64,000 nucleotides of DNA from Mobula hypostoma (Eukaryota). The notes beneath the pieces were generated by a model, which saw only the letters and a list, made by a program, of their open reading frames with translations, did not search any database and was not told the origin of the DNA. The DNA is taken from NCBI RefSeq assembly GCF_963921235.1, contig NC_086097.1, forward strand, positions 62,436,001 through 62,500,000, given 5' to 3'. The position numbers were made by a program, and so were the translations under genes. This document shows positions 1 to 64,000 of the stretch, piece after piece. Positions within the stretch are counted from its first letter, which is position 1. Each line of letters starts with the position of its first letter.

Positions 1-798
1 GATTGACTGTAAATGAACAAAATCTGTACAGATGCCTAGTGCAGGTAACAGACTGACTGCCTTCATACAATGCTATTGACTATTGCATCTTCCAAATCTT
101 TATTTTCATTGTAACATTCAGGATGATTGCCAATACCTGCAAATTCGCTGGATTTCCTAACTTGTAGTGAAATCATTTCATTTTCACTCCCAGACATTTC
201 TGTCATCTCCAAGTCTTAATGCTTGAAACCACAGTGAGCAAAACAGTTCTGAATTGTCATACTGTTTCTTTTTTGCCTACAAAGTTCTCTTCCTTTTGAA
301 CAGAAACACAAACAGCTGACTCTATTTAAAAACTTTCTGTTCTGAGAATCGTCGTACACGTGCATGGAACTGATGATAATTAAAAATAGTTCAGCATCAG
401 TCTCCTGTTCCAATTAAGCAGCATAGTTTCCCAAATAAACAAAGGGAAACCCAGCTATTTTCTTGATTAGTTTTCATTCACTAGATTTCTCCCAGTTAAG
501 CAGCTGCTCTGATTTTCTGATGGCCCAGATAACCTAATACACTAATGTTACCAGACAGTGCACTCTTAACAGAGTGAGAGCGGGAGTTTGTAGGACGGGA
601 GACAATATGGTGAAGTGGGGTGTAAAGACCAGCGAATCCTGTGAGTATAGCGAAAGGGTGCAGAACATTGAACACGTTCTGCGCAACTGCCCACTCTCAC
701 CTGATTTAGTTAACACTGACCTGCTCAACATCAACCAAGCAACACTAGAGTGACTGGCTCTCTGGTGTGACAAGCTATGATGATGACCTAATCTACTG
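1..798 (-). mobile_element. Tigger/pogo-like non-autonomous DNA transposon remnant, left part outside the window, terminus interrupted by a LINE at 544-786
   Basis: Minus ORF ends TIQNCFAHCGF, the pogo/Tigger transposase C-terminal TIxNCFxxxGF motif. TIR-like end at ~490-543 resumes as cctaatctactg (787-798), followed by TA. Confidence 0.65.
544..786 (+). mobile_element. 5'-truncated RTE-X-like LINE 3' end
   Basis: Plus frame reads TLNRVRAGVCRTGDNMVKWG...SCEYSERVQNIEHVLRNCP, a decayed C-terminal zinc knuckle. (TGA)n tail. Imperfect TSD cctaatacact (533-543) / cctaatctact (787-797). Confidence 0.7.
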
Positions 799-2774
799 TA
801 TGTGCATCTGCTCCAGTTTTCAAAATTCTTGAGTGTGTCCAAACATCTATTATGTCTACTGCAGAGAATCTATTTGTAAGATCTCTACCTACAAACTATC
901 AATTTTTCCTGACTTACCTTCATTTTCAATGCAGATGCAGAGAAGAGCAAAATCCAGCAATTAGTTTATCAAACAATAAGGAATAATGTATTAAAAGTGG
1001 CAAAGTATTGAAATTAAGTGTTCTATTTTCAAGTATCTTGTCAGTACCTTTGGAAATAACTTGGGTTGCAAACATGTCAATCCTGTTCTTCATGTTTTTA
1101 CTTATTTGATCCATAAAATCTGTAAAATCTGCATTTGTTTATACAAACTAAGATGACGAATAGGGAGATCAGTTGTATTCAGTCTGATATTCTTGATATC
1201 TATTGATTCAATCAACTATTTTAATTGGAAGGTTCATGGGGAAAAATAGCAAGCACGTCACCTCTTTCTCACTTGTTTTCTTTATTTTGAAGAGATCATA
1301 CATCATCATTTGAAATGCAAAATGTTACTTCAAAATCACAACCCCTGTCCAGTAGACTGAAAAGAAAGTTATCTTGACAAGCCCATATCAGTAACACAGT
1401 CAATTAATCCAGTTTAACTGGTCACAGATGACAGATTTAATTGGTTGCCACATGGGGAAAAGGAGTGTTGTTATCACAGTGTAGCCGTGACCTGAAAACA
1501 GATGAAGATTGAATCATGTTTCTAAGGGAGAAAATCCAACCGGCAACCAAGACCATGACTGTGTGCTATTGTTGTAGGTGCAAACTGTAGTTTGTTTTTA
1601 TTTCATCTATTCCGATTTCACCAGATTGGAATCTGTATGGAAGTGAGAATATATGCTTCAAGCAAATCAATGCTTCAGGAACCATGTTGCTAGGACAGTC
1701 GAAAAACTAATTCGTTCTTTTGTCTCATTCTATTCATATTAATACAGGTTAAATGTCTGGTGTCTGGTATCAAATAAAACTGATATCCTGATATTTAATT
1801 TACTTATAATGAACCTGATTCATGGTTTATTACTTAGGTTGTACAAACTAATGAGCTTTTTATCCATCTGTTATCTGAAGGCTAACAGAACACAAGAGGT
1901 CCCCAGTGAGCTAATTATGGTAACAAAAATATCTGATTCTAAATATTGTGCTTTAAGTTCACCTTTCACTTTATAGGAAGACAGCATTTATTTATAATGG
2001 TAGAGCTTGGTCTTGTGAAAGAGAGAAATATCTGGATATTAAAATATCTGGATACTAATGGCAGGATATTAAGAATTGTAACAATATCCTCACTGGGGAG
2101 TTTACCAGTGCTATTTGTTAAGGTTTGAACTTGTTTGCCGGGTGGGGACCTAAGGGTAACTAAACTGGAGGAAAGCAAAACTGGAAATAGAAGGTGTGGT
2201 TCAGGTGAGGGGGTACTTAGAAGCAAAATGGCGGTAACATAATTTAATTACTAGAGTATTGATAACCAGATTATACCGGGGAGGGGCAGAATGTACAAGC
2301 AGAAGAGTGCCTCAGCAAATGGACTGCTCATCAGTAAGATAATGGTAATGTAAAATTAAAAGCAAAAAAGCTAAAAGGGGAAGCCAATTCAATAGGATAA
2401 GGATTTAATTAGAGTTATTGAAAATGAAAATGATGAAAACCTGTTTCATTATGCATCTCTGTGCATTGTGGAATGAGGTTAATAAGAACTACAGACACAT
2501 AAAGCTGTTTGTTCATTGGCAATAACAGAATATGAGCATTAAATATTTCTAGATGCAGTGTTCAGGGAAGGAAAGAAAGTGTGGAGGGTAGTGATTAAAG
2601 AAATTAAAGATACATTAAAAAACAGCAACCTGCATGTTTGGTTAACTAAATATGAAGGAAGAGAAATAACACAACTCATTCTTTTGTTGCACATGGAACC
2701 GTTGTGACTTTACACCCTCGAACTATCTGATAATAACAAGAGAATCAAAGATTTCCTTCTACTCCCTCACCCTA

Positions 2775-2900
2775 ATATTCCCTCAGGGATCTGGTCTTGA
2801 CCATCTTTCATTACTTATTTACATTTTACCCTTCAGCAACATTATTCAAACTGCATCAGTTTTGCAAGTATGAAAACAACCTGCTCCTATCATTGTCCAT
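2775..2900 (+). mobile_element. Ancient L2-like LINE RT fragment
   Basis: attccctcagggatctggtcttg resembles the GVPQGSVLG RT motif. Heavily decayed. Confidence 0.4.
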
Positions 2901-3036
2901 TGTTCTTTTGCCCTCTTTATAGTCTTTGATGTAACACACTCCTTATCCAAGATCTGGATGAGCAGAAGTTTCCTCTGTCTTGATCCCCACCACAAAGTCC
3001 ATTCTGTAACAGCTAAGTCCTGGTGAAGTCATCCCA

Positions 3037-3128
3037 CTGATGAAGGGTCTTGGCCTGAAACGTCGACTGTTTATTCTCCTTCGTAGATGTTGCCTGACCT
3101 GCTGAGTTCCTCCAGTATTTTGTGTGTA
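3037..3128 (+). mobile_element. Penelope-like 3' terminal fragment with hammerhead core
   Basis: ctgatga-agggtcttggcct-gaaa-cgtc-gactg followed by the family tail (cctgacctgctgagttcctccag). The 5' strand of stem I is missing. Confidence 0.75.
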
Positions 3129-3435
3129 TGATTCCCCAACTGCTATATTTATTCCTCTTCCCATCTGAGACCACTCTTGGATATTCATTTACATCCTATT
3201 TGACTCTGAACAGCTTTTTCAAACTCAGATTAGCACCTTGTCCAAATCTGCCTAGGTCAATCTTTGACATTTCTCCTGATCTCACTTTTACCTCGGACTG
3301 ATCAGAGTTTTCTCCATTAATTAACTCCCAGACTCAAGTGTTCCACTGTTTTCTGACCATCCTCAAATCTATCCCTCTATGTATATGTGTTCGTCCAGAA
3401 CTCTGCTGTACTAAATATAAGCAAGTCCATTGAAA

Positions 3436-3900
3436 TGGTAGAAATTGCTGGAAGGGCAGGTAGAGTTGAGGAAACAGGTCGGATGCTGAAGGACTTAGAC
3501 AGGTTAGGAGATTGGGAAAGAAAGTGACAAATGAAATACAATGTTGGAAAATGCATCTTCATGCATGGTCATGCACTTTGATAGAAGAAATAAATGTGCA
3601 GATTCCCCATTTCTAAATGGGGAGAAAATCCAAAAATCTGAGATGCAAAGGGACTTGAGAGAACTTGTGCAGAACATCCTAAAGGTTAACTTGCAGGTAG
3701 AGTCAGTGATGAGGAAGGCAAGTGCAATGTTAGCACTCATTTCAAGAGGTCTAGAATATAAAAGCAGGGATATGATGCTGAGGTTTTATAAAGTACTGGT
3801 GAGGCCTCATCTTGAGCGTTATGAACAGATCTAGGCTCCTCATTTAATATAAATTGTGCTGGCATTGCAGAGGGCTCAGAGGAGGTTCACAAGGATGATT
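3436..3900 (+). mobile_element. CR1 LINE ORF2 fragment
   Basis: ORF 3541-3834 contains ISRGLEYKSRDMMLRFYKVLVRPHLE, followed by QRRFTRMI. Confidence 0.85.
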
Positions 3901-4493
3901 CTATTTTGTGGGAGTGTTTCATCTGTCCTTCATATGACACCATCAGGTTGTAGCAGGCCTTTCATTGCCATATTACCATCTCAACTTGTTGCTTCTCAGG
4001 TTTCCTGGAGTATTCACTTATTTTACTCTGAAATCATTGGCAAATGTAACTAGCTCACTGCTGGCCATAAATTGCCAGCCCAGTAAGTCAGATATCCCGA
4101 TATCTCTCTTTTATGTGCTCATTTTTCAGGATTTGGATATCACTGTGAAGCTAACATTGTCCTTTGGAATGATGATGGTGAGCTGCCTTCTTCAACCATG
4201 GGAACCCTTCCCACTAAGCTCTGATTAAAATTCACTGGGATGAATTAAGAACTTTGTTTCCCTCTCCTTAGATAGTCTGACCTGCTGACTATTTTGAGCA
4301 GATCTGTTTTTATTTCAGATTTTCAGCATCTACAGTAATTTAATTTTCTACATTTCCTTGTTCATACTTGCTAGTGAAATAATATTATTGTACTTTTATT
4401 TAAGTACAAAAACAGAAAGAAAAATCAAAGAAAGGTGCTTGAGACTGCAATATGTTGATTTTCTTGTTCTCTAAAACATTCTATATAATGTGA

Positions 4494-5020
4494 ACTTAGT
4501 GGCCACTTTATTAGGTACACTTTTACACCTGGTTATTAGTGCAAATGTCTAACTAGCTAATCATGTTACAGCATTAGGACGTGCAGACATGGTCAAGAGG
4601 CAGTAAGAAATGTGATCTAAGTGACTTTGACCATAAAATGATTGTTGGTGCCAAAAGGAGTGGTTTGAGCATTTCAGAAACTGCTGATCTCCTCCAACTT
4701 TCACACACAGTGGTCTCCAGGGTTTACAGAGAATGGCATGAGAAACATCCAGTGAGAAACAGAGGCAGTTCTGTGGCCTAGAAAAGCCTTATTTATAAGA
4801 GAGGTCAGAGGAGAATAACCATTCGGGTTCAAGTTAACAGGAAGGTGACAGTAACTCAAATACATATGCATTTCAGTAATGGTGTGCAGAACAGCACTTC
4901 TAAATGCACAATATGTCAAACTCTTGAAGTAGATGGGCTACTGCAGCAGAAGACCACAAATATGCTCTCAGTGGCCAATCTATTAGATGCAGGAGGTACC
5001 TAAAAAAAGTGGCCCTGTGT
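4494..5020 (+). mobile_element. Non-autonomous Tc1-like element
   Basis: TIRs agtggccactttattaggtac / gtacctaaaaaaagtggcc. Tc1 HTH remnant DLSDFDHKMIVGAKRSGLSISETADLL. Second copy at 28675-29177. Confidence 0.85.
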
Positions 5021-5119
5021 TAATTTTTTAATTCTTGAAATAATCCATTATATACCCATTCCGTTGATTAAATGTTCACTAAATTAGTGCATTTAATAGT
5101 GCATTTCATAAAGGAGATA

Positions 5120-5720
5120 TAAAATTATGGAACCCTGAACTCCCCATATATCGGGTTAATCATATCCCTCCAGTTATGTGGGGAACAGAAGTGTATACAG
5201 TATCCAAGCTATGGCTTATCAAGTGTTCCACAGAATTCTAGCATAACTTATATTCTACACATCAGCTAATTAACGAAAGCACTAAGGATCTGTGGAATTA
5301 TGTTCCTTCACACCACTTCTCAATATTCTTTCATGGATTGTGTATTCCCTTGCCTCTTCTCCAACTGTATTTCCTCACACTTCTCCGGATTAAAATCTGT
5401 TCACCAGTTTACTGCCCTTTCAGCAGATCATCTATAGCTTCTTAGAGTTTAAAACATCTCTCCTCACTGTTAATAGCCCGGGCAATTGTTCTATCATCTG
5501 CAAATCTCTATCATGCTTTCTACATTCATGGCTAAACATTGATACATATTACAAAGAGCGAACCGGAAAACACTAAGCCCCTTGGGACCCATTGTTAACA
5601 ATTGTCAACCAGTCATAAAAATACCCTTCAACCATCACTCTGTCTTCTACCAGATCCCACATTGGATCAAGTTTACCACTATTCCAATTTCTTGACCAGC
5701 TGGTCATGCAGAAAAGTTGC
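5120..5720 (-). mobile_element. Old CR1 ORF2 fragment
   Basis: Decayed RT motifs on the minus strand (RVMVEG...GSQG and a KFADD-like segment). Confidence 0.6.
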
Positions 5721-6944
5721 CAAAGTCCATGTAGTCTACCAAGCAAAGGAAAATAGAGATGGAGGTAATTCAAATAGAACGGCAGAGGCTGGGATCTTGA
5801 AATATAAACACATCATTCTGAGAACCAGACAGCATCTGAGAAAAAGAAACAGAGCCAATGTTCTGAGACCCTCCAGCAGAGAAGAAGGCATGATGCCAGA
5901 CACACAACGCCATTAATAGGAAGGTCACAAACCAGCACTAGATGTGTTCTCCTATGGAAATCTTCTTGTGTGCTATTTGATGTATGAAGAGGATTGAATA
6001 AATGTGATTTTTTTTCTTTTGCTATGTAATTGGGTTTTTAACTGTTGGAGCAATTCTGAATCTCCAGATTGTGCGTAATATTATTGAATAATGTCATGCT
6101 AGATTGAAACTTTATGTTTCAAGCAGTGTAAATCAAGTTGGATTAGATCATGAAGTCTGCTAGAATTAAGCAGATACAAGATAAATTTATTTTAAATATA
6201 TACAACCTTCCAGTATCTTCAAGCTACCTGAGTAGTTGGTCCTGATACTTACAGTGAGATCAAAATGGAGAAGGAATAGGTTGAGTCACTGATAAGTGGT
6301 GGGGTGAGGTGGGTGGGTAGTAAGGGACAAAGTTCGGGGGTGGCAAATACAAGGTGAGGAAGTTCAGGTTGCTGACATGTATTAAATGTCATGTATTTAT
6401 TTCTCTGTATGTTTCTCAGTTTTCAACCAATCTGACAGATTTGGATGTTCTAGAACAGAGAGCAGGTTATCCTGAGACCAGAAATAAAAATCCATCCTCC
6501 TCCTCCTGGCACAAAGTTGGTCCTGTGAATATTCTGTCACCATGGGCCCTGCTTTTCTTGCCCCCATTTCATTGCTGTGATTCCCAGAAACCCTGTGGAG
6601 AATGATTAAAGGTTACAAAACTATAACAATTAGAGGGAGCTGATTACTTTTGGCTCTTAACCATCTGGCCTAGTTCCTGGGAGTGGATAATCACCTGCTC
6701 TCCTCCTCGAGCTTATTTAAATCCAAAAATCATAGTCTTTGAAGTTTTCCCTAATTTTAACTATTGGATCCTAAATGTACCTCTTCCTTGGGATAAAATT
6801 ATACATATTTACTTGTTTCCCTCTCCAGAAATATTAGTAACGTACCAGTTTTTGTATTTCAAGCACTTGTAATTAAAGAGTGCATTTCTGTGCATTGTAG
6901 CTGCATATTGGTGGTGCTTATAGCATGCTGTAATAATAGGGAAG

Positions 6945-7715
6945 TACTACATTTCTATAGCTCTTCTGCTATTGTCCCCAAGGACTTCAATGCCAATGAA
7001 CTACTGTACAAATGGTGTCATGATTATGAATGTAGGAAATCCAACATCAAGTCTGCACTGACATTGGTCGAATAAACAAATATTGATTGAAGGATTAAAA
7101 TAAGCCAAGATACAAAGCTGAGTTTCTTTGTTCTTGATTAGAGTTAGGTATGCTATTGGACCATTTATGTCCACTTGAGAGAACAGGCAGATCCTTGGTT
7201 TAAACCTTCACTGGAAAACCAGCAGGGCTGATATTTCTTGTATGCAACACAGATATGACATATTAGCCCATGTACCTTGAACTCTTCTGACATCTGATTC
7301 CATGGATGTTACTGGAACTAGATTTCAGAAATAAAGTTCAATATTGCTACATTAGATTTTTGGCCCAGAGCAGAGAATGAATGTCTACAGCATCACCTCT
7401 GACAATGCAGCAATCTTTCTGTACCACACATGAATGTTAAGATTTTTATCTCTGAACTGATACATTTAAAGATGAACTGAGCAAAAAAGTCTTTATTCAG
7501 AGTATTCTAAATCTGTCTTCTCAAGATGCCTGTCGTTGATCAACTATTGAATATATTCAGGGCTGAATTCAAAGGGTACCAGTGAGTTCAGGATCAGATA
7601 TGATCCTGCACCTCAGGATCAGCAAGCTTAAGGGGCCTTTTGACATACTCCTGCTGGTAGTATTTATGTTCTCACACAGAGGTGCAAGAGCTACGAACTG
7701 AGTCACAACTAATGC
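6945..7715 (-). mobile_element. Ancient Deu-domain SINE (SacSINE1/AmnSINE1-like), split by insertions at ~7220-7385 and ~7460-7670 (CR1 3' end)
   Basis: Segments such as gtccacttgagagaacaggcagatccttggtttaaac and cacctctgacaatgcagca resemble the recalled reverse-strand Deu core. The head-like segment gagctacgaactgagtcac lies at ~7690. Confidence 0.55.
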
Positions 7716-9624
7716 TGATATAGAAAATTGTGATTATTCTGCTACTCCGATGTGCTCCAACAATTCAGACTGAGCATCTTGGTCCACTGAATGTGGAATT
7801 TTAAAATGCAAAACTGCTTTGCTTATGGTACATTTTTTCCAGAACATTTTATCTTGCACAGTAGAAGCTAGCTATAATGATACCAAACTTCCCAAAATGG
7901 AACACATGAAAGTCAAACCCTGTGGCGATGACACCATTCGCAGTAAGAAGCTGGCACTCTGCACATCATAAGAACACAATATTATCACAGAATGTCTGAC
8001 AGAATTTTACATGTAAATTATTTAAATTGCCAAAATGTTGAATAAGAGAGACGTTTCATTTTAATTTGTTCTTTTTAGTTACTGAGAAGAAAATATTTTT
8101 CCAGACCAAGGACTTCTTCCCCAGCTCAGTCGCATTAATGTTAAATTAACCATCATGCAGTGGTGTGGAGGCCAGATTAATTATAATCCTGTAATTTGAA
8201 AACTGGGTCAGAGTGAGCAGTGGGACTCACAGAAACTCAAATATATTTTTGTATTTGAATTGAGGAACTCAAAGGCATATCATTTATACACTGATTAAAC
8301 CTTTTAAATATTAACTTAGTGTTTGACAGAAAGACTGCTGTGACTTGCAAAGTGGAAAACAAGCTGTTCAGTCCCAGTAGACCTTTCTGGATGTATTAAA
8401 TGAGGGTTGCAAAAGGGAAATACCTGACTCCTGCTCTGACTGCTCTGAGTTCCTCTGCTATTCCAAATAAAAATCCACCAAAGATTTCATAATAAAACAA
8501 GTATTTTTTCTCCCCACCTTTACTAGCAGAAATCTTATTCTTCAGAAAGGAAGTAGCTATTTTGTGGCTATGTTAAAGATACCGAATATATTTGAACAAT
8601 AGACATTGCGCTGTGAAAATATTAATAATGAGTGCCCCAGAACAAGAAGAGACATTGATTTTGCAGCTGCCTGCTTCATTCGCTGTTCAGGTCTTATTGA
8701 TCTGGGCACGAAACAGGAACTTCACTGCAATTCTACCAGGAAAATATGGTGGGAAATTTGAGGGATGGGAATTATGCCTAGTGCGCAGTTCCTCAACACT
8801 TCCTAATGATTGACTAATGGGAAATGAATGTCATATTTCATTCATAATTTAAGTTTGTCACTAGTTTGATAGATCTATAATAAGTGCAAGACATGGGGCC
8901 ATAATGTAGCCCTACTCAATGACACAAAGCTCATTTTGTGTCATAATGGCTATATATCTTGTCTCTTATTCTTTGGAATTGCTATGTCAGACATTTATTG
9001 AGTAGAAATCTTGGTTATGACATCTGCTATTCTGCTACTTTGCAGGACCTATAAATAATTCCTCAACAACTAATATCTCTTGGAGTACCTCATGCTACCA
9101 ATCATACACCTTGCTCTTGACCGTGATAAGTGCTAAAGGCAGCGAATGCAAATTTGCCCTCTCAAGCAGAAGACAACCTACTTGTAAGAATGGGGTTTGA
9201 GAAGATTATTTTCACTCTGTTGGCTCTTTTAAGTCAATACAAGGTAGCTGAAAGATCTGAAACAGCAGTCTGTGCATAGATCTGAACTAAAACATTAACC
9301 CTGTTTCTCTCTCCATTGATGCTGGCTGACCTGCAATCATTTCCAGAAATCCTGCTCTAGTTTAGATTTACAACATCCACAGTTCTGTTTTTGTTTTTTT
9401 TTAAAACATATCTAATATTCCCTTTAAAATTATTGATTGAACTGAGTCATACCTTGAACAAACTGAGTCCAAATGCAACCAGGAAGCAGATATAATGTCT
9501 CATCCTGAAACATCAGCCATCTCCTTCACTTTGCAAATGCTATGAGACCTGCTGAATCTTCCAGAATTTTTCTTTGTTCTGTATTCTAGCTTCTTCAGTC
9601 CCTTGCATCTATCAAGGGACTGTA

Positions 9625-9998
9625 GATGCTGGAATTCAGAAGAATGAGAGGAGATCTTATAGAAACATATAAAATTATGAAAGGGATAGATAAGATAGAA
9701 GCAGGAAAGTTGTTTCCACTGGTAGTTGGGACTAGAACTAAGAGACATAACCTCAAGATTCGGGAGAGTAGATTTAGGACAGAGATCAGGAGGAACTGCT
9801 TCTCCCAGAGAGTGGCGAATCAGTGAAACTCTCTGCCCAATGAAGCAGTGCAGGCTACCTTAGTAAATATATTTAAGACAAGGTTGGAAAGATTTTTGCA
9901 TAGAAGGGGAAGCCAGATCAGCCACGATCTTCTTGAATGGCGAAGCAGACTCGACGGGTCAGATGGCCTACTCCTGCTCCTACTTCTTATGTTCTTAT
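9625..9998 (+). mobile_element. CR1 LINE 3' fragment
   Basis: LEFRRMRGDLIETYKIMKG...FSQRV, CR1 3'UTR and a ttcttatg tail. Confidence 0.9.
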
Positions 9999-11490
9999 CT
10001 CCAGTTAGCATCTAACAAGCTAACAACATTCTGCACTGTGATAGGATGTTAAGCCAGTACACATAATAATTTTCCTCGTTGTTAGGTGGAACTGATGGAA
10101 GCAACAGCATTCCTCACTGTGATAGGAGAGTAAGCTAATGCAGGCAAGAACATTCTTGATTATTATAGGAGAATATTCCTCACCATGATGGATGGAATTG
10201 TTGCTAGTCAACACATTGCCTACAATGATAGAATGATCACGAATGCTTCTGTGGTGTTCAGTGAGAAAATTGCTGCTCTAAAGGGGTCTTTTGTGGTGCA
10301 GAACATGAATTCAGAGGGTCTGAACACTAACTTTGGCTAGCCAATGAGAACATGGAACCATTTCCCGTGATGTTCCTGGGGACTGGATGACTTGCTCCTT
10401 GCAGCAATTAATTTGGGCTTCTCATACTTCGTTTCCACTCCAGGATCCCATGGTAAAGGATATTTCCATCCCTCTATCTGCCTGCTCACAAGGACTGAAG
10501 TGGTGTCCATGAATCATAGGCTGACTTCCTTGCTAATTATCTACCCGCTGTTTATCTACAGTTCACCACAAATATGGTACAAAACTGAAAGTTGCAAAAG
10601 TGGCACGTCTTTTCAAAAGAAAAGGCATCTGGGATGATACGGATTAAAGTCCAGCAGCTACCTGATGAATTACAATATGTAGAATGTTCCTGGAATACCT
10701 TGAGGGCATCCATTACAGGTTGGCAGATATTGTCAATGTTTCCAGTCCAATGACGTGAATAGTGAACTTCATATTTACTCTCAGGTTTCTAGGGATCAAT
10801 GCATGCCATAACAATAGTGCACATTGGGATCAATTATATAAAACAAAACTATAAAACACCAAAAGAAGTAGCAAGTGAGATTCATTCGTATTTGTTATGT
10901 TTAGCATTGTTTCATGCTAAAATGCATCAGGGAAGTCTGAGGAAAAAATTGGGAAGGTGCAACAGTTAAACCTCCTGATTATTTTTGAAAACCAGACTAG
11001 CGAGACTGCCAGCCACAGCCACTCGCAGAAATTGCTACTGCTGTGTCTTTGTCCTAGGAAAGTGATTAGAGCTTTAAAGGACAGTCCCCATGGAAAGAAG
11101 GATGGCATCAAATTTCCATGAAATTGGAAAATATAAGGATGAAGAGCTACAGGTCATCAGTCTGTGTGACCACATCTGCAATTATTGGTACTAACTGAGT
11201 TTCTTGCTGCAGGTGACTCCTTGCTGACTTCTTGCTCTGAGTGAGATTAGTATTCTGCAGAGTCTGTCACATGTACCTCTTCTGTGCATTGCTGCAATGC
11301 TTTGGGAAATATGCAGAACATTGGGAAAAAACTGAGGTAGGCAAATGCAAACTACAAGCATTTACACACCATTGAGGTCCTTTTAATACATGTCTTCCTA
11401 CCAATTTGTTGGGGAGTCAGCATTTTATTTTACTGGCTGTTTCAAAGGAATGTTGCAGGTTATGCATTATTTGCCCAATCTCTATTGTTA

Positions 11491-12510
11491 ATAGTCATCG
11501 TCATAGTCATAGTCATATTTTATTGATCCCGGGGGGAAATTGGTTTTCGTTATGGTTGCGCTATAAATAATTGAATAGTAATAAAACCATAAATAGTTAA
11601 ATAGTAATATGTAAATTATGCCAGTAAATTATGAAATAAGTCCAGGACCAGCCTATTGGCTCAGGGTGTCTGACCCTCCAAGGGAGGAGTTGTAAAGTTT
11701 GATGGCCCCAGGCAGGAATGACTTCCTATGACGCTTTGTTTTGCATCTCAGTGGAATGAGTCTCTGGCTGAATGTACTCCTGTGCCCAACCAGTACATTA
11801 TGTAGTGAATGGGAGGCGTTGTCCAAGATGGCACGCAACTTGGACAGCATCCTCTTTTCAAGCACAACTGTCAGAGAGTCCAGTTCCATCCCCACAACAT
11901 CACTGGCCTTACAAATGAGTTTGTTGATTCTGTTGGTGTCTGCCACCCTCAGCCTGCTGCCCCAGCACATGACAGCAAACATGATCGCACTGGCCATCAC
12001 AGACTCATAGAACATCCTCAGCATCGTCCGGCAGATGTTAAAGGACCTCAGTCTCCTCAGGAAATAGAGACAGCTCTGACCCTTCTTGTAAACAGCCTCA
12101 GGGTTCTTTGACCAGTCCAGTTTATTGTCAATTCGTATCCCCAGGTATTTGTAATCCTCCACCATGTCCACACTGACACCCTGGATGAAAACAGGGGTCA
12201 CTGGTACCTTAGCTCTCCTCAGGTCTACCACCAGCTCCTTAGTCTTTTTCACATTAAGCTGCAGATAATTCTGCTCACACTATGTGATAAAGTTTCCTAC
12301 CGTAGCCCTGTACTCAGCCTCATCTCCCTTGCTGATGCATCCAACTATGGCAGAGTCATCAGAAAACTTCTGAAGATGACAAGACTCTGTGCAGTAGTTG
12401 AAGTCCGAGGTGTAAATGGTGAAGAGAAAGGGAGACAAGACAGTCCCCTGTGGACCCCAGTGCTGCTGATCACTCTGTCGGACACACAGTGTTGCAAGCA
12501 CACGTACTGT
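11491..12510 (-). mobile_element. Young 5'-truncated Rex1/Babar LINE
   Basis: PQGTVLSPFLFTIYTSD, KFSDD, KTKELVVD, YKYLG...LYFLRRLRSF. (TATGAC)n tail at 11491-11517. Confidence 0.9.
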
Positions 12511-12659
12511 GCAGAAATGCAGAATGCAGAAATCAGCATTGTGTATGTTTGTGATCATGTCATGCAGGAATGACACTGGAAAAATGTCAGCATCCAAAGA
12601 CAGCAGCCTATCGGTCATAGGACGAATTGTCTTCTAGTGGAAGTGGTCACTCAGAAATT

Positions 12660-14710
12660 GATGACGAAACTTATCAACAGCTGCCTGAGGAGTGATTTAG
12701 ATCCATTCCAATTTGTCTACCATCACAGCAGGTGCCATTTTATTGGTTCTTCACTCAACCCTGGAACAACTGGACAATGAAGATGCTTACATCCGGATGC
12801 TATTCATTGACTACAGCTCAGCACCCAATACTATCATCTCCTCAAAACTGATCAATAAGTTTCAAGACCTTGGCCTCAATGCCACCTTGTGCAACTGGAT
12901 CCTCAATTTCCTCACTTGCAGACCCCAGTCTGTTCAGATTGATAACAACACCTTCTCTATAATTGTGATTGTGTAGCCAAGTTTCCATCAAACTCAATAT
13001 ATAAGTTTGCTGATGACACAACAATTGTAGGCCGTATCTCGCGTAATGATGAGTTTGAGTACAGAGAGGAAATTAAGAACCTGGTGGCATAGTGTGAAGA
13101 CAATAACCTATCCCTCAACGTCAGCAAGACGAAGGAATTGTTTGTTGACTTCAGAAGGAGTAGCGGACCGCACGACCCAATTTACATCGGTGGTGCGCAA
13201 GTGGAACAGGTCCAAAGCTTTAAGTTCCTCGGTGTCAATATCACAAATGACCTGACTAGGGCCAACCAAGCAGAGTCCACTGCCAAGAAGGCCTACCAGC
13301 GCCTTTACTTCCTGAGAAAGCTAAAGAAATTTGGCCTGTCCCCTAAAACTCTCACTAATTTTTATAGATGCACCATAGAAAGCATTCTTCTAGGGTGCAT
13401 CACAACCTGGTATGGAAGTTATCCTGTCCAAGACCGAAAGAAGCTGCAGAAGATCGTGAATACGGTGCAGCACATCACACAAAGCAATCTTCCATCCGTG
13501 GACTCACTTTACACCACACGCTGTCGGAGCAGTGCTGCCAGGATAATCAAGGACACGACCCACCCAGCCAACACACTTTTTGTCCCTCTTCCCTCTGGGA
13601 GAAGGTTCAGGAGCTTGAAGACTCGTACGGCCAGATTTGGGAACAGCTTCTTTCCAACTGTGATAAGACTGCTGAACAGATCCTGACCCGGATCTGGGCC
13701 GTACCATCCAAATATCCGGACCTGCCTCTCGGCTTTTTTGCACTACCCTACTTCCCATTTTTCTATTTTCTATTTATGAATTATAATTTAAATTTTTAAT
13801 ATTTACTATTTTAAACTATTTTAATATTTAATATTTGTAATCCAGGGAGTGTGAAGCGCAGAATCGAATATCGCTGTGATGATTGTACGTTCTAGTACCA
13901 ATTGTTTGGCGACAATAAAGTGTAAAGTATAATCACCTACAGCACAGGTACATCATAAGGCTATGTGCTTATCCTCCTGATCTATTCACTTTAACTTATG
14001 ACTGTTAGGCTAAGTACGGCTCCAATGCCATATTTAAGTTTACAGATGGCATCATTGTAGTTGCCCATATCAAAAGTTGTGACAAATCAGCATATAGGAG
14101 GGAGATTGAAATTCTGGCCGAACGAATGCCACAACAATCCCTGACTCAACGTTGGTAAGGCCAGGGTGTTGAATTTTGACTACGGGAGGAGGAAACCAGA
14201 GGTCTATAAGCCAGTCCTCATCAGGCAATTCGAGGTGGAGAGGGACAGCAACTTTAAGTTCCTTGCTGTTGTCATTTCAGAGGATTTGTCCTGGGTCCTG
14301 CACGTAAGTGCCATTACAATAAAGGCACGGCAATGCATCTTCTTTCTTAGAAGTTTGTGAAAATTCAGCATGTCATCTAAAACTTTGACAAACTATAGAT
14401 GTGTAATGAAGATTATACTGACTGGTTGCATCACAGTCTAGTATGGAACACTAGTACCCTTGAATCTAAAAACCTCCAAAAAGTAGTAAATACAGCCTAT
14501 TCCATCACATGTGAAGCCCTTCCCACTGTCACAGGAAAGCAGCATCCATCTCATCAAGGATCTCCATCATCCAGGTCATACTCTTTTTTTACTGCTGTCA
14601 TCAGGAAGGAGATACAGGAGTCTTAGGTCCCACACCACCAACTTCAGAAACAGTTATTACCCTTCAACCATCTGACTCTTGAACCAGAATGGATAACTTC
14701 ACTCACTGAA
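12660..14710 (+). mobile_element. Older Rex/Babar LINE fragment interrupted by a younger copy at 12964-13927
   Basis: [14 protein letters not shown] before the insert. RT sequence resumes at 13934 and includes FKFLAVVISEDLSW. Confidence 0.85.
12964..13927 (+). mobile_element. Younger 5'-truncated Rex/Babar LINE
   Basis: KFADDT and ORF 13138-13686 (FKFLGVNITNDL...RLYFLRKLKKF). aataaag tail. TSD tataat at 12958-12963 and 13928-13933. Confidence 0.9.
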
Positions 14711-14714
14711 GCAA

Positions 14715-15045
14715 ATCCACATCTTCTCCTCACCTGCCTATCACCTCTTCCTGGTACCCCTCCTCCTTCTCTTTCTCGCTGGTCTATAAACCTCTTCTAT
14801 CAGATTCTTTCCTCTGTCCTTTGCCTTTTCTATCTCCCAGCTTCTTACTTGTCACCTGTCCCCCATAAACCTGGCTTTACCTATCACCTCCCAGCTTGTC
14901 ATCCTTCCCCTCCCCACACTTTATTATTCTGACATCTCCTTTCCTTTCCAATCCTGATGAAAGATCTCAGCCCTAAACATCAACTGTTCATTAATTTCCA
15001 TTGATGCTGCATGACCAGCTGAGTTCCTCCAACATTTTGTTTGTG
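14715..15045 (+). mobile_element. Penelope-like 3' terminal fragment with degenerate hammerhead
   Basis: Pyrimidine-rich tract, cctgatgaaagatctcagccctaaacatc (GAAA mutated), then the family tail. Confidence 0.75.
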
Positions 15046-15217
15046 GTACTTTGAAAATATGTTTTACAGTCCTTGAGAATTGTATCACAGTGAATTGAGG
15101 TGGATTTTGTTGCAGTGGAGATACAGAGCTCTCTACAGAATCAATATTTTTCCATAATTCAGCAGCTGAGGAAAGAAGACAGGAGTTTTGAATAAATCAT
15201 AATTTGAGGTTGGGTAT

Positions 15218-15405
15218 CAGTACGGTGGTACAGCATTTGCGAAGCACAGAGTAAATGCTGCAGATTCACATCTTCAAGGAGATGGAGTCAGAACTGCCTT
15301 CGGGTGCTGTCTATATACAATGTAGAGGCTCTCTCACAACTAGAAGAGTTCATGCTGGTGCTCTGACATTCTAAGGATATGCTAAAAGGTCAATTGGCTA
15401 CTGTT
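15218..15405 (+). mobile_element. Decayed tRNA-derived V-SINE (HE1-like)
   Basis: cagtacggtggtacagc head and ggtgctctgacattc...aattggctactg core. Related copy at ~15690-15805. Confidence 0.5.
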
Positions 15406-15822
15406 AGATCATAGAACCACAAAACATAGAGCGGAAAGTCCTCAGTCTCAGAACAGAAGGACGCCTGTTTAGGACAGAAATGAGGAGGCTGAGAGGTCTA
15501 ATGGACTAATTCTGCTTCTATGTCTAATGGCATGAAATAGTTTGATTAGCTGTGTAGAAACTATCAGCAACATACCATTCTATTAATTTCTTGCACTATA
15601 TATTCAATGACACTGATTCTACATATGACCTTAGAGGGAAGCAGAAAGGAGTTTTAATTAAATCATAATTTGAGGTTTATATTGTTGGTCAGTATGGTGG
15701 TACAGTAGTGACCAAGTACAGACTAAATGCTGCTGCCTCAGACCTTCAAGGACTGGGATTCAGTCCTGATTTTGGGTGTTGACTCTATGCAGTTTCTCCA
15801 TTTATTCACAAACAGATTAAAG

Positions 15823-15904
15823 CAGGGGATTCCAACCTTTTTTTCATGCCATGGAACAATATCATTAGGCAAATTGTCTGTGGACCCCAGATTGGGAACT
15901 CCTG
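15823..15904. mobile_element. 82-bp hAT (Charlie-type) MITE
   Basis: TIRs caggggattccaacct / agattgggaactcctg. 8-bp TSD gattaaag / gattagag. Confidence 0.85.
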
Positions 15905-16859
15905 GATTAGAGTGTTTTCTCTTGAAGTAAGAAACAGAGGAAACAACTCACAATTATGCAATGGTTTCTTCTACTCTAGAGAGTGAAGCAGTAAAATATC
16001 TTCCAGTTCACAAATCCAGGCATAGATGCTATTACTAACAGCTCAAGACAAGTCACTTGAGAATATTGATTGCTCACTCTCTGTTGGATCCATGTGGGAG
16101 TGATTACACTCAAATCTCAGTTGTCACAGGACCAACCATGAGCTGTGTCACACAGTGATGAACCTTTAACTAACTGGTGTGACAAACACCACCAGAGAAC
16201 GTTTAAAAGCATCCAGACGCATTAGTGTTGAGTACTGATGTTACGTTCACAGTCCCAACTTAAATTTATATATGGCATCCAATGCAGTGAAAGTGTTTTT
16301 AAAAAAATGAATTCAGAGACAAACAGATGGATGGAATTAGAAAAGGATTTCTAGAAAATGAGGCATAACCATCATTAGTGGGTCAAAGCTGGGACAGGTC
16401 TGAGCAAACGGGGACAGTCACTGATCAAAGGGCTAGAGTGGAAGATAGGAGTTTGAGGCCTATATTACATGGAATTAGGGGTTAGGAATGGGTAAAGGAC
16501 TCATTAACTATTAGAAGATGGAGGGTTGGAAAAAATGGGTGTTTCTCTGGTTGACACTCAGTGATGAGCAGAGTGCTGCAGGAGTTGGTGCTGGGCCTGC
16601 AATAAATATTAATGATTTGGAAGAGGGATGTTTCCTAATGATACTAAACGTGTACAGAAATTGCAGCATGCTGTTGTGTAGAGGATTTCTTATTCTTGTG
16701 GGCTAATGTCTTTCCTGACAAGGGGGATGACGGTGCCTGGTCAGTGAGACCTGTGGCTGTGAAAACAATCTCCTGTTCTGTGGTGGTTGTACGAGTTGAC
16801 TCAGAGATGGCTGGAGGTGCTTCTGAGAGCTCTGGACCCCTTTCTTCTTTTCTTTGTCT

Positions 16860-17484
16860 GGATAAATTTCAATCCTTTTCTTTCTCATGGTCCTTCTCTT
16901 TTTCACACCATTCTCTTTCTCATTCACATTCTTTCACTCCATCTCTTCCCTCCTTTTTCCTGTTAGTCTATGCATCTTAATCTTGGGAAGGTCCATTTAG
17001 TTCACTTTATTCTGTTATTAATCCTTCTATTGCTCCCTTTATGATCTGATCTCTCCTCTTGGTTTCCTCATCCACAACATCTGATGAATCCTCTATTTTC
17101 TCCATTGACTCCTCTTTTTTGGCTATCCATTCATCCAGCTGAACTTTGGTCTTTGCATATATGTTCACAAGCAGTTTTTTGTCTCCTACTCAAAGTTTAG
17201 GCAATAATGTTAATGCACGCAGAGTAGTTTCTGGTTCTTTATATTCACAAAAGGTGACGCTTGCAACTTTCCTGAAGCTCCTTGAACTTTCGCCCAGCTT
17301 ATATCCAAGCCACATTTCGCAAGTAACTACCTGATTAACAGATCAGAAGATTTCTCTGATGTGTTGCTTATGAAAACTGTTGTAGTCAGACCACTGTATT
17401 CAACATTTTCACACTTCCTCTGAGGAGCACGTTCCTTCCTTGGTCCAATATGCTTTCGAACCAGAGCACAGAGGTTGGCACCAA
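16860..17484 (-). pseudogene. RBM25: Processed (intronless) RBM25 pseudogene fragment: RRM domain plus part of the ER-rich region
   Basis: Across frameshifts and stops it reads LVPT..KHIGPRK..GLTTTVFISNTSEKSSDLLIR*LLAKCGLDISWAKVQGASGKLQA..FCEYKEPETTLRALTLL..VGDKKLLVNIYAKTKVQLDEW..DEETKRRDQIIKGAIEGLI..SELNGPSQ. This matches the RBM25 sequence as I recall it (GPTTTVFVGNISEKASDMLIRQLLAKCG..GASGKLQAFGFCEYKEPESTLRAL..DEETKRRDQMIKGAIE). Confidence 0.9.
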
Positions 17485-18967
17485 TGCTTTTTTGTCCTCT
17501 GTTGGGCAATGGTTCATGCTGTTCAGCACAAAGTCAATTGTGGTATTATTCAGTACATTTCTTAATTCACTTTCAGTTGGCTTCAATGTAGGGGATGTGG
17601 CATACAAATTGTGGATGGATCCCCAATCAAGTTGTTATTGTCTCACCTACTCACACTCCCATAATGCTGAGCCCCCTGCTTTTACCACATACAAGCTCAA
17701 TGTGACTTGTTGTTTGTTGTATTTCACTGTTATGGATGCCATTCCCACAGGCGTTATTATTTCTCCAGTACAAATTCTTAGTTAGATATCTGTAGGCTTC
17801 AGTTTAGTACCTTTGAAATGTCTTTCAAACTCATTTTGTTGAATAACTGTAACAGGCGATACAGTGTTCAATTCCATTTTAATTAATTTGCCGTTCACTT
17901 CTCGTGAAAGCCATATTGCTTGCGTATTGTTAATTTTCATACTATAAATCTCAGTCCTGTGTTATTCTCATTATGATCAGATTTTTCATTACAGCATGCA
18001 GATTAGTGCTCTTTTTGAAACTGTAACTTGATATTTTATCTTTTTTTCTTCTCTGTGCAGTTCATTTATTTTTGTCCGCCTGACACGCACTTTGTATGTG
18101 TCCTATTTTGCTGCATTTTCTCCAAGTTTTGTCTTTAAATCTGCTTTTGGATGGTGCATGTGAGCCCCTGCCACAATGGTAACACAATTTGTGCTACCTT
18201 TAACTGGCCAAGCCGGTTTCTGTTTAAACTTTGCAATTTTGTTCACACTCACTTTCTTTCCTGACAGCAACTCAATTGTGTCTCTGTCTGCTGTTTTCAT
18301 TGATACAGCACTTTCGACTGCTCTTTTAAATGTACATTGTGCTCAGTTACGAGTCATTTTCGAATGCTTTCTTTTAAGATTCCACAGACTAAGCAATCTC
18401 TTCGTGTTTCATTAAGCCCATTACTGAACTGACAATGCTCTCTTCAATTCATCTATGTATGCTGAAATTGATTCCCCCTCATTTTGATTCTGCCTAAGAA
18501 ACCTACAGTATTCAACAATGGCTTCAGTTCTAAATGTTCCTGCATCACTTTCATTATCAGGAAAGCTCATTACTGGAGGCTAAGTTGGAGCAGGCAAATT
18601 TTGAAGCAAACTGTATGCTTTTAAACCCAACGACACTCTCTTCTCAATGGCTATTTCATTTGCTTCAAAATACTGTTTTTTTCAGTATATTGTTTATAGC
18701 TCAGTATACATGAGTCAATTACCCACTGAGTAATCAAACACTTCAGTCTTTCAGAAGTTGCCAGCCATTTCTGCTACTTTAAATAATTATTTTCACCTGA
18801 TACTCAATCTTTATAGACCCGTGACTTCTTCCATTTTCTGACTTTTTTATTAAAACTCAATCGTGCCTTCCCTTCCTCATCCTTCGCTGCACTTGCTTTT
18901 AGTTCGAAAATCTCACTGCACTTTAAAAGATCATCTCTGGTTCATTTTAAAAATACCTTATCACCAG

Positions 18968-19194
18968 TGTTATGTTTTGTAACTTCAAAACATTAAATTA
19001 ATTCAAATGAAGGCATAGGAGTCCAAAAGTATATCTAACTGTGGATTTGCTTTCAACGTGGTAACATGATGATGTATGCAAGTAACATTTTTACATATAA
19101 CCCGTAATTACTTATTTTAACAAGCAAGAATACTTAATCAACGAATATATGAATGCGATTACTCAAATATTATTGAAATATCAAACACATAACA
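18968..19194 (-). repeat. 5' LTR of the RBM25-carrying Gypsy element
   Basis: TG...CA ends with an 8-bp terminal inverted repeat, adjacent to the PBS at ~18955-18966. Confidence 0.75.
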
Positions 19195-19400
19195 GTAGTG
19201 AATCTGCAGACTTCTTTTGCCAAGGAAGCAGTCAATACTAACTCATTAATTATATTTAAGATGCAGTTAGATAGTGTTTTCCATCACAGGGAATTACGGG
19301 TTCTGGAGAAATGGCAGGTGGGTAGAGTTGAGTCCACCCAACTGCCAGAATCTTATTGAGTAGCAGAGCAGGTCTATTTCTGCTCCTGTTTCCTATGTTT
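19195..19400 (+). mobile_element. CR1 3' end fragment
   Basis: gtagtgaatctg...atatttaagatgcagttagatag...ctcctgtttcctatg. Confidence 0.7.
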
Positions 19401-19449
19401 TTATATTTTTAATGATGAATGCAGTACTCCAGCTGAGGTCTGACCAATG

Positions 19450-19645
19450 CACACATGAAATGCTGGAAGAACTCAGCAGGTTAGGTAGTATCAATGGAAG
19501 AGTGAAAAACAGACAAGGTTTTTGGCTAAGACACTTCATCAGGACTGGGAAGAGCCGGAATAAGAAGGTGGGAGGAGTGGAAAGAACAGGACCAGATGAA
19601 TGGGAAGGTGGATTCATGGGTGAGGGACAATGAAGTGAGAAGCTG
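19450..19645 (-). mobile_element. Penelope-like 3' terminal fragment
   Basis: Reverse-strand family tail and a degenerate hammerhead (cagtcctgatgaagtgtcttagccaaaa). Confidence 0.7.
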
Positions 19646-19779
19646 AATTTGGGCATTACCTCTTTGCTCTTGCTCTGAATGTTCTAATAAATGAAAACCA
19701 GCATCACATACTGTATGCATTTTAACCATGCTACATTGCCGCCTTCAAGACTCTTTGAACTTGTTTGACACAGACCCTC

Positions 19780-20420
19780 TGTTCAATAGAACTCCTTAGG
19801 ACCCAACCAATTCATGATGCTTTTACCAACCTCATTAATAGTCTTATACATATTAGACATAGTCTGATAAAGCATCATCTCATAGTTATCAAGATTAAAC
19901 TCCATCTGCCATTTCTCAGGCCCTGCACCACCACATCAAAATCACCATGTACCTTAATTCTACCCTCCACACTATCAGCAACTCCATAATCTTCATGATA
20001 CCTACAAACTTACTGATCTTGTCTCGCATATCCACATCCAAAAACAACCATGTACAGTATATTAGAAACAGCATACATCCTTGTGGGACACCACTAGCCA
20101 AAGGTATCCAATCACAAACCTAAACCTCTATCATTACCCTCTGTCTCCTATTGCTTAGGCAGCTTTGGGTCCAATTTTCCAAGTTGGCTTGGATTACATA
20201 TGCCCCAAGCTTCTGAAGCCACCTCCTATGCGGGTCAATATTAAAAGCCTTACTAAAGTCCACGTAAATCACATCTACTACCCTGCCCTCATCAATATAC
20301 TTTGTTAGCTCTTCAATCAGATTGGTCAGATAAGATCTGCCCTTAACAACAACACACTGGTAGATCCCTGCTTTTCCAAGTGACAATTAATTCTCTCCCT
20401 GATGTGTTTTTTCCCCCCAG
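19780..20420 (-). mobile_element. Old CR1 RT fragment
   Basis: KGRSYLTNLIE..VDVIYVDFSKAF and SGVPQG. Confidence 0.85.
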
Positions 20421-21029
20421 ATAATTTCCCTTATATGGGTGAGTGCAAGGGAAAGTAGTTCTGAGCAACTGAGTGAAAATAGGCTACAGGACAAATATGT
20501 GGAGGAATGGAATTCATGGTATTGCTCTGAGAATTGGCTGAAAGGTCTCCTTCTATTTCAGAGGAAAATATAAAAATATCAAGAATGAGAAATATTTCAG
20601 CAGCTAAATTAGGACTTGAACTCGTGCCTCATGCTCTCAGCATTAACTATAGTGTGTGGTGTAATTTAACAACTGTGGCTTGGTAGCACACATTTGAGCA
20701 AAACCAGGATGTCGTAGAGGGTGATAATTAGAAAACCTGCTCGGAGGGCATTGCAATACCTTAGTGTGAAATGATGAAGGAGTTTAGTGGAAGGCAAACT
20801 TGTAGGAGGGACATGGACCAGATGTTTTATTTTGTAAGAAGGAAGTTATCTTTGTAATAGAAAGGCTAAATACTGGAATCATAAATTAAAGTTAAATATG
20901 CAACCAGAATTGCCAACAATCAGCCAAAGGGCAGGTAGCATTATGTATTCAGTATGAATGTTCAGCAGTTTAGTCTGCCCTAGGTCTTTACAAATAGCTT
21001 CCCCAGCAAAACATCTCCTTGAAAGGAAG

Positions 21030-21178
21030 AACAACAGGACAAACAATAGGAATTCTGTAGATGCTGGAAATTCAAGCAACTCTCATCAAAGTTGCTGGTG
21101 AACACAGCAGGTCAGGCAGCATCTCTTGCTAGAGATGCTGCCTGGCCTGCTGCGTTCACCAGCAACTTTGATGTGTGT
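21030..21178. mobile_element. Short palindromic Penelope-tail insertion
   Basis: 43-bp arms at 21084-21126 and 21131-21173 (2 mismatches). Perfect 14-bp TSD tccttgaaaggaag at 21016-21029 and 21179-21192. Confidence 0.85.
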
Positions 21179-21294
21179 TCCTTGAAAGGAAGGGCGATTT
21201 GAATGTCTGGAACTCTGGCTGTGTATAAAAACGTAGGCTACTGAGTCACACAAGGACTCTACAAAGGTCTTGGGAGTGGCGGTTTGGATTTCCA

Positions 21295-21564
21295 TTCAAG
21301 GATAAAGATTGTTTCATGTCATTTCCAGCACAAAATATAAAGAAGAACAAAATAATTGTTACTCTGGATCTGATGCAACACAATAGAATAAAGAACATAA
21401 TAATAAAAAATACAGATACATAATATAGTTTATATACATAGGTTGATTGTATACACATAAAATGAGGCTAGGCACAGGATTCCCTATACGTAAGTTAACT
21501 TTGACAGAAATGATAAAGTAGAGGCGGGGGGTGGTTGGGGGCATTGATCAGTCCTACTGCTTGG
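21295..21564 (-). mobile_element. Rex/Babar-type 3' end
   Basis: Reverse-strand ccaagcagtaggactgatcaa ORF end, 3'UTR and a short-repeat tail. Confidence 0.65.
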
Positions 21565-21709
21565 TTAAAGGGGTTAACATATGAGGCACATTTGGCAACT
21601 TTAGGTCTGTAAACACAAAATAATCTGCAGATGCTGTAAAAGATCAAAGCAACACTTCCAGTACGCTGGATGAACTCAACAGGTTGGGCAGCATCAGTCA
21701 GAAACCATG

Positions 21710-21745
21710 AGTCGACGTTTCAGGCCGGAACCCTTCGTCAGGACT
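21710..21745 (-). ncRNA. Minimal type I hammerhead ribozyme with intact core (Penelope-associated)
   Basis: Minus RNA AGUC-CUGACGA-AGGGUUCCGGCCU-GAAA-CG-UC-GACU: stem I AGUC/GACU, CUGANGA and GAAA boxes, GUC triplet, palindromic ACGU in place of stem III. Confidence 0.75.
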
Positions 21746-22987
21746 GAAGAATGAAAGATGGGGAAGGATTTGAAGAATGCTTGTAGCGTCAGTTGATAGA
21801 TCAGTAATTTGAAAGACAAAGGGGTGGGGGAGAGGAAGCATTGACGTCATAACCCTGAAAACAATGGGTGGTAGAAGAAGGAGGCGGAACGATGAGGTAG
21901 CTGGGGGAGGGGGCAGAGTGAAATTAGGATAGAAGAAGGTGGGTGGGAGGGAATTACCGGAAGTTGGAGAATTCTATTTTCATACCAAGGGGCTGGAGAC
22001 TACCTAGACAGTATATGAGGTGTTGCTCCTCCAACCTGAGTTTAGCCTCATCATGGCAGTAGAGGAGGCCATGTATGGACAAATCTGAATGGGAATGTGA
22101 AGCAGAGTTGAAGTGGGTGTCCACCGGGAGATCCTGTCTGTTGTGGTGGACAGAGCGGAGGTGCTTGACGAAGCGGTCCCCCAATCTGCGTCGGGTTTCA
22201 CTGATGTAGAGGAGGCTGCACCGGGAGCACCGGATACAATAGATGACCCCAACAGACTCACAAGTGAAGTATTGTCTCACCTGGAAGGACTGTTTGGGGC
22301 CCTGAATGGTTGCAAGAGATGAGGTGTAGGGACAGGTGTGGCACTTACGCTTACAGGGATAAGTGCCGGGTGGGAGATCAGTGGGGATGGACATGTGGAT
22401 AAGGGAGTCACGGAGGGACCGATCTCTGCGGAAAGCGGAGAGGGGTGGAGAACGAAAGATGTGCTTAGTGGTGGGGTGAATCTGTTGGGGTCATCTATTG
22501 CATCCGGTGCTCCCGGTGCGGCCTCCTCTACATCGGTGAAACCCGATGCAGATTGGGAGACCGCTTTGTCGAGCACCTCCGCCCCTTCCGCCAAAACAGA
22601 CAGGATCTCCCAGTAGCCACCCACTTCAACTCTGCTTCCCATTCCCATTCAGATATGTCCATACATGGTCTCCTTTACTGCCATGATGAGGCTAAACTCA
22701 GGTTGGAGGAGCAACACCTCATATACTGTCCAGGTAGTCTCCAGCCCCTTGGTATGAACATAGAATTCTCCAACTTCCGGTAATTCTCTCCCCCCCCCCC
22801 CCATCCCTATTTCACTCTGCCCCCTCCTCCAGCTCCCTCATGGTTCCACCTCCTTCTTCTACCACCCATTGTCTTCAGCGCTATGATGTCAATGCTTCCC
22901 CTCCCCCACCGCTTTGTCTTTCAAATTACTGGTCTATCAACTGACGCTATAAGCATTCTTCAAATCCTTCCCCATCTTTCATTCTTC

Positions 22988-23023
22988 AGTCCTGACGAAG
23001 GGTTCCGGCCCGAAACGTGGACT
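22988..23023 (+). ncRNA. Minimal hammerhead ribozyme copy with cleavage triplet mutated to GUG
   Basis: AGUC-CUGACGA-AGGGUUCCGGCCC-GAAA-CG-UG-GACU. Confidence 0.65.
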
Positions 23024-24484
23024 CATCGTTTCTGACTGATGTTGCCCGACCTGCTCAGTTCATCCAACTTTAGGTCTGTACTCACTGGAATTTAGAAGAA
23101 TGCAGGGGGATCTCATTGAAACCTACCAAATGTTGAAAGGACGAGATAGGGTGGATATGGAGAGGGTATTTCCTGTGGTGGTGGTATCCAGAACAAGAGA
23201 GCACAGCTTCAAAATTGAGGGGCAACCTTTTAGAACAGAGGTAAGGAGAAATTTTTTTAGCCAGAGAGTGGCGAATCTGTGGAATGCTTTGCCACAGACT
23301 GCAGGCGAGGCCAAATCTGTGGGTATATTTAAGACGGAAGTTGATAGTTTCCTGATCGGTCAGAGCATCAAAGGTTATGGCGAGAAGGCAGGTGGCATTG
23401 AGTGGGATCCAGGATCAGCCATGATGGAATGTCGGAACAGGATTGATGGGCGGAATGGCCTAGTTCTCATCCTGTGTCTTATGGTCTTGTGTAGAATGGA
23501 CAGATACATGATACTGTCCTCTCCCAAGTTCAGTCCATCTCATTGTAATGTTATGTCTCCTTCATAAACCACAAAGCAAGCTTTGATTCATTTTGGAGAG
23601 CATCATTTAAATACTCAGTTATTCTCATTTATTGCTTTTGAGTGTACAGAACCTGGAACATCAGTAGAATTCCCAACAGTACAAGCAAAATGACAGCTAG
23701 TGCTTCTGCCACCTGACCTCAGATGTTATCAACGTGAAACTTGCACATTTTTCCTGCACCTGTGTAAGTTTGTTAATTAATGAGACATTAATTACAGATG
23801 CAACAATAAAGTAGTATCAAGAAAAATTTAAAAAATATTTATCTGCATTTACCTTTTCAATGAAGATCAGCAATTCCAATCAATACTTATATCAACCATC
23901 TTAGCATAAAACTGAGGGCTGAATGACTCAGAACTTTTGCAGTGCACTGCTGGACTTGGTACTGAGTCCAGTAGTAGAGCAGTACATTACTTGAACAAAT
24001 GTTTAACTTCCATCTTGTCTCTGGCCTTCATGTTTCAATGTACTCTCCTGGAAGTCAGAAATAAGCCACCTGCCAGCAGGTCATTGCCTGTGGATCAGAC
24101 AACAGAAGGTAACCAACAGATTTATGGCCCTTTCCATTACCCTTTTCAATTAGTTTTATATATCCACTGCATTTTTGTAATTTGTATACAAGGACCCCTA
24201 AATCTCTTAGGAATCTGCGTCACTTACATTCTTTAATTTTAGTAATGGATAATTCTATCCCAATGGATTGGCTCACACTTATCTTTGTGAAATCTATCAG
24301 CTTTTGTTTCATAGAAATGAAGTTCTCTAACATATTATTCATAAAAATATGAGTAAATGGGTCTGCAGCATGGATCTGTGTGGGGCTTACTTGACAATTC
24401 CTTCCAAAGAGTGCATTTACAATTTCCCAACTTTCTGTTGCCTACCATTCATCCAGTTTCTGAACTAAACAAGTAACACGCCTT

Positions 24485-25102
24485 CTTTTGATAAACACCT
24501 GTGCTCCATCTGCTATGGGAATCTGGAACTCTCAGTTGCCAGCTACTTTAATTCTCCCCTCCTTCCCCAATTCCTATACTGACATGTCTATCCTCAGCCT
24601 TTTTCAGTGCTGGGTTAAGGTAAAATGCTGAACACTGAATTCTCCATTTTCAGGTAAGTTGCACCCTCTCGGTTCCTTTTTGTTCTCCTCCTAATCTGCC
24701 CAGCTCCCACAATATCCACTCCAGCTCCCTATCACTCTGTTTCTTTCTCTTCCTCCACCTGCTCCATCTGCCCATTGCCCACACACACTCCTTGCACTCA
24801 ATTTCACTCATTCCCCTCCACCCCCCCCACTGTTCCCATCTGTCCACCCCACCTTCTTCTCCTAACAGATACATCATCTGCCTATCCACCCCTCCTCACC
24901 TGGATCCACTGATGGATTTCTGGCTCCTAATTCACTTCTCCTTTAACTTTTTGTACTGGCCACCTCAATTCTCTCATTCAGACCAGGTGAAGGGTCTCAA
25001 TCTGAAACAGCGAATGTTCATTTTCTTTCCATAGATAATGCCTGACCAGCTGAATTTTGTTTGTTGCTTCAGAATCTGGCATCTGTGTTCTCTTGTGTTT
25101 CC
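24485..25102 (+). mobile_element. Older Penelope-like 3' fragment
   Basis: Decayed KHLCSI..VASYFNS coding, pyrimidine tract, degenerate hammerhead at ~24980-25012, family tail. Confidence 0.75.
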
Positions 25103-25594
25103 AATAGTTCTTTAATTCAATCTCTAAATGGTCAGTCACACTCTCTCCTTAATTATAGAACTTTGCTCCAATCCTACCTCAATGATAAATTCAGGTAAGG
25201 TAAACATTCTCAAGTTCAGACAGGATCGAGTAGCCAGGAATATCCAATTTCAAGAAAATATTTATGGAAACTCTTTGTTTGGTAACAGACTGATGAGATG
25301 TCATAATTTACAAGGACTTCTCGCACATGACAATTTGGAGGTTCTATTATTGCAGGCCAAGTGTAGGGGTACTAATTTGCAAAGTGTCCTGCAGCTAGAT
25401 TGTTTCCTTATTTTACACTTGTATGATGGATGCAAGCTATTTTACATGCTTTACTTATTATTAATAAAAATGGCCCTGAAAAATAATTTCAGGCAATACA
25501 TCATTCAGGGAACCCAAATAAGATACATACCTTTGGAGCATGTACTGCATATGCATGCAGATTCTTTGTGAGATTTTAGACTGGATATGAATAA

Positions 25595-25726
25595 AGTTCA
25601 AAGTTCAAAGTGAATTTATTATCAAAGTCACCATATCAAACCCTGAGATTCATTTTCTTGCAGCCATACTCAATAAATCTATCATAGAGTAATAACCATA
25701 ATAGAAACAATGAAAGAGCGCACCAA
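25595..25726 (-). mobile_element. Short Rex-type 3' tail insertion
   Basis: Reverse of aataaattcactttgaactttgaac, a tail shared with several other elements in the window. Confidence 0.65.
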
Positions 25727-26365
25727 TTTGTACATAGCTAAGGTAAGCTTGTATGTGACTGGAGTGGAGTCTGCAGGTGATGTGTTTCAATACTTGTGCT
25801 TCCAAACAAGAGGCAGATTATGTTTGGGAGTTGCAGTCAAAAGAACTTTGGTGATTTTTGTACATGGTTCACATATGAACAAACTATACATACTTTGCCT
25901 CAGTATATTTATAGGGTTGCTGATTTCACTATTTTATGGTAGATTGTACTAACCTGAAATGAGCAAATCTTTGAAATATTGGCATGATGAAACAATGGAT
26001 GCCTTGTTTTTATGTAGCATCATTACGGAATTTGAAAATGCTACACATGAAGATGATCAACATTCAGGTTATCATCTCCGTCTAAGGATAATGTAATCCA
26101 GGTTAACTAAAGCCAAAAGATGTAATGTTAGAACACGTCACCTGTGGATGGATGAAAATGAGGTTTATCAGATTTTTTTTAAAAAAGACCTTGAAAAAAG
26201 TTATGCGAGAATGTGATGCGACTGATGCAGGTGTGGACAAGCAACAAAAACACAGCAAACTATAGCAACTAACTAAAGATACGAACTTTTAAAAGTGGAA
26301 TTAGTAGTTAGTGTCTCTTCCTACTTACTGAAAAAATCCTTAGGGTGAGACCCCTGGAGGAGAGA

Positions 26366-27499
26366 TGATAGCAATAAAACATTTTTTGAAGTTGCCGCTA
26401 TAATGAGCATCAACTATAGTGAGATGATGTCAGCAGAGAGTAGTGACCAAGATCTCTACCGCGTAACCAGGAACTAGTTCTGTTAAATGTTAGCAAGGGA
26501 TTTGGTGAGTTAAAACACTTTTATACTTTCGAGTGTATAACTTCTGTGTGAAACATTTTCAGTAGTGTTGTAACTGAGAAACTTTGGAAATGACAATGTG
26601 ATATTGAGTTATTTTGAAATAGAAAATAGAATGTGTATAAGAACTAATGGACTGTAATTCTGTTGTGTACAGGTCAGGTTTTTTAATGTGTAAATATTGT
26701 GAATTCACTTTTCATGGGTGACCCACTATTTCATCCTACCAACCAAGAAACAAGATGGCGAGCAACCCAAGTTCGAAGAACCAGTGCAGAAATGAAATGT
26801 TTAATGATGTAGAGGATTTAATACAGTTGGACGTGTAAGTTTATTTCCATTTGAAGAATCTGAATTAGATTTTCTGGAAGAACTGATTATTTTTGTTAAG
26901 ACTTTGTTAAGTTATTGAATGAGATTTACTTTGTTTAAATGTTGTGATGTTGGAGAATTTGTCGTGAAAGGATTTAAACTGTATATATATATTTTTGGGT
27001 AATTGCATTTGAATTTGTAGCCCTATTGACCTGAAACTGAAACTAAGGCTAACCATAATACTTAAAAATTAGGAATTCAATTAGTTTCCTAACTAACTAG
27101 TGTTAAGCAGAAAGGCAAATGTTAGTCTGTAAATCTTTAAATAGGGAATAATACTGGATCTAATTAGTTAGAAAAATTGGAGTAATAGAGGTTATTCTAA
27201 TGAATCTCACTGATTCTAACTAAAAAGGAATTAGGGTTTCATTGGTATCCAAGATTTAAAACAGAATGTTGGAATTTTGAATTGTGCTTACCCACGTAAA
27301 TATTTTGTATATATTGCTATTTTTAATAAACAAAACTTACCTCCAGAGATGTGTGTTTTCTATTCACTGCCTCCTTCTGATACCTAGAGCTTTTTATGGC
27401 CCACTAGCACCTAGTGTGGTACTATGTAATTTAATTTTCTCATAAAGAGTGCAGTGACCAGTCACATAAGACAAGCACTACACAGTTGTTACAGTAACA
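26366..27499 (+). mobile_element. Possible large (~1.1 kb) LTR
   Basis: Preceded by purine tract ggaggagaga, starts TG, contains aataaa followed by a GT-rich tract, ends ttgttacagtaaca. No partner LTR in the window. Confidence 0.3.
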
Positions 27500-27750
27500 T
27501 TTGTGCATCTTTTGGCTCCTTGTTGATCAATGCCACAGTTTTAAAATTGTCTTCATTTTTTTGGATTCCTCTGTGCTGTCTCTGCTCCCTGTCTCTGTAA
27601 TTTCCTGCAGCCTTGCTGGTTATGATATCTCGTATATCCTGGATGCTACTCCATCATTGGCAGCAATCTATTCAGCTGACGTGTACATAAGCACAGATAT
27701 TCCATCCCTATACATCTCCTATCACTTTTTTTGGCTTTGTTTCCTTAAAG

Positions 27751-27830
27751 CAGAGGTTCCCAACCTTTTTTATGTCATGGATACCTACCACTGACTGAGG
27801 GGTCCGTGGACTCCAGATTGGAAATAACCA
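27751..27830. mobile_element. 80-bp hAT MITE, same family as 15823-15904
   Basis: cagaggttcccaacct...agattggaaat. 8-bp TSD ccttaaag / ctttaaag. Confidence 0.8.
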
Positions 27831-28674
27831 CTTTAAAGTCTACTCTTTTGACCTAACGGGTCTTCACATAGACTGATGTCCAGTCTTAATTAGTATGTTC
27901 CTGCAAAGAACCTTGGGATGTTTTGCAATATTAAAAATGCTACCATATATATATGTAAATTATTGATACATCATTGTCTATATTACTATAAATTATTTGT
28001 TTCATGATGATGCATATCTTGAATTTGCAAAAGGTATGATATATAAAGTATTTTTTTCTATTAAGGAAAGCATCTCATGAAGGTGATAAATGTGTCTGCA
28101 ATAAAAAGACACATCATCATTCCCATTTATAATTTTAATGGATACAAATATCCATAGCATCAAACCTGCTCTCAATATTTTATATCCTATGGATGTTTGA
28201 TAGCAGGATGAATTGGAATGATATATTTTTCATTTCCTTTGTTCCTACTGAGGTATAAAATTGCTGTGTCATTCCTGTTCCATTCAATTGCTGTACAATC
28301 ACTGCACAGCTCTCCACCACACATTGTGAGTTCTGACACTCTAGCTTTACTCCTGTCTATCAGAAAACCTCATTGCAGCTGGAGACTGCAGATTGGAGTC
28401 TAATTTGTGAAATTGATGCTCACTAGTCAGTGAGGGTAGTTTCATTTCTATTTTTTTGTAACAACAAGCTGTGAAGGTATGTTGAAAATGAATAACATAT
28501 TTTTCTTCAAAAATCTAATCCTTTCATTTAATATTTAATTTCATCACAATAAATTGATCTTCCCTGACTTTCATATGCCCATAACTTGATGATTATATTG
28601 ACATTCACTGCTGGTCAGTGCATTAAACAAATTCAGAAATTTCTTTTACAGTTACAGTAAGGCTAATTTTAAAG

Positions 28675-29177
28675 TACACACATGGCTCGTTAGTGCAAAA
28701 ATCTAATCAGCCAATCTCAGTGCTCAAAAGCATGCAGACATGGTCAAGGGGTTCAGTTGTTGTTCAGACCAAACATCAGAATGGAAAAGAAACTTTGACT
28801 GTGCAGTGATTGTTGGTACTAGGAGGGGTGGTTTTGAGTATCTCTGAAATTGCTGATTTCCTGGGATTTCATGGACAACAGTCTCTAGAGTTTACAGATA
28901 ATGGTGAGAAAAACAAAAAAAAATTCCAGTGAACAACATTTCTGTGGGCAAAAATACCTTGTTAATTAGTGAGATCAGAGGAGAACGGCCAGACTGGTTC
29001 AAGCTGACAGGAAGGTGACAATCACACAAAAGCTACACGTTACAACAGTGGTGTGCAGAATAGCATTTCTGAATGTACAACACTTCAAAACTTGAACTGG
29101 ATGGGCTACAGCAGCAGAAGACTGCGGGCATACACTCAGTGGCCTCTTTATTAGGTACTCCCTGTACACTGAGTGTA
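28675..29177 (+). mobile_element. Non-autonomous Tc1-like element, second copy
   Basis: Homologous to 4494-5020. Ends cactgagtgta. Confidence 0.8.
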
Positions 29178-30214
29178 GTTCAGCTAAATACACAAGAAAA
29201 TAAATATTCTGCAGTTGTTATCCAAGTTGTGCAGCTAAACCAATACCCTCATAAAAAATGACACCCTACCTTTAGCCTTCCATTATTTTAGGAATTTTCA
29301 GTATTTCTCCATAAGACTCCCAAAAGGGAAGTTAATTCAATTAAGTGACACTTAGTAATGTACTGTTATTGACTGGCAATCAAGCTCACTAACTCCAAAA
29401 TAATAACTATTTCAGTCTGGGAGTCTCAGTCCCACTTTGATTTAAGTAGATGTCCAAATGATAATCCTGTCTCACGCTCATATTCCAAATGCCATTTCCC
29501 TGGCTACATTGGTATCAGCTCATATATTTAGCATTATTGAAGCAAAAATGATTTGAGCTGAAGGAGGTAAGGGAAAGTCTAACAAATGATATCTATTATC
29601 AGATGTTCACTTGCAGTTGATTGCTTTCCATTCAATATCTTCCAACAAACCCTGTGGAGGAAAGGATCAAATCTATGTTTCTATCACTACAAGGCAGAGT
29701 AAATTCATTTATATATACATGAAGTCCTATTTGTGAATGTTGTGTATCTTTTTAATGTAATTTTGAAATATGTTCAGCAATGCTTTCCCTTAAATATTCT
29801 AAATCTTGACATTTCAACTCCATTGCATATTGGCTGGAGATGTTTCTTTGGCAAAATATAAACAATTCATTAAAAATCTTTAGGCTTATTTCCCAAATAC
29901 TTCAGCACTTTGTTCAACACTTGCTTTTATCGCAGGCCATTTGTTTCCACATCAAATACATTTTTTCTCCTAAAATCTTATAAAAATCATCCCTTGGGCA
30001 AGATATCATTTCTAACACGGGTGAAAGCAGAATGTCACATTAACTTAAAAGCTTTCTATTCCTACAGATGGTTATATTACAAAGGATTGCTCTACATAAA
30101 CAGGACTTTCATAATCCTCAATTATAAACAAGTGAATTAAGGGCCTGCTTTATCAGTACCTCTTTAAAATAAAATACAACTGGATATTCCCTATTTTTCT
30201 GTATTCATTGCTCA

Positions 30215-32480
30215 ACAGTGAAGATGGCAGCAGCGACTAACAGTGATGTCCTGCAGACAGTTCACGAAACTACTTCTTATCCTTCTTCTATTAAATATGC
30301 GTCCATTTCTAAACAATGTATGATTGCAGCCTGTCATTTACATTTTGATAACTTGCTCTTGGGCCTGCAGACTGATCTGGAGCTTTTGCTGTCTCTGAGG
30401 GAATTCAGCCAGGGCCGGATTAAGCTAGTGCGGAGCCTGTAGCATATGTTACACAGGGGCCCTAAATTTTAAAAAATGCACATAAGTATTAAAACATAAA
30501 TTTTTTACTTGCAAAGTAAAGTAATTCATTTTTTTCATTTGCTATACAGCCAGATAATACGACAAATGTCTGACACTTCAGTACTAGTATTACTTACAGG
30601 TAGGTATCAATTTCAAATGTCAGAAGTAACAAAATTTAAAAGTTAGATTTTCTAGATTTAGCATGAGCAAATTTGTTGATGATACTGGAAATATCTATTT
30701 CACGCAGAAGTTCATGTTCAATGCTCATTAGAGTGAGATTGTTCAATCTGTTTTGACCCATGGTGCTCCTTAGTTCATTTTTAATCCTTTTCAGTTTTGA
30801 AAATGAGGAATCATGAACTGGGAAGCATAAAGCTGTTGAGTCGCACATCCCTTGTCGCAGGCTCACGGCGGCGCCACTGGAGGGTGCGGCGTAACAGCGC
30901 ATGATGCAGCGGCTTGGGAGCATGGGAGATAGCACAAAGGTCACCACGACACAGCAAGGAGCCAACACACGCCTGCACACACATACTGTACCATGCAGCA
31001 TACAGCTCCCCTAACATGAAAACAACAGCGTTGCCAGATTGTTGTTGTTGTGGCGTGGATGAAATCACAGAGCGTTGCATTACCGCTAGGTACAAGGCAG
31101 TTTCTTTATACAACAAAACAAGGTTGCAGCAGGCAGAGACCCCTGGCAGAACAGGTCTAACCTCCTTGTGATTGAGGCTTAACATTTATTTGCTAAACAC
31201 AAAGGACAGTTCATAGTTACAAGTATAGACAATTCTTTGAAGTTTTCACGTCTTTTGATTAAATTCATTCTACCGGCGCCAGTGCGCCTAAGCTGGCGCC
31301 CAAGTTAAAATTGATAATACATTATTTGGTACGCTACGTGCTAACACAGAGGACAATTCATATTCAAAAAGCATAGATATGGTGTCTTCGCAACTACCTG
31401 TAAATTTAGCATTCTTGTCTCAGAGGTACCAGAGATGCATTATTACAAATGAAACTGGGTTCACAGCTTTTAGGAATTGCATTGTTATGAACTCAATCCA
31501 CAGTACTTTGTCAAAGAGCAGAAGACTGATGGCTGAAGTCATTTATTTAAGTGTAAATGAATCGTCTACCCAAAACTCACTCTAACAGTCGTGAGAATAT
31601 GGTGAGATGGCGATATGGCGATTTCACCAGACTGCAGCTTGCAAGCGTTTAGTGCAGGCGGGGCCCTCAAAAATGCGGGGCCCGTAGCATATGCTACTTT
31701 TGCTACTAGGTTAATCCGGCCCTGAATTCAGCGTGGTTGAGAATGGACTGTGCAGCCTCATACCACGGCTTACACCCTTGATCGGCTCTGTTACTCGGCG
31801 ATCTTGCTGACTGAAGCATCAAGCAAGATTGGAATCGATGAGGACAAGAGCTGAAGCCAAGCAGGTGTTCAACACTGCCTGCCTGTGTTTGACTGGGCTC
31901 CCCATCGGTCTCACACACACCGCCATCTGAGAAAGGTGCAGGAGTTCTGGGACTTGGGCAAAGATTGATCGGCACAGCTTTTGGATTGGACTCATTTTTA
32001 GAGGACTCTGCAGTGCATGTTATATGTGTATCTGGTTACTGGAAATGTCGACTATACCTCTTCCTAAAGATGTTGTCTGGTCTGCTGCGTTCACCAGCAA
32101 TTTTTATGTGTTTTGTTTGAAATTCCAGCATCTGCAGATTTCCTCGTGTTTGACTCTTTTTTTATTGTTACTTTGTGTGACTTTAATCAGGGCACTTTGA
32201 CGTGGACTGGCTCTGTGACCCGCTGTTGACACCGCACTAAACTGAACATTCCTAGACTGTTTGATGTTTAATAATCTTTGTGTTATTCATTCATTTATTG
32301 CTGTTTGCACATTTTGTTCTTTTTTCTCATGTGTTTTGTGTTTTATATTTTCTTTGAATGGGTTCCATGGTGCTTTTTTGCTTCATGGCTGCCTGCAGGA
32401 AGATGAATTTCAGGGTTGTATACTGCAGCCATACTTTGATAATAAATGTACTTTGATCTTTGATCTTTTGATCTTTGAAC
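30215..32480 (+). mobile_element. Non-coding retroelement with AAGATGGC head and Rex-type 3' tail, split by hAT (30410-31724) and a Penelope tail (~32041-32152)
   Basis: Starts gtgaagatggcagc. Ends aataaatgtac plus (tttgatc)n. Sequence is continuous across the hAT TSD. Confidence 0.55.
30410..31724 (-). mobile_element. Young non-autonomous hAT (Tip100-like) transposon, 1315 bp
   Basis: TIR cagggccggattaa(g/c)ctagt. Perfect 8-bp TSD aattcagc at 30402-30409 and 31725-31732. hAT dimerisation-domain remnant SFSKLKRIKNELRSTMGQNRLNNLTLMSIE at 30636-30810. Confidence 0.95.
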
Positions 32481-32599
32481 AACCACCTTGACACATACCA
32501 GAATTATTCCCACAAAATTACTGAAAGCCAACTTAGTTTTCAAATATTATATCCTTCCCACTTTTGGCTACTTGCACTTCTATCTGGAGCCTTATTAGA

Positions 32600-33977
32600 A
32601 ATGCAAAAACTAGGGCTTTAATGTTTTGGCAACAGGGGACTCCAGATAACCTAGCTCCTGGGGCTCCCTTGTGGCTATGTATGGAGTCCAACTCTGTTGT
32701 CAATTCCTCCTTGTCAGCCATGCTGTTCTCCAAGTTAGAGAAGCCTGGGACTTCAAAAAGTTTGTGTTTTGTTTTGAAAAATTCCGTCAGAATTCTAAAT
32801 CAGATTTGGAGCATTCTGAATTTACCAAAGACCTCTGTAAAAACACTAATCTGTTTCAATCACTTCTTTCTACCTGCATGGTCAGATAAAACCTTCCATG
32901 CTTGGAGGGAGAAGGGTCTAGTTTCTATTGAAGACCTGTACATAGAGGGATGGTTTGCAACATTTAGTCTGCTGAAAGAGAAATTTGAGCTGCCTGATTT
33001 GCACTTTTTTCATTATTTACAAATTAGTCACTACATTCAATCTAAGATTTGTAATTTTGAAATCCTTCCAGGGAAACATATGTTTTTTGATATTTTAAAG
33101 AACCCTCCTGACTCCAGGCATCTCGTTTCTAAGTTTGTATGTTTGTTTGATAATTGCACTGTAGCGTCTACTGTGAAGATTAGAGATGCCTGGAGAGGAG
33201 TTGGGCATTGAATTATCTGAAGCTGCCGGGATAAGTGTTTGTCTATGATACAGGCTTGCTCTGTTAACAGCAGGCACCAACTGATCCAGTTTAAAGTCGT
33301 CCACCGTCTCCATTACTCTAAACTTAGATTGCACAGGATTTACCCTTCTGTCCTGCCAATGTGTGATAGATGCCAATGGACGGAAGCCATGTTGTCACAC
33401 ACTTTTTGGTTTTACCCATTACTGACTGGATTTTGGTCCAAAATATTCGACTGGTACTCAAAGGCCTACAAAAGATCCTTCCCCTTGGAAGCTGGTCTCA
33501 CTATATTTGGCTGCTCGCAATCTACTATTTGTTTCCCTGCAGCCATACAACAGTCTCTGATGCTGGGGAAGATTGTTGCCAAAAGACTTATTTTGAGGAA
33601 ATGGAAATCACCTTCTCCCCCTTCCTTTCAGAGATGGATGGCTGATATGATCTCAGTCATACAGATGGAGAAACTTAGGTTCTTGAGAACCAATTCAATA
33701 AAAAATTTTTAGCTATCTGGGATCCATTTCTTGCCTACAAGGATGAGGCCGGGAGCAGATGAGCAATTTCCCCCCAGTTGATTTCTCACAGCCCTCATTT
33801 GAGATTTACTGTTTAGTATTTTTGAGCACTTTGTATAATAGGCATCCCTCTAACATTATGTCTTTTTTTTGCTTATTTCTTTTTTATATATGTCTGAACT
33901 GGTATGTTTTTGTTGATTTCATTGTTTTTTTTTTGAAATTTTTGAAAATAAAGTATTAAAAAAAGAAATGAAAAAAC
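32600..33977 (+). mobile_element. 5'-truncated L1/Tx1-clade LINE
   Basis: ORF2 C-terminus QFKVVHRLHYS..CDRC..LSHTFW..FWSKIF..AKRLILRKWK, then aataaa and an A-rich tail. Confidence 0.9.
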
Positions 33978-35264
33978 TGGTGGTCAAAGTTTTTAATCCC
34001 TTTCATGGGGAAAATGCAATGTATTTTCTACAAGACTGATGTTTACATGTCCCGTATCTTCATGAGATTAGAACAGAGCATGCCTGAGGTAACACAAAAC
34101 ATTTGAGTCGATTGTGAATTTATCATTGGGTAACTGATTCCTCTTACACAAAACCATAAATCATCATTTAAATGAAAATAAGTTCCAATTTGAGTCTTCT
34201 TTCCTCTCTTATGTGAGATTAAAATATCAATCAAAATACTTTAGATTGGATTTGCATTGGTGAAGTGATCCAGAAGTAAGAATGAAGGATGATATTTGAC
34301 AACAAGCAAGCTACAAGAAATGCACAAAATGCAATGTTCCAGTAACTACTTTCTAAACAAAAAATAATCCAATATTCAAGAGAAACCAGATGCTAACATG
34401 TATTGTGTATTAAGAATTGAATAACAATTGTGCCAAAGTATCAGCAAAATAGGATAAATGTAGAGAGATATCTCATTTTTGTCTGGAAATTGGATCCATT
34501 TGCACCAGTTGTTATGTGTAGATTGAACATAAGAAGCCCGATCCCATTGTTTTGAAATATTTGAGTGCTGATTTCTGTCTGACGCCTTTCCCGACAGGCA
34601 ACGGGGCAGACTCCACTCAGTCTATTACAGTTATTTGTCACACTTTCTGCCCATGAGATTTAATCAATGGTCATCATCTGCAATTAGTTCACAATGAGGC
34701 AAGGCATACATCAAGCTGAAGGCAGCGAATGATACATGATAAAATACCCCTCCAATCCATCTGTGATATTGATTTTGATTCAAAACATTCTCCCATTAAA
34801 GTTTCATAAAAAAGATAATTGGTGCCGACAGACCTCAGTAAAGATCAGGCTGAGTGCAGGTCATAAATACCTTGATTTCCTCTGGAGGAACCATGTGCAA
34901 TTTCAGTCGCAACCTCCCAAACCCCACCTCCATCACCACCACCTCCTCTAGAACCACCATTCACCCACCTTATTTGTGGCAGCCACATATGGCCATAGAA
35001 AGATCTCCTTAGAAGCCTTTAATCACTTCCAGTGGGTTAGGGTGAAAATTTCATTTCAGCTACCCCTCTTGCAAGCCACAGTACCATACAACCTACCACT
35101 GCAATCTAATGTCACAAAATGGGAACGAACCTTAACAACAGTTTCTGAACACATGGATATTCTTATTCTGTGAAAACTTATTCCTGCTTTCAATTTGTCA
35201 TTTGCACTATATGTAATGACCATTTAACAGACCATGGATACTTAAAGTACTAGATCACAGGAGC

Positions 35265-36045
35265 GTAGACTATAGGAACAGAATTAGGACAATTGGCCGA
35301 TTAAGTTTGTTCTGCCATCCAATCATGGTTGATCAATTATCCATATGAGCCCTGACCTTCTCCCTATAAATTTTGATGCCCTGACCTTTCAAGAATGTTT
35401 TAAATATATTCAATGACTTGACCTGCACGGCCATCTGTGGCAATAATTCCACAGATTCACTACCTTCTGGCTAAAGAAATTTCTCCTCATCTCTATTCTA
35501 AATGGATATCACTCTATTCTGAGGCTGTGTCCTCTGGTCCTAGACTCACCCACTATAGGAAACATTCTCTCCACATCCACTCTTTCCAGGCCTTTCAAAT
35601 ATTTGATAGGTTTCAATGAGATCCCTCTCATTCTTCTAAACTCCGGTGAGTATAGGCCCAGGACCATCAAATGCTCCTCACACGTTAACCTTTCATTTCT
35701 GGAAACATGAACTTCTTCTGGATCCTCTCTAATACCAGAACATCGTTTCTTAAGCAAGGGGACCAAACCTACTCATAATACTGCGAATGCAGTCCGCCCA
35801 GTGCCTTACAAAGCATCAGCATTACATTCATGCTTTTATGCACTAGACTCTCTAAATGAATACTAACATTGCATTTGCCTTCCTCACCACCAACTCAACC
35901 TGCAAGTTAACCTTCGGGAAATCCTGCATGAGGACTCCAAAGTCCCTTTACACCTCTGACTTTTGAACTTTCTCCCCGGTTAGAAAATCATCTGCATCTT
36001 TATTCCTTACGCCAAAGTGGTCACCCATAAACTTCACTATATTGG
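35265..36045 (-). mobile_element. CR1 3' fragment
   Basis: LGLYSPEFRRMRG..ERMFPIVGESRTRGHSL and CR1 3'UTR. Confidence 0.85.
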
Positions 36046-36079
36046 GCACTTGTCAAAATAAGAAGGCCAAAAGAAGTCT

Positions 36080-37420
36080 GATTTCAGAACAAAGTAGTCC
36101 ATGTTTTTAACTTGTACGTCTTAGTAAACGTAGTATAACTCTCTACAGGGCAAAGACAGAAAAGGACATATTAATGGTTTATCAGATTATTCAGAAGATT
36201 CAGTATGAATTGATTAGAGAAGCAGAATTTTTAAAGTTCATCCAGGAAGGCATGTGAGTCAATATGTAGATGGCTCTTCTAGAGAAGGAGCAGCATTGAA
36301 TCTCATTTTTGGGAATATAGGCAAAAAGTAGATGAAAGATCACCGGGAGATCATTTCAGAGATGGTGATCATAACTATAAGATGTAAGATTGTCATGGTC
36401 AAAGTTTGGCCAGAAATTTACATCCCGAATTAGATAAGTCTGATTTCAATGTGGTAAGGTCAAGCCCAGCACAAGTGGACTGGGAATAGCTATTTGCAGG
36501 CAAGTCTACAGGTGACCAAAGTTAAAGGCATTCAAAGACAGAGTATTTGGAGTTCAGGGTCAGCATGTTCCCACAATGGTGAAGGGCATGGTAAATACAT
36601 CCTAGAAACTTTGAATATCAATATCATTGAAGTTTGGATAAAGAAAATAAGTAATCTTACTCAGAGAATTAAAAATATGAGACCATACAGGAGAAAGGAA
36701 ATTGTAGGAACCTATTTAAAAATATTACTGGAGGGCAAAAAATAGCATTAATGAACAAAAATAGCGGATCCTTTCAGAGACTAACCCAATCCATGCTAGA
36801 AGGTCATTTCAGGGACAAATCCAAACTTTATGCTAGCAGGACCTTTCAGTAACAACCCTAATTCATGCTAGCAGGACCTTTCAGGGGCAAACCCAATCCA
36901 TGTCAGCCGAATCTCTCATGTGTTCACTATGGTGTAGAATGTTGTAATTCGAGAATTTAGAGGGAAGAACATGGAATTCTAGGACAAGCTACCTTAAAAG
37001 GAAGTATTGGATGCTTTAGTGGCCCTAAGCGTAGATAAATCTCATGGCCTATGGCAGGCAAGGAAGGAGACTCTTGAGGCTTTGAGAGAATATTTCAAAT
37101 CTTCTCTGGCCATAGAAGGCGCATCAGATGATTGGTTGACAGTGAACATGTAACTTTCTTGAAGAAAAGAAACCAGTAATAAGCCAGGTTAATTACATTT
37201 CAGTAAGTGTTATATCATTGCTAAAGAAATTATTGGAAAAATTTATGAGGAACAACATTAACCTACATTTGAAGAGGCAGGAATTGATCAAGGATAGGGA
37301 GCATGACTTTGTTAAAGTTGATTAATTTGACTATTCAGGCAGATGGCAGAGGTCAAAGGCTGTTTATGGGATTGGACCCTACAACATAACACAGGGGACT
37401 AGTATTGGTATCCTCATTGT
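36080..37420 (+). mobile_element. Highly decayed, internally deleted CR1 ORF2
   Basis: Remnants of endonuclease (GDH..DHN) and RT (DKSHG, LLEK, HDFVK) motifs. Confidence 0.6.
36765..36908. repeat. Minisatellite, ~35-bp unit, about 4 copies
   Basis: Unit approximately catgctagcaggacctttcagggacaaacccaatc. atgcta/atgtca anchors at 36793, 36830, 36865 and 36900. Confidence 0.85.
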
Positions 37421-37691
37421 CGAATGAATAAAGGAAGCCAGAAGAGCAGACAGACAGAGTGCAATTATGATGTGAGCAATCGAATGGTTAAAATAAACAC
37501 TGATTTACATGCCTACTATATTTGTCTGACATCCGTGTGGTCTGTCATTTTTGTACGTATTCTTCTAATTATTAATGAATGACTCTAGTTTCAAATTTCC
37601 AAGAAAAATGTGTCCTCCAGGCTGGTTAATAGGTCATGGTTGAAGTTGGTATTGACTACATCTTTTCCACAATATACTAATATTTTAATGG

Positions 37692-37887
37692 ACAAGAGAA
37701 AATCTGCAGATGCTGGAAATCCAAGCAACACACACAAAATGCTGGAGAAACTCAGCAGGCCAGGCAGCATCAATGGAAAAAAGTACAGTTGACATTTCAG
37801 GCTGAAGGGTTTCGGCCCAAAACGTCAACTGTACTTTTTCCCATCAATGCTGCCTGGCCTGCTGAGTTCCTCCAGCATTTCATGTGC
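37692..37887. mobile_element. Short palindromic Penelope-tail insertion folded inside the hammerhead
   Basis: ~70-bp arms at 37737-37806 and 37811-37880. 13-bp TSD aatattttaatgg (37679-37691) / aatactttaatgg (37888-37900). Confidence 0.85.
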
Positions 37888-39164
37888 AATACTTTAATGG
37901 AGTATGTTTACTATCAGTATACAGCAAAGATTGATGTTCCTCTGTTTCTCCAGAAATGTCTCAATCTCCAAGCTTTTCAGAATGCCCAGGGGTGCAAGCA
38001 ACTTGGTTCAATTGGCAAAACTCATTAAACTCTTTGAAGACTATAGGATTATAAAGCCATTTGGCAGAAATATAACTTTTCTTCATTAAAATTAATTGTA
38101 AATGAGATATTCCATTCAGTGCATACAGTAAGCATCAGGCATGTGTCTGCATTTTTAAATTCAAAATTTAACTTTTTCCAACCCCATATTTCCAAGTCTA
38201 CAATATAGGAGGTTCAAACATTGCAAGTTCATGTCACATTCATGCTTCAAGTCAATGAAGATAATTTCGGAAAAGAATATTAATTCAGTGCCTTCACTAC
38301 ATTCCATTCTCAAATCTATCTTTTTTCATCCATAAGATTAAAGGACTTACTCCTCTTTTACTTCTTCATCCCACTGCATATATTTCAAGGAAAATTTAGA
38401 ATGTCTGGCAAATGATTTATAATGAAAGATATTGAATTTTGAAATGTATCTGTTTTAGGAATGAATTTGGTCCCCAAGCCAATAAGAATATTCATCTTGA
38501 TTGTCTTTGAAAAAGATGCATATTTCTGTTTAGAAGCTGGTATTCCTAAATACTTAAATAGAGTACAGCAAATATTTTGCGTAGATAATTTAATAAATAT
38601 CATTTACATAAGATTACAAATGAGCAACAGACATTGGACTTGCCAGTGCTGTTCAAATGCTACAGATGAATGGAGGTTTAAAAATAATAGGAACATATAG
38701 CACAAAGTCACCTTTTTGCATGTCTTGAAACGTTTCTTTTTCAGATGCCCCATCAACATGCAAAATTCATCTTGAGAGAGTTTCAATTTTACTGGAGAGA
38801 AAATATATTTTTTTACTTATAACAACCTGTTTTGATTAATCCCATTTCTCCCAAAACCCCACTAGTTAAAGGATAAACACTGTCTTCTGTTTCTCCCATT
38901 GGATTTTTGACCTCTGATGATTTTAAATAAAACCTGCGTAGTCTATGGAGGTTAGGGTTACAACATTTCTCAGTTTCCTAGCCACTGGATAATACCCAAT
39001 GTCTGTGACTGTCCTCTGCCATACCTCAGTTTCTGCTTGTTGCCATAATAGGCAAGTCAAAAGTTGAAAGTTCATAGGAAATTTATTATCAAATTGTGTA
39101 TATGTTACCATATACTATCTTGAAATTTATATTCTTGAAGGCATTTACAGGAAAAGTAGAAATA

Positions 39165-41400
39165 CCATAAAACATAAGCCCATTAGACTCAGGAGCAGAA
39201 TTAGGCCATTCGGCCCATTGATTCTGATCCGCCATTCCACCATGGGTGGTTTATTTTCCCTCTCAGACACATTCTCCGGCCTTCTCCACATAACCTTTAA
39301 CACCTTGATTAATAAAGAACCTATCAAGCTCCACCTTAAGTATACCCAATGACTTGATCTGCACGGCCATCTGTGACAATGAGTTCCACACATTCACCAC
39401 CCTCTGGCTCAAGAAATTTTTCCTTATGTTCTTCCAAGTGGACATCCTTCAATTCTGAGGCTGTGCCCTCTGGTCCTAAACTCACCACCTACAAGAAATA
39501 TCTTCTTCATATATCTAAAAAAAAACATTTTATATTATCTTTCATAGCTTATCTTCATATTCCATTTTTTTTCTCACTTTATGGCTTTTTAGTTGCCCTC
39601 TATTTGTTTTAAAAATCTTCCCAATCCTTCAAATTCCCACTAATTTTTTCCTTTATTATATGCCCTCTCTTCTGCTTTTATACTGTCTTTGAATTCCCTT
39701 GCCAGCCATAGTTGCCTCAAACTCCTTTTAGAATACTTCTTTATCTTTGGGAAGTATCTTTCCTGCGCCTTCCAAATTTCCCCATAAACACGAGCCACAG
39801 CTGTTCAGCCATTATCCCTGCCAATATCCCCTTCCAGTCAACTTTGGCCAGCTCCTATCTCATGCCTCTGCAATCCCCTTCACTCTAATATAATACTGAT
39901 ACATTTTATTTCATCTTCTTCTCAAACTGCAGGGCAAATTCTATCATACTATGATCCCTCTCTCCTAATGGTTCCTTTATCTTCAGCTTCCTAAGAAAAT
40001 CCAGTTCATTATACAACATCCAAATCAGAATTTCTGTTCTCCTAGAGGAGTCAACCTCCAGCTGATCTACAAAGCCATCTCACAGGCACTCTAAACATTC
40101 TCTCCCTTGTGATTTAGCACCAACCTGATTTTTCCAATCTACCGACATATGAGATCCCCCATGATTATTGTAACATTTCCTTTTTACATACATTTCTATC
40201 TCCTGTTGCAATTTGTAGCCCACATCCTAGCTACTGTTCAGAGGCCCGTATATAACTCCCATCAGGATCTTTTTACCTTTGAAATTCCTTTACTCACAAG
40301 AGTTCTACATCTTCCAATCCTATGTCACCTCTTGCAGGGATTTGATGGAATATTTTTACTAAATGAGCTACACCAACCCACTACCTACCTGCCTGTCCTT
40401 TTGATACAATGTGTATCCTTGGATGTTAGGTTTCCAACTATAATCTTCTTTCAGCCATGACTCAGGGATGTGCACAACATCATACCCGCTAATCTCTAAC
40501 TGCCACACAAAATCATCTCCCTTACTCTGCATACTGCATGAATTCAAATGTAACACCTTCAGTCCTGTATTCACCACCAGTTTTGATTTTGGCCCCCTGT
40601 TACATTTTAACTCATCCCACTCACTGCAATTTTGCCCCATCATCTAATTATCCTGCCTCACAGCCTCCCTGCTTCTAGCTTAACACCAACTGTCCCATCC
40701 TCAGCCTTTTCACTCCACTTCCCACCTCCCTGCCAAATTAGTTTAAACCCTCCCCCATAACTCTATCGAACATGCCTGAAAGGATAATGGTCCCCCTCAG
40801 CTTCAGGTGTAACCGATCTTTTTTACACGGGTCATATTATACCTTTCCCAGATGAGAACTCAACAATCCAGAAATCACAAACCTTGTCCCCTGCAACAGT
40901 TTCTCAGCTATGCATTCATCTGCCAAATCATCCTATCCCTACACTCACTGACACAATGCGCAGACAGCAATCCACAGATTACTACCTGGAGGTTCTGCTT
41001 TTCAGCTTTCTACCTAACTTCCTATATTCCCTCTTCAGAACCCCTTCCCTTTCCCTACCATGGAGCCAGACTCAGTGTCAGAGGCCTGGTCACTGTGTTT
41101 TCCCCCAGGAATATCCAAAGTGCTCTACATTATTGAGAGAAGCAGCCACCGGGAATGAGGAATGATAGATAGGAGCTACAGGAAGTTAATCACCCCTATG
41201 TTGCAGGGGGCAGGCCCCTGGGTGACAGGCAGGAGAGGAAGAGGCAATAGGTAGCCTATTGTACTAATCGAGAAAAAATACTTACTAGAAATTTTCTTAC
41301 TTATTTACTTAGAACTTTGCAAGTTCTCAATCAAGCCCGGTGAGTCAAAACACTGGCCCACTCCAACAATGGCGATTTTGCTTATAGCTCCTTTCCTTTT
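39165..41400 (-). mobile_element. Old CR1 with large internal deletions (3'UTR, endonuclease and ORF1 remnants)
   Basis: NFLSQRVVNVWNSL; LKVLHLNSCSMQSK..YDVVHIPESWL..IQGYTLYQKDR. Confidence 0.8.
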
Positions 41401-42237
41401 ATTGGCCCTACACTGATTTCAGCCCACAGAAAGAAAGCTGAACTAATGCAATAGAATTTATGAAAAATTTTACATAAATGAACAAAGGCTGACAATCAAC
41501 AAATGTGCAAACAAAGACAAGCTGTATAAATATAAAATAATACTGAGAACATGAGTGGTAAAGAGTCTTTGAAGATGATTCTATTGCACATTTTGTCTTG
41601 CCACCTTCTGAAGTATAGGCATTCATAGAGAGTACTCATGTCATTGTAGATAGATCCTTGACAATCTCCTGAAGCAGAATATGGCTGCATCCCTGTAAGG
41701 TCTCCAGAGTCCCCATGCACAAAGACCAAACCTTCATGCAGGCATTGTTCATCACTGGTTTATTCAGCTGCTTCTAATCTCAGGAGAACTCCTCCATCCC
41801 CTCTAATCATTGTATCATCCATTCAGTCAGTAGCAATCATCCCGTATATGGAAGAGTTGTAACTGTTGCATTTCCTTTCAGAGCTGCCTTCAAAAATCAC
41901 TCTGAATGGGATGGATATGCATAGCTCTGAGCACTGCGACATGTTAAGGTCATTTTCGATATGGAGTTACACAGGAAATCTGCACACACTAAACATCTCA
42001 AATTGCTCTCTATGTGATCTCCATATATGACAATAGAATGCATGGTTTTAAAGCCATGAAAAGTAAACATCACAGGGAAATTTTCATGCCTCCGTGTTTT
42101 GACTCCTGCTTTACTGAATGGGTTAGATTCTCAACTAACAGCAGTATTAGGTGCAACGATGTATTAAACTCTTATTACAAACTATAGTCAAGGTATCCTT
42201 ATCCTTTATGGGCTGCATGTGCAAACTCTACCTTGAT

Positions 42238-42520
42238 TCCTTCTTCTTCTTAAGTCCATCACCACTATTGGGGCATGTTGCTGACAGCAGCTTGCCAGAC
42301 TCCTCAATCCCAAACTGAAGGTTAATCAGTCCTGTGGCTTTCACTTTCACCACACGACTTCTTGGAAAATATTCTTCCTCTCTCAGGGATGAGGGCTTTG
42401 AAGCTTCTGTTCATGTCTCTGTAGTTCTGGGATTTTACAGGATGGAGTTGCTAGCCAATTCTCAACCATCCCTCTTTTGCAGTTGGGGTTGGGGCTGTGT
42501 ATGGCAGAGATCACCCTGAT
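42238..42520 (-). mobile_element. RTE-related short non-autonomous element
   Basis: (GAA)n tail on the minus strand and an RTE-like 5' motif ttttacaggatggagttgctagcc. Confidence 0.45.
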
Positions 42521-44547
42521 TTGTCAAGAATCAAAACTCTTTAAGGTGCCTTTTCAGCCAATCCTTTTATATGAGGTTGAGAATATTGTGAATCAATGAG
42601 CTGACTGGTCTTTACTCACTTTTACGTGTTTAAGAAAACTACAGACTGTATTTGGCATTAATACAACAAGTAACTTTATAAACAGGGCTTGCTGCTGGTC
42701 TCAGGGCAAACTGTTTTCAATCTGTTGGTTTAGTGAGATTTTTATTTAGAATGAGTTTACATTAGCCAGATTTTTTTTTTAAATCACTGATCTCTTTTAG
42801 TCCTGGGTATATTGCAGTTTAAACAGGGTGTGAATTTTTTTTTAATATATTGCATAGTGAAAATGAATTAATACAGTTTGGATTGCTTGCTTCTTTATTT
42901 TGGTTACGGTATGCAGTGTCATGCTGGTGGAATTGTCTGAACCAACAAAATAGGGAATTTTAACATAAAGAACATGGCTTGCTACAAATCACATGCACTC
43001 ATTTTTTTCAGCAAATCTTTACACCAGTTTAAAATTCAATTTGTTTGAACCAAGCCGCAGCCAGAAATCATCCAATGTCTCCATGACAATTAGCTCAGGA
43101 AGGTGCTTCAGATTACAATCATTTTCTTAGGCACACAAGCAATATAAGCCACATATTTAAGAGCTATTCTTGGATCTAAAGCTATTTGCTTTTTCCTTTT
43201 AGTCATTTTCAGTCATATTTCATCAGATTACTCACAGGCTGAGAGGCAGGTACCTTTATTAAATATCTAATTTGGTTGTTAAGCCTATTTTAATCTGTTA
43301 CTAAAATTGCACTGGTTTATAGTTCCTAAATCAAGGAATATATTTTAATAAAATATATTTTAAAGAAATTATTAGGTGAATTACCCTGTCAGCAGTTGCT
43401 GGTTCCACAACCTACAAACGCACTTTCAAGGACTATACAACTCAAGTTTTCAGTATTACTTATTTATTTGCAAAGTTTGACTTCTTTTACAAATTGATTG
43501 TTTCTCAGTCTTTGTTTTCATAAATTCTATTTTATGTTTTTATTTTCCTGCTAATGTCTGCAAAAATTGAATCTCAAGATAGTATATAGTGACCTACACA
43601 TACTTTGACAATAAATTTATTTTGATTTTGGTTCACAAAAGACTTTTACAGTCCTGATTGTGGAAATGCAGTTTGGTGAGAACTTGAACTGTGAACCAAC
43701 TGCATCTTAATTTAAGGAATCGAGTAGGTTCATTCTCCAGACAGCACCCAAAGTGGGACTTGTACTCAGTATTGTTTCTCGTCTTCAAGGTAGGTTGTCA
43801 TTTTGAAATGCAAATCATTTGACTTGAGAACAGAACTGTAACCTTGTAAAGAACAGTCAGAGTGAAGATGAAGTAATAATTCCTCAGTAAATCATGTTTG
43901 GGGACCTCACCACTGTCAGGTCATGGAAATTGATTTTAGGTACATGTAATTCATATGTGACTATCTTTCACCCACTGCATTTTTCTTTTAAAATATCCCT
44001 GCTTCTACTGGGAGAAGCTGCTGCAGTTTCCTTGCTGTTGTCTTTAAATAGATTGATTGTGTAAATTGATTTTGTTTGCTGGACAATAATCAAAATCAAC
44101 TCTTTGTTGTGAGTCATATTTTAACCCCATTTCAAGTTCATTGGCTAACACAGTTTGTAACAAGAAATAAAATGTACACATATACTTTGCCTTTCATGCG
44201 TCTGGTATTTGAACAACCACTGCTGTAATCTAGAGAAAAAAACATATATTGCTTCACTTTAATTCAAGTTAATTTAAGAGGTAGAATGCAAGAAATTAAA
44301 ATTTAAGCACTTACAGTTCACTAAATTAGTCACAAACTGCCATGTACTTCCTGGTTCTCAATTGATGGAGTTGAAATGGTTAAAGAAGAAGTTGAAGTCA
44401 GCTTAAGAGTTGGTCCACTGGAACCTGGGAATATAGTTCTGTAGATTCTGATCAAGCATAGCATATGGTGACGTGTGCACGTTACTGAATAAAGTGCCCC
44501 TGTGAGTTAGAAACAATAGTTTAACTATGTAGTAAAGAAGGCAATAT

Positions 44548-44947
44548 ATTAGAAACATAGAAACGTAGAAAACCTACAGCACAATACAGGACCTTCAGCC
44601 CACAAAGTTGTGCCGAACATGCCCCTACCTTAGAAATTACTAGGCTTACCCATAGCCCTCTAAGCTCCATGTACCTATCCAAAATTCTCTTAAAAGACTC
44701 TATCGTATCTGCCTCCACCATCGTTGCTGGCAGCTCATTCCATGCACTCACCACTCTCTGAGTAGAAAACATAACCCTGACATCTCCTCTGTGCCTACTC
44801 CCTAGCAACCATTTCATCTCTGGCAAAAAGTCTCTGACTGTCCACATGATCAATGCCTCTCATCATCTTATACACCTCTATCAGGTCACCTCTCATCCTC
44901 CGTCACTCCAAGGAGAAAAGGCCAAGTTCACTCAACCTATTCTCATA
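44548..44947 (-). mobile_element. CR1 3' fragment
   Basis: FSTQRVVSAWNELP and a (TTTCTATG)n-like tail. Confidence 0.9.
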
Positions 44948-45009
44948 GATATTATATATTATATTTATTAACAAAATTAAATTAAGATTGACAAAGCAGA
45001 GCAAGTGAT

Positions 45010-45209
45010 TGTGGTTATATCACGTGTAATGATGTGCCAGTACATGACTGGACAAAGCACTGAGTATGCGCTGGATTGCCAGAATGTTCCAGCACAGGGC
45101 TGGGTTAAGAAGTGTTTGTTTATTACTGTAAATAAAAGTTCTCTAATTCTTCCAGAATATGATTCTTTACTGTTAACCTACGGTACGTTTAAACAGAAGT
45201 AACATAACA
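45010..45209 (+). repeat. Gypsy 5' LTR
   Basis: TG..CA, 200 bp, about 22 substitutions versus the 3' LTR (counted by eye). Confidence 0.95.
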
Positions 45210-45309
45210 TGGTGTCAGAAGTGGTTCTGGAAGAATAATATGGGAGAATCGAGAATCGAAGATAATTGGAAAAAAAGAGAAGAAAAAAGTTTGAACTGTA
45301 ATTGGTAAA

Positions 45310-48300
45310 ATGGAAGGTTTACAACCTCCACCAAAACTTCAGCTGACTGGCAATGTAGCTGAGAATCGGAGGATATTCAAGCAACAGTTTGAACTGTACT
45401 TATCAGCAATTGATTATGAAGAGAAATCAGAAAAAAAACAAAGCTGCGCTTTTGCTCCATGTAATTGGGAATGACACAGTAGAGGTATATCATAATTTTG
45501 TCTTTGAAGATGGAGATAATTTCAATTTAAAGTCGATAATGGACAGATTTGAAGTATTTTGTATACCTAAGTGTAATTTAACGTATGAGCGAAATAAATT
45601 CTTCACGTGCGCAGAGAGCCACTGAAACAATTGATCAATATGTTACTGAGTTAAGAAAGCATGGTAGAACATGTGAGTTTGGATTGCTCATGGACTCTCT
45701 CATTAAAGATAGACTTGTTTGTGACATTCGAGACATTGCTTTGAGAGAAAGGCTGTTGAGAGAGCAAGATTTAAATTTTGAAAAAGCTTTGGTGATTTGC
45801 AAAGCTTCTGAGACCATGACGTTGCGGGCTGAAGAGCTTTTTGTCGAAAACTGCAATGTAAACGCTGTAAAAAAGTGCGAATACATCAAGAAATATAATA
45901 ATACGTCAACGAAACTGATAGAGAGCACAAAGGCATTGGAAGGAAAAAAGCCATGTGATCGCTGTGTGTGGGAACATCGTCCAAATCAGTGTCCTGCATA
46001 TGGCCAAAAAGGCAATGGCTGCGGTAAGATTAATCATTTTTAACATTGTTGTAAAAGTAGAAAGAAAGAAGGAAAATAAAATGAAACAAGTAAATGCTGT
46101 GCTTGAAGATGAACGCGAGGAACTGTATATAGATGTGCTTTGTGAAAATAACAAAGTCAGAACTAGTCCATTGTTTTCCAAAGTAAGACTATTCCACTGC
46201 AAGTGAATCAAGACAATATTCTGTTTAAACTTGATAATGGAGTGCAAGTAAATGTTCTTGCAGAATCTGAGTTTAATGCTTTAAATCCAAGCCCGAAGTT
46301 ACATCAGACAAATATAAAAGTGACTGGGTATTCAGGTGCAGACATTCCAGTTAAAGGAACATGCGTGGCAAAGGTATCACACAAAAATATCGTGTATACG
46401 CTTTCATTTGTGGTCGTGCCAAAAAATATAGTCAGTTCTGTGTTTATCTGCCTGTGAAATACTTAATTTGGTGAACAGAGTTTTAGTCCTGGATAGCGAC
46501 ACAGAGTCAGAATACAGTGACTTGATGAAAGAGTATGAAGACTTGTTTAACGGGCTTGGTTGTCTTCCAGGAGAGCACTCGATTAAAATTGACAATACAG
46601 TGCAACCCGTAATACATCCATGCAGTGAAGTACCTTTTGCATTATGTCATCAACTGAAAACGTCATCAACTGAAGTTAGACAGAAGGGAAAGGCTGGGAG
46701 TCATAAATAAAATTGATGAACCAACTGAATGAGTCAGTTCCCTTGTCATTGTTGATAAGAAAAATCAAAAACTGAGGATTTGTTTAGATCCAAGAGACTT
46801 GAATCGAGCCATTAATAGAGGGCATTTCAAATTGCCTACTCGTGAAGAAATTATGTCACAGTTTGCTAATACAAAGTATTTTAGTAAATTAGATGCATCC
46901 TCTGGATTCTGGCAACTCAAATTAGATGAACCAAGTTCAAAATTGTGTACCTTTAATACTCCTTTTGCCAGATACTGTTTTCTTAGGCTCCCTTTTGGAA
47001 TTGCATCAGCTCCTGAAGTGTACCATAAAACCATTCACATGTTATATGAGCACATTGAGGGTGTAGATACATCCATGGATGAGATTATTATTTGGGGATC
47101 GACTAAACAAGAGCATGATGCCAGGCTCAGACAAGTCTTTGAGGCAACACGCAAGGCAAACCTGAAACTGAATAAAGACAAATGTCAACTAGGAGTGACT
47201 GAACTTACATTTGTGGGTGATATCATCAGCAATGAGGGTATGCGTCCTGATCCATTGAAGGTTTCTGCTATTGAGAACATGCCAAGACCGCAATGTAAAA
47301 AGGATGTTCAGAGGTTTATGGGAATGGCCAACTACATGGGAAAGTTTATACCCGATCTCTCGGAACAGCTCGCTCCATTGAGGCAGCTAACAGAAAAGAG
47401 AAATGAATGGAGCTGGAACCATGGACAGGAGAAGGCATGGCAAAATCTCAAGAAAGTGCTCACTAAAGAACCTGTGTTGAAATTCTGTGATGCTCAGAAA
47501 CCCATCAAAATCTCATGTAATGCATCTCAAGCAGGCTTAGGGGCAGTATTACTGCAAAAACATGATCAGGATTGGCTACCTGTGGCATATGCATCTCATT
47601 CATTATCTGATCCAGAAACAGGGTATGCCCAAATTGAAAGAGAATTGCTCAGCATTATGTTTGCTTGTGAGAGATTTCATCAGTTTGTGTCAGGGCAATC
47701 TATTGATGTTGAAACTGACCATAAGCCTTTGATTGTATTGTTTATCAAACCTTTAAGTGATTGTCCTTTGCGAATTCAGCGAATGATGATCAAATTGCAG
47801 AGATATGCGTCGAATGTGTCATACACACTTGGAAAATTCATGTACACGGCTGACACACTTTCCAGAGCTGTGGATCCAACAACAAAAGACAGTCAGAGGG
47901 ACATTATTGATGTTCAGGTATCTATTGATATGGTCATTGAAACTGTACCTGTTGCTCCCAAAAAGTTGGAACTGCTGTGTCTTGAGACAGAGAAGGACAA
48001 AATTCTCAATCAGGTAGTACAAGTGGTGTTGGATGGATGGCCAGATAATAGGCATGACTGTACCACAATAGTACAAGATTATTGGAACCATAGATTAGAA
48101 CTGCCTGTTGTGGATGGGATATTGTACAAAGGTAGTAGAATTGTTATACCTAAAAGTCTCCGTAAAGAAATTCTTGATAAAAATCATGAAGGCCACCTAG
48201 GCATTGAAAAATGTAAGAGAAGGGTACGGGAAGTGATATTTTGGCCCAGGATGAATCAAGAGATTGCAGGATTGGTGCCTTCTTGTATCCTGAAGTGTGT

Positions 48301-49002
48301 TGTCTGGGTAGATCGAGTGCAGAAAATGTAATTACATGCATGAAATCGTTTTGTTCAAGACATGGTGTACTTGATGAAGTTTTCACAGACAATGGTCCAC
48401 AATTCAGTAGTGAATGCATGAACCATTTTGTTCCTGAATAGGGCTTTGTTCATACAACATCTAGTCCATTTTTCCCTCAGTCTAATGGATTAGTTGAGAG
48501 ATCGGTGGGAATTGTCAAGAAACTGATGCACAAAGCAAAAGATAGTGGACGTGATTTTTATAAAGCCTTGTTGGCCTTCCGCAGCATGCCACTTGAATGT
48601 GGATTTTCACCTGCTCAGCTCTTGATGGGACGTCGTTTGAGGTCTAATCTGCCAATGGATGAGAGCCTTCTGAGAACAGAGGAAGGTGAACAAGTGAAAA
48701 GATGGAAAGATGAACACAAAGCAAAGCAGAAAATATACTTTGATAGATGTTCTCGTCCATTACCTGAATTACATCAGGGAGGTGAAGTGAGGATACAAGA
48801 CAAAATGATCACATGGACACAGAAAGCTACAGCACTTGAAGATGTACAACCCAGATCATACACAGTCCAAACAGAGGAGGGAGCGGTGGTAAGGAGAAAT
48901 CGCAAAAACCTCAAGAAAGAGCCAACTTCAGAGATTCAGTTAACTGATGCAGACGAGACAAAACATGTAAATAATAACAAGGAAACACAAGATCTGTGTT
49001 AG
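45310..49002 (+). pseudogene. Gypsy gag-pol, broken by frameshifts and stops (longest ORF 46799-48331)
   Basis: Domain order PR-RT-RH-IN across track ORFs 45585, 46203, 46468, 46799, 48241 and 48505. Confidence 0.92.
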
Positions 49003-49122
49003 AAGGTCTTAGAAGGTATACTTGTATTCGTAAACTCACAGAGAGACTGATAGAGACTTGTTGAATTATGTATTTGCTTTGGTTAACTTTGTTAATTGTT
49101 TTTCTTTTTAAGGAAAGGAAGA

Positions 49123-49322
49123 TGTGGTGATATCACATGCAATGATGTGCCAGTACATGATTGGACAGAGCACTGAGCTTGTGCGGGATTGCCAGAATGT
49201 TCCAGCACATGGCTGGGCAAAGATGTGTTTGTTTATTACTGTAAATAAAAGTGATCTAATTCTTCTAGAATATGACTCTTTACTGTTAATCCATGGTATG
49301 TTTAAATAGAAGTAACATAACA
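49123..49322 (+). repeat. Gypsy 3' LTR
   Basis: Follows the PPT and is followed by TSD gtgat (49323-49327). Confidence 0.95.
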
Positions 49323-49519
49323 GTGATGCGTTATAATTGCAGTATGTGAAGCTAATGACACATATTGTGATCTACAGTGACCCTTTCTACAGCGTATCTA
49401 CAAATTGATGTTAGAGTCTGCAATTCTGATACTGCAGTGTATCTGAGAGGGGCAAAATTGCCTGGCTGATTTTTATTCCCAGAAACCAGCCAGGATAAAA
49501 TAAACTAAATAAATTTTAG

Positions 49520-50470
49520 AGTCATAGTCATAGAAAACTACAGCATAGGAACAGACCCATCGGCCCATCTAATCTAGGCTGAGCCACTTAAACTGTCTAA
49601 CCCCATTGGCCTACATCCGACCCATTACCCTCCATACCCCTCCCATCCATGTACCTATCCAAATTTCTCTTAAACGTTGAAATCGAAATCACATCCACTA
49701 CTTGCACTGGCAGCTCGTTCGACACTTTCACCACCCCCTGAGTGAAGGAGTTTACCTTCATGTCCCACTTAAATATTTCATCTTTCACCCTTAACCCATG
49801 ACCTCTAGTTTAGTTTCACCCAACCTCAGAGGAAAAAGCCTGCTTGCATTTACCCTATCTATAACCCCTCATAATTGTGTATACTCCTTTTAAATCACCT
49901 CTCAATCTTCTACGTTCTAGGGACTAAAGTTCTGACATATTCAATATTTCCTTATAACTCAGGTCTTCCAGTCCCAGCAGCATCCTTATAAATTTTCTCT
50001 GTACGCTTTCAGTCTTATCTACATCTTTCCTGTAGGTAGGTGAGCAAAACTACACGCAACAGTTCAAATTAGGCCTCACCAACATCTCATAAAATTTCAA
50101 CATAACAGCACAACCCCTGTACTCAATACTTTACTCTGTGAAGGCCAACGTGCCAAAAGCTTTCCTTACATTCCTATCTAACTGGGACTCCACTTTCAAG
50201 GAATTATGGACCTGTGTTCCCAGATCCTTTTGATTTATGTCACTCCTCTGTGTCCTAATGCTCACCACGTAACTATTCTGGTTAGTCCTCCCAAAGTGCA
50301 CACTGCACACTTGTCTGCGTTAACTTCTATCTGTCATATTTCAGCCCATTTATCCAGCTGGCCCAGATCCTACTGCAAGCTCTGGTAGTCTTCCTCACTG
50401 TCCACTACACCCCTAATCTTGGTGTCATCCGCAAAATTATTGATCCAGTTAACCATAATCTTGCTGTCCA
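49520..50470 (-). mobile_element. CR1 3' portion
   Basis: WINNFADDTKIRGVVDSEEDY; FTQGVVKVSNELP. Confidence 0.85.
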
Positions 50471-51393
50471 TAAATTCCATGCCTGCATTACTGAACAGTC
50501 CCTTGGTACTGTGGGCTCCAAGGAGACAGATAGGGCAATGTAGGAACCACAGACAGACAAAAGGAGCATATGACACCTTTGTGCGGTGTTTTCTTTGGCC
50601 ATTTATATTAAACATCTAAGAGCACCCAATGCATAAATTCAAACTTCTCAATCCTCTCCTGCTTTCTGAATACCATAGGCCAGAGTCAAAGGGAAGGAGT
50701 TTTGAGTACATCCTCTGTCTGTCAGATAATCTTCTCCCATGCTGGTAATATAGTGTTAATTATGAGAATCTGATGATGGTGCCTAATACAGTGAATGTCT
50801 CTCAGTGCTCAGTGCTGGGGATTTTGTCATGGGATTGGACATTAATGTTGGTTTGAATATCCTTCCATTGCTATTCAATTATTGAAATTTTCTGGTCCAG
50901 AGGGCTAAAGATGTAGAGTGGTTCAGCATATTCAGTGATTCAGAATGATCAAGGCTAAGTCCAATCACTAAAGACATCAGGATGTAATGATTGGTCTGAG
51001 AAAGTTAATAATTCAATGGATCAATCATAATTTTATTGGCTGACTGAGTAAGTTTGAGGGGCTTTTAGCTTCCATTACTTTCTTCATCCATTATCCCTGG
51101 GTTTGACAAGGCCACTCAACAACATCAAAGTTCAAAGTAGATTTATCAAACTGTGTAAACGTTACCACATATAACCTTCTGTTTTATTTTCTCAAAGGAA
51201 AAATAAAGGAATGCAATTGAATCTACGAAAAACCATACATAAACAAAGATTAACCACCAATTTTCTGAAGAGAAATCAGCAATAGCACAGACCACAAGAG
51301 TAAATGCAGCTACTGAGGGGAAATTGGGAATTAGAGGCCCACATAGTCCCAACCAGTTCTGATTACTAAATCATATTCAATTATTGAAATTTT

Positions 51394-51812
51394 GTACTCG
51401 TTGGAATTTAGAAGATTGAGGGGGGATCTGATTGAAACGTATAAGATCCTAAAGGGATTGGACAGGCTAGATGCAGGAAGATTGTTCCCGATGTTGGGGA
51501 GGTCTAGAACGAGGGGTCACAGTTTGAGGATAGAGGGGAAGCCTTTTAGGACCGAGGTTAGGAAAAACTTCTTCACACAGAGAGTGGTGAATCTGTGGAA
51601 TTCTCTGCCACAGCAAACTGTTGAGGCCAGTTCATTAGCTATGTTTAAAAGGAAGTTAGATATGGCCCTTGTGGCTACAGGGGTCAGGGGGTATGGAGGG
51701 AAGGCTGGGTTCTGAGTTGGATGATCAGCCATGATCATAATAAATGGCGGTGCAGGCTCGAAGGGCCGAATGGCCTACTCCTGCACCTATTTTCTATGTT
51801 TCTATGTTTCTA
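51394..51812 (+). mobile_element. Young CR1 3' fragment
   Basis: Intact YSLEFRRLRGDLIETYKILKG...GF* and a (tttctatg)n tail. Confidence 0.95.
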
Positions 51813-52021
51813 TATATATAAATATAATTAGAATTAGTAGAGATAAATGTAGATGACATGAAATTAGAAGGTATTGTTGATAGTGAAGAATATAATCACA
51901 GATTACAAGGGGATCTTGATCAGTTAAAAAAATGGACTGCTGAGTTGCAAGTGGATTTCAATACAGTTAAGTCTGAAGTGATGCATTTTGCAAAATCAAA
52001 CAGGCATAAGATTTATTATAA

Positions 52022-52252
52022 GGGGCAGTACAGTAGCATAGCAGTTAATGTAATGATATTACAGCACCAGCAGCCTGAGATCAATGCCACTGCTCGCCGA
52101 AAGGAGCTCTCCCTGTGACTGCTTAGGCTTCCTCGCGGTGCTCTGATTTCACTCCACATTCTAAAGACATATAAGCTGATGGGTTAGTTTGTCACATGGG
52201 TGCATCCGAGTGGTGCAGGCTCGAGGGCCAAATGGGCCTGTAACTCTGCTGA
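52022..52252 (+). mobile_element. V-SINE (HE1-like) inside an older CR1 fragment (51845-52460)
   Basis: tRNA-like head, V-core ggtgctctgatttcactccacattctaaagac and CR1-like tail gggccaaatgggcctg. Confidence 0.7.
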
Positions 52253-52504
52253 ATGGTAGAGCACAAGGGAGTGCAATGGAACTGGAGGTTAGGATTATAA
52301 ATGCATAGTTTTTTGAAAGTGGGGTCACAGCCAGATAGAGTGGTGAAAAGGACATTGTGCACGCTGGCCTTCAGCAGTCAGGGCATTGAGTATAGGAGGT
52401 GGAACATTATATTGCATTTCTTATAACTTGTTAGTGAGTACTGCATACAGTTCCAGTACAATGGCAGTGTACTTATTTGCAGTGGCCTCCCTAGGTCCAA
52501 CAAA

Positions 52505-53102
52505 TGGTACAAATGGGCATCTTGAAAGTTTTTCTTGTGATCAATAGATCCTGTCGGACTTTGGTAATACAAAATGCTGCATGTCCGGTTCATTAGTTTA
52601 TTGGCAATTGGCACTTCTTGGCCTCATTGTTACATGCACCAGATCCTCTTTCTGCAACATCACCTGTTATAGCCACCCAGGGGAGGAGGGGCCAGAGCGT
52701 GGGAGAGAACAGAGGTGCAGAGGGAGCAATGAAATCCGTGCTGGGTTGGGGTCTGGGCCCTGCAGACTGGCTCTCCTTGTGTTGTTGCTCTCCAGTGTTC
52801 ACTCCCTGAAAGACAAGCTGGGTTGTCTTCGTCTCTGGCTGACTCAACGCAAGATGGGGAACTGCGGCATTCTTGTTTTTGCAGAAACATGGCTCCTGGA
52901 CAATATCCCATGCACCATCAATCTTCAGGCCATGCCATTCAGGGACTTCTGGTAATCTTATTTTTGTGATTCTATGTGCTATTGTAACTGTATATGTTGT
53001 GCGTGACTGTATGCACTACACTTTGCACTTTAGCCTCGAATGAACACTGTTTCATTTAGTTGTATACATCTGTATGGTTGAATGACAATTAAACTTGAAC
53101 TT
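52505..53102 (+). mobile_element. Internally deleted Rex/Babar LINE (endonuclease N-terminus joined to the 3' tail)
   Basis: LLSSVHSLKDKL..CGILVFAETWL, then 3'UTR ending gacaattaaacttgaac. Confidence 0.65.
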
Positions 53103-53299
53103 CAGAATTTCTAGGCTTGTAAATAGCTTTACAAGGATATTGCCTTCACTAGAAGGCCTGAGTAAAAGGGAAAGGTTGGACAGGCTTGGGACAAAGGAGA
53201 ATGAGGAGGTGACCGTACAGAAATGTTTTAAATTATGAGAGGCATAATGGTGGATGGTAAGTCTTTTGCCAGGGTAGGAGAGACCCTACCCTGGCAAAA

Positions 53300-56200
53300 T
53301 TTCTTCGGTAGTTTGAACGGGGCACCACTGCGCAAGCGCGTGAAAGTCGGCCCGTAAGACAGCGGGAGAGTTTAAAAAGCAAGCAGATTAACGGAGCAGG
53401 CGACGTAGTAGTGGGCAAAGGAGTAGTGGGAAACAGAGTAGGAAGGCTTTGGCTCGAGAGGCTTCGGCGAGCAGAGGCTGAGGACGAGCTTGCTCCCAGT
53501 GAGGTAAGGCCGGGTAAGTTCCTTTAATTACTCTAATTAACTTAGGAGTAGGTAATGGAGGCAGCAGTTAGGGCAGTCCAGTGCTCCATTTGCAGTATGT
53601 GGGAAGTCAAGGCGAGCACAATTGTCCCTGATGACTACACCTGTAAAAGGTGCATCCAGCTGCAGCTCCTGACAAACTGAGTTAGGGAACTGGAGCTGGA
53701 GCTGGATGAATTTTGGATCATTCGTGAGGCAGAGGCAGAAATAAACAGGAGTTACAGGGTGATAGTCAACCCCAAAAGTCAGGAGGCAGGTAGCTGGGTG
53801 ACTGTCAGGAGAGGGAAGGGGAATAGACAGAATGAGCAGAGCATCCCTGTGGCCATTCCCATCAATAATAAGTATTTCATTTTGGATGCTGTTGATGGGG
53901 ACGACCTACCAGGGACAACATGCGGTGGTTGTATCTCTGGCACCGAGACTGGAAGGGAAGGAGGGAGAAGAGGAGAGCAGTAGTGATAGGGGATTCAATA
54001 GTTAGGGGGACAGATAAGAGGTTTTGTGGAAGAGATCGAGAATCCCAGATGGTCTGTTGCCTCCCTGGTGCCAGGGTTTGCGATATCTCGGATTGAGTTC
54101 TCAGTATTCTCCAGAGGGAGGGTGAGCAGCCGGATGTCGTTGTCCATGTAGGGACCAATGACATGGATAGGAAGAAGGACGAGGTCCTGCAAAGAGAATT
54201 TAGGGAGTTAGGTGCAAAGTTGAAGGACAGGACCTCCAGGGTTGCAATCTCAGGATTGCTACCAGTGCCGCATGCTGGTGAGGCTAGAAATAGGAAGATA
54301 ATGCAGCTAAATACGTGACTAAGGAGTTGGTGCAGGAGGGAGGGCGGGCTTCATGATTCTGGACAGTTGGATCTTGTTCCAAGGAAGATGGAACCTGTTC
54401 CGACAGGATGGGTTGCACCTGAACTGGAGGAAGACTTACATCCCTGCGGGAAGGTTTGCCAGTGCTGCTCTGGGGGGTTTAAACTAGATTTGCAGGGGGA
54501 GGGTAACCAGAGTGTTAGAGCTGATAGTGAGGTGGAGGAGGATAAAGGTCATGTGAGAACTGCAAGTATAGTGCATGGAGTAAAGCCAGATCTAACATAT
54601 AAAGAGGCTTTGAGGAAAGAGAAGCAGAATAATGGGTGTAAAGGTAGTAAGGTAGAAGGGCTAAAGTGCGTGTACCTCAATGCAAGAAGCATCAGGAACA
54701 AAGGTGATGAACTGAGAGCTTGGATACATACATGGAATTATGACGTAGTGGCCATTACAGAGACTTGGCTGGCACCAGGGCAGGAATGGATTCTCAATAT
54801 TCCTGGATTTCAGTGCTTTAAAAGGGATAGAGAGGGCGGAAAAAGGGGAAGAGGGGTGGCATTACTGGTCAGGGATACTATTACAGCTACAGAAAGTGTG
54901 GGTAATGTAGCAGGATCCTCCTTTGTGTCAGTATGGGTGGAAGTCAGGAACAGGAAGGGAGCAGTTACTCTACTGGGGGTATTCTATAGGCCCCCGGTAG
55001 CAGCAGAGATACAGAGGAGCAGATTGGGAGGCAGATTTTGGAAAGGTGCAAAAATAACAGGGTTGTTATCATGGGTGATTTTAACTTCCCTAATATTGAT
55101 TGGCACCTGATTAGTTCCAAGGGTTTAGACGGGGCAGAGTTTGTTAAGTGTGTCCAGGACAGATTCCTGTTACAGTATGTTGACAGGCGGACTGGGGGAA
55201 TGCCATACTAGATCTAATATAAGGTAACAAACCAGGTCAGGTCACAGATCCCTCAGTGGGTGAGCATCTGGGGAACAGTGACCACCGCTCCCTGGCCTTT
55301 AGCATTATCATGGAAAAGGATAGAATCAGAGAGGACAGGAAAATTTCTAATTAGGGAAGGGCAAATTATGAGGCTATAAGGCTAGAATTTGCGGGTGTGA
55401 ATTGGGATGATGTTTTTGTAGGGAAATGTACTATGGACATGTGGCTGATGTTTAGGGATAAATTTGCCCAGGTGAGGAAGATAAAGAATTGTAGGGTGAA
55501 GGAACCATGGGTTACGAGTGAGGTGGAAAATCTAGTCAGGTGGAAGAAAGCAGCATACATAAGGTTTAGGAAGCAAGGATCAGACGGGTCTATTGAGGAA
55601 TATAGGGTAGCAAGAAAGGAGCTTAAGAAGGGGCTGAGGAGAGCAAGAAGGGGGCATGAGAAGGCCTTGGTGAGTAGGGTAAAGGAAAACCCCAAAGCAT
55701 TCTTCAATTATGTGAAGAACAAAAGGATGACAGGAGTGACGATTGGACCGATTAGAGATAAAGATGGGAAGATGTGCCTGGAGGCTGTGGAAGTGAGGGA
55801 GGTCCTCAATGAATACTTCTCTTTGGTATTCACCGATGAGAGGGAACTTGATGATGGTGAGGACAATATGAGTGAGGTTGATGTTCTGGAGCATGTTGAT
55901 ATTAAGGGAGAGGAGGTGTTGGAGTTGCTAAAATACATTAGGATGGATAAGTCTCCGGGACCTGACGGAATATTCCCCAGTCTGCTCCATGATACGAGCG
56001 AAGAGATTGCTAAGCCTCTGGCTAGGATCTTTATGTCCTCATTTTCCACGGGAATGGTAGCGGAGGATTGGAGGGAGGCAAATGTTGTCCCTTTGTTCAA
56101 ATAAGGTAGCAGGGATAGTTTGGGTAATTATAGACCAGTGAGCCTTACATCTGTGGTGGGAAAGCTGTTGGAAAAGATTCTTAGGGATAGGATCTATGGG

Positions 56201-57487
56201 CATTTAGAGAATCATGGTCTGATCAGGGACAATCAGCATGGCTTTGTGAAGGGCAGATCGTGTCTAACAAGGCTGATAGAGTTCTTTGAAGAGGTGACCA
56301 GGCATATAGATGAGGGTAGTGTAGTGGATGTGATCTACATGGATTTTAGTAAGGCATTTGACAAGGATCCACATGGTAAGCTTATTCAGAAAGTCAGAAG
56401 GCATGGGATCCAGGGTAGTTTGGCCAGGTGGATTCAGAATTGGCTTGCCTGCAGAAAGCAGAGGGTCGTGGTGGAGGGAGTACATTCAGATTGGAGGGTT
56501 GTGACTAGTGGTGTCCCACAAGGATCAGTTTTGGGACCTCTACTTTTCCTGATTTTTATTAACAACCTGGACGTGGGGGTAGAAGGGTGGGTTGGCAAGT
56601 TTGCAGATGATACAAAGGTTGGTGGTGTTGTAGACAGTGTAGAGGATTGTCAAAGATTGCAGAGTGACATTGATAAGGTGCAGAAGTGGGCTAAGTGGCA
56701 GATGGAGTTCAACCCGGAGAAGTGTGAGGTGGTACACATTGGAAGGACAAACTCCAAGGCAGAGTACAAAGTAAATGGCAGGATACTTGATAGTGTGGAG
56801 GAGCAGAGGGATCTGGGGGTACATGTCCACAGATCCCTGAAAGTTGCCTCACACGTAGATAGGGTTGTTAAGAAAGCTTATGGGGTGTTAGCTTTCATCA
56901 GTCGAGGAATAGAGTTTAAGAGTCGCGGAGTAATGATGCAGCTCTATAAAACTCTGGTTAAGCCAAACTTGGAGTACTGTGTCCAGTTCTGGTCGGCTCA
57001 CTATAGGAAGGATGTGGAAGCATTGGAAAGGGTACAGAGGAGATTTACCAGGATGCTGCCTGGTTTAGAGAGTATGCATTATGATCAGAGATTAGGGGAG
57101 CTAGGGCTTTACTCTTTGGAGAGAAGGAGGATGAGAGGAGACATGATAGAGGTATACAAGATATTAAGAGGAATAGATAGAGTGGACAGCCAGCACCTCT
57201 TCCCCAGGGCACCACTGCTCAATACAAGAGGACATGGCTTTAAGGTAATGGGTGGGAAGTTCAAGGGGGATATTAGAGGAAGGTTTTTTACTCAGAGAGT
57301 GGCTGGTGCGTGGAATGCTCTGCCTGAGTCAGTGGTGGAAGCAGATAGACTAGTGAAATTTAAGAGACCACTAGACAGGTATATGGAGAAAGTTAAGGTG
57401 GGAGGGTTATATGGGAGGCAGGGTTTAAGGGTTGGCACAACATTGTGGGCCGAAGGGCCTGTACTGTGCTGTACTGTTCTATGTTCT
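53300..57487 (+). mobile_element. Near full-length CR1 LINE (CpG-rich 5'UTR, ORF1 zinc finger plus SGNH esterase, ORF2 APE-RT), inserted in an older CR1 3' fragment (53130-53283 plus 57488-57735)
   Basis: ORF1 from ATG 53555 (CSIC..CKRC, VIGDSIVRG, VHVGTND). ORF2 YLNARSI..AITETWL, NYRPVSLTS, DFSKAFD, SGVPQGSVLGP, KFADDT. ttctatgttct tail. Confidence 0.97.
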
Positions 57488-58589
57488 AAAACTTGGGGGG
57501 CACAGATTTCGGATGAGTGGGAAAAGATTAAAAAGGGGCCAGAGTGGGGGAGCATATGGAATTATCTGCCAGAAGACGTCGTTGAGGCAGGCACAATAGT
57601 ATCCTACGAGAAACCCTTAGATTGAGACATGGAAGGATGGAGTTCAGAGGGATATGGACTGAACGCAGGAAACCGGAACAGGTGGGCACCATATGTGAAA
57701 TGTACTCACTGGGCTACATCCCTGCTTGGGCTCTATAATCCACAAATGCAGACAGTTACATCATTACAGTTTATTTGCAAATTAAAGTCAACCCTAATGA
57801 ATGGGTGATTCATTCTGGAATGATAGAATGGGAAATTTGTATCATTTTAGTACAATATTAGTATGAATCACGATGAATTCTCACCTTTACTATTGCTAAG
57901 TGAACAATACAAGGCTATCTAGCATCCAAAATTGGAAGAATCACTAAATAGTACCAGAATAAGGATACATTTCATTAAATTAAGTGCATAGGAAGAGAGG
58001 TAGGGTTAGTAAATGGTGTACAGAGAAGTTCCCAATGGGTGGAGAACCAAACTTTTATTGTGGAATTTGGAGAAACATATTCACTTCCTGAATCTAAAGG
58101 AAGCCAGACTGTCTTTCTTAAGAAGTGAACATTTACCTGCTTGCTTTCCTGTCCCAGAAGAAGACTCCAACTACACTGATACGTCACACGGGCACTATTA
58201 CTTCCCACACTGGTCTCAAGTATGAAGTGTTGCATGGGCCCTGCTTCATTAGAGCTGTTTTGCACATTTCATCTAAGCCCAAGGTAATTTGGACTCATTT
58301 CTTTTTCGCCTGAATTTTTAGATTGCGATAGGTCAGAACTGGGATATAACAGAATCGACAGCCCTTCTTTCCTATCTTATTTGTCCTGCATCTGTAGGAC
58401 TCGAAGCAGGAATGGTATTTTGGATTAGACAGGATGGAGCCCAAGTGCTTATCACCATCCTGCAGCAATGATACAGCATTAAAGAAAAGTTTTTTGAAGA
58501 TACCACCAGGAATAGTGAATATTACTTTTGAAGTATGATTAGCTAGGCTGGGCGAGGCTGGCTTTCATTTCAACAATGGGAACTGAAGA

Positions 58590-60590
58590 GAGCTTTAGAT
58601 AAGAGCCCATGGTATCAGAAGAAAGATACCAAAATGGACAAAAGATTAGCTGACCTGGCAGAAGGTAGAGTGTGAGAGTAAATGACACCTTTCTGGTTTG
58701 CTGCTGGTGACTAGTGGTGTTCCACAGGGGTTAGTGTTGGATCTGATACTCAACACAATATTTGTTAATGATCTGGGCGATGGAACTAGTGTCTTTGTGA
58801 ACATGTTTGCAGATAATACAAAGATAGATGGAGGATCAGGTAGTGTTCAGGAAGCAGGTATCCATAGGACGAGCAAAGATTAGAAGAATGAGCATATGGA
58901 ACACAATATAGGGAAGTATATGACTATGGATTTTGGTAGAAGAAATAAAAGTGTAAAATATATCCTAAACAGCATGCAAATTCAGAAGTGCAAAGGGACT
59001 AGTGCAGGATTCCCCAGGGTTAACAGCAGGTTAGAGTCACTAGTAAGGAAAAGCAAATGCTATGTTAGCATTCATTTTGAGAGGTGAAGAATATAAGAGT
59101 GAGAATGTTTTGCTGAGTTTTTATAAGGCATTGGTAAGACTGCATTTGGAGTATCGTAGGCAGTTTTGGTCCCATATCTAATAAAGGATGTGCTGGCATT
59201 GAACAAGGTCCAGTGGAGGTTTATGAGGATGATTCTGGGAATGAAAAGGTTAATATGTAAGGAGTGTTTGATGGCTCTGGGCTGGATCATTAGAGTTTAG
59301 AAGAATAAGTGGCTATCTCATTGAAACCTACCAAATATTGAAAGGCCTAAATAGATTGAATGCGGACCGATGTTTCCATTACTCAAACAATTTAGAGGAC
59401 ACAGCCTCGAATAGAAGGACTTTTTTAGAACGGAAATATGGATCAATTTCTTTAGCCAGAGATTAGTGAATCTAAGGAATTCATTGCCACAGGCAGCTGC
59501 AGAGGGCAAGGCACTAGGAAATTTGAAGCAGAAGAGGATAGGTTCTTGATTAGTAAGGATGGGTTCTTAATTAGCTAGGCACAGCTCAAATGCCATCTAT
59601 ATATATGCTGATGACACAACCATTGTTGGCAGAATTTCAGATGGTTACAAGAAGGTGTACAAGAGCAAGATAGATCAGCTAGTTCAGTGGTGTATCAAAA
59701 ATAACCTAGCCCTCAGCATCAAAAAGACCGAAGTATTGATTGCGGACTTCAGAAAAGATAAGACTAGGGAATACACATCAGTCCTCATACGGGTATCAGA
59801 AGTGGAAAACATGTGGAATTTCAGGTTCCTGGGGTGTCAACATGTCTGGAGATCTATCCTGGGCCCAGCATATTGATGCAATTACAAAGGAGGCATGACA
59901 ACAGCTATATTTCATTAGGAGTTTGAGGAGATTTGGTATGTCACCAAAAACACATGCAAATTTCTACAAGTATACTGTGGAGACCATTCTAACTGGCTGC
60001 ATCACTGTCTGGTATGGGGGTTGAGCACTGCACAGGATCGAAATAAGCTGCAAAATGTTGTAAACTCAGTCAGCTAGATTATGGGCACTAGCCTCCCCAG
60101 CATCCAGGACACCCTCAAGAAGTGATGCCTTAAAAAGGGGACATCAGTCATTAAGGACCCCATCACTTAAGAAATGCGCTCTTCTCATTGTCACCACTAG
60201 GAAGAAGATGCCGAAGCTTGAAGGCACAAAGTCAATAATTCTCGAACAGCTTCTTCCCTCGGCCATCAGATTTCTGAATGGACATTGAACCCATGAACAC
60301 TACCTCACTACTTTTTTAAAACTACTTTTGAACTATATTTTTTTTTTCACTGTAATTAACAGTTTTATTATTACGTATTTCAAAGTAATGCTGCCACATA
60401 ATATCAAATTTCATGACATTTGGCAGTGATATTAAATGTGATTCAGATTCTAATGTCAAAGGTTACAGGGAGAAGATGGGAGAATGGAGTTGAGAGGGAG
60501 AATAAATCAGCCAAATCAAATGGCAGAACAGATTTGATTGGGCAAAAGGACTTTTCTGCTGCTATATCATCTGATCTTATGGTCTACAGA
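58590..60590 (+). mobile_element. Old CR1 3' half interrupted by a Rex LINE
   Basis: VTSGVPQG..MFADNTK. The 3'UTR resumes at ~60454 (tgtcaaaggttacagggagaag). Confidence 0.8.
59575..60452 (+). mobile_element. Rex/Babar 3' fragment
   Basis: ADDT..KTEVLIADFRK..FRFLG..NSFFP and a (gattca)-type tail. Confidence 0.85.
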
Positions 60591-60771
60591 TGGAGCATGT
60601 ACAATTATTAATACTGTGGAGTGATCAAGAAGTAGGGAACATAGAATTAAGCTAATTGTTGTTAGGATTAGAAGAGGCTTGGGGGAAAATGGCCAAAATG
60701 GTTTCTGGAACATATTAATTAATTGTAAAGTGGAGCTAGAACCCCTAATTGCTCTTGAAATGTACCTAGCT

Positions 60772-61782
60772 CAAAGATTCAAAGGTTCATTTATTATCAA
60801 AGTATACAACTCTGAAATTCTTCTTCTCCAAGTAGCCATGAAAGCAAGACAGAAAAGTAAAGAAAGACAGCACAATTATCCACCCCAAAAAAGCGAACAA
60901 AAATGGAACAAGCACATGAACCCCAAGTTACCCTTCCCCACAAAAAACAAAAACGAAACAAGCATGTCACCAATCCTACCCCCCCAGGTCCCTCCTTTGG
61001 CACAAAAAAATGAACAAAATGGAAAATGGATCAGGCCACCAAATCCCACTCCCCGCACAAAAAAAACAAGAATGATCAGCTGAAAAACACAGAATACAAA
61101 AAACTGTAAAACTGAAAAAAAAAATCTATAGTCCAAGTCCACATCCAAAATGCAGAAAACCTAGATAATATTCTCTGGGCACAGCAGCAGACTTGACCCT
61201 CTCTGGTAGTGTAGCAGAGTGATCTCCAGTGATAAAAAGTCAGGCAGCTGGTGCTCACCTTCCGCGTTCGCCTCAATGTTTCAATATCATTCTTCGCTTT
61301 AAGCAGTGAAATAGGACCAAATGTTGGCTCATGTCCCATCCCACAGCCTGTCTGCTATGAGCTTTACGCGCACTGCCTCTGCCTGCCAGAATCCTCTTGG
61401 AAGCTGCAGAGCACTGAAGCACACAAACAATCACCAAACTTCTGCATTCGCCTCAACGTTTCAATCTTCCTCATCGTTTAATCTGCAAACAATGGAAGCT
61501 TTGATCAGAAAATGGAGCTGAACATTGGTTCATGCCCTGTCTAGCAGCCTGCCTACCATGAGGCTCGTGCACACAGCCTCAGCCTCCTGGAGTCTACAGA
61601 GAACTGGAACACCCAAACAATCTCCAAATAGCAAATCACAGGCTCCAACAGTTCCAGAATCACATCCAAGACGAAAAACAAACATAAAAAGACATTAAAG
61701 AAGTGAAATATATAGTTTCATGATGTATCTGGAAGATGTCGACTAAAGGAGCGTGGTATGCTGGCGCTATCTTGACGGGAAG
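60772..61782 (-). mobile_element. Non-coding retroelement with CTTCC(G)GTCAAGATGGCGCC-like head, internal tandem duplication and Rex-type tail
   Basis: Minus 5' end cttcccgtcaagatagcgcc. Two ~185-bp related units at 61260-61439 and 61440-61628. Tail aataaatgaacctttgaatctttga. Confidence 0.6.
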
Positions 61783-62164
61783 ATAGTTGGGTATGGGATT
61801 AGTCTGAGTAGCTCTTTTTCAGCCTCATGCAATGCATGACCCAAGTTACTTCCCTCTGTATTTCTAAATTTTTATGCTTCTTTGATTCTAATTAACTTTG
61901 TCTCCTGCAGCAAAGTAAATGGTCTTATGTAATTGTCTTCGGTACGTGAGCCTTTTTCAGTCATTCCTCATCAGATTATCCAGTACTGAACTGCTGCATT
62001 GCACAACGGCTTTGCAGAAATATTTGGCACTGAAAGAAAAAGTACTGAATTAACATGAAGTGTCTAATGCTCTGAACCTTAAGGTGATATAAAAGTGAAC
62101 ATATCAATAGGGCCATATAATTTAATAAACAGTATTTGAATATTAATAAAGTAGATTAAAAAAA

Positions 62165-62360
62165 ACAAAATATTACAAATCCTAGAAATCAGATACAAAG
62201 AAAGCAACTGCTGGTAAAAGCTCTGCAGCTGAGGAGGCATCAGTGAAGAGAGAAGCTGAATTAATATTTTAAGTTGATATAAAATCATTAACCAAAAGTG
62301 CTAAATCTGTTTCTCTCTCCACTGATGTTCTCTGACCTGCTGGGCATTGAGTATTTTCAG
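62165..62360. mobile_element. Old palindromic Penelope-tail remnant
   Basis: catcagtgaagagagaagc...gtttctctctccactgatg inverted arms. No clear TSD. Confidence 0.5.
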
Positions 62361-62479
62361 TAATTCTTACTTCTTTTGTCAACATTGTTAATTAAATTAC
62401 TGAATACAAAAGTCTCTATTAAATGAAAAATCAAAAAACTCACAAGCCAAATGTCTTGAAAATATAGCAATTGCACTGA

Positions 62480-62965
62480 AATCCATATCATGAACATCAG
62501 GAAGGGGAAGTCAGGAGAACAAACACTGTTCATCATTGAGAGGTCTGCAATGGAAAGGGTGAACAGCTTCAAATTCCTGAGCATCAACACCTTAAGAGGA
62601 CCGATCCTGGGCACAACACATTGATGCAATCTTGAAGAAGGAAGTCCAGCTTCATTAACTTTATTTGGAGCTTGAGGAGATTTTGCATGTTACCAAAGAC
62701 ACTAGCGAGTTTCTGCTGAAAAGCATTCTGAATGGCTGCATCACCGCTCGCTATGGAAGCTCCAATGTGCAGAACCAAGAATGAGCAAAAATCAAGGCAG
62801 TTTTGAAAGGGAATGCCTCAAGAAGGTGGCATCCACCATTAAGGGCCTTCACCATCTGAAACATGCCCGCTTCTCATTTCTACCATCAGAGAGAAAGTAA
62901 AGGAGCCTGAAAACTCACACCAAGCATGTTAGGAACAGCTCCTTCTCCTCAACCATCAGATTTTT
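62480..62965 (+). mobile_element. Decayed Rex/Babar fragment
   Basis: ERVNSFKFL..LRRF..ESILNGCIT..RNSSF. Confidence 0.75.
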
Positions 62966-63924
62966 TTATAGCGCAGAACAATCATGGTGAATAAAGGGAT
63001 GAATAGGGTCTATAATCGCTTACACTTAGCAAAGTAAATCATATTAGTAGCAATTTGGCAGCCACCTTATATTGAACAGTATATTGGGCTTCTATTTGCT
63101 GTCAGAAAATGTAGCATTACCACCAAAGAGCAACCTCCACTCCACCGATCTTTCCTTACATTAAAATAATACGGTGCAGTTTTCTCTGCATACGCTTTTT
63201 CTCTCTTTATGGCAGTGCCTTTTATGAAAAGCTTTTTTTGCCATCTCTCCAATGGCGTAATAAACAATATCATAGACTGCAATTCATTGTTACAGAGAGC
63301 TGTATTTATTAACCTCTGCCAACTAAATGAATGCAGTAGCATTGTTTAGTTGATTAATTGCATGTTAGCAGATATCACTTTGGTTTTCACTGGCAGTTCC
63401 ACAGTTCTGTGCTCACAGCCATTGAAGTACCATATATAAATATAGAAGGAATTAAATGAACAATTCATATCAACAACAAAAACAAGAGGTTGTTTCGTTA
63501 ACCCATAAATCTTCTGTTATTTTGAAAATGCAACTCTTGATTGATAATAATGAAAAGCAAACATCTTTTGTTTATTCTGTTTGGTCTACAGTACTTAACG
63601 ACATCTTTTGTTAACTCTTACTCATTCTCTGCCCCAGTAAACTGCTTCATCACAATTAAATACAATTCAATAGACACAAGCATCTGTGTTTCATTCTTAA
63701 TCAGATTATTCTTAGACTATCAAATGATTTTTTAAGTATATCGAAGTTTCCTGATCTAAGGATTATATCCAAAAAAATACATTACTAACTCCACAATTTA
63801 AAGCAGTTTGCATCATTTGGTTATCTCATCCTTGGCATTGAAAATCCAGCATTATTGCTAAGGGACAATTGAACCGATGTTACTCAAATTTACATGTAAA
63901 ATAACGACAAAGGAAAGATATAAT

Positions 63925-64000
63925 AAGACCATAAGACATGGTAACAGAATTAGGCCATTCAGCCCATCAAGGCTGCTCCCCAATTCCATCATGGTTAATT
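63925..64000 (-). mobile_element. CR1 3' end, continuing beyond the window
   Basis: ataagaccataagac..aattaggccattcagcccatc is the reverse-strand CR1 3'UTR. Confidence 0.75.

Follow-up and report, generated by a model that had tools for sequence, protein, structure and literature searches.

Does a fragment of a host splicing-factor gene inside a Gypsy LTR retrotransposon record an isolated accident, or does it mark the birth of an element family that spread with its cargo? The question is raised by an element on the minus strand of the window (the whole 64,000-nucleotide stretch of DNA analysed here), which a sequence-only reading had described as LTR, PBS, gag, protease, a piece of RBM25 and a Gypsy integrase tail. 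That order is indeed present, running from 19194 to 16677 with the RBM25 sequence being spliced host exons, and its parts are as follows.

18968..19194, minus strand: 5' LTR of 227 nt with TG...CA ends read off the sequence; it occurs as 5' and 3' LTR at other loci.
18956..18966, minus strand: decayed PBS, immediately after the LTR here and in 5 complete elements; we take it to be of tRNA-Ser type.
17962..18820, minus strand: gag-like region (start approximate), interrupted by stops and frameshifts, with zinc-knuckle remnants.
17546..17953, minus strand: protease and pol linker in a single frame with internal stops; this runs on into RT in 8 of 30 loci.
17539..17545, minus strand: 5' switch point, 7 nt common to the host mRNA and the RT-bearing relatives, where the pol frame is the RBM25 frame.
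17488..17545, minus strand: last 10 nt of RBM25 exon 3 plus a 48-nt exon ("3b"; host C1:99832633-99832586, AG/GT ends).
16970..17487, minus strand: RBM25 exons 4, 5, 6 and most of 7, spliced, covering the RRM and the following helix (exon starts 17487, 17317, 17259 and 17100).
16876..16969, minus strand: Arg/Glu-rich remnants of RBM25 exon 10, left after shared 119- and 35-nt deletions that removed the preceding exon.
16841..16875, minus strand: last part of exon 10 and beginning of exon 11, behind a ~180-nt deletion that other copies share; contains the 3' switch point, out of frame.
16677..16840, minus strand: integrase C-terminal tail, matching the tail of loci L081 and L077.

Pfam searches with short window frames returned nothing below E 0.05 (PNMA for gag only at E 0.096), and those with three X-read window frames returned no family at E 0.01 and no RT, RNase H or rve match; the parts were therefore identified through homology searches and the host gene. 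Specifically, positions 19194-17539 are colinear with the RT-bearing locus L081 at 69% identity. No tRNA lies within the window. The copy is truncated at 16677, where the match to its relatives stops—these extend ~150 nt further, up to a 3' LTR—and it has no 3' untranslated part, polypurine tract or 3' LTR. Its gag is broken and its cargo frames hold seven stops. The copy is old and dead, as it had been judged to be, and belongs to a non-autonomous LTR family of the Ty3/Gypsy superfamily. Other repeats share the window. A better-preserved LTR element of another family lies at 45582-49002 (plus strand; no blastn match to the parent locus L081), with frames that by motif we take to be gag-like, RT/RNase H-like (532 aa) and integrase-like. 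A long inverted repeat (21667-23066; arms of 324 nt at 92% and 282 nt at 90%) overlaps a 178-aa frame (21954-22490, minus strand) that presumably resembles a GIY-YIG/Penelope endonuclease, and LINE ORF2 remnants of several types, presumably CR1-like, L2/Rex-like and L1/Tx1-like, occur at 54319-57625 (plus), 19780-20390 (minus), 11653-12279 (minus), 13093-13686 (plus) and 32537-33712 (plus).

The cargo occupies 17545-16841 on the minus strand (~705 nt). The sequence-only reading had placed it at 17484-16860; it in fact ends in exon 11, and the ~60 bp previously left unassigned before it are the end of RBM25 exon 3 and the 48-nt exon. Its identity as RBM25 holds: the window cargo peptide (X at stops) gave 28 matches among 120 candidates; every one of the 28 has an RRM or PWI domain, and RBM25 accounts for the best matches and for most of the named ones. 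A PWI search located the host RBM25 gene at G000:C1:99.81-99.84 Mb (minus strand), ~37 Mb from the window, and its exons were delimited by homology and AG/GT ends within 120 kb around the gene (we assume that their numbering follows the vertebrate RBM25 gene). Window and host agree at 491 of 576 aligned nt in exons 3 to 7, and since blastn of the window against the spliced host mRNA gives E 1e-175, the match is not due to chance. The cargo unites exons spread across about 29 kb of the host gene, with no intron sequence, crossing five exon-exon joints over exons 3-7 as well as the exon 10/11 joint. It comprises the last 10 nt of exon 3, the 48-nt exon, exons 4-6, most of exon 7, remnants of exon 10 and the beginning of exon 11. 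The earlier description of an intronless piece thus stands as regards splicing, though not as one continuous piece of mRNA: three internal pieces are lost (~119 and 35 nt, and ~180 nt), and many other copies have the same deletions.

The 48-nt exon (G000:C1:99832586-99832633, minus strand) lies between host exons 3 and 4 and holds two in-frame ATGs. Because its peptide is present in RBM25 of the shark Heptranchias perlo and absent from the 172 other RBM25-like proteins compared, it is likely a cartilaginous-fish exon. The same shark provides the closest named protein to a host RBM25 exon (89% identical, most other full-length matches being at most 79%), which makes a cartilaginous fish the very likely host. 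Among 70 hybrid copies, the exon was seen in 54 and not seen in 3, the region being uncovered in 13. A tblastn search of the host interval G000:C1:99813200-99819254 revealed no exon for the 18-residue segment that follows exon 7 in mammalian RBM25, a segment that gar and eel RBM25 also lack. Two LTRs of the hybrid's family lie upstream of host RBM25 exon 2, at G000:C1:99876650-99876890 (36 kb) and 99906429-99906635 (66 kb).

How the two sequences were joined can be read from relatives that retain the pol genes. Two loci, L077 and L081, carry RVT_1, RNase H and rve in Gypsy order (PR-RT-RNase H-IN, a Ty3/Gypsy feature) and match the window LTR, protease and tail; each matches both window flanks with RT-RNase H-IN lying between, so that the flanks come from one Gypsy family, as had been supposed. 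At the 5' switch, 7 consecutive positions in 30 RT-bearing loci equal the host mRNA (the TGCCACA that closes exon 3) in 77-97%, and the shared stretch extends to 10 of 12 positions if two mismatches are allowed. The true 3' switch falls at ~16849-16841, where 9 positions in 30 integrase-bearing loci equal host exon 11 (GAGAAGAAA) in 77-93%. The rough probability of sharing such bases by chance is 1e-3 at the 5' and 1e-4 at the 3' switch. Hybrids change template exactly at these two shared stretches, and the switches are fixed at mRNA positions ~162 (5') and ~1233 (3') in the long, main and short forms alike. The pol and RBM25 frames agree across the 5' switch, which the natural copies L004, L050 and L108 cross stop-free; at the 3' switch the frames are off by one base.

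We consider it very likely that the window element is a dead copy of a Gypsy hybrid born once, through a double template switch onto a co-packaged RBM25 mRNA, and that the hybrid likely owes its multiplication to enzymes supplied by its RT-bearing parent. RBM25 mRNA would have entered a virus-like particle together with element RNA; reverse transcriptase, having begun on the element RNA, would have left the integrase tail for RBM25 exon 11 where the two share 9 nt, and then copied ~1,070 nt of RBM25 as far as exon 3, where the 7-nt match would have let it cross into the protease linker. RBM25 exons would thus have replaced RT, RNase H and most of the integrase. Because LTRs, PBS, polypurine tract and gag region were retained, the hybrid would have stayed packageable, and the anatomy suggests that the enzymes of the parent family then multiplied it in trans.

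A different route to the same structure would start from a processed pseudogene of RBM25 made by a LINE: it would have landed in a Gypsy copy that had already suffered a deletion, or recombined with such a copy, and the product would have spread. LINE remnants are plentiful in the genome, and a deleted, cargo-free element does exist (L074, G000:C18:120.48 Mb), its protease linker nearly abutting its integrase tail. The cargo, however, is an internal mRNA piece with no 3' end, the 3' exons of host RBM25 are single-copy in the genome, and both cargo edges lie exactly on sequence common to the parent. The junction listings likewise bear out the earlier remark that no poly(A) and no target duplication are found at the cargo edges. 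The pseudogene reading is largely refuted by these observations, and we regard it as very improbable. Transduction by the LTR element, as the sequence-only reading had proposed, is supported, and none of the four outcomes set beforehand against it was found, these being a best match other than RBM25, a cargo confined to one exon or containing intron sequence, a poly(A) tail or target duplication at its edges, and flanks from different Gypsy families.

The hybrid is not confined to the window. A search with the cargo DNA gave 2,854 first-look candidates (79-83% identity among the 40 scored), host exon 6, which lies within the cargo, gave 2,361, and exon 9, present in the long form only, gave 357; the controls from outside the cargo, exon 2 and one late exon, gave 1 each. 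These first-look numbers are candidates and not counted copies, 40 being scored per search. In all 30 fetched cargo loci (window included) the cargo adjoins element sequence, and most have a second LTR ~150 nt past the end point of the window copy. Target duplications were read in other copies, the window copy having no 3' LTR: both ends could be located for 9 elements. One of these carries an exact 5-bp duplication and another three agree at 4 of 5 positions, all of them different and in different flanks, and 5 of 9 have no clear duplication (decay or uncertain ends). The family therefore consists of many dispersed copies with two LTRs, a PBS, a polypurine tract and their own target duplications, and the guess of an amplified non-autonomous family is confirmed by the 30 of 30 loci with cargo beside the element and by the exon 6 count against a single candidate for each exon outside the cargo. 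Judging from these searches, the hybrid probably spread to a few thousand genomic sites.

Could such numbers have arisen through DNA-level duplication of a single hybrid locus instead of retrotransposition? Two pairs are nearly identical, L004/L026 (0.9%) and L005/L015 (1.2%), and are likely DNA or assembly duplicates. They are, however, the sole two such pairs among 63 copies; the others differ by 11.5-24% in a star tree, and flanks and target duplications differ between loci, which leaves duplication at the DNA level scarcely credible as the source of the family. Locus L005 (G000:C96:22.42 Mb) also has an internal tandem duplication of part of the protease-cargo region.

The protease search yielded 8,510 candidates (150 scored), and among the top 30 protease loci 17 carry the cargo (15 by a scripted test, 2 by a junction or partial match), 8 run into RT and 5 are cut short. 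Parent RT gave 3,355 and integrase 2,978 first-look candidates (40 scored each), similar to the number for the cargo. Hybrid and parent have the same LTR and equal tip lengths: the trees are star-shaped, their tips measuring 0.10-0.11 in hybrids as in parents, and the two families are of the same age. The window-type hybrid is thus a non-autonomous element with a contemporaneous autonomous partner bearing the same LTRs. Exchange between the two may have continued. A multi-base variant just past the 3' switch is common to 3 of 30 parent loci (L165, L179 and L185) and 5 hybrids of two forms (L009, L018, L019, L048 and L055), which hints that hybrids recombined later, perhaps repeatedly, with their helper. 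In the protease tree, a single origin of the hybrids' protease region had a p-AU of 0.135, and no branch was starred.

These families are old. Across 61 copies (9 poorly covered and 2 duplicates removed) divergence is 18.2% between copies and 13.5% from the host gene, and LTR pairs, datable in 5 of 28 fetched loci, differ by K2P distances of 0.21-0.26 (four hybrids, one parent). Comparison with ~19-21 thousand contigs from each of three other organisms (4 of 24 runs) places the window copy itself in time. Contigs of organism B span its 5' LTR edge (19160-19481), its 3' switch (16743-16928) and its truncated end (15800-16771) at ~2% difference and, because they bridge those edges, the insertion and truncation predate the split from organism B. 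A 530-nt contig of organism E spans the 5' switch gaplessly at 10.6% difference; no paralog in the present genome comes as close, and the contig is likely an ortholog of the window copy. Absolute dating was tried with the epaulette-shark mutation rate of 7e-10 per generation given in an excerpt of PMC10587355: 0.11 changes per site divided by this rate is ~1.6e8 generations, too many with multi-year generations, and for this reason no age in years is given.

The cargo itself exists in several structural forms. The longest runs from mRNA position 162 to ~1233 with one 30-nt gap (L114, L124 and L107). Derived forms are marked by shared deletions of 252 nt (4 loci), ~138 nt and ~73-75 nt, the window's form by those of 119, 35 and ~180 nt, and in the short form exon 7 runs almost directly into the integrase tail. 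The 70 hybrid loci comprise 30 of the long form, 28 of the window's form and 12 short or truncated, a split that is no estimate of frequency because the searches targeted those forms. Six base changes are enriched in the derived forms, consistent with descent from the long form; the cargo tree does not separate the structural forms. The RRM exons are retained in every form seen and the Arg/Glu part is trimmed, and in the window's form the reading frame is lost beyond exon 7 through the 119-nt deletion. We infer that the purine-rich half of the cargo was shortened in subsequent rounds, that additional template switches at short repeats generated the deletions, and that each trimmed form spread anew.

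Is there any sign that the cargo mattered to the element? Among private cargo changes in the 61 copies, the ratio of amino-acid-changing to silent rates is 1.10 for transitions and 1.02 for transversions (538/588 sites), neutral as expected after insertion. Changes marking the derived forms number 5 amino-acid-changing to 1 silent—a small sample, but not a constrained one. Of the near-fixed differences between host and copies, 19 are silent and 1 alters an amino acid (Fisher p 2e-10 in comparison with rare variants), an excess for which the simplest reason is selection that has acted on the host gene after the capture; allotting these differences to the host or the element branch takes outgroup DNA, and early constraint on the cargo along the element's stem is also compatible with them. 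At the single near-fixed amino-acid site the window copy bears the shark residue, so no fixed amino-acid change is assigned to the element's stem. None of the 70 sampled copies, drawn from probably thousands, is stop-free over at least 180 of 201 residues. Where a functional retrogene has an intact frame and purifying selection, these copies have stops and a ratio of ~1, and no constraint on the cargo protein was found in those sampled. The cargo is most likely a passenger.

The same capture could nevertheless have produced a cargo that helped, either through a founder encoding an in-frame Gag-protease-RRM protein or through purine-rich RBM25 RNA that aided export, packaging or escape from silencing, and this would explain the parent-like number of hybrids. 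Several of the patterns above fit such a history, and others speak against it. In its favour, the pol and RBM25 frames agree at the 5' join, which some natural copies cross stop-free; yet one join in three would be in frame by chance, and the 3' join is out of frame. All forms seen keep the RRM exons and lose parts of the Arg/Glu region, but the deletions lie in stretches crowded with short repeats, and that of 119 nt, which marks the commonest form, is not divisible by 3. The window copy has the shark residue at the sole near-fixed amino-acid difference; subfamily-marking changes, on the other side, are 5 amino-acid-changing to 1 silent, and long stop-free copies are lacking among the 70 sampled. 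The 17 to 8 ratio of cargo to RT among the top protease loci is biased by a protease query taken from a hybrid, and RNAs of reduced length may just be copied more efficiently. Taken with these counterpoints, help from the cargo appears quite unlikely, and we retain the reading of a passenger captured by double template switching.

Non-autonomous elements that lost their enzyme genes, gained foreign internal sequence and are copied by an autonomous relative are represented by mouse ETn/MusD and by retroviral oncogene transduction. The RBM25 hybrid resembles these in its lost enzyme genes, foreign insert and autonomous relative; they are endogenous retroviruses, whereas the hybrid is a Gypsy element with an identifiable spliced donor and a cargo function that is putative at most. 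Among proteins, its protease and linker are 41-47% identical to fish Gypsy Pol of the K02A2.6-like type (P0040, Labeo rohita; P0033), whose order PR-RT-RNase H-IN the parent shares. Unlike the hybrid, those Pol proteins run on into RT. A database search with the fused protease-RBM25 protein gave 3 matches among 354 candidates, all Gypsy, and none of the best 150 of 348 representative matches joins protease and RBM25, both of which are weak evidence. No paper tying RBM25 to an LTR element in fish, nor a closer vertebrate parallel, was found among the matches listed from the open-access literature, and the family may already carry a name in repeat databases.

The closest described class is that of LTR-mediated retrocopies in animals, for which the sections of Tan et al. 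(2016; PMC5131818) drawn on here report zebrafish cases (5 of 7) and note that chimeras can serve as non-autonomous elements. Like those retrocopies, the hybrid has a partial spliced mRNA, on the same strand, set between separated parts of an LTR element, a short stretch of common sequence at either switch, cargo edges free of poly(A) and duplication, and secondary retroposition as a non-autonomous element. With its spliced mRNA, one-family discontinuous flanks, microsimilarity and clean cargo edges, the RBM25 hybrid belongs to this class. What is unusual is its scale, its deletion ladder and its preserved splice form: the retrocopies described in those sections are young and low-copy, whereas the hybrid is old, probably numbers thousands and includes re-amplified deletion forms, and RBM25 is absent from the main text of that paper. 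Maize Bs1, as summarized there (PMC5131818), is likewise an LTR element with host exon sequence and common switch points in all copies, but it has 1-5 copies, three donor genes and a reported function, whereas the hybrid has one donor gene, far more copies and no sign of constraint.

These data and the capture model have several implications. The hybrid copies will confound RBM25 annotation, read mapping and retrocopy counts, and because one retrocopy pipeline discards repeat-masked candidates according to the portion of its description consulted (PMC13320880), they are likely missed by such pipelines. The copies also form a fossil record, preserving both switch points, the later deletion ladder and an old RBM25 splice form with the 48-nt exon, and shared hybrid insertions could be presence/absence markers among related species. 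A bolder proposal is that the RBM25 piece drove the family's success, as an RRM fused in frame to Gag-protease or as a purine-rich RNA signal, bringing it to the parent's number, and that its copies may now feed small RNAs against the essential RBM25 message in cartilaginous fishes; we think this unlikely. The cases given in that part of Tan et al. (2016; PMC5131818) exist as a single copy or as a few; the hybrid suggests that one capture slip by an LTR element can seed thousands of copies of conserved splicing-factor exons in a vertebrate genome.

Follow-up and report, generated by a model that had tools for sequence, protein, structure and literature searches.

Endonuclease-bearing (EN+) Penelope-like elements (PLEs) are described as inserting in a characteristic inverted form. 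The typical Penelope structure has an adjacent inverted repeat and a one-sided 31-bp tail, and is enclosed by a target-site duplication (TSD) (PMC3846280); Pen2a_Av of Adineta vaga is an example (PMC3846280), and a scheme of such insertions has been published (PMC8557442). The purified protein of Poseidon of Anolis carolinensis (PAc) cleaves and extends both DNA strands, has two internal initiation sites for reverse transcription, which set the tail, and is predicted to form a dimer (PMC11167929); no inverted products are reported from that in vitro work. Metazoan PLEs also carry pairs of minimal hammerhead motifs 100-700 bp apart on opposite strands, with no cleavage reported for a single minimal motif (PMC4209133), and hammerhead cleavage is unnecessary for insertion in vitro (PMC11167929). 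A CX2-5CxxC linker between reverse transcriptase (RT) and endonuclease is given for Neptune and Nematis, not for Penelope or Poseidon (PMC8557442).

Here, we analyse an inverted PLE insertion in a 64,000-nucleotide stretch of a ray genome (Mobula hypostoma), referred to as the window. Like the Pen2a_Av-type insertions, the ray locus is arranged head to head, with a 5'-truncated inverted neighbour, a tail at one end, and a TSD around the whole unit. Unlike them, it has both copies truncated inside the endonuclease region, a TSD of 13-16 bp rather than 8-10 bp, and an end asymmetry of 55 nt rather than 30-40 nt. Cleavage and extension of both strands, two internal starts, and a hammerhead within the terminal repeat would be common ground with PAc, whereas the linker motif, absent from Penelope and Poseidon, points to a different clade. 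The hammerheads have the minimal core, the extra base before stem II and the palindromic helix III region reported for metazoan PLEs (PMC4209133), but the ray pair lies about 1.25 kb apart and one member is mutated at its cleavage triplet. The locus may also be set beside inversions of L1. In L1 twin priming, the two primers copy separate, non-overlapping stretches of a single RNA, and only one element 3' end results. One event, primers from two nicked strands, and an inversion inside one TSD would be shared with that process; the ray locus differs in that one 590-nt segment has been copied two times and a 3' end lies on either outer side.

The insertion is dead and illustrates a known pattern cleanly; it is ordinary, because its layout is the usual published way in which such elements insert. 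A preliminary description of this DNA correctly stated that PLEs often contain inverted and truncated segments, in agreement with the typical structure as given in PMC3846280 and PMC8557442, and the rarity that it implied is contradicted by the same sources. By itself the locus matters little. The class of inverted PLE insertions matters modestly, because the steps of inverted insertion have yet to be proven (PMC11167929, PMC8557442) and ray genomes seem rich enough in TSD-bounded fold-backs to test those steps statistically. Literature searches, judged in part by title, found no paper on ray PLE fold-backs.

Anatomy of the insertion and its target site

The insertion consists of two inverted arms with 214 nt between them (Table 1). 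Both copies are 5'-truncated and lie head to head with their 3' ends outward; arm coordinates and reading frames thus confirm two GIY-YIG copies joined at their truncated 5' ends, as previously proposed. The asymmetry of the ends is also as first described, the left arm extending 55 nt past the end of the right. Over 591 alignment columns the arms differ by 48 substitutions and 4 gap columns (8.1%). The substitutions comprise 32 transitions and 16 transversions, 12 changes are of CpG type, and the divergence without CpG-type changes is 6.1%.

The unit is bounded by two identical 16-mers that occur exactly twice in the window, even when 2 mismatches are allowed; none of 100 shuffled sequences contained two matches. 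When the insert is removed, the flanks give a gap-free alignment over the insertion point with a second LINE copy of the window, the match starting at 21572, and the 16-mer is therefore a duplicated target. Its first 2 nt in the right copy, which are also the last 2 nt of the right arm, match the element as well, as possibly does 1 nt at the other junction, so that the duplication proper spans 13-16 bp. Arms that differ by 8.1% can be reconciled with a TSD that is still perfect (P 0.26). The host sequence is the C-terminus of an endonuclease-RT LINE, 64-67% identical to the C-termini of proteins with both domains, and we take this LINE to be CR1-like. The perfect duplication inside a CR1 given in the preliminary description thus stands as a unique 16-bp TSD in a LINE, CR1 being a presumed name.

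Table 1. Features of the main insertion and of other PLE copies in the window
Feature	Position	Strand	Basis or remark
Host LINE, 5' piece including left TSD copy	21572..21611	+	Empty-site match to 35274-35690
Left TSD copy, 16 bp (13-16 with junction microhomology)	21596..21611	+	
3' extension of left copy only: about 40 nt of standard tail and about 15 nt absent from right end	21612..21666	-	
Left arm: end of GIY-YIG ORF (stop 21954-21956), 3' UTR/pLTR, hammerhead motif	21667..22261	-	
Minimal hammerhead motif, core and GUC triplet intact	21710..21745	-	Motif scan
Spacer: further 5' sequence of left copy, RT-endonuclease linker with CX3CxxC	22262..22475	-	Continuous ORF 21954-22490 and alignment
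Right arm, more truncated: GIY-YIG C-terminus (stop 22781-22783), 3' UTR, no tail	22476..23066	+	
Minimal hammerhead motif, GUG at cleavage triplet (23017-23019), predicted inactive	22988..23023	+	
Right TSD copy	23065..23080	+	
Host LINE, 3' remainder (ORF2 C-terminus and 3' end)	23081..23490	+	
Miniature PLE fold-back, 149 nt, perfect 14-bp TSD	21016-21192		
Miniature PLE fold-back, 14-bp TSD with one mismatch, turn within hammerhead region	37679-37901		
Lone decayed PLE 3' ends	3037-3127, 14944-15054, 19450-19552, 24988-25056, 32042-32152		

Identity of the element

The left copy retains an open frame of 178 aa and the right copy one of 104 aa, with Pfam matches to GIY-YIG at E values of 0.072 and 3e-4, respectively, both under the gathering score. 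Four proteins from the annotation of stingray and devil-ray genomes share 74-82% identity with the left frame, and three of them (P0021, P0024, P0028) have RT-like sequence upstream; an 889-aa protein with RT and GIY-YIG domains is 43% identical to the frame. The cysteine pair and histidines are conserved with the ray proteins and with the 889-aa protein. A telomerase-like RT upstream in the same ORF, as expected of an EN+ PLE, is lacking in this truncated insert; in the homologues the upstream sequence is RT-like. The locus has the features of an EN+ PLE, namely GIY-YIG, a hammerhead in the terminal repeat, and an inverted truncated copy with one-sided tail and TSD, and the CX3CxxC encoded by the spacer ORF fits the CX2-5CxxC linker. 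From these predicted features the element is identified as an endonuclease-bearing PLE, putatively Neptune-type by its linker motif; Neptune is preferred over Nematis on the presumed taxonomic range of the two. No related DNA was found in metagenome or viral contigs. Pieces of the family also lie inside annotated ray gene models that bear host-gene names (P0012, P0016, P0018, P0021, P0022, P0029, P0032), and reflect either mis-annotation or exonisation.

Divergence of the arms and comparison with relatives

Contigs of four public runs (X1, X4, X9 and X10) were compared with positions 20300-22540. Their unique flanks differ from the reference by 1.5% in X4, 7.9% in X9 and 9.1% in X10, and X1 has no difference over 778 nt. 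Forty of the 199 rows of differences were examined, and 16 of these are in the left arm. At 13 of these 16 listed sites the right arm has the majority letter of the family and the left letter is private, and two are uninformative; at the remaining one (21797) both arms share a letter carried by at most 5% of the family depth. Up to 0.62 such shared sites are expected by chance (P 0.46, a loose bound), and this rare letter is weak evidence.

These comparisons give no sign that the arms belong to different subfamilies, which the preliminary description had named as a refutation. Over 100 codons the arms differ by 8 synonymous and 12 nonsynonymous changes, which fits neutral decay (P 0.11-0.17). 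The arms look like two copies close to the majority sequence of a single subfamily, neutrally decayed in place, and the unit is now dead. A retrotransposed editing signature was considered and rejected: G is the family letter at the four listed, polarised A/G differences (21801, 22147, 22166, 22202), and the left arm has therefore lost G. Several private changes of the left copy, within 21898-22388, are C-to-A in the element sense (21978, 22120, 22311, 22320, 22388), a possible strand bias.

One X4 contig connects unique flank with the TSD and with 24 nt of the left tail, against 31 nt set for a bridge, and suggests that this sister species shares the main insertion. A contig of X10 departs from the reference at 21570, immediately before the host LINE starts, so that this species may lack the LINE too. 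No empty site for the main insertion was seen in the contigs of the four runs, which cover its left flank. An insertion age near or below the 8-9% splits would fit the arm distance, and closely related rays could be scored for presence or absence of the insertion as a marker.

Other fold-backs in the window

Two further PLE fold-backs are present in the window, and in all three examined the TSD measures 14-16 bp and the left end is the longer one. Of 300 random boundary pairs, none gave a 14-bp match with up to one mismatch, and the five lone decayed 3' ends, within their rough bounds, have no TSD of at least 14 bp. Measured from a shared anchor, the long ends are at +55 in the main insertion and at +66 and +50 in the small fold-backs, and the short ends at 0 in the main insertion and at +17 and +13 in the small ones, whose short arms end where lone copies also end. 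At the fold-back 21016-21192, one contig of X9 and one of X10 both lack 163 nt, the length of the insert and one TSD copy, and there the site is genuinely empty of the complete inverted unit. The same fold-back folds as a hairpin with a z score of -12.6, and Rfam gave four sub-threshold matches to miRNA models on its palindrome (21077-21180).

Origin of the inverted arrangement

Both arms very probably derive from one integration event. They share one TSD, their two outward 3' ends abut it, they belong to the same subfamily, and the window has two other fold-backs bounded by TSDs; the case rests mostly on the enclosing TSD, and arm divergence alone is no proof. Indeed, the arm distance by itself cannot separate one event from two, because both arms are near-majority copies. 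It is nevertheless highly improbable that two insertions of the same subfamily occurred independently, the second hitting precisely the 5' junction left by the first, since a single TSD encloses both arms with no second duplication at the junction, the arrangement recurs in all three fold-backs examined in the window, and two relatives lack one of these in its entirety. Scarcely credible is an assembly artefact, such as a fold-back read or a mis-join. No contig bridges the inversion junction among 32 listed pieces from a total of more than 217,000, the compared stretch including 65 nt of the right arm; however, 48 sites and 4 gap columns separate the arms, each of which has CpG decay of its own, the TSD is unique, the host LINE is gap-free across the site, and the sister-species contig enters the tail from unique flank, if for less than the length set for a bridge.

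The single event of the preliminary description is therefore upheld by the one TSD and the outward 3' ends. Of the two routes that it offered, priming from both nicked strands is the mechanism that we favour, and is probably correct. An endonuclease-bearing Neptune-type PLE would have integrated once into the older LINE, its GIY-YIG enzyme nicking both strands 13-16 nt apart and each free 3' end priming reverse transcription near the 3' end of the element. The top strand would have primed at the long, tailed start and the bottom strand at a shorter start with 2-nt complementarity. Both cDNAs would have stopped early, at about 865 and 590 nt, and been joined end to end without inserted bases, with fill-in creating the TSD. 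As these 590 nt are represented in both cDNAs, the template would have to be a pair of RNA copies from one subfamily, or a tandem RNA from it. The two TSD copies each abut an element 3' end with the polarity of primed cDNA, as double priming predicts, and the activities of the Anolis protein are consistent with it. A 7-nt inverted match near the junction depends on family letters and is not claimed as a guide to joining.

Against double priming, the right arm ends 13-17 nt before the short end of the two small fold-backs. This end is displaced from the usual start and coincides with 2 nt that match the target, which keeps alive a single event with one primer, in which the first cDNA folds back, or the polymerase jumps, and copies itself; the 214-nt loop would then be the spacer, and the second target end would be joined at the 2-nt match. 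A DNA copy stopping at such a match would also give the off-site end, one rare letter is common to both arms, and a related self-priming has been proposed from palindromes at inverted junctions (PMC3846280). We nonetheless regard this route as rather unlikely here, as there is no palindrome at the turn, with at most about 2 nt of possible microhomology, and the small fold-backs end at the positions of lone copies, which is not expected of a random stop. Under double priming, the off-site right end could mark a third start, chosen by microhomology. The locus is a single data point on PLE inversion and no proof. As a tentative generalisation, fold-back insertion by two RNAs primed on two nicked strands may be a routine in vivo pathway of the Neptune-type element in rays; if so, its many dated fold-backs (three in 64 kb) would form a natural data set deciding between double priming and self-priming.

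Hammerhead motifs and predicted transcripts

Hammerheads were sought with a descriptor built from PMC4209133 and general core rules. One minimal motif was found in each arm, on opposite strands, so that any one transcript would contain a single sense hammerhead rather than one at each end. The GUG of the right-hand motif should not cut, a non-G base being required at that position of the cleavage triplet. Rfam gave no hammerhead match at either motif, and the isolated fragments fold no better than shuffled sequences (z 0.17 and -0.57). Read-through RNA is predicted to form a near-continuous duplex of -1160.6 kcal/mol, with longest Watson-Crick runs of 60 and 55 bp, in which the lone sense hammerhead of each strand would itself be paired. 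The functional reading envisaged earlier, a long dsRNA hairpin with a hammerhead near each end, is not supported: a weak search yielded no transcript of the locus, and the predicted duplex would have one sense motif per strand, buried, with GUG at the right.

Coding content and other retroelements of the window

No host-gene exon was found in a scan of 122 ORFs from the 133 that reach 78 aa, in which short exons would be missed. The other 11, in or next to the element, were left out, and the window holds 468 ORFs of at least 50 aa. Six of the scanned ORFs gave Pfam matches, all to kinds of domain known from retroelements. Two diverging ORFs (11656-12279 on the minus strand and 13093-13683 on the plus strand) match ALKBH8_N, a domain that occurs at the C-terminus of some LINEs, and are possibly another head-to-head retroelement pair. 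An LTR-retrotransposon-type pol ORF (RT, RNase H and integrase zinc finger; 46733-48328) lies within 45010-49322 and is flanked by 200-bp direct repeats with 89% identity. Positions 54319-57622 hold a long LINE remnant with endonuclease and RT, including an open RT frame of 506 aa.
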